DNA of 43,695 nucleotides from a virus (taxonomy: Duplodnaviria; Caudoviricetes), in the IMG/VR virus record IMGVR_UViG_3300046788_000415, positions 1-43,695 of that record. The stretch is one strand, 5' to 3'. Positions 1 through 43,695 of the stretch are shown here, piece after piece. How positions within the stretch are numbered: the stretch's first letter is position 1; every line of letters begins with the position of its first letter. Both the position numbers and the translations under genes were made by a program. The notes beneath the pieces are model-generated. The model had not been told where the DNA came from. It did not search any database and saw nothing but the letters and a program-made list of their open reading frames with translations.

Positions 1-127
1 CATCTGGGATGGCCAACGACACCGGAAAACCCACCACCACGTCACCGTCGAACACGGCCTACTCCGCCAGCTCTACAACGCCGCCATCATCCCCACCATC
101 ACCGGCACCGACGAGGGCGGCGGCACC
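1..127. repeat. Terminal direct repeat, copy 1 (identical to 43569-43695)
   Basis: Exact match from catctgggatgg to ggcggcacc; lies inside a gene, consistent with a circular-assembly overlap. Confidence 0.95.
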
Positions 128-562
128 ATCCCCCGCAGCCGGCCACCCCTCGAAGTCGAAGCCCTGTCCCGGCACCAGCAGATCACCACGACAGCGCACG
201 GCTGGTGCACTGGCCTTGGCCTCCAAACCCGGGCCACCGCTGAGTCCAACATCCGGGCCCTCGTCGGCGCCGCCGGCAACCTCGAGGAAACCCACCAGAA
301 GCTCCTCCTCGCCGACCTGCGACGGTGGACCGGCTGGTGCCGCGTCTACCTCGGCCTGGAACAGGTCCGGCGTATCCCCGGCGTCCGCTGCCCGATCTCC
401 GCCTGCAACCAGTTGGGCACGTTGCGGATCAACCTGACCACCTCCCACGGCCTGTGCACCGCCTGCGGCGCCACCTGGAACCGAGACACCATCGGCGTAC
501 TCGCCGAACACATCAAGACCAACCGGGCGGCGGCACGCGAGGCCGCCGAGATGGGAGCATGA
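2..562 (+). CDS. 3' part of a gene spanning the contig junction (starts at 43498); C-terminal Zn-ribbon protein
   Basis: Frame 2 is open from base 2 to TGA 560-562 and continues the ORF from ATG 43498; ends CPISACNQLGTLRINLTTSHGLCTACGATW; absent from the ORF track. Confidence 0.85.
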   Translation: MWDGQRHRKTHHHVTVEHGLLRQLYNAAIIPTITGTDEGGGTIPRSRPPLEVEALSRHQQITTTAHGWCTGLGLQTRATAESNIRALVGAAGNLEETHQKLLLADLRRWTGWCRVYLGLEQVRRIPGVRCPISACNQLGTLRINLTTSHGLCTACGATWNRDTIGVLAEHIKTNRAAAREAAEMGA

Positions 563-566
563 GCCG

Positions 567-899
567 ATGAGCGAGACAGTCAAGGTCCAGGTCAACACCG
601 AGGCCGAGATGTATCCCGTACTCGACATCCGCGAGGGCGACAGCCAGTTCGAGATCCCCGCCGCGCTGCTGGCCGCGCTCACTCACGCCCAGAAGGCCGT
701 GGCCGCCGCCGAGACCGCGATCATGGAGTACATCGGCGCGGCGTACCCAGGTCCGACCGCTGTCCACGAGTGGCTGGAGGACGCCGCCCTCGAAACCGCG
801 CAGGCCAGCTACGCCGCCGAGCACCCCGACGGACCCGAATGGCGACTCGTGCCCGTGCGAGAGCGCCAGCGGCTCATCGATGCCGCCAAGGTCCGGTGA
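567..899 (+). CDS. Hypothetical phage protein
   Basis: ATG after GGGAG, high GC3, coupled to next gene by GTGA. Confidence 0.8.
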   Translation: MSETVKVQVNTEAEMYPVLDIREGDSQFEIPAALLAALTHAQKAVAAAETAIMEYIGAAYPGPTAVHEWLEDAALETAQASYAAEHPDGPEWRLVPVRERQRLIDAAKVR

Positions 900-1318
900 C
901 CGGCGTGGACGAGCTCCTCACTTGGCTCCGGCAGCAGCTGGACGAGGACGAGCGGATGGCCCGCGCTGCTGCCGATCTTGCCAAGACGGCCGACTGGTGG
1001 GCCAGCGCCGAGGGCAGGGTGCACGACGCCAACGCCCCGGGCTGTCGCAATCTGCTCGGCGGAGAGTATGCCTGGAGCCTCGACGACATCGGCGCCCACA
1101 TCGCCCGCTGGGATCCGGCCCGCGTGCTGGCCAAGGTCAAGGCCGATCGGCGCATCCTGGAGATCCATCACCACATCGAGTGCAAGCACGACAACTACGG
1201 CCCAAGCGGGGACTGCGCGGAGTGCGGGAACGAGTACCCGTGCGAAACGGTCCACCTGCTCGCCCAGGCGTACGCCGGACAGCCCGGCTGGCGAGAGGAA
1301 TGGCGGATCGATGTGTGA
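896..1318 (+). CDS. DUF6221-family protein
   Basis: GTG 896; LLTWLRQQLDEDERMARAA...HIARWDPARVLA...PCETVHLLAQAYAGQPGWREEWR matches this actinophage family pattern. Confidence 0.8.
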   Translation: MTGVDELLTWLRQQLDEDERMARAAADLAKTADWWASAEGRVHDANAPGCRNLLGGEYAWSLDDIGAHIARWDPARVLAKVKADRRILEIHHHIECKHDNYGPSGDCAECGNEYPCETVHLLAQAYAGQPGWREEWRIDV

Positions 1319-1685
1319 CAGCTGCTGGCGCGACGCCGGCTCACCCACCGAGCGCACGCCCGACACCGCGCGCCTGGTCGAGCTGATCGGCAAGCTCTAC
1401 GAGATCCACGCCACCGGCGGACCGCTCCACAGCGTCCTCGACGACTGGAACCTCGACACCGCGGTGATCGAGCCGTACTACGACGGCTGGCGAGCCGAGG
1501 ACCTTGACGCGCTCTGGTACGGCGACATCCCGTTCGCCGAGCTGGACCCGCTGGCGCCCGCCGTGGTCGAGCGGCTCGGGGTGAGCACGCGGGCGCTGTG
1601 CGACGAGATCGCGGCGCTGCTGAACGCCATGACCGTGACGCAGCGGATCTCGGCGCTGGCGTACGCGGATGGGTTCGCGAGCTAG
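1311..1685 (+). CDS. Hypothetical phage protein (N-terminal CxxC; GGPLHSVLDDWN)
   Basis: ATG 1311 overlaps previous gene; high GC3. Confidence 0.75.
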   Translation: MCDSCWRDAGSPTERTPDTARLVELIGKLYEIHATGGPLHSVLDDWNLDTAVIEPYYDGWRAEDLDALWYGDIPFAELDPLAPAVVERLGVSTRALCDEIAALLNAMTVTQRISALAYADGFAS

Positions 1686-1693
1686 GAAAGGCC

Positions 1694-1951
1694 TTACTTC
1701 GATCTATCCGTCTGCTCGTCTCGACGGATGGCCGCAAGCCGCCGCTCGATGTACCCGTTGTGCTCCCGTAGGGCCGCTTCGACGTAGGCCGTGAGGTTGC
1801 CCTTGGGCTTGCCGTCCAGCGCTGCCAACTCGTCCGCGAGCCGCTGGCTGCGATCCCAGATCGGGCCCATGCGCAATGTGCGGAGCTTCTTCTGTCCGGT
1901 GGTCGAGCCCTTCGGCCGGCCACCTCGGTTGCGCGGCGCCTCGTCTGTCAT
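1694..1951 (-). CDS. Ribbon-helix-helix-like DNA-binding protein
   Basis: GGRPKG...LRTLRM strand followed by two predicted helices (NLTAYVEAALRE); own leaderless promoter. Confidence 0.65.
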   Translation of the reverse strand: MTDEAPRNRGGRPKGSTTGQKKLRTLRMGPIWDRSQRLADELAALDGKPKGNLTAYVEAALREHNGYIERRLAAIRRDEQTDRSK

Positions 1952-1957
1952 GCCGCA

Positions 1958-2037
1958 AGCGTATACACAAAAAACTTCCCTGACAAGGCCATATGGGCTT
2001 GCGCTGAGGCTCTCCCTGAGCTAGACTTTGTATATAC
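1958..2037. promoter_or_regulatory. Back-to-back promoters with inverted 11-bp operator-like sites
   Basis: Minus strand TTGTCA(1986-1981)-17-TACGCT(1963-1958); plus strand TTGCGC(1999)-17-TAGACT(2022); GTATACACAAA (1961-1971) and TTTGTATATAC (2027-2037) are 10/11 inverted matches. Confidence 0.65.
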
Positions 2038-2066
2038 AGAGAACGACGAAGACCAGGGAGAACGAA

Positions 2067-2261
2067 ATGGACGCCAAGGTCAAGATGATCCAGATGATCG
2101 AGAAGCTCGGCGGCAACGAGGACCAGATCCTCAACTTGATCGAGAAGCTCACCGAGCAGGTCCGGGCCGACATGAAGGACGACATCCTGATCGAGCTCAA
2201 GGCGATGGGCCGGGACGAGACCCTCAGCGACGCGGCCGACATGATCAGGTCGAACTTCTGA
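2067..2261 (+). CDS. Small acidic helical protein (64 aa)
   Basis: SD AGGGAG, ATG 2067, own promoter and terminator. Confidence 0.8.
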   Translation: MDAKVKMIQMIEKLGGNEDQILNLIEKLTEQVRADMKDDILIELKAMGRDETLSDAADMIRSNF

Positions 2262-2267
2262 GAGGCC

Positions 2268-2293
2268 AGGGCCGGGAAACCGGCCCTCTCTTT
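2268..2293 (+). terminator. Intrinsic terminator
   Basis: AGGGCCGG-GAAA-CCGGCCCT followed by CTCTTT. Confidence 0.7.
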
Positions 2294-2327
2294 ATGCCCC
2301 GGAATGACACGTTTCAAACCGGGCTAC

Positions 2328-2403
2328 TTGACGCTGGCTAGATCACCAGGCGAAGATTGCCGCAAGTGAACCCTGCCCGGGAACAAACCGGCGCAGGGTT
2401 TCT
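2328..2403 (+). promoter_or_regulatory. Candidate late promoter followed by a terminator-like hairpin
   Basis: TTGACG-18-GAAGAT (weak -10); hairpin AACCCTGCCCGG/CCGGCGCAGGGTT at 2369-2400 just before the head operon. Confidence 0.4.
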
Positions 2404-2425
2404 GCATTCCCAGGGGGTTGGGCAG

Positions 2426-2782
2426 ATGGCTCTCCGGGTGTGCGCATGCGTGGGCTGCGCAGCGCACCCCGGAAGCTGCCCCGAACTCACCCCAGCCCGA
2501 CACTGCGAGGACTGCGCACGACAGCGCGAGCAGACACGAGGCAGCAGACAACAGCGCGGATACGACGCCGAGCACGACACGCTGCGCCGCAAGTGGAAGC
2601 CCAAGGTCGAACGCTGCACCGTCCACTGCCACGCCGAGACATGCCTCATGACCAGCGGCCGGCTCATCCTGCCCCAACACGCGTGGGACCTGGGCCACAC
2701 AGCAGACCGCACCGCATGGACAGGGCCAGAGCACGCGGCATGCAACCGCAGTGCCGGCGGAAAGGCAGCGCACAGCCAATGA
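2426..2782 (+). CDS. HNH-type endonuclease associated with DNA packaging
   Basis: Cys-rich N-terminus, SRQQRGYDAEH, WDLGH...GPEHAACNRSAG; upstream of TerS. Confidence 0.75.
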   Translation: MALRVCACVGCAAHPGSCPELTPARHCEDCARQREQTRGSRQQRGYDAEHDTLRRKWKPKVERCTVHCHAETCLMTSGRLILPQHAWDLGHTADRTAWTGPEHAACNRSAGGKAAHSQ

Positions 2783-3024
2783 CCAGCACCGTCATCGTCG
2801 AGTCAGAGCGATACGACGAGACACTGCGCTTGGTCGGTGACGAAGACTGCGGCGTCAGCGTGGACTGCAAGCTGTGTGACCGACGCGGACTGCCCATCGC
2901 CTACCTGCTCACCTACGACGGCGACACCACCTACGCAGGCAACGCCGACGTCCAGCGTGTGCACACCATCACCGCGCTGATCGACGCAGGCCAACAGCAC
3001 CTGTGGCAGCTTCACGCAGCGTGA
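2779..3024 (+). CDS. Hypothetical protein (CxxC)
   Basis: ATGA overlap with the HNH gene. Confidence 0.7.
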   Translation: MTSTVIVESERYDETLRLVGDEDCGVSVDCKLCDRRGLPIAYLLTYDGDTTYAGNADVQRVHTITALIDAGQQHLWQLHAA

Positions 3025-3110
3025 CCATGGGGTGGGGGAGACCCCCAACAGCCAGGGGCCGCAGTACCGCCGGGGAGGGCGCTCCCTGGTCAGCAGGGTT
3101 GGAACTTTCC
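3025..3110. other. Putative cos (packaging end) region
   Basis: Non-coding gap between HNH cluster and TerS containing CGCCGGGGA (3068-3076); positional inference only. Confidence 0.4.
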
Positions 3111-3156
3111 GACCGTCACGCGATGTGACGGTCTACCCGACGCCGCGCGATGCGGC
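3111..3156 (+). promoter_or_regulatory. Two GCGAT-loop hairpins before TerS
   Basis: GACCGTCAC-GCGAT-GTGACGGTC and GCCGC-GCGAT-GCGGC immediately 5' of the TerS SD. Confidence 0.6.
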
Positions 3157-3173
3157 CGAAGGAGATGAACGCC

Positions 3174-3641
3174 ATGCCGAAGGGCACCAACACCAATTCC
3201 GGCCCACCGCCGGACCCGAACTCGCTGAACTCCGCCCGCCGCGGCCTGGTCTTCACCGCGTTGCCGGCCGAGGGCTACGACGGCGGCGCTCCGGAGTTCC
3301 CGCTACCGGAGTGCACGTACAACGAGACGTCGCTGTGGCTGTGGGCGTGGAGGCAGCCCCAGGCGGCCGCGTGGGCCAAGGAGCCGTGGCGCTGGCCGAA
3401 CGTGGCCTTGTGGGTGCGGACCTTCATCAAGTGTGCTGCTGAGGACGCCAAGGCTGCCGAGGTGAACAGCCTGCACCGGCTCGCCGACGAGATCGGCATG
3501 AGTACGTCCGGCCTCCGGCTGAACGGCTGGAAGATCGCCTCCGACCAGCTGGCCGAGAAGCGCGCTGAGAAGGCTCCGACTCCGGCCGCGCCGAGCGCGC
3601 GGGACCGGATGAAGGCGCTTCGTGGCGCCGCCGGCCAGTAG
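3174..3641 (+). CDS. terS: Terminase small subunit
   Basis: SGPPPDPNSL...WRQPQAAAW...LADEIGMSTSGLRLNGWKI actinophage TerS pattern; SD AAGGAG; precedes TerL. Confidence 0.85.
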   Translation: MPKGTNTNSGPPPDPNSLNSARRGLVFTALPAEGYDGGAPEFPLPECTYNETSLWLWAWRQPQAAAWAKEPWRWPNVALWVRTFIKCAAEDAKAAEVNSLHRLADEIGMSTSGLRLNGWKIASDQLAEKRAEKAPTPAAPSARDRMKALRGAAGQ

Positions 3642-5250
3642 GCCGTCACTCGGGCCGCTCAACTGTTGCTGGATCGAGGCTCACTGCGTCATCCCGGACC
3701 GGGATGACCGCGGGAAGCCGTTCCGGCTCTACGACGAGCAGCTGACGTTCTTCGACCGGCACTACGAGCTGAAGCCGACCGCCCAGGTCGGCCAGCTGGC
3801 CCCCGCGTTCGTCCACCGGCGTTCGCTGCTGGTCCGCCCGCAGAAGTGGGGCAAGGGGCCGTTGACGGCGGCCCAGGTATGTACTGAGGGCGTCGGGCCG
3901 GCGCTGTTCGCCGGATGGGCCGAGGGCGGCGAGGTCTACGACTGCCGCGATCACGGCTGCGGCTGCGGCTGGTCGTACGAGTACGAGCCGGGCGAGCCGA
4001 TGGGCCGTGCCTGGGCGACACCGCTGATCCAGATCACGGCGCTATCGGAGGAGCAGACCGAGAACATCTATGGCGCGTTGCGCCCGATGATCGAGTACGG
4101 GCCGCTCGCCGAGGTCATCCCGCGCACCGGCGAGGAGTTCATCCGCCTTCCCGGCGGCGGCCGGATCGACACGGTGACCAGTTCGGCTCAATCCCGGCTC
4201 GGGCAGCGCGTCACGTTCGTGCCGCAGGACGAGGTTGGCCTGTGGACGGCCACGAACAAGATGCTTCGGGTCGCCGACACCCAGTACCGCGGCCTCGCCG
4301 GCATGGGCGGCCGGGCGGTCCTGACGACGAACGGCTGGGATCCGGCGGAGGCGTCGGTGGCGCAGCTGGCGTACGAGTCGCCGGCGACGGACATCCTGCG
4401 GGACTTCGTGCAGGCCCCGGCGAACCTGTCGTACGGCAACAAGGCCGAGCGGCGCAAGATCCACCGCATCGTCTACGGCGACTCGCTGAAGTCCCGCGGC
4501 GGCCACATCGACCTGGACTCGATCGAGGCAGAGGCTGCCGACCTGGCGGCCCGGGACATCGGCCAGGCTCAGCGCTTCTTCGGCAACATGATCGTCTACG
4601 GCGCTGGTTCGTGGCTCGACGGCGACCTCTGGGACGCCCGTGCGCGCCCGCGCGAGGTGCCTGCGGGTACCGCCGTGGTGGGTGGCTTCGACGGCTCCGA
4701 CGTGGACGACTGGACGGTCCTGCGGCTGCAGACCGAGGACGGATACCAGTTCACCCCGCGCTACGGTCCCGACCGGCGGCCGGCGATGTGGAATCCGGCC
4801 GAGTTCAACGGCCAGGTACCCCGCCTCGAGGTCGCGGCCGCGATCGAGGAGGTCTTCGAGACCTTCCTGGTCGGCCGGCTCTATTACGACCCGCCCGGCT
4901 GGAAGTCCGAAGGCCAGGACTGGGAATCGAAGTACGGCGAGAAGGTCGCCATCCGCTGGGAGACCTACCGCCTCACGCAGATGCATGCTGCCGCGGTCCG
5001 GCTGCACACCGACGTCTGCAAGACGGACACCGATTTCACCCACGATGGCGACGCCCAGATCGCGGTCATGATCCGTAACGCCCGCAAGCTCGCCCGGCCG
5101 GGCATGCGGTACGTGCTCGGCAAACCGTCGCAGCAGCAGAAGATCGACGGCGTCATCAGCTCGATCCTGGCCAACGAAGCCGCCGGCGACGTGACCGCGG
5201 CCAAGCTCTGGCCAAAGAAGAAGTCCGGGCGGATGCTCGTTCTCAGATAG
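3622..5250 (+). CDS. terL: Terminase large subunit
   Basis: Walker A RPQKWGKG, Walker B VPQDE, nuclease GFDGSDVDD and KIDG; start position uncertain. Confidence 0.95.
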   Translation: MAPPASRPSLGPLNCCWIEAHCVIPDRDDRGKPFRLYDEQLTFFDRHYELKPTAQVGQLAPAFVHRRSLLVRPQKWGKGPLTAAQVCTEGVGPALFAGWAEGGEVYDCRDHGCGCGWSYEYEPGEPMGRAWATPLIQITALSEEQTENIYGALRPMIEYGPLAEVIPRTGEEFIRLPGGGRIDTVTSSAQSRLGQRVTFVPQDEVGLWTATNKMLRVADTQYRGLAGMGGRAVLTTNGWDPAEASVAQLAYESPATDILRDFVQAPANLSYGNKAERRKIHRIVYGDSLKSRGGHIDLDSIEAEAADLAARDIGQAQRFFGNMIVYGAGSWLDGDLWDARARPREVPAGTAVVGGFDGSDVDDWTVLRLQTEDGYQFTPRYGPDRRPAMWNPAEFNGQVPRLEVAAAIEEVFETFLVGRLYYDPPGWKSEGQDWESKYGEKVAIRWETYRLTQMHAAAVRLHTDVCKTDTDFTHDGDAQIAVMIRNARKLARPGMRYVLGKPSQQQKIDGVISSILANEAAGDVTAAKLWPKKKSGRMLVLR

Positions 5251-5258
5251 GGGGATTC

Positions 5259-6731
5259 GTGCTGCTGTCCCCCGACCAGTGGCTTGCCCGACTGATCCGG
5301 TCGCATTCTCCGCTGCTACCGCAGTTGAAGGACCTGAACGACTACTACGAGAACGACCCACCATTCTCGTACATGCATCCGGAGCTGATCCGCGAGCTTG
5401 ACGGCCGGCTGCAGCAACTGCTGCTGAACTGGTCGGCGCTGGTCGTCGACACGGTCGAAGAACGCGCCGACCTCGAAGGTTTCCGGCTGGCGAACGCGGG
5501 CACGGCCGACAAGGACCTGTGGTCCATCTGGCAGGCCAACGACCTCGACGAGGCCAGCTCGCAGGCCCACGTCGACTCCCTGGTCTTCGGCAGGTCGTTC
5601 GCGATCGTCGGTGCCCCGGACGAGCCGGGTGATGAGCCGATCATCACGGTGGAGTCGCCGCTCGAGGTGCACGCCGAGTGGGATCCGCGTACCCGCGAGG
5701 TCGTGGCCGCGTACAAGACATGGTCGGAGGAGCTCGGCGACGGCTCGAAGGTCGAGCACGCCACGCTGTATCTGCCCGACGCGACGTCGTGGTGGGTGAA
5801 GCGGGCCGACGCCTGGGACATCGACGGCGAGTATCCGCCGGACGAGCACGGCCTGGGCATGGTTCCGGTCGTGCCGATCGTGAACCGTCCTCGCATCTCC
5901 CGATCGCGTAAGGGCTTCGGCGGGCCGGCCGGCGCGTCGGAGATGCAGGGTGTCATCCCGGTGGTCAACGCGGTCAACAAGATCGCTACGGACATGATGA
6001 TCTCGGCCGAGTTCCACGCGATGCCTCGCCGCTGGGCGCTCGGCTTCGGCCCGGAGGACTTCCAGGACGAGAACGGCAATGTCGTGTCGACCTGGTCGAA
6101 GATCGCCGGCCGGATCTGGGCGTCGGAGAAGACCGCCACCGACGGGGCGGCCATCGGCCAGTTCCCTGAGGCGCAGCTGTCCAACTTCCACGACACGGTC
6201 AAGTTGCTCGCGACGATGACCGCGGCCCTCTACGGCCTTCCGGCGACGTACATGGGTCTCGCCTTCGACAACCCGCCGTCCGCTGACGGCATCCGCTCGC
6301 TGGAGGCCCGGCTGATCAAGCGGGCCGAACGGAAGCTGCGGGCCTGGGGCGGCTCGTGGGAATGCGTGATGCGCCTTGCCGACCGGATCACCACCGGCGT
6401 CGAGCGCGAGGAATTGGAGCAGCTGGAGACGCAGTGGGCGGACCCGGCGACACCGACGATCGCACAGAAGGCCGACGCCGCGGTGAAGCTATTCACGGCG
6501 GGGATCACGACCAAGCGGCAGGCGCGGGAGGATCTCGGCTACTCCGCCGAGCAGCAGGCCCGGATGTTGCAGGACGAGACCGACGAGGCGAACCAGACCG
6601 CGAGCCTGTTCAAGCTGCCCACGGCCGCCGAGCAGCAGGGTCGGCCAGTCGCTGCGCCGACACCGATGCCGGGCATGCCGATGCCGGGCATGCCGCCGAA
6701 GCCCGGCGACGTCAATGCTCCTGCCGCCTGA
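5259..6731 (+). CDS. Portal protein (SPP1 gp6-like)
   Basis: NWSALVVD, IWQANDLD, FHAMPRRW, PPSADGIR, WADPATPT motifs; follows TerL. Confidence 0.93.
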   Translation: MLLSPDQWLARLIRSHSPLLPQLKDLNDYYENDPPFSYMHPELIRELDGRLQQLLLNWSALVVDTVEERADLEGFRLANAGTADKDLWSIWQANDLDEASSQAHVDSLVFGRSFAIVGAPDEPGDEPIITVESPLEVHAEWDPRTREVVAAYKTWSEELGDGSKVEHATLYLPDATSWWVKRADAWDIDGEYPPDEHGLGMVPVVPIVNRPRISRSRKGFGGPAGASEMQGVIPVVNAVNKIATDMMISAEFHAMPRRWALGFGPEDFQDENGNVVSTWSKIAGRIWASEKTATDGAAIGQFPEAQLSNFHDTVKLLATMTAALYGLPATYMGLAFDNPPSADGIRSLEARLIKRAERKLRAWGGSWECVMRLADRITTGVEREELEQLETQWADPATPTIAQKADAAVKLFTAGITTKRQAREDLGYSAEQQARMLQDETDEANQTASLFKLPTAAEQQGRPVAAPTPMPGMPMPGMPPKPGDVNAPAA

Positions 6732-7713
6732 TCTGCTCGACCTCGCCCGCCTGCATCGTGTCCGTCAGCAGGAACTCGCCCGCCGAGCCTCGGCGCTGGC
6801 CGGCCAGCTGTGGACGACCGTCGACCCGTCAGCCGCCGCCGCGTCGTGGCAGGGCCAGCCAGGGCCGGCCGCTGTCCGTGCGGTGACTCTCGCTCAGGTC
6901 GCCGCCGCGCAGGGCGCCGACGACTACGTGGCCGCGGCGCTCGCACACCAGAACGTCTCGGGCACCGCCGACGGGCAGACCTCAACCCAGGCGCTGTCCG
7001 GAGTCGCCTCCGACGGCCGGCCCCTCGATTCGCTGCTCGAGCAGCCCGCGCTTGAGGTCGACACGCTTACCGCCGGCGGCATGGACCCGTCGGCCGCCCA
7101 GGTGATCGGCGGCGCACACCTGGCCCGGATCATCGCCACGCAGATCGCTGACGCGGCCCGGGTTGCCACCGGTGTGGCAACTGTGGGACACCGCGGCGCG
7201 CACGGCTACATCCGGATGCTGTCGGCGCCGAGCTGCTCCCGGTGTGTCGTGTTGGCCGGCAAGTTCTACAAGACCAACCAGGGTTTCCGCCGGCATCCGT
7301 TGTGCGACTGCGTGCACATCCCGGCCGCCGAGAATCTGCACAGCGCACTGACCTCACCGCGCGCCTACTTCGACTCGCTCGATCCGGCCGAGCAGAACCG
7401 GGTCTTCACGACCGCTGGCGCCCAGGCGATCCGGGACGGCGCCGACGTCGGCCAGGTCGTCAATGCCCGTCGCGGAGCCGCCGGCCTGTCGACGGCGGGC
7501 GCTCGGGTTTCCGCCGAGGAGGCTGCCCGGCTACGCGCCGGCCGAAAGATCGGCCGGCTGCAACGGGTCGACGTCTTCGGTCAGAAGGTGTTCGTCACCC
7601 GCACCGGTGCGACCCGCGGGAAGCCCCGGCTGATGCCGGAGTCGATCTACGAGATCGCCAAGGACCGCGCGGAAGCCGTCCGGCTGCTGCGCCTGCACGG
7701 ATACATCCTCTGA
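6715..7713 (+). CDS. MuF-like minor head / capsid morphogenesis protein
   Basis: CSRCVVLAG...FRRHPLCDC motif; between portal and scaffold. Confidence 0.8.
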   Translation: MLLPPDLLDLARLHRVRQQELARRASALAGQLWTTVDPSAAAASWQGQPGPAAVRAVTLAQVAAAQGADDYVAAALAHQNVSGTADGQTSTQALSGVASDGRPLDSLLEQPALEVDTLTAGGMDPSAAQVIGGAHLARIIATQIADAARVATGVATVGHRGAHGYIRMLSAPSCSRCVVLAGKFYKTNQGFRRHPLCDCVHIPAAENLHSALTSPRAYFDSLDPAEQNRVFTTAGAQAIRDGADVGQVVNARRGAAGLSTAGARVSAEEAARLRAGRKIGRLQRVDVFGQKVFVTRTGATRGKPRLMPESIYEIAKDRAEAVRLLRLHGYIL

Positions 7714-7757
7714 CCTGGCGCGATGCCGGGTCATTTGCACGAGAGGTCGCGATGACC
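7711..7757 (+). promoter_or_regulatory. Two GCGAT-loop hairpins before the scaffold gene; the second contains its start codon
   Basis: TGACCTGGC-GCGAT-GCCGGGTCA (one G-U pair) and GGTC-GCGAT-GACC with ATG 7752. Confidence 0.6.
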
Positions 7758-8348
7758 GACAAGTACACCTGGTTCACCCTGAGCCGGCACAACGAGCCGG
7801 ACCCGCCCGCCGATCCGCCGACGGATCCACCTGTCGATCCTCCCGCCGATCCGCTCGGTGACGCGGGCAAGAAGGCGTTGCAGGAGGAGCGGGCGGCACG
7901 AAAGGCGGCCGAGAAGGCCCTGGCTGAGCGCGATGCGAAGCTGCGGGAGTTCGAGGACCGCGACAAGACCGAGACCGAGAAGCAGGTAGCGGCCCGCGAG
8001 GCTGCGGAGAAGCGTGCGGTCACCGCGACCGCCCGCGCGGTCCGGGCCGAGGTGAAGGCCGCGGCCGGCGAGTTCGCCGACCCGACCGACGCCGTGGCGC
8101 TGCTCGGTGACCTGTCGAAGTACGCCACCGGCGACGACATCGACGCCGACGCCATCACCGCGGACCTGACCGCCCTGCTGGAGCAGAAGCCGCACCTGCG
8201 CAAGGCGGCCGTGCGTACCGGCCCACGCCCGGATCCGTCGCAGGGTGGCGGACGCGAGGGTGGGCCGACGGACTTCAAGACCGCCGACTCCGCGGCCTTC
8301 GCCGCCGAGCTCGCCAAGTACGGCCTCCGACCGCAGTCCTACTCGTGA
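7752..8348 (+). CDS. Capsid scaffolding protein
   Basis: SD GAGAGG; DPPx repeats, LGDAGKKALQEER, coiled coil, KPHL; N-terminal WFTLSRH. Confidence 0.88.
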   Translation: MTDKYTWFTLSRHNEPDPPADPPTDPPVDPPADPLGDAGKKALQEERAARKAAEKALAERDAKLREFEDRDKTETEKQVAAREAAEKRAVTATARAVRAEVKAAAGEFADPTDAVALLGDLSKYATGDDIDADAITADLTALLEQKPHLRKAAVRTGPRPDPSQGGGREGGPTDFKTADSAAFAAELAKYGLRPQSYS

Positions 8349-8533
8349 TCCGAATCCGCGCCCGCCTGGGCGACGGAAGTACCTCGATCGAGGTCGACGG
8401 ACACGAGCGGCATATCGAGCAGGGGCGCATCTGCGCCGCCGTCTCGGCCATCACCCAGACCGCCCTGCTCGGCCTCCAGCAGATCGCCGAACAGCATCCG
8501 GACATCGTGTCCATCGAGATCACGGAGAAGTAG
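8345..8533 (+). CDS. prp: Prp-family (DUF464) cysteine protease, 62-aa minimal form
   Basis: MIRI...IEVDGH...ICAAVSAITQTALLGLQQIAEQHPDIVSI keeps the catalytic GH and CAAVSA motifs and the Prp C-terminal pattern. Confidence 0.8.
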   Translation: MIRIRARLGDGSTSIEVDGHERHIEQGRICAAVSAITQTALLGLQQIAEQHPDIVSIEITEK

Positions 8534-9850
8534 ATGACCCTGTCGACCCGCGCCCGCTGGTTCCGGCTCGATCGCCACGACGTGCGGTCGACGCTGCCGG
8601 CCGCCATCCAGGCGATCATGCAGAACGGCATCCTGGACCGCACCTTCCGCGACGCCCTCATCCCGCAGTTCCTGTTCCCCGCGATCGCCGACAGCGAGCC
8701 GTGGCAGGGCGGTCTGGGTGACACCCGGACCTTCACCCGCAAGGGCCTGATCGCCCCGACCACGACCCCGCTCGCGGGTGCCGACATTGCCGGCGCTTCG
8801 ACGTACACGGTCGAGCAGTGGTCGGTCGTGATGGACCAGTACGGCATCAGCGTGGACACGAACATGCTGCAGTCGGCGATGACCCTGGCCAGCAAGTTCC
8901 TTGCGGACGTGCAGACCCTCGGCATCAACGCCGGCCAGTCGCTGAACCGGATCGCCCGCGCGAAGATGTACAACGCGTACATGGGCGGCCGGACCTGGGC
9001 CACCGCGGCGGCCAGCACTGACACGACCATCGCTGTGCAGGAGGTCGCCGGCTTCACCAAGGTCCTCGTCAACGGCGTGCCCACGGCGGTGTCCGCCGGC
9101 AACCCGCTGAACGTCACGATCAACGGTGTGGCCAACACGGTCACCGGCACGTCCGTCCAGTCCGGTCCGGGCAACCTGACCCTGGGCACCACCCGTGTGG
9201 ACGTCGTCGGTGACCCGGTCATTTCGTCCAACGCGCCGACCTCGATCCGGCCCGGCGTCTCGCCGGCCGCGACCGCCTACCAGCTCACCGCGGGTACCGA
9301 CGTGGCCACCCTGGCCACGTTCCGGGCGGCCGTCATCCGGCTGCGGAAGATGAACGTCCCCACCATGGGCGGCTACTACACGGCGCACATCCCGCCGGAC
9401 ACCGAGGCCGAACTGTTCGCCGACGCCGACTTCAAGCAGGCGCTGCAGGGACGGGTGGACTCGCCGATCTGGCGGGACCTGTCGATCGGCCGGTTCTCCG
9501 GCATCGACTGGGTCCGCAACATCGAATGCCCGACGGTGCTGGGCACCTCGACGCAGGCCGTCACCGTGTTCCGGCCCATCGTGGTCGGCGCCGGCTCGGT
9601 CGTCGCGGCACCGTTCGACGGTGTCGGCAGCCTGCTCGCCGGTACCGGCGTAGAGGACGTCCCGTCGGTCCGGATGATCCCGGCCGCGCCGTCCACGGAG
9701 GTCGCGCTGATCGTCCGCCCGCCGCAGGACCGTCTCCAGCAGGTCATCTCCACCTCCTGGTCGTACACCGGCGACTTCGGTGTGCCGTCCGACTCCGGCA
9801 CCGGCGACACCGCGCTGTTCAAGCGTGCCGTCGTCATCGAACACATCTAG
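8534..9850 (+). CDS. Major capsid protein
   Basis: 438 aa after scaffold; LRKMNVP...YTAHIPP...IGRFSGIDWV HK97-fold pattern; N-terminal WFRLDRH. Confidence 0.88.
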   Translation: MTLSTRARWFRLDRHDVRSTLPAAIQAIMQNGILDRTFRDALIPQFLFPAIADSEPWQGGLGDTRTFTRKGLIAPTTTPLAGADIAGASTYTVEQWSVVMDQYGISVDTNMLQSAMTLASKFLADVQTLGINAGQSLNRIARAKMYNAYMGGRTWATAAASTDTTIAVQEVAGFTKVLVNGVPTAVSAGNPLNVTINGVANTVTGTSVQSGPGNLTLGTTRVDVVGDPVISSNAPTSIRPGVSPAATAYQLTAGTDVATLATFRAAVIRLRKMNVPTMGGYYTAHIPPDTEAELFADADFKQALQGRVDSPIWRDLSIGRFSGIDWVRNIECPTVLGTSTQAVTVFRPIVVGAGSVVAAPFDGVGSLLAGTGVEDVPSVRMIPAAPSTEVALIVRPPQDRLQQVISTSWSYTGDFGVPSDSGTGDTALFKRAVVIEHI

Positions 9851-9859
9851 GAGAACGGG

Positions 9860-10180
9860 ATGCCGCTGGTCATCACCCGGGACTGCCAGATCTACTGGAA
9901 TTACCAGGTGTGCGCTCTGCCGAAGGGGACAGAGATCCCCGACGGGGAGTTCGCCACCTATCTCCGGTCGGCCGGCGGCGCCCCGATCGAGGAGATCCCG
10001 GACCGGCCGGCCGTCGACACCGACGGCGACGGCGTACCCGACGGCACGATCGGCCAGGTCGTCGAGTGGGTGGGCGCCGACCTGGACCGGGCTGCCCTGG
10101 CCCTGACGGCCGAGAAGGCCAAGGGCGACACCGCACGTTCCACGCTGGTCGCCGCTCTGACCAGGCTGCTGTCCGAGTGA
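9860..10180 (+). CDS. Head-associated protein with DxDxDG motif and C-terminal helical domain
   Basis: SD AGGAG; DTDGDGVPD; TIGQVVEWVG...RSTLVAAL. Confidence 0.7.
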   Translation: MPLVITRDCQIYWNYQVCALPKGTEIPDGEFATYLRSAGGAPIEEIPDRPAVDTDGDGVPDGTIGQVVEWVGADLDRAALALTAEKAKGDTARSTLVAALTRLLSE

Positions 10181-10196
10181 ACCGGAAGGCGAGCTG

Positions 10197-10826
10197 ATGA
10201 CATCGTTCGCGACGCCCGCTCAGCTCGCCTCCCGCATGCAATCGGACGTTGACACTGCCAGCGCCCAACTCGCGCTGGACAACGCGTGCGGGTTGATCAG
10301 GGCGATCTCCCGGCAGCAGTTCGACTTCGTCTCGCAGGAGACGATCACCCTGACCGGCTCCGGTCAGATCCTGGTCCTGCCGCAACGGCCGGCCGTGGTC
10401 GATACCGGCGCGAACCCGCTGACCGTCGTCGAGCTCGGCGACTTCGGCGCAATCAACTTCACACTGGTCGAGTCCCGCGACTTCGTCAGGGTCGGCAACG
10501 AGCTGACCCGCGGCTACCCGTTCTGGGCGAACACGTCGCGGCTGATGGGCTGGCCGCTGCGCCGGCCGATCGGTATCTGGGCGCCCCGGATCCAGGTCAC
10601 CTACTCGCACGGCTACACGACGATCCCGGACGACGTCGTGGGCATGTGCCTGGACATCGCGCAGTCGATCTACTCCAACCCGGACGGTCTGCGCAGCGTT
10701 TCGATCGATGACTACACCGAGGTCCGGGCCACCGAACTGCTCGGCGCCGCGGCGGTCGAGTCCATCAAGGTTCGGCTCGGCGCGATGACCCGCCGACGCG
10801 GATCCTTCTCCATCGTCAACACCTGA
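10197..10826 (+). CDS. Head-to-tail adaptor
   Basis: FATPAQLA...VTYSHGYTTIPDDV...NPDGLRSVSIDDY. Confidence 0.8.
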   Translation: MTSFATPAQLASRMQSDVDTASAQLALDNACGLIRAISRQQFDFVSQETITLTGSGQILVLPQRPAVVDTGANPLTVVELGDFGAINFTLVESRDFVRVGNELTRGYPFWANTSRLMGWPLRRPIGIWAPRIQVTYSHGYTTIPDDVVGMCLDIAQSIYSNPDGLRSVSIDDYTEVRATELLGAAAVESIKVRLGAMTRRRGSFSIVNT

Positions 10827-10847
10827 GCAGGAGAGCGAGACAGCCCC

Positions 10848-11318
10848 ATGTCCCTGACCGAATATGCCGTGCCGACTGGCGCGGCTGTCGCGCTGACGGC
10901 GGCGACCGCGAAGACCACGCTGGCGGTGATCGCGCCTGCCACATTCGGCGTGGATCTGCGCCGGTTCTCCATCTCGTTCGACGGTGTGACGGCGTCGGCC
11001 ATTCCGGTGCTGTGGGAGCTCTGCTACAGCACATTCGCCACGAACTCGACGCCCGGCACGAACAACACGACCGCCACCGTGACTCAGACCGCGGGCCGGG
11101 TCATCACGCCTGGGTTCACCGGTTTCTATGCGAGCACGGTAGAGCCGACGGTGCTCACCGTGCTCGAATCGGACACGTTGACCCCGAACGGTGGTCTGCT
11201 GATCCGGGACTTCGGGGCGAACGGCCCGGACTCGGCGGTTTCCAATGGGTTCGTGCTGCGGCTGACCGCCCCGGCTGCGGTCAACGCCCGGGCCAGCTTC
11301 TATCTCGGTCGCTGCTGA
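10848..11318 (+). CDS. Putative virion structural protein
   Basis: Thr/Ala/Gly-rich, predicted beta-rich, in morphogenesis operon; SD AGGAG. Confidence 0.65.
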   Translation: MSLTEYAVPTGAAVALTAATAKTTLAVIAPATFGVDLRRFSISFDGVTASAIPVLWELCYSTFATNSTPGTNNTTATVTQTAGRVITPGFTGFYASTVEPTVLTVLESDTLTPNGGLLIRDFGANGPDSAVSNGFVLRLTAPAAVNARASFYLGRC

Positions 11319-11608
11319 TGGCGGTGCTCGGCAGCGACAAGGTGCGCCTGCTGTACAGCGAGGGCTTCGCCCTGCACATCGCGCTGTACGCCGTGGTCGG
11401 TGCGACGACCGGTGACACCGTCGATCTGGCCGGTGATTTCGCGGTGGTCAAGCAGGCCGTGATCCAGGGTGCGACGGTCGTCGGGCAGGGCGTCGTGTCG
11501 ACCATTTCCGGCACGGTCGTCACCCTGCCTTCGGGGATCGGCGGCACGACCCCGGACGGCCTCCACATGCTCGTTCAGGGCGAGGCCGGAGTCAGGTTCC
11601 AGGGCTGA
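11318..11608 (+). CDS. Putative virion structural protein
   Basis: TGATG coupling; predicted beta-rich. Confidence 0.65.
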   Translation: MAVLGSDKVRLLYSEGFALHIALYAVVGATTGDTVDLAGDFAVVKQAVIQGATVVGQGVVSTISGTVVTLPSGIGGTTPDGLHMLVQGEAGVRFQG

Positions 11609-11609
11609 G

Positions 11610-12632
11610 ATGGCCGACAGCAGCGCACCGATCAGCGGCGGCGGCCAGGCCGACACCCGCACCGTCGCGGGCGGCGACCACCGGCAGGTCGTGGTGCTCG
11701 GTGACCCGGTCACCAACGCGAACGTCGCGACGGTCTTCGCGGGCGGGCAGCTGCGGGTCGCGCTTGATGCGACGCAGCTGTTCATCGACACGTTCGACGC
11801 GGGCCTGGACACGGTCAACCGGTGGAATACGCCGCTGACCGGCGGCACCGGCATCGCGGCGACCTCGACGGTCGGCGCGACCGTGCTGGACGGCGGGACG
11901 ACGAACGGATCGTTCTCGGTGCTGGAGTCGCGGCCGAGCTTCATTCCGGACGAGCCCGGCTGGGACCTCGTCCAGATGCGGCTCAACATCGAATTCCCGG
12001 TCGTCACCACCGCACACCGGTTCTGGGGTCTGGGCACCACGCCCGGCTCCCCGACCACGGCCGCGCCGCTGACGAACGCTGTCGGGTGGGAGATCCGCAC
12101 CGACGGCATCCTGTATGCGGTGACGTTCGCGTCGGGCTCCCGGAACTTCTCGGCGTCGCTGAGCTCGGTCCAGCCGACCGACTCGTCCGCGCACAAGTAC
12201 TACCTGTACGTGCGCGGTGACCTGTGTTTCTGGGCGATCGACTCCCTCGACAACGTGGTCGCGAGCTTCACCACCGGCGCATCCGGCCCGGACGTCAACA
12301 CGCTGCCGATGAAGGTCCAGGTGGCCTCTGCGGGCGGTACGCACGCCACGATCCAGCTCAACGGCTGCTCGGTCGGCGATACGGCCCGCAACAACAACAC
12401 CCTGTCCGACCCGGTCTATCCGTGGCGGCAGGCCACCGTCAGCAGCGCGGGCGCGTTGAACGTCGCCCAGCAGGGCGCGGTCGCAGTCACAGGCATCACC
12501 AGCGTCCAGGGCGCCGTGCTCGTGGCCGACGACTACGGCGCGCAGATCCTGCTCGAGCTGCGCCGGATGAACACGTACCTCGCCTATCTGACCCAAGAAC
12601 GCGTCAGCGACGCCGACATCCTGGAGCTGTAA
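11610..12632 (+). CDS. Putative fibre/decoration protein with beta-sandwich domain
   Basis: ATG 11610; FIDTFD...NRW...FWGLG...AVGWE; C-terminal ILLELRRMNTYL helix. Confidence 0.6.
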   Translation: MADSSAPISGGGQADTRTVAGGDHRQVVVLGDPVTNANVATVFAGGQLRVALDATQLFIDTFDAGLDTVNRWNTPLTGGTGIAATSTVGATVLDGGTTNGSFSVLESRPSFIPDEPGWDLVQMRLNIEFPVVTTAHRFWGLGTTPGSPTTAAPLTNAVGWEIRTDGILYAVTFASGSRNFSASLSSVQPTDSSAHKYYLYVRGDLCFWAIDSLDNVVASFTTGASGPDVNTLPMKVQVASAGGTHATIQLNGCSVGDTARNNNTLSDPVYPWRQATVSSAGALNVAQQGAVAVTGITSVQGAVLVADDYGAQILLELRRMNTYLAYLTQERVSDADILEL

Positions 12633-13240
12633 TGCCCGCATCCACGTACCTGACCGTCGGCCCGCAGACCGGCACGGACGGCGCGGTCGTCGCAACCCGA
12701 GCCGGCCGCACCGGCGAAGCGATCGTCACCGAGCTGAACGCCCGCTACGCGGAGCAGGTCATCCGCGGCACCACGTTCCTGGCCGCGAACACCGCCGCGC
12801 AGGCCGTCAGCGTCGCGCTGGCGACCACGTACACGGGCCTGTGCCTGTCGAACGCGACCGGCTCCGGCAAGAACTTCGTCCTCATCGAGGCGTCGTTCGG
12901 CCTGACGGTCGCGCCGGCCGGTATTGCCTCGATCCACCTCATCGGCGGCTCGTCGACGACCGCGGTCACGCACACCACCCCGATTACGCCGACCTGCGCG
13001 CTGCTGGGTTCCTCCAACACGTCCGCCGCGAAGGTGGACTCGGCGGCGACCATCCCGACCCCGATCTACCTGGACACGCTGATGGGCGGCTTCACCGCCG
13101 CCGCCCTGCCCGCCTCACCGTCGACCACGTTCGACATCGCCGGGCGCATCGTGCTGGCCCCAGGCGGCTTCATCGCGATCGGTGCGCTGACCGCGGCCAC
13201 CGGCATCGGCTCGATGACCTGGGTCGAGGTCCCCGTCTAA
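12632..13240 (+). CDS. Putative virion structural protein
   Basis: TAATG coupling; LSNATGSGKN and terminal TWVEVPV patterns typical of phage structural proteins. Confidence 0.65.
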   Translation: MPASTYLTVGPQTGTDGAVVATRAGRTGEAIVTELNARYAEQVIRGTTFLAANTAAQAVSVALATTYTGLCLSNATGSGKNFVLIEASFGLTVAPAGIASIHLIGGSSTTAVTHTTPITPTCALLGSSNTSAAKVDSAATIPTPIYLDTLMGGFTAAALPASPSTTFDIAGRIVLAPGGFIAIGALTAATGIGSMTWVEVPV

Positions 13241-13292
13241 CCCGTCCGGTCCGGCCGCAGAGATAGGGGCGTCGCACAGATAGGGGCACGCG

Positions 13293-15218
13293 GTGAGCCT
13301 GCTCCTGCTCTTCCAGTCCCAGGCCACCGGTTCCGGCCGCGGCCCGCTGGTCGTCACCGCCGCGGGAACAGCTGCCGCACCGGCCGCCATCGTCCTGCGC
13401 ACGCCGCAGTCCACCGCACCCGCCGTCCCACCGTCGCTGCGCGCCCTGGGCACGGTGGTCGCGACCACCACGAGCACCCCGAGCTTCTCGGCGCCCGCGG
13501 GCACGCAGGCGACCGACGTCGTCCTCGCGCTGTCGTTCATCGACGCTGGCACGACCACGGTCACCGCCGTGCCGACCGGGTTCACGGTCATCCCGAACCT
13601 GCCGCAGGACTCCAATCCCTCAGCCCCGGCGACGGACCATTCGCTGATCGGCTACTGGGGCCGGTTCTCCGACATCGGCGCCGGACCGTACACGTTCACC
13701 CTCTCCGCGAGCGTGTTCGTCGAGGGCCGCACCGCCGCGATCCAGGACTGCATCACCACCGGCAGCCCGTGGGAAGCCACCTCCGGCAACACGTCCGGGC
13801 CGGCCTCGTCCGTCACGACCGCCCCGGCCGTGTCCGCGACCTCGCTCGGCACCAACCGGTACGCGTTCTACGCGGCCACCAACTGGACCGGCGGCGCCTG
13901 GACCCCGGCGTCGGGTTTCGTCGAGCAGTGGGACGCCAACGACGAAGTCATCACCTTCGACGACAAATCGCTGCCGACCGCCCAGACGGTCAGCCCGCAG
14001 GCCGTCTGCGCCGGCTCAGCGCGGTCGAACGCGTGGGTCGGCATCCTGCTCCCGGCATCCGGCGCTGCGACATCGTCAGCAACCCCGACCCCGCTGGTCG
14101 TCACCCCATCCACGCCTCCGCCGGCCGCGCAGGCGATCCTGAGCCGTAATCCCGCCGCACCGGCTGCCGCACCGGCACCGGCGGGAATCCAGCCGTACGT
14201 CATCACCACGTCGGCGGTCGCCGGGACGCCGCAGGCGATCGTGGCGCGCGGCAGCCTGGTCGATCTGGCCACCCCGCGGCCCTACGTCGTCACGGCGTCG
14301 GGCTCGGTCCCGGTCGCTACCTCGATCGTTGTCCGTTCGACGTTCGTCGACCCGCCGGTCCTGACGACGCCGCAGCCCTACGTGGTCACCGGGCCGGCCC
14401 CGGTCGCCCCTGTGCCGCTGTCGGTCACCGGCCGGTCGAGTCTCGCGGACGCCGTGGTCGTGGTGGCCCCGACGCCGAACCCGGTCGTCGTCACCATCCC
14501 CACCCCGAGCGTTCCGGCCGTGGTCATCACGCTCCGGTCGACGCTCGCCGACCCACCCGTACTCACCACGCCGGCCCCGTATCTCGCAGCCGGCCCCGCC
14601 CCGGTGTCCGGCCCCGCGGCGGTCCTGTTCAGTCGTAACCTGGCCGCTCCCGTGGTCGTCCCGGCCACGACCAGCGCGCAACCGTACGTGGTCACCTCGG
14701 CCGGACCGGTCCCGCTGGCTCTCGCCATCGTCGGCCGCAGTACCCTGGCCGACCCGCCCGTCCTGACTACCCCGCCGCCGTTGGTGGTCACCAGCATCGC
14801 GCCGGTCCCGGCTGCCCTGGTGGTCTCCAGCCGGACGCCGGCCGCCGACATCTTCACCGCAGGCCGTCAGCCGGTCACCGCGACCGGCCCGGCCACCGCG
14901 ACCGGCCCGGCCACCGCGGTTCGGTCGCTGGCGGTGATCGTCCGGGCGCCGGTCGCCGCCGCAGTGTTCGTCCCGCAGTCGACCCGGCCGTACGTCGTCC
15001 TCGCCCAGCCGCCACCACTAGCGACGCTGGTGCTCACGTCGCGGGCGCCGGCCATCTGCGACTGCCAGACCCACCGGCCGAGCACCGGCATCACCGCAAG
15101 GCCCATGACGGGTATCACCGCCCGCCCCGGCGCTGGCACGACGACCCGCCCGGCCGGCGGCACGACGACCCGCCCGAACGCGGGTATCACCACCCGGCCG
15201 TGCACCTGCCAGCAGTGA
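13293..15218 (+). CDS. Pro/Thr/Val-rich repeat protein (putative neck or head fibre)
   Basis: Globular N-terminal domain, about ten P[YL]VVT...RS[TS]LADP repeats, C-terminal TxRPxxG repeats bracketed by CxC. Confidence 0.7.
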   Translation: MSLLLLFQSQATGSGRGPLVVTAAGTAAAPAAIVLRTPQSTAPAVPPSLRALGTVVATTTSTPSFSAPAGTQATDVVLALSFIDAGTTTVTAVPTGFTVIPNLPQDSNPSAPATDHSLIGYWGRFSDIGAGPYTFTLSASVFVEGRTAAIQDCITTGSPWEATSGNTSGPASSVTTAPAVSATSLGTNRYAFYAATNWTGGAWTPASGFVEQWDANDEVITFDDKSLPTAQTVSPQAVCAGSARSNAWVGILLPASGAATSSATPTPLVVTPSTPPPAAQAILSRNPAAPAAAPAPAGIQPYVITTSAVAGTPQAIVARGSLVDLATPRPYVVTASGSVPVATSIVVRSTFVDPPVLTTPQPYVVTGPAPVAPVPLSVTGRSSLADAVVVVAPTPNPVVVTIPTPSVPAVVITLRSTLADPPVLTTPAPYLAAGPAPVSGPAAVLFSRNLAAPVVVPATTSAQPYVVTSAGPVPLALAIVGRSTLADPPVLTTPPPLVVTSIAPVPAALVVSSRTPAADIFTAGRQPVTATGPATATGPATAVRSLAVIVRAPVAAAVFVPQSTRPYVVLAQPPPLATLVLTSRAPAICDCQTHRPSTGITARPMTGITARPGAGTTTRPAGGTTTRPNAGITTRPCTCQQ

Positions 15219-15228
15219 GGAGGACGGC

Positions 15229-15633
15229 ATGGCCCGCGAAGCCCTCCTCGCCCGCGCCAGGATCTTCGCCGAGGCAGGCATGTCGGACACGTGCACGATC
15301 CGACGTCGCACCGGCGAGACCACCGACCCGGCCACCGGCGTGGTCACGCCGACCTACCTGAGCCCCGACCCGTACGCCGGGAAGTGTCGGATCCAGCAGC
15401 CCACGGCGACGGCCAGGCCGCACGAGGTCAGCGAGGACTTCGTGCTGATGCTGCGGCTGGAGATCCAGCTACCGATGGCGGTGACGGGTCTGCGGGTCGG
15501 CGACGAGATCACCATCACCGCCTCACCGCACGATCCGGACCTGGTCGGCCGGGTGTTCCTCGCCCACGACCTGTTCCATAAGACCGACGCCACCTCAAGG
15601 CGTGTGGCGATCGTCGAGCGGACGGGGTCCTGA
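15229..15633 (+). CDS. Head-to-tail stopper (DUF6093-like)
   Basis: MSDTCTIRR...YAGKCRIQ...DPDLVGRVF. Confidence 0.82.
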   Translation: MAREALLARARIFAEAGMSDTCTIRRRTGETTDPATGVVTPTYLSPDPYAGKCRIQQPTATARPHEVSEDFVLMLRLEIQLPMAVTGLRVGDEITITASPHDPDLVGRVFLAHDLFHKTDATSRRVAIVERTGS

Positions 15634-16031
15634 TGCCTTCTTCGTCGCTGCATTTCGACACCGCCGAGGTCGCCGCGGTCGCCGATATCCTGGTCCGCGC
15701 GGCCGCCGTCGCCCCGCTCGCGGCCCGCGCGGTCGTGGCCAAGGGCGCGTTGAACATCAAGACCGACGCCAGGGCCCGCATCTCGGGTTTGGCGCATGCC
15801 CCGGCCTACCCGTCGGCGATCACCTACGACTCGCACGAGACCGCGGGCAGCGCCTGGGCGGAGATCGGCCCGGACAAAGACAAGCGGCAGGGTGCGCTGG
15901 GCAACCTGCTGGAGTACGGCTCGACGAACAACGGCCCGCGTCCGCACATGGGCCCGGCGGCCGAGGCGGAGTTGCCGAAGTTCGCGGCGGCGATGGAAGA
16001 GCTCGCCGTGAAGGCGCTGGGTCTCGGATGA
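15633..16031 (+). CDS. Neck / tail-completion protein (HK97 gp10-like)
   Basis: AEIGPDK...GNLLEYGS...PHMGPA. Confidence 0.78.
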   Translation: MPSSSLHFDTAEVAAVADILVRAAAVAPLAARAVVAKGALNIKTDARARISGLAHAPAYPSAITYDSHETAGSAWAEIGPDKDKRQGALGNLLEYGSTNNGPRPHMGPAAEAELPKFAAAMEELAVKALGLG

Positions 16032-16441
16032 GCACGATCCAGGCTCACGCCGACGCCGGCCTGACGCTGCTGCGGTCGGACGCGCAGTTGACGGTATTTG
16101 ACGGCAGGGTCGGTGACAGCCCGCCGGATCACTACGTGGTCGTCCAGTCCTTCCGGCAACTGCCGTCCGGGCTGGTCGAGCCCGACAAGATCAAGCTCAA
16201 CGGCCGATCGACGGTCGTGGACATGCGGTTCTACTGCCACTGTGTCGGCCGGACCGAGATGGCCGCCCGGGCGATCGCCGGCCGCGTGGAAGATCTGCTG
16301 CTCGACGTGACTCTGGTCGTCGGCGCGCGGACGTGCCTGCCGATCCGCTGGATCGAGGGGCAGCCGCCGACGCGCAACGAGGACACGTTGGCGCCGTCCT
16401 TCGACCAGGTCGACGTGTACGGCTTTCAGAGCTCGGGCTGA
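16028..16441 (+). CDS. Tail terminator
   Basis: ATGA overlap; VFDGRV...YVVV; position before tail tube. Confidence 0.72.
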   Translation: MSTIQAHADAGLTLLRSDAQLTVFDGRVGDSPPDHYVVVQSFRQLPSGLVEPDKIKLNGRSTVVDMRFYCHCVGRTEMAARAIAGRVEDLLLDVTLVVGARTCLPIRWIEGQPPTRNEDTLAPSFDQVDVYGFQSSG

Positions 16442-16683
16442 TCCTCGGCGTGAGCGCGCGCCCAGCGGCGCCGATCGCTGAGAGCAATGGCGGTCAGCAC
16501 GCCGAAGACGATCGCGCCGATGACGAAGCCGCCGATCGCGCCCTCATTCGTGTTGTCGCCGGCAACCCGGGCGAACAGGCCGGCGGCCACGATGCCCCAC
16601 ACGATCCGGACGCTCAGCCACTGGATCGACCACCAGCGCACCGGCATCCGCATGACGTCATCCTCGCTCTGCGTGTCATTCAC
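16426..16683 (-). CDS. Small two-TM membrane protein, antisense moron in the tail operon
   Basis: Two hydrophobic stretches; GTG 16683 lies 7 nt after TACAGT -10; fills the gap between plus-strand genes. Confidence 0.65.
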   Translation of the reverse strand: MNDTQSEDDVMRMPVRWWSIQWLSVRIVWGIVAAGLFARVAGDNTNEGAIGGFVIGAIVFGVLTAIALSDRRRWARAHAEDQPEL

Positions 16684-16764
16684 GGCTAGCACTGTACGGC
16701 CCGCACGCACGAGATCACCGTCCGCTGATCGGCGGACTGTCCACATCCACCGAAAGGCGGCGCC

Positions 16765-17103
16765 ATGGCGCTCATCACCGTGACCGGCGTACCCGGTCAG
16801 AACAAGGTCACGGTCGGACCGGTGGCCGTCGCCGCCACCGACACGGTGGCCGCCTCGGACATCGGCACCACCGGTGTCCTGCTCAACGTGATCAACGGTG
16901 CGGGCTCCTCGATCACCGTGACGATTTCCGACCCCGCCACCACGCCGGTCGGAAACGCGGGAACCACGACCGCGCAGACCGTCGCCAACGCCACCGACGG
17001 CTGGTTCCGGATCCTGCCCGGTCACGTCAACCCGTCGACGGGCGTCGCGACGATCACCTATTCGTCGATCACGACCATCACCTACAAGGCGATCAAGGCA
17101 TAG
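16765..17103 (+). CDS. Small beta-rich structural protein
   Basis: SD GAAAGG; LLNVINGAGSSITVTI; typical pre-tail-tube gene. Confidence 0.72.
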   Translation: MALITVTGVPGQNKVTVGPVAVAATDTVAASDIGTTGVLLNVINGAGSSITVTISDPATTPVGNAGTTTAQTVANATDGWFRILPGHVNPSTGVATITYSSITTITYKAIKA

Positions 17104-17115
17104 GAGAAGCACGCG

Positions 17116-17169
17116 ATGACCACCCACTGGATCGCCGCCGCTGGTGGCCAGAGCGAAGAGAAGAGCTGA
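17116..17169 (+). CDS. 17-codon mini-ORF MTTHWIAAAGGQSEEKS (possible deletion remnant)
   Basis: Strong SD AGGAG at 17102; stops 3 nt before the tail tube ATG. Confidence 0.45.
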   Translation: MTTHWIAAAGGQSEEKS

Positions 17170-17172
17170 CCC

Positions 17173-17658
17173 ATGGCCGATGTCATTACCGACGGCCTCA
17201 CCCGCGTCGCCTATGTGCTGACGATCGCCAACGCCGCCTCACCGACCACAACCGAGCTGAACGCCGGCACGAGCCTGCTGCTGCACGACACGATGACCTC
17301 CGACGGTCTGAACGGGTTCAACCCGGCGACCGCCGACGTGCCCACGTCGAAGTTCTCCTCGACGTTCGACACCATGCAGCCCGGCCGGGTCTCCTACAGC
17401 AACCCGACGCTGCGGTTCTGCAAGCAGGTCGCACCGGACTTGATCTACAACGGTCTCGCCCGGGGGACCACCGGTTTCATCGTCATCCGGCGCGGTCTGG
17501 CAGCGGCGACGGCGTGGGCTTCGACGCAGGTCATCGAGGTGTATCCGATCGTCTGCGGCGAGCGGGTGCTGCTCGACCCGGCGCCGAACACCCTGCAGCG
17601 CTGGGAGTCTCCGCTGAAGCTGTCGGCTCAGCCGACCCTGAACGCCGCCGTCGCCTGA
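17173..17658 (+). CDS. Major tail (tube) protein
   Basis: PTTTELNAG...GFIVIRRG...VIEVYPIVCG; followed by terminator. Confidence 0.88.
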   Translation: MADVITDGLTRVAYVLTIANAASPTTTELNAGTSLLLHDTMTSDGLNGFNPATADVPTSKFSSTFDTMQPGRVSYSNPTLRFCKQVAPDLIYNGLARGTTGFIVIRRGLAAATAWASTQVIEVYPIVCGERVLLDPAPNTLQRWESPLKLSAQPTLNAAVA

Positions 17659-17676
17659 TCCTTCGCAACCCCTGTC

Positions 17677-17704
17677 AGCCGCCACCGACTCGGGGCGGTT
17701 TTTT
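17677..17704 (+). terminator. Intrinsic terminator after tail tube
   Basis: AGCCGCC(A)CCG-ACT-CGGGGCGGTT then a T run. Confidence 0.75.
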
Positions 17705-17776
17705 CGTGCCCGGCCGCCGTCCCGAACCGGTGGCCGGGCACTCCGTTCGGGATGTTCGGGAGCAGGAGAAAGAGCA

Positions 17777-18352
17777 ATGACCGCTCGCGCACGCAAGGCC
17801 GTGGCCACGGCCAAGATGCCGGACTTCGCCGCGCTGCTGGCCGGCGCCAAACTGCCGGAGCGCACTTTGCCTGTGTGCCTGCGCGGCGATCTGCAGGCCC
17901 AGCATGAGACCGCTGACCGGGAACTGGAGGCGCTGCTCAAGGCAGGATCGTCGAAGTTCAACGACGGCTCCGGCGCGCTGAAGGCGAAGCTCCTCGCGCT
18001 CGAAGCCGAGATGAAAGCGGCCACGTACGAGTTCCGGCTCCAGGGACTCGCGCGGCCGCAATACCGTGCGTTCATCGCCGGATACCCGATGCGGATCCAG
18101 GAAGACGGCAGCCTTCACCAGGAAGACCGGGTCTTCGGCTTCAACATCGAGGACGGCGCCGAGCCACTGGTGCGGCGCTGCCTCGTCGACCCCGTCCTCG
18201 ATGCCGAGGCGTGGTCACGCCTGATGGCCGCGCTGACCGAGCGGCAGTTCGACGATCTGGCCGGCGCCGCCTGGTATCTGAACCGCGGGGACGTGGACGT
18301 CCCTTTCTCGCGCGCCGCGTCGCGGCTGACGGAGACTTCCGAGCCCGAGTAG
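17777..18352 (+). CDS. Tail assembly chaperone (G)
   Basis: Between tail tube and TMP; ends DVPFS at the slippery site. Confidence 0.85.
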   Translation: MTARARKAVATAKMPDFAALLAGAKLPERTLPVCLRGDLQAQHETADRELEALLKAGSSKFNDGSGALKAKLLALEAEMKAATYEFRLQGLARPQYRAFIAGYPMRIQEDGSLHQEDRVFGFNIEDGAEPLVRRCLVDPVLDAEAWSRLMAALTERQFDDLAGAAWYLNRGDVDVPFSRAASRLTETSEPE

Positions 18353-18714
18353 AGCTCGCCGACCGCCTCGGCGTTCCGCCGTCCCGGCTAGACGGCCGGG
18401 AGCCGGCCGAGGTCACCGAGCACGAGTACGACGGTGAGCGGCTGGTCCGGTCGGTGACGACCCGGGAGCCGCTGTTCACCGAGCAGGACCGCGCGGAGCT
18501 GTTCGCCCTGGCGCTCTACCGCGACGGCCTGTGCCCGCTGTGCGGACGCCCGCGCGAGGTGTGCGGCGCGCCTGAGGGCACGCACCGGTTCGAGCCGGTG
18601 TGGGAGGTCTGCCAGGCCACCCTCACGGTCTCCGAGCAGCAGAACGCCGTCTACACGCCGGACAACCATCCCAATCGCGCGTCCCACCTTTGGGGCTCAA
18701 GGATCCGGAGGTGA
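18301..18714 (+). CDS. Tail assembly chaperone -1 frameshift extension (GT)
   Basis: Slippery C CCT TTC at 18301-18307; -1 frame open to 18714 (RLGVPPSRLDG...CPLCG). Confidence 0.8.
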   Translation, partial: PFLARRVAADGDFRARVELADRLGVPPSRLDGREPAEVTEHEYDGERLVRSVTTREPLFTEQDRAELFALALYRDGLCPLCGRPREVCGAPEGTHRFEPVWEVCQATLTVSEQQNAVYTPDNHPNRASHLWGSRIRR

Positions 18715-18717
18715 ACG

Positions 18718-21570
18718 ATGGCTCTACGCACAGTTGGGGTCCGGCTCACCGCTGAAATATCGGCCTACCAGGCCAACCTGCGGGCGGCCGGGACGACGAC
18801 GAAGGGTTTCGTCGGCGAGCTCGACAAAGCCTCGAAGTCCGGTCACCTGGAGAAGGTCGCCAACTCTGCCGGCATCGCAGGCCTGGCCCTGACCGGCATG
18901 GCCGCGTACGCCATCAAATCCGCCGCCGACTTCGACAAGTCCATGTCCGCGGTCAGCGCGGCCACCCACGCCAGCACGAGCGACCTCGGCCTGCTGCGCG
19001 CCGCGGCCCTACAGGCGGGCAAAGACACCCAGTACTCCGCAACGCAGGCCGCCGACGGCATCACCGAACTGTCCAAGGCGGGCATCGGCACGGCGGACGT
19101 GCTGAACGGCGGATTGAAGGGTGCGTTGTCGCTCGCCGCCGCCGGGCAGATCAGTGTCGCCGACGCGGCTCAGACGGCCGCTTCCGCGATGACCCAGTTC
19201 GGCCTCAAGGGCGACAAGATCCCACACCTGGCCGACCTGCTCGCTGCGGCGGCCGGTAAGGCGCAGGGCTCCGTCGGCGACATGAGCTACGCGCTGAGCC
19301 AGGGCGGTCTCGTCGCCGCCCAGATGGGCCTGTCGATCGAGGACACGACCGGCACTCTCGCCGCGTTCGCGTCTGCCGGGCTGCTCGGCTCCGACGCCGG
19401 CACCTCGTTCAAGACGATGATGTTGGCGTTGCAGAACCCGGTCGGCAAGACCGCCGATCTGATGAAGCAGCTGGGGATCAGCGCCTACGACACCCAGGGC
19501 AAGTTCGTCGGCATCGCCAACTTCGCCGGCATCCTGCAGAGCAAGCTGTCCACGCTGACCCCGCAGATGCGTCAGCAGGCCCTCGCGCAGATCTTCGGCA
19601 ACGACGCTGTGCGGGCCGGCACGATCCTCTACACCCAGGGCGCCGCCGGCATCCAGAGCTGGATCAACAAGGTCAACGACGCCGGCTACGCCTCGACCAC
19701 CGCGGCGAAGCTCACCGACAACCTGGCCGGCGACATCGAACGGCTCAAGGGCTCGGTCGAAACGCTGGCCATCTCATCCGGCTCCGGCGCGAGCGGCGGC
19801 CTGCGGATCCTGACCAAGGGCTTGAACGATCTCGTCAACGGCTTCCTCGACCTGCCACCCGCGGTCGGCTCAAGCCTGACAGTCCTGACCGGCATTAGCG
19901 GCGTGCTATTGCTCGGCATGGTGGCGTGGCTGAAGTACCGCAAGGTAATGGCTGATGTGCAGGCGCAACTCGCCGCGACCGGGCCGGCTGGTGAAAAGGC
20001 TGCAGTCGGCCTCGGCAAGGTGACGTCGGCGCTCGGCAAGATCGGCATGTGGACCGCAGCGGCCGAGGCAGCGACGCTGCTGTTCAACAGCCTTGACCAG
20101 AAATCCGTGGACGTTGACAAGCTCACCGCATCGCTGCAAAACCTCGCCACGACCGGCAAGTCAGCAGGTGAGCTGAATAAGGACTTTGGCAACAACTTCG
20201 ACAAACTCGGCCGGATTGCAGGCTTCGCCGAATCGGCCAATCATGGCTTCGGCAGCTTCGTCGACAAAGTCGCCAGTGCTACGTGGGTTTTCGGTGATGC
20301 CGGTAAGGCGATCGGCGACTTCGGATCCCGGCTGATCACCGGCACGGACTTCGATACCGCCAAGCAGCAAATGGCCAGCCTCGACACCGCGCTGACCAGC
20401 TTCATGACGACGACAAACGACGCGAAGAAGTCCAGCGATCTGTGGAACCAGGTCCTGTCACAGTCCGGCCTGGACACGCAACAGCTCGCCGAACTATTGC
20501 CGAACACCTACAAGGAGGTCGGGGCGCTGAATACCGCCGCCGACCAGAGCAAGGGCGCGGTCGGTGGTCTAGCCGGTGCGGCTCAGAAGGCAGCCGGCGC
20601 GACCGGTGACCTATCTTCGGCCACCACGACGGGCGCGGCTGCGCAGAAGACCTGGGCGAACGAAGCCGACGCTGCCGCCGGCGCGGCCCGCGGCGAGATC
20701 GGCGCGCTGACCGATCTGAACAATCGGATGAAGGCCCAGGTCAATCCGGTATTCGGCCTGATCGACGCTGAGGACGGTCTGGCCAAGGCGCACCAGGCAG
20801 CGACCGATGCGGTGAAGAAGCACGGCAAGGGCTCCCTTGAGGCGCAGGACGCCGACCGCAAACTTGCTCTGGCGGCCATCACGCTGCAGGGCGCCGCGGG
20901 TGCGCTCGGTACGACGTTCAACGGCAAGATGACGCCCGCGCTCTATCAGACGCTGCGGGCGGCTGGCCTCACGGAGGCGCAGATCAAAGATGTTGCCGGC
21001 CAGTTCCGGCAGGCCAAGAAGGATGCCGACAAATACCAGGGCAACTACGCCGCGAACGTCAGTGCGCCCGGCGCGGCGAACGCGATCAACCAGATCCGGA
21101 CGCTGAAGCAGGAACTCGCGTCGATGCGGACCCGGTGGAACGTCACCATCCGGCAAAACTTCCTAACCTTCGGCAAGCCCTACTCGCAGGCCGGTGTCGC
21201 CTCCGGCAACATCGGCGGTCTGGCCGGCGGCGGTCCGGTCATCGGGGCCGGCCCGAAGGGCGTCGATTCCGAACCGCGCCTGCTCGCACCCGGCGAGCAC
21301 GTCTGGTCTGCCGCCGAGGTCGATGCTGTCGGCGGCCAGGCCGCGATGGCGAAGATGCGCGCTGCCGCGCTCACCGGCTCGACGCATCGCGGTGACGCCG
21401 GTTCGACGCGGGTCATGCCGGCCGTGCCGGTCCAGCGGGTCATCGTCGAGACCCGCAACGTCGTCGAGTTCGCGGGCGGTGCGGACGCGTTCGGCCAGCT
21501 GATGCTCAACACTTTGCGGGTCAAGCCGGGCGTCCGCAAGACCATGGCCAAGACGCTGCTGGGCGCCTGA
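18718..21570 (+). CDS. Tape measure protein (TP901-type core)
   Basis: 950 aa Ala/Gly-rich; FDKSMSAVSA, TQYSATQAA, GSDAGTSFKTM, DNLAGD. Confidence 0.95.
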   Translation: MALRTVGVRLTAEISAYQANLRAAGTTTKGFVGELDKASKSGHLEKVANSAGIAGLALTGMAAYAIKSAADFDKSMSAVSAATHASTSDLGLLRAAALQAGKDTQYSATQAADGITELSKAGIGTADVLNGGLKGALSLAAAGQISVADAAQTAASAMTQFGLKGDKIPHLADLLAAAAGKAQGSVGDMSYALSQGGLVAAQMGLSIEDTTGTLAAFASAGLLGSDAGTSFKTMMLALQNPVGKTADLMKQLGISAYDTQGKFVGIANFAGILQSKLSTLTPQMRQQALAQIFGNDAVRAGTILYTQGAAGIQSWINKVNDAGYASTTAAKLTDNLAGDIERLKGSVETLAISSGSGASGGLRILTKGLNDLVNGFLDLPPAVGSSLTVLTGISGVLLLGMVAWLKYRKVMADVQAQLAATGPAGEKAAVGLGKVTSALGKIGMWTAAAEAATLLFNSLDQKSVDVDKLTASLQNLATTGKSAGELNKDFGNNFDKLGRIAGFAESANHGFGSFVDKVASATWVFGDAGKAIGDFGSRLITGTDFDTAKQQMASLDTALTSFMTTTNDAKKSSDLWNQVLSQSGLDTQQLAELLPNTYKEVGALNTAADQSKGAVGGLAGAAQKAAGATGDLSSATTTGAAAQKTWANEADAAAGAARGEIGALTDLNNRMKAQVNPVFGLIDAEDGLAKAHQAATDAVKKHGKGSLEAQDADRKLALAAITLQGAAGALGTTFNGKMTPALYQTLRAAGLTEAQIKDVAGQFRQAKKDADKYQGNYAANVSAPGAANAINQIRTLKQELASMRTRWNVTIRQNFLTFGKPYSQAGVASGNIGGLAGGGPVIGAGPKGVDSEPRLLAPGEHVWSAAEVDAVGGQAAMAKMRAAALTGSTHRGDAGSTRVMPAVPVQRVIVETRNVVEFAGGADAFGQLMLNTLRVKPGVRKTMAKTLLGA

Positions 21571-24269
21571 TGGACCTGACCGCGCTTCACCGGTTCCACA
21601 TCGCACCCGGCTACGACCCGGCGCTGCCCGCGACCTGGGTGTGGTCGGACCAGTCCGCCGACGTCAACCACGTCAACGGCGGCGTGACGATCACCGGCGG
21701 GCGCGGCGACGAGACCAACGAGGTCGAAGCGTCCAGCGCGCTACTCGAGGTCGACAACGCCGGCGGCCACTACTGCGAGGCGAACCCGCTCGGCCGCTGG
21801 TACGGGCTGCTGGCGATCGGCTGCCCGGCCCGGTGGGGCACGATCTCCGGCGCCGAGGCGTTCACGGCCGACACGACCAACGGCTGGGGTACACCGGACG
21901 TCGGTATCTCCTGGCAGCTGATCAGTTTGGCATCGCTGTTCTCGTCTTCGGGCGGTGTGGGTTTGCTGTCGGTATCCGGCGCGAACGTATTCCACTCGGC
22001 GGTGCTGGTCGGGGCTGACGCCAGGAATGGCGAAGCGACGTTCGTGGGATCCGTGCCGGCGGTCTCCACGGGCGCGACGGTCCACGTCGCCCTGCTCGCG
22101 CGGCGTACCGTCGGCGTCAACCAGATCTGGTTCGCGATCGACTTCGGCCTTGCCGGCGTCCTGGGTGTCCGCATCAAACGAGACACCGCCGGCAGCCTCG
22201 TCGACATCACGACGGGCACGGCCGCCGCGACCTACTCGGCCAATCAGCGGATCAAGGCCAGATGTCAGTGGGATGGCCAGGATCTGCGGATGCGGGTGTG
22301 GCCGGAGGCTGGAAGCGAGCCGACCACGTGGACGGCGGTTGCGACCGATACGCAATGCGTCGGCGCGGCCGTGGGCATGGCGGTTTTGACGGCGCCCGGC
22401 AATACCAACAGCTACCCGTTCTCGTTCAGCATCGACAACATCGAGATCGAGGCCGTCGAGATCACTGGCTCGCTGCCGGAGTTGCCGGTGCGCTGGGATC
22501 CGACGGCGAGCGTGTCGTGGGCGCCGCTGGAGATCGCCGGCATCACCCGCCGCCTGTCGCAGGGCGATGACGTGATCGAATCGCCGATCCACCGGCAACT
22601 GCTCGGCCAGCCGTACGCCGCCTACTGGCCGCTGGAGGACGACGGCGGAACCGCGAGGGCTGCGTCAGCGGTCGCCCGAGGAACTCCGGCGGTCATCACC
22701 GGCGGCGTCCTCGGCAACACCGACTGCCCGCCCGGTGCGCTGTCGTCGCTGACGCTGACGACGGCAGGCACATCGCGCCTGTCGGGCCGCGTGAAGACCT
22801 GGTCGCTGCCGACGGACGGCTACGCGGGCATGTGCTACTTCAAGCTGCCCAGCACGCCGGCCGCGACGCAGCAGCGGATGATGCAGCTGTCCGCTGTCGG
22901 CACAGTCGCCACCTGGATCATCTACATCTCGTCGACCCAATTCACCGTCGAGGGCTACGCCGCCGACGGGACTCTGCTGCTGTCACCTGGCGGGACCGTC
23001 TACACGATCAACCCGCTGCAGTGGACGGCGCTGCAGTTCGAGGCGCAGGAGGTCGGCGGCAACGTCAACTGGACGCTCATCGGCCACCAGGTCGGCTCGT
23101 CCACGTTCTTCGTCGAGGGCTCCGGATCCTTCGCTGGCACCGCCGACCGGCTCACCGGCGGCTACCTGTACGCCCCGGTGGACGGCACGCTCGTCAGCAA
23201 CTTCTGGCTCGGCGACGATCTGCTGGCCTTCGTCGATATCCCCTTCATGCTGGTGAGCGCCGCGTATCCCGGAGAGCTCGACACCGCCCGGATCACGCGG
23301 ATTTTCGGTGAGAAGGGGATCCCGGTCTCTATCGAGGCCGGCACCGGGGAGCCGCTAGGTCCGCAGAAGCTCGGCCAGGTCCTCGACGTCGCCCGCGATG
23401 CTGAGGCTGCGGGCATGGGCGTCCTGTACGAGACCGGCGCCGGCTACGGCTACCGGCCGTTGCCCGCCCGCTACAACAGAGCCGTCAACATGACCCTGGC
23501 CATCTCGCCCACCGGCGACATCGGCGACCAGCCGCAGCCGGCCACCCAGGACCTGCGCACCCGCAACTTCTGGAAGGTCAATCGCAACGGTGGGTCCTCG
23601 GGGACGGACTCGGACACCGCGCACATCGCCCGGTACGGCCGCCGCCCCGACTCGACCACGATCAACGTCTACACCGACGACGTGCTGCAGGACAACGCGT
23701 CCTGGCGCGTGCACCTCGGCACATGGGGCGAGATGCGCTGGCCGCAGCTGGTCATCGACCTCACCGACCGCCCGACCCAACTCGCGGCGTGGCGGGGCCG
23801 TCCGTTCGGCGCGCGGATCACCGTCTCCGGCGTCCCGGCGCAGGGCCCGATCGGCGCCAACCTGGATCTGATCGTCGAGGGCTGGTCGCAGGAGATCACG
23901 TCGAACTCGTGGCGCGCGACGGTCAACTGCTCGCCGGCGAAGCCGTGGGACGTCGGCATCTACACCGACACGACCCGCCGGTACGACTCGTCCAGCACCA
24001 CGCTCGGCTCCTCGGTCACCAGCTCGGGAACCACGCTGGTCTTCTCCTCGGCGCTGTCCGGCGATCAGTGGTCGCAGACCTCCGCCTACGACGTTCTGAT
24101 CGCCGGCGAGGTGATCGGCGTGCCCGTGGCTGGCATGTCGGCGCCGTCCGGCACCGGGCCGTTCACGCAGACCGCGACCGGTTGCACTCGGGCCAAGAAC
24201 GGCATCGTCAAGGCCCTGAACGCCGGGGAGCCGATCCACGTCGCGACGCCCGGGAGGTATGCGCTATGA
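21570..24269 (+). CDS. Large minor tail protein (tail tip/hub, internal LamG-like region)
   Basis: Follows TMP; YWPLEDDGG; LIVEGWSQEI...NCSPAKPW; GCTRAKNG. Confidence 0.85.
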   Translation: MDLTALHRFHIAPGYDPALPATWVWSDQSADVNHVNGGVTITGGRGDETNEVEASSALLEVDNAGGHYCEANPLGRWYGLLAIGCPARWGTISGAEAFTADTTNGWGTPDVGISWQLISLASLFSSSGGVGLLSVSGANVFHSAVLVGADARNGEATFVGSVPAVSTGATVHVALLARRTVGVNQIWFAIDFGLAGVLGVRIKRDTAGSLVDITTGTAAATYSANQRIKARCQWDGQDLRMRVWPEAGSEPTTWTAVATDTQCVGAAVGMAVLTAPGNTNSYPFSFSIDNIEIEAVEITGSLPELPVRWDPTASVSWAPLEIAGITRRLSQGDDVIESPIHRQLLGQPYAAYWPLEDDGGTARAASAVARGTPAVITGGVLGNTDCPPGALSSLTLTTAGTSRLSGRVKTWSLPTDGYAGMCYFKLPSTPAATQQRMMQLSAVGTVATWIIYISSTQFTVEGYAADGTLLLSPGGTVYTINPLQWTALQFEAQEVGGNVNWTLIGHQVGSSTFFVEGSGSFAGTADRLTGGYLYAPVDGTLVSNFWLGDDLLAFVDIPFMLVSAAYPGELDTARITRIFGEKGIPVSIEAGTGEPLGPQKLGQVLDVARDAEAAGMGVLYETGAGYGYRPLPARYNRAVNMTLAISPTGDIGDQPQPATQDLRTRNFWKVNRNGGSSGTDSDTAHIARYGRRPDSTTINVYTDDVLQDNASWRVHLGTWGEMRWPQLVIDLTDRPTQLAAWRGRPFGARITVSGVPAQGPIGANLDLIVEGWSQEITSNSWRATVNCSPAKPWDVGIYTDTTRRYDSSSTTLGSSVTSSGTTLVFSSALSGDQWSQTSAYDVLIAGEVIGVPVAGMSAPSGTGPFTQTATGCTRAKNGIVKALNAGEPIHVATPGRYAL

Positions 24270-24793
24270 CCGTTTTCGCAGGTGACGTGATCAACGCTAG
24301 CGACATCAACGGCATCATCAACCTGTTGCCGGTCACCTACTCGAAAGCGTCAGCGCTGGACCGCACGAGCACCACGACATACGCCGACGACAACGAACTG
24401 GCGGGCATCGCGCTGAGCGTCGGGACGTACACGATCGAGCTAGTCGGCATGTTCACCCTGACTACCACGGCGACCCAGAAGATCAAGACGAACTGGGCGT
24501 TCTCGGGGACGTGGAACAACCCGGTACGCGCCTGCATCGGCCCGGGCTCCGCACAGACCGCATCGCGAACCGACGTCACCGAGACGCAGCTCGGCGGATA
24601 CACGGCGACCGGGCAGGACGCCGTCTACGACACGGCCGCCGGCGGCGGCTTCTCCACCTTCCGCGAGATCGGCGCCGTCGTCAGCGTCTCCGTGGCGGGC
24701 AACCTGAGTCTGCAGTGGGCGCAGAGCGTGAGTTCGGCAAACGCGACGAGCCTGAAGGCGGGCACCAGCTTCATCGTCAGGAAGATCAGCTAA
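24266..24793 (+). CDS. Minor tail protein
   Basis: FAGDVINASDIN N-terminus; GNLSLQWAQ. Confidence 0.75.
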   Translation: MTVFAGDVINASDINGIINLLPVTYSKASALDRTSTTTYADDNELAGIALSVGTYTIELVGMFTLTTTATQKIKTNWAFSGTWNNPVRACIGPGSAQTASRTDVTETQLGGYTATGQDAVYDTAAGGGFSTFREIGAVVSVSVAGNLSLQWAQSVSSANATSLKAGTSFIVRKIS

Positions 24794-25764
24794 TGACCAT
24801 CTTCGGCTGGGACATGTCGCACTTCGACGCCCCGTCCATCGGCACCGCGCTGGCCGAGGGCATCAAGTTCGTCACCCACAAGGCTGGCGGCGACGCCACC
24901 GACGCCGAACTGCCAGCGTGGTGGGCCGGCGTCAAGGACCTCGACCCGTCGCTGTGTCTGCTCGGCGCGTACTGGGTGCTCTACCCGGGCAACCCGGTCG
25001 GCCGCGCTGACGCCTTCATCGCCCGTCTCGACGCCGCATGTCCGGGCTGGCGTGACCGCCCGTTCCTGCTGCAGGCGGACTGCGAAGAGTGGAACGGCAA
25101 CCCCGCGACGGTACCGAACCGGACCGAGGTCGGCGCGTTCTTCGACCGGCTCGTCTCCCGGATGCCGAAGCTGCGGCCGATCGTGTACGCGCCGAAGTGG
25201 GTCTACGGCGACCGGCTGACCGGCCTCGGCTTCCCGCTGTGGGCCAGCTCCTACGTGACTGGGGTGGGCGGTTTCAGGGGCCTCTACCCGGGCGACGGCA
25301 ACTCGCGCTGGGGCCCGTACTCCGGGCAGACGCCGGAGATCCTGCAGTACACCAGCTCGGCCACCATCGGCGGGCAGACCACGTGCGACGCCAACGCCTA
25401 CCGGGGCACGCTGGAAGAGTTGATCCACCTCGCCGCCCCAGGATGGAGTACCGACATGCCACTGACCGATGCGGACATCGCGAAGATCGTCACCGGCGTC
25501 CGCAATACCAAGGAATTCCTGTCGGACACCGAGGTCAGCATCATCGTCGGACAGGAGGTCGCCAAGCTCGCGCCGCGCTTCGACGCGCTGTCGGCCGCGA
25601 TCGCCGCGCAGCCCGCGGTGGACGTCGCCGCCCTGGGCGCCGCCGTCGTCGCCGGCGTGCTGGCCGTGTTGTCGCCGGAGGTGATCGCGGCGCTGCCCGA
25701 GGACTTCGCCGCACAGGTGGCCGGCGCGGTGGCGGGCGAGCTCGCCAAGCGTCTGGCTGCGTGA
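24793..25764 (+). CDS. Endolysin, GH25 muramidase
   Basis: GWDMSHFD, HKAGG, GAYW, ADCE (DxE), LQYTS, CDANAY. Confidence 0.88.
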   Translation: MTIFGWDMSHFDAPSIGTALAEGIKFVTHKAGGDATDAELPAWWAGVKDLDPSLCLLGAYWVLYPGNPVGRADAFIARLDAACPGWRDRPFLLQADCEEWNGNPATVPNRTEVGAFFDRLVSRMPKLRPIVYAPKWVYGDRLTGLGFPLWASSYVTGVGGFRGLYPGDGNSRWGPYSGQTPEILQYTSSATIGGQTTCDANAYRGTLEELIHLAAPGWSTDMPLTDADIAKIVTGVRNTKEFLSDTEVSIIVGQEVAKLAPRFDALSAAIAAQPAVDVAALGAAVVAGVLAVLSPEVIAALPEDFAAQVAGAVAGELAKRLAA

Positions 25765-25770
25765 TCATGC

Positions 25771-26037
25771 GTGAGCAACAGGGCGACAGAGCGCAGATTC
25801 CCCGGCTGGTGGACGCTGGCACGGGACATCCTGTCCTTCGCGGGCGGCTGGGCCCTGATCTTCAGCGAGGCGCAACGGCCGGAGGTCCGCGAGTCGGTGA
25901 TGGTCTTCGCGGGCGTGGTCATCGGGGTGCCCGGGCTGGCCGTGGGGGCTACGTCGCTGGCGGACGCGTTGCGCCGCGGTGGTACCGGCGAGCCGTCGTT
26001 GCCGCAACCGGAGTCTCCGGGATCGCCGTCATCGTGA
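25771..26037 (+). CDS. Membrane protein (holin-like)
   Basis: Two hydrophobic segments; directly after lysin. Confidence 0.65.
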   Translation: MSNRATERRFPGWWTLARDILSFAGGWALIFSEAQRPEVRESVMVFAGVVIGVPGLAVGATSLADALRRGGTGEPSLPQPESPGSPSS

Positions 26038-26062
26038 TCACGCTGGTGCGTGAGGCACGCTG

Positions 26063-26380
26063 GTGAACGCCTGGTCGCGGCGGGAGATCCGAATCCCGGC
26101 CTACTGGCTGGCGGTGGGGATCCTGATCGCCGTGGTCAGCCCGATCATGTCGGTGCTCGCCTCGCGGACGATCGCCGTCGAGAACGCTAACCGGCTGATC
26201 CAGCGGCAGCAGCAGGAGCAGGCGCGGCAGGTCGCGGTCGTCATGACCACGACGTGCAGCCTGTTCCGTTCCCAGCTCGACGCGTACACCGAGACGCCGC
26301 CGACTTCGGCCACGGGCAAGAACATCCGCGATGCGTGGCTGACGGAGTACCGGCTGTATCAGTGCCAGCCGCCGCGGTGA
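26063..26380 (+). CDS. Membrane-anchored lysis accessory protein
   Basis: N-terminal TM, coiled coil, two Cys. Confidence 0.62.
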   Translation: MNAWSRREIRIPAYWLAVGILIAVVSPIMSVLASRTIAVENANRLIQRQQQEQARQVAVVMTTTCSLFRSQLDAYTETPPTSATGKNIRDAWLTEYRLYQCQPPR

Positions 26381-26652
26381 CGGAAGCGCTCTCCGACCGG
26401 GAGCGGCAGGTGCTGCGCCTGCTCGCGGACGGGCACACCGTGCGCGCGATCGCCCGCAAGCTCGACGTCGACGAGCGGACCATCGGCCGGCGCCGGGCCG
26501 GCGCGCTGGCCAAGCTCGGCGCACGCAGCTCAGCTCAGGCCGTCGCGATCGCCTACCGGACGGGGATCCTCGGCGATGGGCCGCTGGCCGACATGTTGCG
26601 GCACTGGGGAGAGGCCGGCTATCAGGTGGCGCTCATCCAGATCCGATCCTGA
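26377..26652 (+). CDS. Stand-alone LuxR-family HTH regulator
   Basis: LSDRERQVLRLLADGHTVRAIARKLDVDERTI...LAKLGARSSAQAVAIAYRTG. Confidence 0.88.
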   Translation: MTEALSDRERQVLRLLADGHTVRAIARKLDVDERTIGRRRAGALAKLGARSSAQAVAIAYRTGILGDGPLADMLRHWGEAGYQVALIQIRS

Positions 26653-26662
26653 AGGAGGAACC

Positions 26663-26872
26663 ATGCTCGCTCGCATCCGCAAGGCACTCATCGCAGGTCT
26701 CGGCGCAGGTCTCGGCGCAGGCGTGACCGTGATCCTGAAGGCCAACTTCCACTTCGACAGCGTCACCCTCAGCCAGGCGCTGGGCGCGGCGATCGCCGTC
26801 GGCGTGCCGGTCGCCTGGGCGACCTGGCAGGTGCCGAACGCCAAGGCGCTCGCGCCCTACGCCCCGAAGTGA
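26663..26872 (+). CDS. Holin-like membrane protein
   Basis: SD AAGGAGG; RKALIAG, two TM, TWQVPN. Confidence 0.72.
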   Translation: MLARIRKALIAGLGAGLGAGVTVILKANFHFDSVTLSQALGAAIAVGVPVAWATWQVPNAKALAPYAPK

Positions 26873-27105
26873 GCCTCTCGACCTGGGCGTGGCTCGGCTG
26901 GGCTCTCTGGTTCGTCATCGTCGAGGGCATCGCCCTGTTCCGTGGCGACACCGCCGGGACCCTGTCCGGCCACGTCTGGGCGTTCCTCGGCTACCGGGAG
27001 GGCCGCGTCGGACCGCCGACCGGCTCGGAGCGGTTGCGCCGGTTCCTGACGCTCGCCTTCCTAGCCTGGCTGGACGTGCACCTGCTCACCGGCGGCCTGT
27101 TCTAG
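26869..27105 (+). CDS. Small membrane protein
   Basis: Trp-rich TM, GTLSGHVW, C-terminal TM. Confidence 0.7.
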   Translation: MSLSTWAWLGWALWFVIVEGIALFRGDTAGTLSGHVWAFLGYREGRVGPPTGSERLRRFLTLAFLAWLDVHLLTGGLF

Positions 27106-27157
27106 ATCACCCCCTTGCCCCTCCTGCAAAGCCTCGCGAGCGATCACGAGGAGAGGC

Positions 27158-27925
27158 ATGACCAAGCTCAAGCGCAGCCTGACGCTGGCCGTCGCGCTGC
27201 TGACCGCCGCCGTCGGTATCGGCCTAGCGGCCGGTCCGGCCAGCGCCAGCACGGTGTTCTTCTACTACGCCAAGGCGAGCCAGGCGATCACCAACACCGG
27301 CATGTTCGCGAACCTGTCCATCGCCGCGCCGAGCGTGGCGTCCGGCGACTTCCATTCGCTGACCGAGCTGGCCGTGGAGTCGGCCGACACGCATCAGATC
27401 GTCGAGGTCGGCTGGACCGTCGACCCGGGCCAGTACGCCGGGAACAACCCGAGCTCGCCGCACCTGTTCGCCGCGACCTGGACGAACGGCGTGTTCAACG
27501 GCTACGGCACCGGGTTCGTCGACATCGGCTCCAATCCGATCAACCTCGGTGCGACCCTGACCGCCGGCACGGCCAAGTCGTTCGGCGTCCAGTACGGCGG
27601 GACCCCGGCGGGCTGGGCGGTCTACTACGACGGCACCCAGGTCGGCTACTTCCCGGCCACGATGTGGTCCAGCCCGACGTTCGCCACGGCGGGCTTCGAC
27701 CAGGCCTTCACCGAGGTCGCCGCGAACGTCTCCGCGACGTGCACCGACGCGGGCAACGGTCTGATCAGTACCAACACGGGCGCCGACGTCATCGGCTCCG
27801 TGCAGTACATCGGCCAGCCGACCTCGGCGGTCTCGATGGCGACCGGGGCGACGAACGCCACCTACTACTCGATCACCGCGCTGAGCGCGCGGACCTTCCG
27901 TGTCGGCGGGCCTGGCGCCTGCTGA
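27158..27925 (+). CDS. Secreted neprosin-family (DUF239) peptidase-like protein
   Basis: Sec signal ending PASA; HSLTELAVES...IVEVGWTVDP, PHLF, W(AV)YYDG..VGYFP, second Glu in FTEV. Confidence 0.7.
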   Translation: MTKLKRSLTLAVALLTAAVGIGLAAGPASASTVFFYYAKASQAITNTGMFANLSIAAPSVASGDFHSLTELAVESADTHQIVEVGWTVDPGQYAGNNPSSPHLFAATWTNGVFNGYGTGFVDIGSNPINLGATLTAGTAKSFGVQYGGTPAGWAVYYDGTQVGYFPATMWSSPTFATAGFDQAFTEVAANVSATCTDAGNGLISTNTGADVIGSVQYIGQPTSAVSMATGATNATYYSITALSARTFRVGGPGAC

Positions 27926-27961
27926 ACGGGCGACCGTAGCACCACCCACCGACAAAACTGC

Positions 27962-27996
27962 GCCGCCCCCTGATCTTCGGATCGGGGGGCGGCTTT
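27962..27996. terminator. Terminator between convergent genes
   Basis: 14-bp stem GCCGCCCCCTGATC/GATCGGGGGGCGGC with a C(UUCG)G loop. Confidence 0.8.
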
Positions 27997-28010
27997 CGTC
28001 GTGTCCGGGG

Positions 28011-28529
28011 TCAGGCGATCCGGATCGTCATCTGCAATCCGTCGTCCGGGTAGTACGTCCACCTCGCCGTGTACCCGGGCCACGAGTCGGTCTGCTGACC
28101 GTCCACGGCTCGCGTGCTGTCGATGTGCTCCTTCACCGCGTCCGGTGTGCCGAGCCGGTCGAGTACGCAGATCAGCGTGTCGGCGTTCATGTACTGGCCG
28201 CCCATGGTCACGGCGACTGTCCGGCCGGCGTCCTCGACGTGGTAGCCGACGACCACCTTGCAGGCGTCGCCGACCTGGGCGAAGACCGCCGCAGGGTTGA
28301 CCGATGCCTTCGTGGTCGGCGCGGTGCCGGCATCGCCGCGGAGCAGCAGGAAGATCAGGCCGCCGACGACAACGATCGACACGGCGAGGAGGCCGAACAG
28401 TAGCGGCACGAGCCGGCTCTTCGGCTCCGACGGCGCGATCGGCGCCGGATGCATGGGCGCGTGCTGCCAGCCGGCTACGACCGGGGGCTGCTGGAAGGGC
28501 GGCCGGGCGTCCGGCGGCTGGTAGCTCAC
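28011..28529 (-). CDS. Membrane-anchored extracytoplasmic protein
   Basis: Pro-rich N-terminus, single TM, IDSTRAVDGQQ...WTYYPDDGL domain. Confidence 0.75.
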   Translation of the reverse strand: MSYQPPDARPPFQQPPVVAGWQHAPMHPAPIAPSEPKSRLVPLLFGLLAVSIVVVGGLIFLLLRGDAGTAPTTKASVNPAAVFAQVGDACKVVVGYHVEDAGRTVAVTMGGQYMNADTLICVLDRLGTPDAVKEHIDSTRAVDGQQTDSWPGYTARWTYYPDDGLQMTIRIA

Positions 28530-28646
28530 GGCGGGATCCCTGATCTATCGGTGACGGGGCCTTGACACTGTGCTCGCAGATGAGGCTACGGAGAAGCGTC
28601 AAGCCAGCACTATCAGATGATCGTCGATCCGGTGTGGATGATCGGC

Positions 28647-28865
28647 CTACCCATTCTCGGGCTCCTCGGCGAGCTCCGGCCGGTGCCCCTTGATCCAGGC
28701 CTCGACATCCTCGGCCAGCCAGATCCGGCCCATGCCCAGCTCGTACGCGGGGTCGGGGAAGCCCTTCTGGCCGATGAGGTTCGCCGTGTGCTGGCGGGAG
28801 TAGCCCAGCCGTTCGCGGATCTCCTGCTGCCCCATGAGGCGCGGAAGGTGCCGCCGGTCTGCCAT
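28647..28865 (-). CDS. AlpA/excisionase-like HTH regulator, copy 1
   Basis: LMGQQEIRERLGYSRQ...KGFPDP..L.MGRIW..EDVEAWI. Confidence 0.8.
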   Translation of the reverse strand: MADRRHLPRLMGQQEIRERLGYSRQHTANLIGQKGFPDPAYELGMGRIWLAEDVEAWIKGHRPELAEEPENG

Positions 28866-28918
28866 GACTCGGACGCTATGTGCCGTATATCTGACCGTAC
28901 GCCATATGCATGAACACG

Positions 28919-29062
28919 TGTCACCGCGACATGTCACCGCGTAACCTCACCCCCTGGAGGCGACGGGCCGCCCGGGTGTCTACAGCTCGCGAGGCTGGGT
29001 CCCTGCCCGTCGCCTTCACTCGACGGCGGCGGCGAAGCTCTCATCGCCGAGGGTTTCGCCGC
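28919..29062 (+). promoter_or_regulatory. Direct repeats, -10 element and structured leader
   Basis: TGTCACCGCG twice (28919, 28932), TAACCT at 28942, stems 28956-29017 and 29029-29062. Confidence 0.45.
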
Positions 29063-29114
29063 CCGCCCCCGCCGACGGAAGCCGGCGGGCCTCAGGCGAT
29101 GGAGGCGATGCGAG

Positions 29115-29333
29115 ATGCGAGATCCCTATCCCCGGCACGGCCGCCGCTGGACCTGGCGTTACCCGTTCAGCTGGGTATGCCGGTGCGGCCTGGACGGCTA
29201 CCCGTGCGTCGTGGCCCGGATGCAGGAACGCGAGCGTGCCGAGATCGCGCAGGCGCTGTACGAGGACGGCCTGGCCGCCGCGCAGGAGTGGCAGCTCGAG
29301 GAGCGCCGCCGCCGCCCGGACGGTCTGCGGTGA
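29115..29333 (+). CDS. Small His/Cys-containing hypothetical protein
   Basis: SD GGAGG; H...CRCG...PC. Confidence 0.65.
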   Translation: MRDPYPRHGRRWTWRYPFSWVCRCGLDGYPCVVARMQERERAEIAQALYEDGLAAAQEWQLEERRRRPDGLR

Positions 29334-29722
29334 GCGCGCGGATCGGGCCGCTCACCCTCGCCGAGCACAACCGGGCCACCCTCGCCGAGCGCACGGGCTG
29401 GCCGGTCGGCGCGTTGGAGACGTGCGAGCGGCTCACCGCCGAGCATCAGGGCTGGATGGTGTGGTGGATGTCGGCCAACACCTGTCCGGGGTGGGAGCGT
29501 CCGGCCGGGTACTGCGCGACCCGTGGTGATCACCACCTAGTCGGCGGTGACGAGTTGTGGCAGGACGGGACGTCTCAGCGTCTGCGGGTGTTCTCGCCGG
29601 ATCCGGCCGGGTTGGCGTTGAAGATCGCGGCGATGATGGAGCGGGTCGCGGCGAAGCTCGATGAGGACGAGCGCATGCGGCAGTGGCTTCGGGAGGGCGC
29701 GAGGATCCGCCGCGGAGACTAG
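29330..29722 (+). CDS. Hypothetical protein
   Basis: GTGA overlap with previous gene; converges on AlpA copy 2. Confidence 0.6.
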   Translation: MSARIGPLTLAEHNRATLAERTGWPVGALETCERLTAEHQGWMVWWMSANTCPGWERPAGYCATRGDHHLVGGDELWQDGTSQRLRVFSPDPAGLALKIAAMMERVAAKLDEDERMRQWLREGARIRRGD

Positions 29723-29910
29723 GTCTCGTCCGGTGGTCGGTGTTCGGCGATCCAGGCCTCGACGTCGGCGGCTTCCCAGATGACGCCCATCTTGAGCCGC
29801 GAGGCCGGATCGGGGAAGCCTTTCTGGGCGGCGATCTGTGCTGCGCGGGACCTGCTGACGCCGAGGCGTACGGCGATCTCGTAGACGCCCATGAGGTCGC
29901 GCTGGCCCAT
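29719..29910 (-). CDS. AlpA/excisionase-like HTH regulator, copy 2
   Basis: LMGVYEIAVRLGVSRSR...KGFPDP..L.MGVIW..ADVEAWI. Confidence 0.8.
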   Translation of the reverse strand: MGQRDLMGVYEIAVRLGVSRSRAAQIAAQKGFPDPASRLKMGVIWEAADVEAWIAEHRPPDET

Positions 29911-30172
29911 GGCGGTGCACGCTAGGGCTAGTTGATCTCACTGGTAGATCTGCCAGGGCAGTGCGGCATCCTGCACTTTGTGAGATCGATTCGCAACCGT
30001 GCGTGGATTGATACAGACGTTCGGGTGATGTGGCCCTGGCCGAACGTGATCCATGTGGCTGGTGGGCAGCGAACGGGTGGGCCGGACAGGCGATGTGCAA
30101 ATTGCACACACGTCGAGAGAGTGATCTCTCCGTCACAATCCGTCGATCGAGCCCATCGGGGGGATCGATTCC

Positions 30173-30526
30173 ATGTCCCACTTACCCGTCGAAGCCATGG
30201 TCTTCGTGCTGTCCCGGCGCCTGTTTCCGGACGTCGGCATCTGCATCGAGTACTGCATCGCCCAGGGCTACGCCATGTGCGGCGTCATCCAGGACGACTG
30301 GACCAAGGCATGCGACTACCTACACAGCGGAAAGGCCGACGTTCTCGTCGTCGCGGATGACCGGGCCCTAGACCCCGACCGGTTCCCGCGCGTGGAAGTC
30401 GTCGCGCACCAAGACACCGAGCCCACCCGGCCCGACGTTCCCACCGGCCGGCGCACCACGAACGCCGGCCCGGAGGTGCGCCACATTCGCACCTCCCGCA
30501 TCAACCGGCGAGACGCGGGAGCATAG
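30173..30526 (+). CDS. Hypothetical protein resembling a catalytically dead resolvase N-terminal fragment
   Basis: YCIAQGYAMCGVIQD...LHSGKADVLVVA; no Y-x-R-x-S motif. Confidence 0.55.
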   Translation: MSHLPVEAMVFVLSRRLFPDVGICIEYCIAQGYAMCGVIQDDWTKACDYLHSGKADVLVVADDRALDPDRFPRVEVVAHQDTEPTRPDVPTGRRTTNAGPEVRHIRTSRINRRDAGA

Positions 30527-31388
30527 CCCTCGCCGAGCGCTGCTGAGTCAAGGTCGCCCGAGTGTAGATCGACGTCGCGTTCAGCGATGCATGGCCGAGC
30601 AACTCCATGGTCACCCGGGCGTCCTTGTACTTCTCCTGGACCGTGCAGCCCAGCCAGTGCCGCAGCTGGTGCATGGTGATGTCGACGCCGCGCCGCCGGA
30701 ACCACGCCTTGCCCATCTTGCTGACGTAGTCGGCGCTGGCCCGCTCGCCGGTCGTGACCAACGTGGCGATCGGTCCGGGCGGCAGGTCGCGGACCTTCTC
30801 CCACACGCACGGGTCGGTGTCGTGCACGCGCGCGGCGCCGCCCTTGCCGCGGACGACGATGAGCCGCTGCTCGGTGATGTGCTCCCGGTCGAGGCCGGAG
30901 ATCTCGCAGCACCGCAGGCCTTCGTACGCGGCGATGGCCGCCCATACCTGGATCCGCTTCGGCGTGGTCGTGAGGATCGCGTGCAGCTGCTCGTCGGTGC
31001 ACGGCCGGGCGATGCCGCGCGTGGTCCGGATCGATTCCAGCTCGACCGTCGGATCCAGGGTGATCCACTTGGCTCGCACGGCCCACCGGTAGAAGCCGCG
31101 CACGCCGCTGAGGTAGGTGGCGCGGCTGTTCGACTGGATCCGCTCGTCGTAGATCCATTCGGCGAGTTCGTTGTCGGCCGCCCCGCCCAGGCCGAACGTT
31201 AGAGCGGCGTTGAGCTGGGTCAGGGTCGAGCGGCGCAGGCGGATCGTCTCGGCGCTGCGTCCGGCCCGGCGCAAATGCTCCAGGTAGGCGTCGATCATGG
31301 CGAGGTCGTGCGGGTCGGGCTGAGCTTTATTCACATCCTGGTCTACCGCCGTGGTGGGCCGTTCGGTCATCGTCGATCGTCCGTTCAC
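30501..31388 (-). CDS. int: Tyrosine integrase (short, XerC-like)
   Basis: GLRCCEI, RGKGG, HQLRH, LLGH, SIYT catalytic residues; start 31388 or 31370. Confidence 0.93.
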   Translation of the reverse strand: MNGRSTMTERPTTAVDQDVNKAQPDPHDLAMIDAYLEHLRRAGRSAETIRLRRSTLTQLNAALTFGLGGAADNELAEWIYDERIQSNSRATYLSGVRGFYRWAVRAKWITLDPTVELESIRTTRGIARPCTDEQLHAILTTTPKRIQVWAAIAAYEGLRCCEISGLDREHITEQRLIVVRGKGGAARVHDTDPCVWEKVRDLPPGPIATLVTTGERASADYVSKMGKAWFRRRGVDITMHQLRHWLGCTVQEKYKDARVTMELLGHASLNATSIYTRATLTQQRSARAMLPRLAG

Positions 31389-31810
31389 GGGAGGTCGGGC
31401 CGTGGAAGTCGAGCCGTTCGGACCAGGGCCCCCGGCCGGCGGCTGTCATCCCGGCCCCGCGGCCGTTGACCTCCCGGCTTCGACGTGATCAGCGACCGAA
31501 CGGCTACATGCTGATTCCGGACCGAAACCGACGCGGAGCCCGTTAAGCGCGGTCCGTCGACGAGCCAGCCGTAATCGCACCCGGTCCGGTTGGCGATGAG
31601 GCGGCAGTTCTCGGTGTAGCGCCGGGGCATGGCCCCGTCCTCCCACGTCCCCCAGGACGCGGCTGGGATGCCGCATTCGCGTGCGGCCTGCTTGATGTTC
31701 CACTGCATCCGCTGCCGGACCAGCGCGAGTCTCGCCCCGAAGGTGCTGTCATCGACGGTCCAACCCTGCTCCAGGTTGCTGGGTCTGGGCTCCCCCTGCA
31801 CGGCTGTCAT
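31385..31810 (-). CDS. Immunity repressor (XRE HTH)
   Basis: FGARLALVRQRMQWNIKQAARECGI...WGTWEDG...WLVDG; divergent from Cro; leaderless ATG 31810. Confidence 0.85.
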   Translation of the reverse strand: MTAVQGEPRPSNLEQGWTVDDSTFGARLALVRQRMQWNIKQAARECGIPAASWGTWEDGAMPRRYTENCRLIANRTGCDYGWLVDGPRLTGSASVSVRNQHVAVRSLITSKPGGQRPRGRDDSRRPGALVRTARLPRPDLP

Positions 31811-31937
31811 AGAGCACAGCTTACGTGGCGTTACGTAGGAAGCAATGCCAAGCATAGAGATTTACATGAATGACTCATAACCTGTCCTTGACACAGGTTC
31901 ACGCCATGGCGTAGGTTTCTGTCCATGACACAGGTTC
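31811..31937. promoter_or_regulatory. Lysis/lysogeny switch: divergent promoters and operators
   Basis: Plus TTGACA(31888)-18-TAGGTT(31912); minus TTGCTT-16-TAAGCT; CTGTCC[T/A]TGACACAGGTTC at 31882 and 31919. Confidence 0.8.
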
Positions 31938-32131
31938 CCGAGCAAGAGACAGTTGGCGAGAGCCGGCTTCTCACGAGCGGGCAGGTGGCGACCGCCCTCG
32001 GCGTCGGCGTCGCGGTGGTCCAGGAATGGGCGCGAGACGGGAAGATCCCGTGCATCACGCTGCCGTCCGGCCGCCGCCGTTTCCGCCGCGAGGTCATCGA
32101 CGCGATTCTGTCCGGCGAGGCCGTGGCATGA
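31925..32131 (+). CDS. Cro/excisionase-like (MerR-type HTH_17) protein
   Basis: LLTSGQVATALGV...WARDGKIPCITLPSGRRRF. Confidence 0.85.
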   Translation: MTQVPEQETVGESRLLTSGQVATALGVGVAVVQEWARDGKIPCITLPSGRRRFRREVIDAILSGEAVA

Positions 32132-32469
32132 ACGCCCCCTGGCCCGGTCCGTCGCATCCCCAAGGTCCCGCCGGTCCCGGCCCGTCCGGTCCGGCCACCC
32201 CGCACGGTCCGCAGCCCTCCGGTCCGCCGCCGGGCAATCCGAAGACCGCCGACGAGCAGCTTCTCACCGACATCGACAGCGCCCTGATCGGCCTGCTCGC
32301 CCTCGCCTACTTCAGCCCGACCGTGTGCAACACGTCTGCGTCCGTCCGGCAGGTGTGCGCCGCCGAGGTCCTCCTGCATCGCCTGCGGATGGCCCGCCGT
32401 GCGGTGCGTGGTGGACCTGAGCCAGGCGTAGTTGCGGGCCTCGCCGAATCCCGTCGGCGGGCCCGCTGA
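32128..32469 (+). CDS. Hypothetical protein with Gly-Pro-rich N-terminus
   Basis: ATGA overlap with Cro. Confidence 0.6.
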   Translation: MNAPWPGPSHPQGPAGPGPSGPATPHGPQPSGPPPGNPKTADEQLLTDIDSALIGLLALAYFSPTVCNTSASVRQVCAAEVLLHRLRMARRAVRGGPEPGVVAGLAESRRRAR

Positions 32470-32507
32470 TCAACCGGATCAATCTCCCAAGCAGAAAGGC
32501 CAATCCG

Positions 32508-33293
32508 ATGACCGACCCGAGCGTATCCGAGGGCTACGGCTCCGACATCGCCGCCGAGCTGCGGCGCATCGCCGACCAGTTCGCCTACATCGCTGGCGCC
32601 GAGCTCCCCGAGCCGCGCTACGTACACCTGCACATCCAACCCGGCGGCAAGACCGACGACGAGGTGATCGACGCTGTCGACGCGTTCGGCCTGGTGCTGG
32701 GTGGCAAGCCGGGCGAGGTTCGGCCGATGTCCTCCGGCAACTATCACTACGAAACCCAGGTGCAGCGCGGGCCTGTCGTGTTCAAAGCCTACCGGGAGAT
32801 CTCCGCCGAGCGGGCCGCGCGGATCGGCAGCGATGCCGTCCTCGCCGAGAAAGAGGCAGAGCTGACCCGCCTGCGCGTGGAGGTCGAGAAGCTGCGCGCC
32901 GAGCGGTCCGGCCTGTCCTACACCCGGGCCGACGACGCGGACGACCCGACGCCCGTCTCCGGCGCCCGGATCGCCCCGCACACCGGGGGGCTGACCGACG
33001 GCGGGCTGGTCGACGAGACCGCGGGCGAGACCGGCGAACGCATCGAGCTCGGCATGAGCGGGTGCGGCTGCCCGATCACCGAGGAGATCCGGCCGAACGG
33101 ATCCAGCATCGACGGCACCACGCGTGCCGAGCACCGGCCTGACTGCTGGAACTCGGCGGAGAGCGGTATCGATCCGGACTCGTCGATGGAGGCGCATTCC
33201 GACGCCGAGACCGACCCCGGGCCGTGCTGGCACGGCGAGATCCGGTCCGGCTTTGAGTGCCCCGGCACCGGCCCGGACTGCGGACCGGCCTGA
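32508..33293 (+). CDS. Hypothetical protein (coiled coil, Cys-rich C-terminus)
   Basis: SD GAAAGG; high GC3. Confidence 0.75.
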   Translation: MTDPSVSEGYGSDIAAELRRIADQFAYIAGAELPEPRYVHLHIQPGGKTDDEVIDAVDAFGLVLGGKPGEVRPMSSGNYHYETQVQRGPVVFKAYREISAERAARIGSDAVLAEKEAELTRLRVEVEKLRAERSGLSYTRADDADDPTPVSGARIAPHTGGLTDGGLVDETAGETGERIELGMSGCGCPITEEIRPNGSSIDGTTRAEHRPDCWNSAESGIDPDSSMEAHSDAETDPGPCWHGEIRSGFECPGTGPDCGPA

Positions 33294-33406
33294 TGGACGC
33301 CTCGCTGTGCTTCACCTGCTGGTGCGAGCACCGGACTGACCAGCATCACCGCTGGGTCCGGTACCGGCTGCGGCATCTGAAGCGGCTGTTGCACCGCAAG
33401 CCCTGA
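33293..33406 (+). CDS. 37-aa Cys/His-rich peptide
   Basis: TGATG coupling; MDASLCFTCWCEHRTDQHHRW...; absent from the ORF track. Confidence 0.45.
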   Translation: MDASLCFTCWCEHRTDQHHRWVRYRLRHLKRLLHRKP

Positions 33407-33529
33407 CCTCCGGCGCGGTCCCCACGCCGCACCGGATACCGGCCCGGGACGCGGGCGTTGTAGTCGCTCACGTCCCGGGTCACCCCCGAACTTCGCACCG
33501 ACATGGCACTTCGCACACGGGAGACATAA

Positions 33530-33931
33530 ATGCCAGCCGTTCATACGTTCCAGCACATCCGACTCACCGTCGATGAGCTGCTCGCCGAGGCCAAGCTCCG
33601 CTTCGGCGACGACCCGATGAAGTTCGCCTTCCAATGCCCGACTTGCGATGACGTCGCCACCCTGCGCGAATGGCAGGCGCTCGGCAGCCAGGAACTCGCT
33701 GGTCAGGAGTGCATCGGCCGCGCCACCGGCGCTCTCACCAAGCCGAAGCCCACCAATACCCGAGGCTGCGACTGGACGGCCTACGGCCTGTTCCACGGCC
33801 CGTGGGAGATCGTCATCGCCGCCGAAGGAGACAAGCCGGAGCGCGGCATCTGGGGTTTCCCTCTCGCTGGGGATCCGGCCCCCGATGGGCCCGTTGCCCG
33901 CCACCTCGCCGCGCTGGAGACGAACCGATGA
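33530..33931 (+). CDS. VVA0879-family protein
   Basis: FQCPTC...QECIGR...GCDWTAYGLF. Confidence 0.78.
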   Translation: MPAVHTFQHIRLTVDELLAEAKLRFGDDPMKFAFQCPTCDDVATLREWQALGSQELAGQECIGRATGALTKPKPTNTRGCDWTAYGLFHGPWEIVIAAEGDKPERGIWGFPLAGDPAPDGPVARHLAALETNR

Positions 33932-34296
33932 CCGACGTTCTGATCCGCGACCCCAACGACACCGGCGACATCCCGCACCCCGACCTCGTCGACACCCACG
34001 TCCTCGACGTCGGCGAGACCACCCAGGCGATCCGCCCGTACGAGCTCGACTTCCCGGCCCTGCGGCGCCCGGACGCGACCGGTGAGCTCCCGCTGTACGA
34101 CCCGGCCGAGACGGTCCAGTTCGTGCTGCCCGGCGAGGCGGTCACCGAGGCGATCCAGGGGCCGCAGCCGCCGCCTCCGCCGATCCCGCCCAACCCGGGC
34201 CCGGTCCTGCCGCCGAGGGCGAAGGGCTGGCTGCGCCGGCTCGGGTACGTCGGCCAGCACCGTGCCGACCGGTCGTACCGCTGGAGCATCCGGTGA
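33928..34296 (+). CDS. Hypothetical Pro-rich protein
   Basis: ATGA overlap; high GC3. Confidence 0.68.
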   Translation: MTDVLIRDPNDTGDIPHPDLVDTHVLDVGETTQAIRPYELDFPALRRPDATGELPLYDPAETVQFVLPGEAVTEAIQGPQPPPPPIPPNPGPVLPPRAKGWLRRLGYVGQHRADRSYRWSIR

Positions 34297-34622
34297 CCGC
34301 CCGGCAGAAGCGCGAGCCGACCGCCCACACCATCGCCGAGATCGAGGCGCGGTTCACGCTGGAGAGTTACTGGTTCGGTGGCACATGGTGCCCGGCCGTG
34401 TACCGCGGCGGCGACTACTTCATCCGTATCGTCCGGTCGGAGAGCCTAACCTTGGGCCACCGCAGCGTCACCTACGACTACTTCCAGGTCGACGCCGACG
34501 GCACGATCACCGTCGCGCCGCGCGGCTACGCCCGGGAGTACAAGCCGGGCCGGGTCACCGACATCGTCGAGGCGTTCGAGCGGTTCGCGACGCCAAGCCC
34601 GACCGCTAGGCGGATCGCGTGA
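34293..34622 (+). CDS. Hypothetical protein
   Basis: GTGA overlap. Confidence 0.7.
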   Translation: MTARQKREPTAHTIAEIEARFTLESYWFGGTWCPAVYRGGDYFIRIVRSESLTLGHRSVTYDYFQVDADGTITVAPRGYAREYKPGRVTDIVEAFERFATPSPTARRIA

Positions 34623-34966
34623 CCGCGCCGACGCCGAACGCCGCGCTGGCGTACGCCGTGCTTGATCAAATCGATGCGCACCCGGATAGCTGGAATCAGG
34701 AAATCTGGGACTGCGGCACGACCGCATGCTTCGCCGGCTGGGCTGTCCGACTGAGCGGCGGAACCTCCGACGGATCCGAGGTGGTCGCAGGCCCAGCCGA
34801 GTTGGTCGGCGAGCACGTCGAGTACGCGGCGTACAAGGCGCTCGGCATCGGCGAGTTCCACAACGCCTGCCAGGACGAGTGGCTGTTCGACGCCGACAAC
34901 GACCGCGAGGATCTCGGCCATCTCGTTGCCGAGATCTTCGGCCCGCGCCCGGACGGTGCCGCATGA
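34619..34966 (+). CDS. Conserved actinophage protein (WNQ..W.CGTTACFAGWA)
   Basis: Recurrent actinophage motif; GTGA overlap. Confidence 0.75.
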   Translation: MTAPTPNAALAYAVLDQIDAHPDSWNQEIWDCGTTACFAGWAVRLSGGTSDGSEVVAGPAELVGEHVEYAAYKALGIGEFHNACQDEWLFDADNDREDLGHLVAEIFGPRPDGAA

Positions 34967-35229
34967 GGACCGTCTTCCGCTACGACGTGCCGGTCGACGA
35001 CCGGCCGCACGAGTTCGAGCTGCGTGGCCCGCTGCTGGCCGTCGGCTGCCGCAAGGCCGATGTCGTCGAGTTCTGGGCCTTGCGGGACACCGCAGTGGTG
35101 GAGTTCGTGCGCACCTACCAGGTGTTCGGCACGGGCCAGCCGGACGTGGATGGCGTGCATCGAGGCACCGCCTACGCGGCAGACGGTCAGTTGGTCTGGC
35201 ACCTGTTCGAGCTGGGCGGTGCCGCATGA
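34963..35229 (+). CDS. Conserved phage hypothetical protein (VFGTG...VWHLFE)
   Basis: ATGA overlap; recurrent motif. Confidence 0.75.
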   Translation: MRTVFRYDVPVDDRPHEFELRGPLLAVGCRKADVVEFWALRDTAVVEFVRTYQVFGTGQPDVDGVHRGTAYAADGQLVWHLFELGGAA

Positions 35230-35474
35230 CCGCCCAGATGCTCACCGTCGCCCGCGCTGAGGCGCTGTTCGCCTCCACCCTATCCGCGTGCGAGCCCCAC
35301 GACCGCGCCGAGCTGAAAGCGGCGATCGCCGCTGCCGTGCGGGAGTACCACGGGGTGAAGGGCTGCGCCGCGCAGATGGCGGCCGAGTTCGGGGAGCACC
35401 CGGAGCAGGCCGCGCAACGGATGCGGTGGGCGACAGCTGCCGCACGGCCGCTCACCCGGGCGGTGGCGCGGTGA
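35226..35474 (+). CDS. Actinomycete-type hypothetical protein (AEALFASTL...GCAAQMAAEFGEHPE..RMRWA)
   Basis: ATGA overlap; recurrent motif. Confidence 0.75.
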   Translation: MTAQMLTVARAEALFASTLSACEPHDRAELKAAIAAAVREYHGVKGCAAQMAAEFGEHPEQAAQRMRWATAAARPLTRAVAR

Positions 35475-35688
35475 TCAGCAGCGAGCACGCCGTGGACCTC
35501 GTCATGCGACACGCCCTGGTCCGCGTGCACTCCGGCGCGATCGGCCACGAAGCCCACGTCATGGCCGAGGGCATCGTCATCGGCTACTGCCCGGCGCCGT
35601 CGCTGCTCATCGAGCACGCCGACGGCACCCAGTCGCCTGGTCGGTGGACCTGCCGATCACCGAGCTACCGGGGATGGCCAATGCCTGA
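35471..35688 (+). pseudogene. Small gene with an apparent 1-bp deletion near 35636 fusing it to the next gene
   Basis: Alternative frame from 35638 reads WSVDLPITELPGMANA-stop with better GC3 and ends in an ATGCCTGA overlap. Confidence 0.55.
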
Positions 35689-35935
35689 GTACGCGAAGCC
35701 CAACACCAGCGCCGACTACCGGGCCTCCGTGCAGGAGTGCCTGGACCGTGCCCAGCGGGCGCTGGAGGTCGCGGAGGTCAACCTCGACACCCTCGCCGGA
35801 AAGATCAACGAGCTTGCCTCCGGGCCGCGCGGCGTGGACCCGGCGATCGTCCTCGGGCACGCGGAAGCGCGGACCCGGCTCGGTCAGGCGTGGGCCGAGC
35901 TCGCCGATTCGAAGGTCTGGGCGGCGGAGGCATGA
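35681..35935 (+). CDS. Hypothetical helical protein
   Basis: ATG 35681 after GGGGA; in frame with the fused ORF. Confidence 0.65.
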   Translation: MPEYAKPNTSADYRASVQECLDRAQRALEVAEVNLDTLAGKINELASGPRGVDPAIVLGHAEARTRLGQAWAELADSKVWAAEA

Positions 35936-36486
35936 GCATCGACCTGGGCTCGTACAACACCGTCGCCGACCGGATGCGCGAGTTCTTCGACCGCTACCCC
36001 GACGGCTGCCTCCGTCCCGCAGCGCCGTGGCGAGTGGAGCAGATCGGCGACAAGGCGTTCGTCGTGTTCGAAGCAGCCGCGTACCGCACCGCCGACGACC
36101 CCAACCCGGGCGTGGGCACGGCGTGGGAGCCGTTCCCCGGCCGCACGCAGTTCACCCGCGACTCGGAGTTGATGAACGCCGAGACGAGCGCGTGGGGCCG
36201 GGCGATCCTCGCCGTCGGCGCGGCCGACACCCGCAAGGGAGTCGCCTCCGCTGAGGAGGTCCGCAACCGGCAGACCCCGGACGAGCCCAGCCCGAGCGAG
36301 GCGTGGGGCATCACCCCAGCGTCGGTGCGGGGCGCCATCGCCCGGGTCGGCCGGGACAAGGGCATGGAGCCCGACGTGCTCGCTGCCGAATTCGAGCAGT
36401 GGTCGAAGGGCGTGCGTATCGGCGTGACCGAAGACGTGCGCCTGCTCGGCGAGTTCCTCAACCACTTGCAGGAGGCGACGGCGTGA
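35932..36486 (+). CDS. Rad52/Sak-like single-strand annealing protein
   Basis: YNTVADRMREF...MNAETSAWGRA motif. Confidence 0.6.
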   Translation: MSIDLGSYNTVADRMREFFDRYPDGCLRPAAPWRVEQIGDKAFVVFEAAAYRTADDPNPGVGTAWEPFPGRTQFTRDSELMNAETSAWGRAILAVGAADTRKGVASAEEVRNRQTPDEPSPSEAWGITPASVRGAIARVGRDKGMEPDVLAAEFEQWSKGVRIGVTEDVRLLGEFLNHLQEATA

Positions 36487-37001
36487 ACCGCTTCGAGCAA
36501 ACCCGTCAGGTTCTGCTGCTGGAAGCCGCCGCCGCAGAGCTGAAGGACCGCGCGGCGCTGGTGCGCGCCGACCTGGCGGCGGCCGCGCGTAAGGAGCACG
36601 AGGAGCAGGGCAGTGCACCGACGTGGCGGTTCCAGGACGTCGGGACGTGGACGCTGCCGCTGTCCCAGCAGGCCGTGTACGTCTCCAACGACGCCGCGCT
36701 GCTGGCGTGGGTGGCCGATCGGCCGGGCTTCGACCCGACCGAGGCCATCGAGACCACCGTCCGGCTCAAGCCCTGGTACGTCGCCGAGCTCCTCCGGCAG
36801 GTCCAGGTGGCCGACGGGCAGGTGATCGACGACGTCGGCACCATCGTGCCCGGCCTGGCGATCAGGGCCGGCGGTGTGCCGGGGACGCTGTCGTTCCGTG
36901 CGGACCCGCTCGCCAAGGTCCTCGCCGGGCAGGCGGCCGGGAAGCTCGTCGACGAGCTTGCCGCCGGGCTGGGCATCGAGGTGCCCGATGAAGCGCGGTA
37001 G
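36483..37001 (+). CDS. Hypothetical protein next to the annealase
   Basis: GTGA overlap; DAALLAWV...GTIVPGLAI pattern seen in recombination modules. Confidence 0.7.
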   Translation: MNRFEQTRQVLLLEAAAAELKDRAALVRADLAAAARKEHEEQGSAPTWRFQDVGTWTLPLSQQAVYVSNDAALLAWVADRPGFDPTEAIETTVRLKPWYVAELLRQVQVADGQVIDDVGTIVPGLAIRAGGVPGTLSFRADPLAKVLAGQAAGKLVDELAAGLGIEVPDEAR

Positions 37002-37401
37002 CCCGATGCGCCGCACACCGCTGAAGAGCCGCACCCGGTCCACCGGCCCGTCGCGGGACGTCGTCGAGGCCGTGTACGAGCGGGCGGCCTGGTCGTGTGA
37101 GCGCTGCGGGTCGGTCGTCTTCCCGGTGCGCGGCCTCGACCACCACATCCACCACCGTCGCCCACGGGCGATGGGCGGCACCGATCGCCCGGATACGAAT
37201 CTGCCGTCGAACCTGCTGCTGCTCTGCCCGCCCTGCCACGAGGACATCGAGTCCCACCGCGGTGTGGCGCAGTCGCAGGGCTGGCTGGTGCCGCAGGGCG
37301 ACGACCCGGCGACCGTGGCCGTCCTGCTGCGCCGCGACATCTGGCGCTACCTGACCGTCGACGGGCGGTACTCCACCACACCCCCTCGGGAGGAATCATG
37401 A
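36988..37401 (+). CDS. HNH endonuclease
   Basis: CERCG...HHRRPRAMGG...NLLLLCPPCH. Confidence 0.85.
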   Translation: MKRGSPMRRTPLKSRTRSTGPSRDVVEAVYERAAWSCERCGSVVFPVRGLDHHIHHRRPRAMGGTDRPDTNLPSNLLLLCPPCHEDIESHRGVAQSQGWLVPQGDDPATVAVLLRRDIWRYLTVDGRYSTTPPREES

Positions 37402-37709
37402 CGCTCCGTTCTCCGTTCAGCCCTGCGTTCAACCGCTCCGACGCGAAGCGCCTGGCCGCCGTGATGAAGGTCGTGGCCGAGCCGCAGCGGCTGCGGATCA
37501 TCGCCATGCTCGCCGCGCACGGCCCGCTGACCGGCGCCGAGTTGGGCGCTGCGCTCGGCGACATCCAGCAGCCGACGATGACGCATCACCTGAACGCGCT
37601 CACGACGGCCGGGTTGATCCACGGGCGTAAGGAGTCCACGGCGATCCGCCGGCATCTCGATGCCAATGCCCTCGCTAACCTCGCAGGTCTGCTGAGTGGC
37701 GAGCGGTGA
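37398..37709 (+). CDS. ArsR-family HTH regulator
   Basis: KVVAEPQRLRII...QQPTMTHHLNALTTAGLI. Confidence 0.82.
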   Translation: MTLRSPFSPAFNRSDAKRLAAVMKVVAEPQRLRIIAMLAAHGPLTGAELGAALGDIQQPTMTHHLNALTTAGLIHGRKESTAIRRHLDANALANLAGLLSGER

Positions 37710-37903
37710 GCGCCCAGGACCCGGGTGCCGCGACCAGCCAGCAGCCGTACGAGCCGACCAGCTACCGGAAGTGCCCGGCGTGTGCGGCCGAGATCGGCGA
37801 GCCGTGCCTGTCGATGTCCGGCTGGAATCTCGGCGCCGTACTCGTAATCGCCGACCGTCCGCACGGCTCGCGCAAGCTGCGCGCCGGGGCGGTGAGCAGC
37901 TGA
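37706..37903 (+). CDS. Phage zinc-finger protein
   Basis: CPACAAEIGEPC...PHGSR. Confidence 0.7.
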   Translation: MSAQDPGAATSQQPYEPTSYRKCPACAAEIGEPCLSMSGWNLGAVLVIADRPHGSRKLRAGAVSS

Positions 37904-38169
37904 TGGGCCTGTTCGACCGCAAGATCCACCCCGTGGTCATCACTCCGCCCGCTGACGTCATCCCGACCGAAGCCACCGCGTGGGAACGGGCGGCGATCAG
38001 CGAGATCTGGTTCGCGATCGAGCGCGCCTTCAATGAGGAGGCAAGGCGCGGTGTGGCTCACGACTTCGGTCGCCTGGATCTGGCCATGGAGATCCGCAAC
38101 ATCCTCATACCACCGAAGGAGCCAGTGTTGCGGCCGTCGGTGCCGGTCGTCCCGGGGCGGTCGTCGTGA
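37903..38169 (+). CDS. Hypothetical protein
   Basis: TGATG coupling. Confidence 0.65.
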   Translation: MGLFDRKIHPVVITPPADVIPTEATAWERAAISEIWFAIERAFNEEARRGVAHDFGRLDLAMEIRNILIPPKEPVLRPSVPVVPGRSS

Positions 38170-38414
38170 GCGACGGGCCGATCACGGTGACGGTCAACCT
38201 GACCTCTGCGGCGTTCGAAGACCTGGAGCGCAGTTCCCTCGCAGAGGCGAACACCCGGACCGACGTCGTCAACCGGGCGATCGGGATCTATGCCGCCATC
38301 GGATCGGCCGCGCCCGGCGAGATCCTTTCCATCGCTGATTGCGACGGCGTGTGGCGTCGGGTGCTGGTCCTCCCGAATCGCGGCTGGCGGTTCCGCTGGT
38401 GGTGGTCGTCGTGA
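38166..38414 (+). CDS. RHH-like DNA-binding protein
   Basis: VTVNLT...TRTDVVNRAIGIY. Confidence 0.6.
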   Translation: MSDGPITVTVNLTSAAFEDLERSSLAEANTRTDVVNRAIGIYAAIGSAAPGEILSIADCDGVWRRVLVLPNRGWRFRWWWSS

Positions 38415-38536
38415 GCGACGACCGGGACTACCACAACCTCAAGCCGTGCGGGAACTTCCTGCCGCTGGCCATCCTGCTGACCCTGTTCTACGCGCTGCCC
38501 CGGTACGCGTACGACTGCATGAGGGGACGACCGTGA
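38411..38536 (+). CDS. Small membrane peptide
   Basis: GTGA overlaps at both ends; hydrophobic core. Confidence 0.5.
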   Translation: MSDDRDYHNLKPCGNFLPLAILLTLFYALPRYAYDCMRGRP

Positions 38537-38820
38537 CCGACGAGCAGGTACTGAAGGCTGCGGGCGCGCCGTCCGGCGAGTCCACCTCGGCGCGGCTACG
38601 GCAGGCACTGCAGGACCTCGCCGCGTCGCAGGCCGACCTGACCCGCGTCGAAACCGAGATGGCCGCCTGGCAGGGGATCTTGGACCGCGTCACGCGGGAA
38701 CGCGACTCCCTGGCCCGCCGGTGCGGCGTCCGTTTCGAGGAGGCGCAGCTTCTCCGAGCCGAACTGGCCAGCGCACGCAAAGAGCTGGATCTCCTGCGCG
38801 GAGGTGCGCGTCATGGCTGA
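38533..38820 (+). CDS. Coiled-coil hypothetical protein
   Basis: SD GAGGGG; heptad pattern. Confidence 0.68.
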   Translation: MTDEQVLKAAGAPSGESTSARLRQALQDLAASQADLTRVETEMAAWQGILDRVTRERDSLARRCGVRFEEAQLLRAELASARKELDLLRGGARHG

Positions 38821-39013
38821 CCTCCTCGACCGCACCGCCCGTCAGGTCCGCCTCGCCGGTGGGATCGTGCACGCCCTGCGCGACGCCGACAGCAGCCCGC
38901 TGGGCGGCCGCCGCTACTGGACGGTGTGCGGACGGATGCTCACCGCCGCCGAGGGTGCGGTGCTCACCACGCACGAGGTGTTCTGCTCCTGCTGCGAACG
39001 GACGATGTCGTGA
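38813..39013 (+). CDS. Small Cys-rich protein
   Basis: SD GGAGG; VH...TVCG...CSCC. Confidence 0.62.
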   Translation: MADLLDRTARQVRLAGGIVHALRDADSSPLGGRRYWTVCGRMLTAAEGAVLTTHEVFCSCCERTMS

Positions 39014-39327
39014 GCGGTGACGTGCAGACCCGGATCGGCGTGTCGTACCTCGACCCCGAGGTGAAGGCCGCCGCGACCCGCTACCTGATCGGCTCGGGGA
39101 ACGCCGACATGCTCATCCCGCTCGGCCTGGTCGACGACCCGATCGCGGCTGAACGCAACCAGGCCAAGGCGGCAGCCCAGATGCACGGCAAGGAACCCAA
39201 GCCGTTACCCACTCCCGCCCGGCCCGGCTATTGCCCGATCTGCCAGAACAAGCTCCCCGGCCACGGCGCGTGCCGCCGGTCGGGCCGGTGTCGCGAGGCC
39301 GCACGGGAGCGAGGTGAGCACGCATGA
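39010..39327 (+). CDS. Hypothetical protein with C-terminal Zn finger
   Basis: CPICQ...H.AC...C. Confidence 0.65.
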   Translation: MSGDVQTRIGVSYLDPEVKAAATRYLIGSGNADMLIPLGLVDDPIAAERNQAKAAAQMHGKEPKPLPTPARPGYCPICQNKLPGHGACRRSGRCREAARERGEHA

Positions 39328-39449
39328 CGCCCATACGGTCGTGTCGCCGGCGGCTCTGGCTGCACTTCGATGACGGCTCATCCGTGCGTGTCCTCGTCGA
39401 TGAGTGCCGGTACTGGCGCCTGGCCTTCCTCGCCGGAGGTGCCCGGTGA
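39324..39449 (+). CDS. 41-aa hypothetical protein
   Basis: ATGA/GTGA coupling, SD GAGGTG; absent from the ORF track. Confidence 0.5.
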   Translation: MTPIRSCRRRLWLHFDDGSSVRVLVDECRYWRLAFLAGGAR

Positions 39450-39760
39450 TCGAGCCGACCGACGAGATGCGCCGGGTCGTGAAGAGCCGCATGGGCATTC
39501 CCGACGGCGTGGAGCTGGACCCGTGGATGGAGGCCGCGATCGGAGATGTCCTCGCCATCGTCGAGCGGGACTACGACGTGCAGCGCCGCACGTCGCACGG
39601 TTGGCCAGCGCGCGTCTGGCCGCTCAATCGTGGCGCTCTTCATCCGCACTACTGCGTGAGCTGCTCTGACGGCCACGCGAAGGGCGACGGCTGCATCAAC
39701 TGCCGACAGACCGGCTACGACCAGACACCCTGGCCGACCTGCGAGGGATGCAAGCCGTGA
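39446..39760 (+). CDS. Cys-rich hypothetical protein
   Basis: Three CxxC pairs; SD GGAGG. Confidence 0.65.
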   Translation: MIEPTDEMRRVVKSRMGIPDGVELDPWMEAAIGDVLAIVERDYDVQRRTSHGWPARVWPLNRGALHPHYCVSCSDGHAKGDGCINCRQTGYDQTPWPTCEGCKP

Positions 39761-39948
39761 GCCGGGCCAAGACGCGCGTCTGCGGCGGCCTGTTCACCCC
39801 CGACCCCGACCTACCCGCCGACCACCAGGGCCGCCGGACCTGCCGGTGCGGGCTGACCGGTGAGGCAGGGGACGCACACCACACCCCGCCCGAACCGGCT
39901 GACGACGTCCAGCGGCGCGCGGCCGGCGAGAGGACGGAGGGGACGTGA
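39757..39948 (+). CDS. Small hypothetical protein (C...CRCG...HH)
   Basis: GTGA coupling. Confidence 0.6.
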   Translation: MSRAKTRVCGGLFTPDPDLPADHQGRRTCRCGLTGEAGDAHHTPPEPADDVQRRAAGERTEGT

Positions 39949-40130
39949 ACGCCTGCAAGAGCGGCAAGAAGCGGTATCGCGACGAGCGGACAGCACTGTT
40001 CGTCCTCGTCGGCCTGCGAGCCAGGCATGTCCTGCGCAGTGACAACCGTCGCCAGGAGCAGCACGCGTACCGATGCCCGTTCTGCCTCGGATGGCATTTG
40101 ACGAGCCAAGCACCGAAGGGAGCCGCCTGA
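39945..40130 (+). CDS. Small phage Zn-binding protein
   Basis: C.SGKKRY...AYRCPFCLGWHLTS. Confidence 0.72.
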   Translation: MNACKSGKKRYRDERTALFVLVGLRARHVLRSDNRRQEQHAYRCPFCLGWHLTSQAPKGAA

Positions 40131-40460
40131 CACCGGCCGAGACCACCCGATCGCGGCCGGGCCGCAATGGGAATACGCACGCTTCGGCAATTTGTGTGGG
40201 TGCGCGAATAGCGAATCAGAGCACGAGGTAATGGTGATCAGGAATACAGAGGAATCCGGCGCGGCGGATGGCGATTCAGCCATTCGCATGCGGCTCTACC
40301 TGGGAGAATGGTCCTGCGCGGGACGGATGCGGCTAACACCCGCCCCGCAGGCCCAATCCGTGATGCCGGAAAGGAGCCCTGGCGACATGCTGCCATGGCA
40401 ACGCCCTCTGTCGCAGGACCGCAACGCCGTGCAATTCCTCACGCGCCCGGCGGTCTGCCG

Positions 40461-41153
40461 ATGACCTGGTTCAAGGTCGACGACAAGCTTCACTCGCACA
40501 GCAAGACCCGCAAGGTACTGGCGGAAGCACCTGTCGCCCTCGCCCTCTGGGTAGTCGCTGGCTCATGGTCTTCGGACAACCTCACCGACGGGTTCGTCCC
40601 CGACCATCAGCTCCCGTGGCTCATCCCCGACGGCGCGGAAGGCATGGCGCGTCAGCTCGTCGCCGCACGGTTCTGGAAGCGGGTGAAAGGCGGCTACCTC
40701 TTCCACGAGTGGGCCGTTGACGCCGACGGAACGAAGCGAAACCCGACCCGCATCGAGGTCGAAGCCGAGCGCAAGAAGAAGGCCGAGGCGGGCCGCAAAG
40801 GTGGCCTGGCCAGCGGGAAAGCACGAAGCAAAGACGAAGCACGTGCTTCAGCACCTGCTTGGCCAGTCGTTGAACCCCCGACCCGACCCGACCCGACCTA
40901 TATAGGGGGCGCTCTAGGCGGTCCACCTACGCCGGGCGCGGGCGAGCCGCCGCCCCCTCGATGCCCCGAACACCTGAACACCCCGAACCCGCCCTACTGC
41001 GGCAAATGCGCAGACGCCCGACGATCCCGCACTGCCTGGGAGGTGGCTGCTGCCATACGGCAGCGCGAGGCCCCGAAGTGCCGACATCACCGAGGACAGC
41101 TCGCCGAGAGCTGCGGGCCGTGCCGATCCGAAGCTCTCGTACGGGAGGCCTGA
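40461..41153 (+). CDS. Replication initiator-like protein
   Basis: MTWFKVDDKLHSH.K...LW..AGSWS..NLTDGFVP; C-terminal CPEH...CGKC. Confidence 0.72.
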   Translation: MTWFKVDDKLHSHSKTRKVLAEAPVALALWVVAGSWSSDNLTDGFVPDHQLPWLIPDGAEGMARQLVAARFWKRVKGGYLFHEWAVDADGTKRNPTRIEVEAERKKKAEAGRKGGLASGKARSKDEARASAPAWPVVEPPTRPDPTYIGGALGGPPTPGAGEPPPPRCPEHLNTPNPPYCGKCADARRSRTAWEVAAAIRQREAPKCRHHRGQLAESCGPCRSEALVREA

Positions 41154-41368
41154 TGACCGAGCTAGTGCGGGCGCGCTGCCGCACCCATCCCAGCGAACCC
41201 GTCTTCACCTGCCGAATGTGCCGCAGCGAAGCCATCGCCGACCGGTCCCGCGAGCCCGAGAACCTGCCCACCGCCAACTTCGCCGACCGCCCACGAGTCC
41301 GCTCCCTGCGCGGCCGGGTGCGCCGCGACGACAACGTCACCACCGTCTCCTTCGGAGGGAAGTCCTAA
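41153..41368 (+). CDS. Small Zn-binding protein
   Basis: CRTH...CRMCRSE; TGATG coupling. Confidence 0.62.
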   Translation: MTELVRARCRTHPSEPVFTCRMCRSEAIADRSREPENLPTANFADRPRVRSLRGRVRRDDNVTTVSFGGKS

Positions 41369-41796
41369 TGGCCCACCTCACCGTGCAGAACGCCGAGATC
41401 AAGACGGCGACCGTTGAAGTTCGGACGCTCACGATCAGCGGTAAACAGGTCACGCTCGCCGTCTTTCGCCAACTGGTCGAGGAGCGATTGATGCTGCCCG
41501 ACGGCAATCTGCGGGGCATTCCGTGGGGTCGAGTCAACTACCACCCCGATAGGGCTTGCTCGCACACCGGGCCGCATGGCGCGTCGGACGGCCGCACCGT
41601 ATTCGACTGGTGCGAAGCCAGCCATATGCACGTCGTCTGGCAGAAGGGGACCGAGCTGCGCCGCAGCCTGCTGTGGAACGCCTGCGCATGCCACAGGCGC
41701 GACGAGGACGACGCGACCCGCACGCAGCGTCTGAGTCGACAGCGAGAGGTCTTCAGGACCATGGCTGACCTGCCTCAACTGTTCATTGCGGTCTGA
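41368..41796 (+). CDS. Conserved phage hypothetical protein
   Basis: KQVTLAVFRQL...PWGRVNYH...HVVWQ...LPQLFIAV. Confidence 0.75.
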   Translation: MAHLTVQNAEIKTATVEVRTLTISGKQVTLAVFRQLVEERLMLPDGNLRGIPWGRVNYHPDRACSHTGPHGASDGRTVFDWCEASHMHVVWQKGTELRRSLLWNACACHRRDEDDATRTQRLSRQREVFRTMADLPQLFIAV

Positions 41797-41829
41797 CAGC
41801 CGCCTCGCCGACGAAGGGACCGAAACCGC

Positions 41830-42189
41830 ATGACCGCCGAGCCCACCCCCGCCCGCACGCCGCTCGCCGAGCGCGTCTACGCCCTGATCTTCAACGGCAT
41901 CACCCACGCCTCGTCCGCGGCCATAGACGACGGCGACTGGATCCGGCTGTCCGAACGCGAGCGCATCGCCCGAGCCGTCTTCGCCGAACTGCGCGCCGGG
42001 AACATCGAGTTCCGGCTCGGACCGCTCGCCCTGCTCGCCGACGCCACCGTGGCCGAGGCACGCCTCGCCGCCGAAACGGAGGCTTCGCGCAACCCCGCCC
42101 ACACCCCGTTCTGTGACGGGACATGCCGCAAGCACCCCTTGGCCAACTGCCCCGCGCAGCCTGTCGACGCTGAAACCGAGGTCTCCTGA
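41830..42189 (+). CDS. Hypothetical protein
   Basis: SD AAGGG; high GC3. Confidence 0.68.
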   Translation: MTAEPTPARTPLAERVYALIFNGITHASSAAIDDGDWIRLSERERIARAVFAELRAGNIEFRLGPLALLADATVAEARLAAETEASRNPAHTPFCDGTCRKHPLANCPAQPVDAETEVS

Positions 42190-42437
42190 TGGCCACACCC
42201 GAGCTGACACCCTGGCTGCGCACCGTCGCGGACCCAATCGACCAAGCCCTCCTCGACGAACTCTTCGGCTATGAGGCCGCGATCGACGGAGAGTTCGCCT
42301 GCTGCCATAGCGGCCCCGCGATCGAGGAGGGCCGGTGCCCCGAGGTCGAGCCGGACAAAGTGCCGGGCGTGCGACTCGTCGGCACCCGGTACGCGCACCT
42401 GCTCGGCTACCGCGAGGAATGGCGGCCGACGCCGTGA
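42189..42437 (+). CDS. Short protein with DUF6221-like C-terminus
   Basis: VRLVGTRYAHLLGYREEWRP resembles the end of the 896-1318 product. Confidence 0.6.
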   Translation: MATPELTPWLRTVADPIDQALLDELFGYEAAIDGEFACCHSGPAIEEGRCPEVEPDKVPGVRLVGTRYAHLLGYREEWRPTP

Positions 42438-42733
42438 CCGACCTGCGCGACCAGCTCGCCGACTTCGAAGCCGCCGCCCGCCGACTCACCGGCCGACCCG
42501 AGCCGATCCCCGTCACTCGCGCCAGCGACCTCGGAGCGCTCCTGCGCGATCTACGCCACCGCGCCGGCCTCAGCCAGCGCACCCTCGCTGGACTCGCCCA
42601 CGTCTCGAAATCGGGGCTGTCCGCCCGCGAGCAACGCTCCGGCATGACCGCCGGCGCCCTCGTCGACCACGCTCGGGCCCTCGGCTACACGCTCGCCTTG
42701 GTGCCGCTCACCCCCGACCGGAGGACCGCATGA
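42434..42733 (+). CDS. XRE-family HTH protein
   Basis: LGALLRDLRHRAGLSQRTLA...SKSGLSARE...ARALGYTLALVP. Confidence 0.78.
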   Translation: MTDLRDQLADFEAAARRLTGRPEPIPVTRASDLGALLRDLRHRAGLSQRTLAGLAHVSKSGLSAREQRSGMTAGALVDHARALGYTLALVPLTPDRRTA

Positions 42734-43026
42734 CGCAACCGATGACGCCCGGCCACGCCTGCGTGAGCTGCGGGCAACCGGACACCGGCAAACGCTGCAA
42801 CCACGTCTGGGACGAGCACGGAGCCTGTCGGAACTGCTCGGCCATCGACTTCGACCAGGCTGACAACTGGCGCCCGCCGTCCGCCCCGTCCAGCGCTCCG
42901 CTGGCGGCCGAACAGCCCCCGGTGGGTGGTAGCGGATGGGTTGAGGTCGAAGAACGCCGCACACGGCGAACCACCGGCAGCCCACGCGAGCCTCACCCGG
43001 GCCAGTTCTTCTGGGGTGAGAGCTGA
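42730..43026 (+). CDS. Cys-rich hypothetical protein
   Basis: SD GGAGG; CVSCG...CNHVW...CRNC. Confidence 0.55.
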   Translation: MTQPMTPGHACVSCGQPDTGKRCNHVWDEHGACRNCSAIDFDQADNWRPPSAPSSAPLAAEQPPVGGSGWVEVEERRTRRTTGSPREPHPGQFFWGES

Positions 43027-43337
43027 TGACCCTCGCCGACCAGATCATCGAGCACGGGCCGTACGCCCAGGACTACCTGATCGGTCCCGGCTTCGCTGGT
43101 CCTCTGCGCTGGCTGCGCGCAGCCGAGCTCAACGAGCTCCGCGACGAGCTGATCGCCGCACGGACGGCACGGGAGCGCCAGCAGCGGTTCCAGGTCGAAG
43201 CCGGAGCCATCGGCGAGGACGGCCAGCTCTGGCTCACCTGCGACCGATGCGGCCACCTGGTCGTCGTCAGCGACGAGCCGCTCACCCTCGCCGAGCTGAA
43301 CCAGCACGCCGACGAACACACGGAGGAATGCCGGTGA
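43026..43337 (+). CDS. Hypothetical protein (CDRC...H...H)
   Basis: TGATG coupling. Confidence 0.68.
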   Translation: MTLADQIIEHGPYAQDYLIGPGFAGPLRWLRAAELNELRDELIAARTARERQQRFQVEAGAIGEDGQLWLTCDRCGHLVVVSDEPLTLAELNQHADEHTEECR

Positions 43338-43501
43338 GCCCGCTGATCCTGCCCCTGACGATCACCCTGGCCCTCGTGGCGATTGCGACCGGCATCAGCA
43401 TCGGCGATCGGCTCACCGAACGCCGCCACCGCGCCGACCTGATCCAGCAGGCCGCCGTGATCCGAGGCCAAATCGCCGCACGGATGGGAGACCGCCGATG
43501 A
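43334..43501 (+). CDS. Small membrane protein
   Basis: N-terminal TM; GTGA/ATGA coupling. Confidence 0.6.
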   Translation: MSPLILPLTITLALVAIATGISIGDRLTERRHRADLIQQAAVIRGQIAARMGDRR

Positions 43502-43695
43502 GCCTCGACCAGATCCGCGACTACGCCGACGAACTCACCCAACCCCACATCAACCGCGAGCCCTACACCATCTGGGATGGCCAACGACACCGGAAAACCC
43601 ACCACCACGTCACCGTCGAACACGGCCTACTCCGCCAGCTCTACAACGCCGCCATCATCCCCACCATCACCGGCACCGACGAGGGCGGCGGCACC
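43498..43695 (+). CDS. 5' part of the junction-spanning Zn-ribbon gene (continues to 562)
   Basis: ATG 43498 (MSLDQIRDYADELTQPH...), open to the contig end and through the overlap. Confidence 0.85.
   Translation, partial: MSLDQIRDYADELTQPHINREPYTIWDGQRHRKTHHHVTVEHGLLRQLYNAAIIPTITGTDEGGGT
43569..43695. repeat. Terminal direct repeat, copy 2
   Basis: Identical to 1-127. Confidence 0.95.

Follow-up and report, generated by a model that had tools for sequence, protein, structure and literature searches.

The locus analysed here raises the question of whether a 62-residue relative of the cysteine protease Prp, encoded between the scaffold and capsid genes of a phage, could remove the N-terminal leaders of both neighbouring proteins without help from the host. 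Our reading is that this phage-encoded, half-size Prp (hereafter half-Prp) probably oligomerises and trims both leaders after a conserved His, independently of the host. The window, that is, the whole 43,695 nt stretch under analysis, is an entire virus record (IMGVR_UViG_3300046788_000415) with direct terminal repeats, a CheckV completeness of 100%, and a GC content of 67-73%. It encodes a terminase, an SPP1-type portal, a scaffold, a capsid, a tail tube, a tape measure, and an integrase-family gene. Because genome-borne relatives of the half-Prp gene (41 loci) sit in Streptomyces, Nonomuraea, Kitasatospora, Micromonosporaceae, Glycomyces, and other actinomycetes, the window phage is likely a phage of an actinomycete.

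The three genes of interest are adjacent and lie on the + strand. The head scaffolding protein (198 aa; 7752..8348) matched phrog_4708 (head scaffolding, E 3e-20) and, slightly below the cut-off, PF06810 (E 4.5e-8). Its stop overlaps by 4 nt with the half-Prp ORF (8345..8533; GTG start), which abuts the capsid ATG with zero gap; the translational coupling noted in a preliminary description of this DNA thus takes a different form on each side. The major capsid protein (438 aa; 8534..9850) matched phrog_1357 (major head, E 7e-22) and TIGR04387 (E 1e-9, below the cut-off), and is 55% identical to gp7 of Streptomyces phage Kromp (MH744420). Two regions elsewhere in the window were also recorded. 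An extra gene block (10848..15218, + strand) lies between the head-tail adaptor and the next connector genes, where Kromp has no such block; a 641-aa Pro/Ala/Thr/Val-rich ORF inside it had no Pfam or PHROG match. After the lysis region, a 255-aa ORF (27158..27925, + strand) with a signal-like N-terminus matched Neprosin (PF03080; 43 bits, cut-off 22) and probably encodes a secreted peptidase-like protein.

The scaffold and capsid begin with leaders that end in the same word, WFxLxRH. In the scaffold it reads WFTLSRH (aa 7-13, 7770..7790), at the end of a 13-residue leader (7752..7790, + strand); in the capsid it reads WFRLDRH (aa 9-15, 8558..8578), at the end of a 15-residue leader (8534..8578, + strand). 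These positions, first pointed out in the preliminary description, held on inspection, as did its remark that the two proteins are otherwise unrelated: their best BLASTP match was the tag itself (E 0.19). Across all six frames of the window, WFxLxRH occurs exactly twice against 0.005 occurrences expected. Of 3000 shuffled 24-residue pairs, 21 shared a 5-of-7 match, as did 4 of 3000 internal-window pairs, and a chance origin was rejected. The same six-frame search found no third tagged protein, and further tagged substrates in the window were rejected.

Comparison across loci suggests that the two tags drift in coordination. At P7, Trp was present in both proteins in 91 cases and in neither in 14, with 6 discordant; as the rows share ancestry and three scaffold rows are out of register, no p-value is drawn from this count. 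One locus (L018) has Phe at P1 in scaffold and capsid alike, and another (L033) carries the same divergent tag on both proteins beside a 40%-identical enzyme (L033:2667-2864), the most divergent half-Prp of the clade. Separately, three capsids (L068, L114, and L116) carry a longer leader with two tandem copies of the tag.

We then considered what the middle gene encodes. Its product matched PF04327 at 31.6 bits (cut-off 27) over profile positions 1-58 of 90, and this was the sole Prp match in the whole record. The family assignment made earlier therefore stands; what had been overlooked is the half length, which makes the described Prp fold impossible for a single chain. The published Prp monomer (PMC9405229) comprises two helices and five strands in ~100 aa (106 aa in S. 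aureus Prp), whereas the window protein has 62 aa and one helix. An AlphaFold2 model (pLDDT 95) contained two strands and one 23-residue helix, and its C-terminal segment was unpaired. It counts against activity that about 45 residues of the family fold are missing, among them the Gly65 region, which in S. aureus Prp helps to order the active-site loop (PMC9405229).

The short form is a property of the family. A homologue search restricted to 34-109 aa returned 383 matches, and the 120 listed were 61-72 aa long. We collected 210 distinct members, partly with patterns that contain the Cys, and all measured 61-72 aa, with 165 of exactly 62 aa. Since this length is fixed and the scaffold occupies the frame upstream, we rejected the idea that a missed start or a frameshift hides a longer Prp, within the 34-109 aa that the search covered. 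The gene might instead be a decayed remnant of a full Prp beside tags that are kept for another reason, such as scaffold-capsid contact; its half length and its scores far below the cut-off of all NCBIfam Prp models would fit. We regard this as very improbable: 209 of the 210 members fall within 61-66 aa, the gene evolves under purifying selection (dN/dS median 0.28, range 0.15-0.64, 82 pairs), no tagged capsid with a visible upstream region lacked the gene (see below), and the same deletion architecture was seen in 44 of the best 150 of 652 cluster representatives, alongside 101 full-length two-stretch matches (second stretch from profile position ~34) and 5 unclassified.

The predicted catalytic residues are retained. 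The Cys (Cys30, 8432-8434) was present in 210/210 distinct members, including those gathered by patterns that contain it, and Ser or Thr followed four residues later (Ser34 in the window) in 208/208 scored. Gly19, His20 (8402-8404), and Cys30 were invariant among 88 aligned members, so that the His-Cys dyad, the Gly, and the Ser at C+4 that typify Prp are all in place.

Sequence and structure comparisons point to how a half-length form could have arisen. The best PDB sequence matches were Prp structures, aligned in two stretches corresponding to helix 1 and helix 2 (E 0.0085 and 0.03). Against solved Prps, the N-terminal part of the half-Prp profile aligned with the first helix and the C-terminal part with the second helix and last strand; the single helix of half-Prp thus starts like Prp helix 1 and ends like Prp helix 2. 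Both helices of full-length Prps carry a similar Thr-x-x-Leu-Gly-Leu word, so a deletion between these internal repeats would explain the short form, and we infer such an origin; that half-Prp is instead an ancestral half-unit is an alternative that we keep in view. Structure searches gave weak results in the PDB, where Foldseek returned no match at E <=0.001 for the half-Prp monomer (the Prp entry 7KLD ranked 25th, E 5.5), and supportive ones in BFVD, where a 61-aa protein that bears the name Prp came first (E 1.6e-3, TM 0.73) and a 120-aa YsxB-like protein matched at TMq 0.62.

Gene and tag were found to go together. Among capsid-seeded viral loci, 52/61 had both gene and leader (in one, L009, the gene is out of frame just before the His); of the other nine, eight had neither and one was cut off. 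Metagenome loci, several of which duplicate viral contigs, had both in 17/30, neither in 7, and were cut off in 6. After pooling capsid- and Prp-seeded loci, the tag was found in 129/129 distinct capsids beside the gene (127 by pattern and 2 variants by eye) and in 0/73 without it (5 of the 73 with <400 nt upstream). Five records whose capsids lack the leader, including two complete or near-complete ones, gave no PF04327 match. Tagged capsids in genomes without a Prp would have told against the proposal, and none appeared wherever the sequence extended far enough upstream. Half-Prp accompanied 85 of 118 motif-seeded loci; another 16 were scaffold starts on loci that end short of the gene, 15 lay in frames with no relation to scaffold or capsid, and the remaining 2 were left out of account. 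Tagged scaffolds or capsids lacking the gene were accordingly rejected wherever the DNA extended far enough. In a quick tree of 34 hand-picked capsids, the 20 tagged ones formed a single branch (support 98) next to leaderless ones, so the co-occurrence represents one gain and not many independent events. In L312, half-Prp occurs with a distantly related capsid of this family, 24% identical (E 4e-24), and the leaders are L27-type; this is possibly a second half-Prp/leader pairing, and the placement of L312 in the tree is unsure (long branch).

Where would the leaders be cut? Conservation in 111 distinct loci is concentrated at P1, P2 Arg, P4 Leu, P6 Phe, and P7 Trp, with P3 and P5 free. P1 was His in 110/111 capsids; in scaffolds it was His in 103 and Phe in 8. 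In leaderless capsid homologues, the initial Met aligns with Asp16, directly after the tag His; these homologues are 53-55% identical in L049 and L055, and 36-39% identical in phages of Ralstonia and Komagataeibacter. Together, the exchange of His and Phe at P1 and the starts of the leaderless capsids fix the register after His. A precedent for His at P1 comes from pneumococcal phage Cp-1, whose protease removes 48 residues of the head protein (PMC12445089); residue 48 is His (record Z47794), which places the cut after His. Cleavage after His, as proposed in the preliminary description, is thus the most likely outcome, after His13 in the scaffold and His15 in the capsid, and the predicted mature proteins would start at Asn14 and Asp16, respectively.

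One feature of the site counts against this cleavage. Prp is described as size-limited at P1', where a small residue is needed (PMC9261936), whereas P1' here is mostly large or acidic: Asp in 75/111 capsids and 92/111 scaffolds, and overall mostly Asp, Glu, Asn, or Ala. The leaders could then be cut at another bond, for instance after Arg, or by another enzyme, either a host protease or the product of the upstream gene. This 332-aa, VG15-like head gene (6715..7713, + strand; PF25310 E 4e-5, below the cut-off) matches PHROG 1522 (phrog_1522), labelled 'head maturation protease' (E 1e-69), and its counterpart Kromp gp4 is likewise annotated as a capsid maturation protease. A back-up protease for L27 is also described in S. 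pneumoniae (bioRxiv 2025.08.01.668195). We consider this alternative decidedly unlikely in view of the register set by P1 and the leaderless starts, and of the upstream protein itself. Its invariant residues are a Cys-x2-Cys followed later by a His and a Cys, its model (pLDDT 85) is mostly helical, and a PDB search returned no match of any kind, proteases included. HK97-type prohead proteases are beta-barrels. We tentatively take the product to be a MuF-like minor head protein, and on the evidence of its model it is probably not a protease despite the database label. The earlier statement that no HK97/ClpP-type prohead protease was found needs amending to this extent: a second candidate exists by label.

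Returning to cleavage after His by half-Prp, we examined how far the tag departs from known Prp signals. The usual Prp substrate motif, (D/N)LQ(F/L)F with a small residue after it, was not found in the window. The tag keeps Leu at P4, Phe at P6, and an aromatic P1 but lacks Gln at P3 and the small P1'. S. aureus Prp is described as burying substrate P1, P2, P4, and P6 (PMC9261936), and these are positions conserved here. In Firmicutes-type half-Prp phages, several tags read W-x-F-x-(L/I/M)-Q-R-F (for example WxFxLQRF) followed by Asn or Ser. As the positions that Prp reads are conserved, Phe can replace His at P1, and such intermediates exist, the tag is best seen as a drifted L27-type signal. 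The earlier description of the signal as apparently new needs this qualification: WFxLxRH is not unrelated to the L27 motif. In the same Firmicutes-type phages (L299-L314), half-Prp genes accompany LQ(R/L/M)F-type leaders with non-Ala P1' on several different capsid families. A locus scan with an alignment of short-loop half-Prps yielded no usable pattern. Three half-Prp genes (L304:6010-6210, L315:6007-6195, and L316:3397-3585) lie outside head modules with no tagged neighbour seen; their neighbours resemble ribonucleotide reductase and dUTPase (labels by eye).

A second feature counts against protease activity as such. The equivalent of Asp31, three residues before the Cys and loop-stabilising in Prp, is Gly in 204/208 members, and loss of Asp31 is described as inactivating S. 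aureus Prp (PMC9405229). Given this loss and only half a fold, half-Prp might bind the leaders as a folding or assembly chaperone and not cut them, or cut too slowly to matter. Such a role has been proposed for Prp (PMC9405229), and for 80alpha the scaffold leader is described as required for assembly while its cleavage is not, with a common chaperone proposed (PMC5744158). We think this unlikely. His20 and Cys30 stay invariant despite variation in the binding loop, and Cp-1 gp13, whose loop is also divergent, is described as a proven phage protease (PMC12445089). Moreover, the lost Asp is the residue that binds the P3 Gln (PMC9405229), and that Gln is likewise missing from window-type tags; Firmicutes-type half-Prps, which share the short Cys-to-Pro spacing (21), kept the Asp in 17/17 examined, beside Gln-containing tags in the loci read. 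Enzyme Asp and P3 Gln thus appear both to have been lost in the actinomycete branch. On account of its fold, the missing Asp31, and the divergent motif, we place the protein outside the canonical C108 peptidases, as a half-size variant derived from Prp.

For cleavage by half-Prp, the single chain would have to be complemented. In S. aureus Prp, substrate P4 and P6 are described as lying at the dimer interface (PMC9405229), and for this reason it would take four short chains to restore the substrate site. We envisage that 62-residue chains self-assemble into an active protease. A pair of them would make up the equivalent of a single Prp-like monomer, and a set of four that of the dimer which binds substrate; its interface pockets would hold the tag residues Phe (P6) and Leu (P4), as they do in the S. 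aureus complex. Both leaders would be removed after His during head assembly, without host help. The more specific version of this model, in which the complete protease subunit is a 62-residue half-domain Prp forming a homo-oligomer (probably tetrameric, which would raise the number of symmetric active sites from two to four) and specificity has been rewired to His at P1 and an acidic P1', we hold tentatively, at somewhat short of an even chance. Complex predictions with four half-Prp chains and capsid residues 1-32 scored 0.41, 0.08, and 0.12 against a mark of 0.32, evidence neither way.

Could a host Prp do the cutting instead? In 5/5 actinomycete genomes with the module, the prophage gene was the only PF04327 match, and L27 in 5/5 actinomycete hosts of relatives was short, starting directly at the mature sequence. 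Phylum-wide, 301 genomes gave two PF04327 matches at E 0.001, and the one above the cut-off was the prophage gene of the centre genome. A host Prp as the cutting enzyme was rejected for the host genomes sampled. The window record contained no L27 gene, and half-Prp lies in a phage head module, not between rplU and rpmA of a long-L27 host like a cellular Prp. Collectively, the absence of any other Prp or long L27 from these hosts supports a phage-encoded Prp-like enzyme that would need no host Prp.

The arrangement may be of practical use. What Prp cleavage contributes to head assembly is said to be unclear, and is hard to test in staphylococci because host Prp is essential (PMC5744158, PMC9405229). 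Here, the enzyme and both substrates are encoded by three adjacent phage genes in a Prp-free host group, and Kromp is in culture, with a titre of 2x10^10 PFU/mL given on S. coelicolor M145 (bioRxiv 2025.09.03.674096), so the gene should be cleanly deletable or mutable. If our reading is right, a half-length, self-assembling Prp would reveal how an internal repeat makes up the fold, and it could serve as a very small protease for removing tags, with a site of 7 residues. Should the 62-residue chain be a complete protease subunit, it would rank with the smallest known proteases and would allow a phage lineage to take leader-dependent head assembly into hosts without Prp.

How does the module compare with known systems? 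Full-length phage Prps with L27-type leaders are common, and databases already name half-Prp proteins Prp. Wall 2015 may contain a list of phage Prps. In a literature search that had most subscription papers outside its reach, we found no paper on a half-length Prp, the WFxLxRH tag, or the Kromp module. The Prps of Firmicutes temperate phages likewise lie in the head module, with the same leader on scaffold and capsid, but are full length (Cys-to-Pro ~48-66 versus 21-22), use an LQ(L/F)FA-type, L27-like tag, and often also tag the tail tube. At some loci (L345, L353, L359, L362, L363, L365-L367, L370, L373, L375, and L376), a full-length phage Prp is in one frame with a long downstream protein in the scaffold position, with an L27-type site at the junction; this is likely a self-processing polyprotein.

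S. aureus Prp (YsxB; PF04327, MEROPS C108, clan CR, PDB 4PEO and 7KLD) acts on L27 and on the capsid and scaffold of phage 80alpha (PMC9405229, PMC9261936, PMC5744158). It shares with the window system the Gly-His...Cys-x3-Ser pattern, a common tag on scaffold and capsid, hydrophobic P4 and P6, and an aromatic P1. The window enzyme differs in being phage-encoded, 62 aa long and not ~106, and without Asp31, in hosts without a long L27, and its tag has Arg at P2, a free P3, His at P1, and a mostly acidic P1'. Cp-1 gp13 (clan CR) is a phage-encoded Prp-family enzyme acting in head-protein maturation, with His at P1. In the window, too, a phage gene of the Prp family, with predicted activity, is paired with a leader on the head protein that has an aromatic residue at its end. 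Unlike half-Prp, gp13 is full length (104 aa) and its gene does not lie between scaffold and capsid; the site lacks WFxLxRH, the scaffold has no such tag, and Cp-1 is a podovirus of a host with its own Prp. On balance, half-Prp quite probably works like Prp and Cp-1 gp13. The closest counterpart is gp5-gp6-gp7 of Kromp; a search of 50,697 phage records found no other member. Its gp6, annotated only as 'protease', is 74% identical to the window half-Prp, both neighbours of gp6 are tagged, and the module shows no difference in kind from that of the window.
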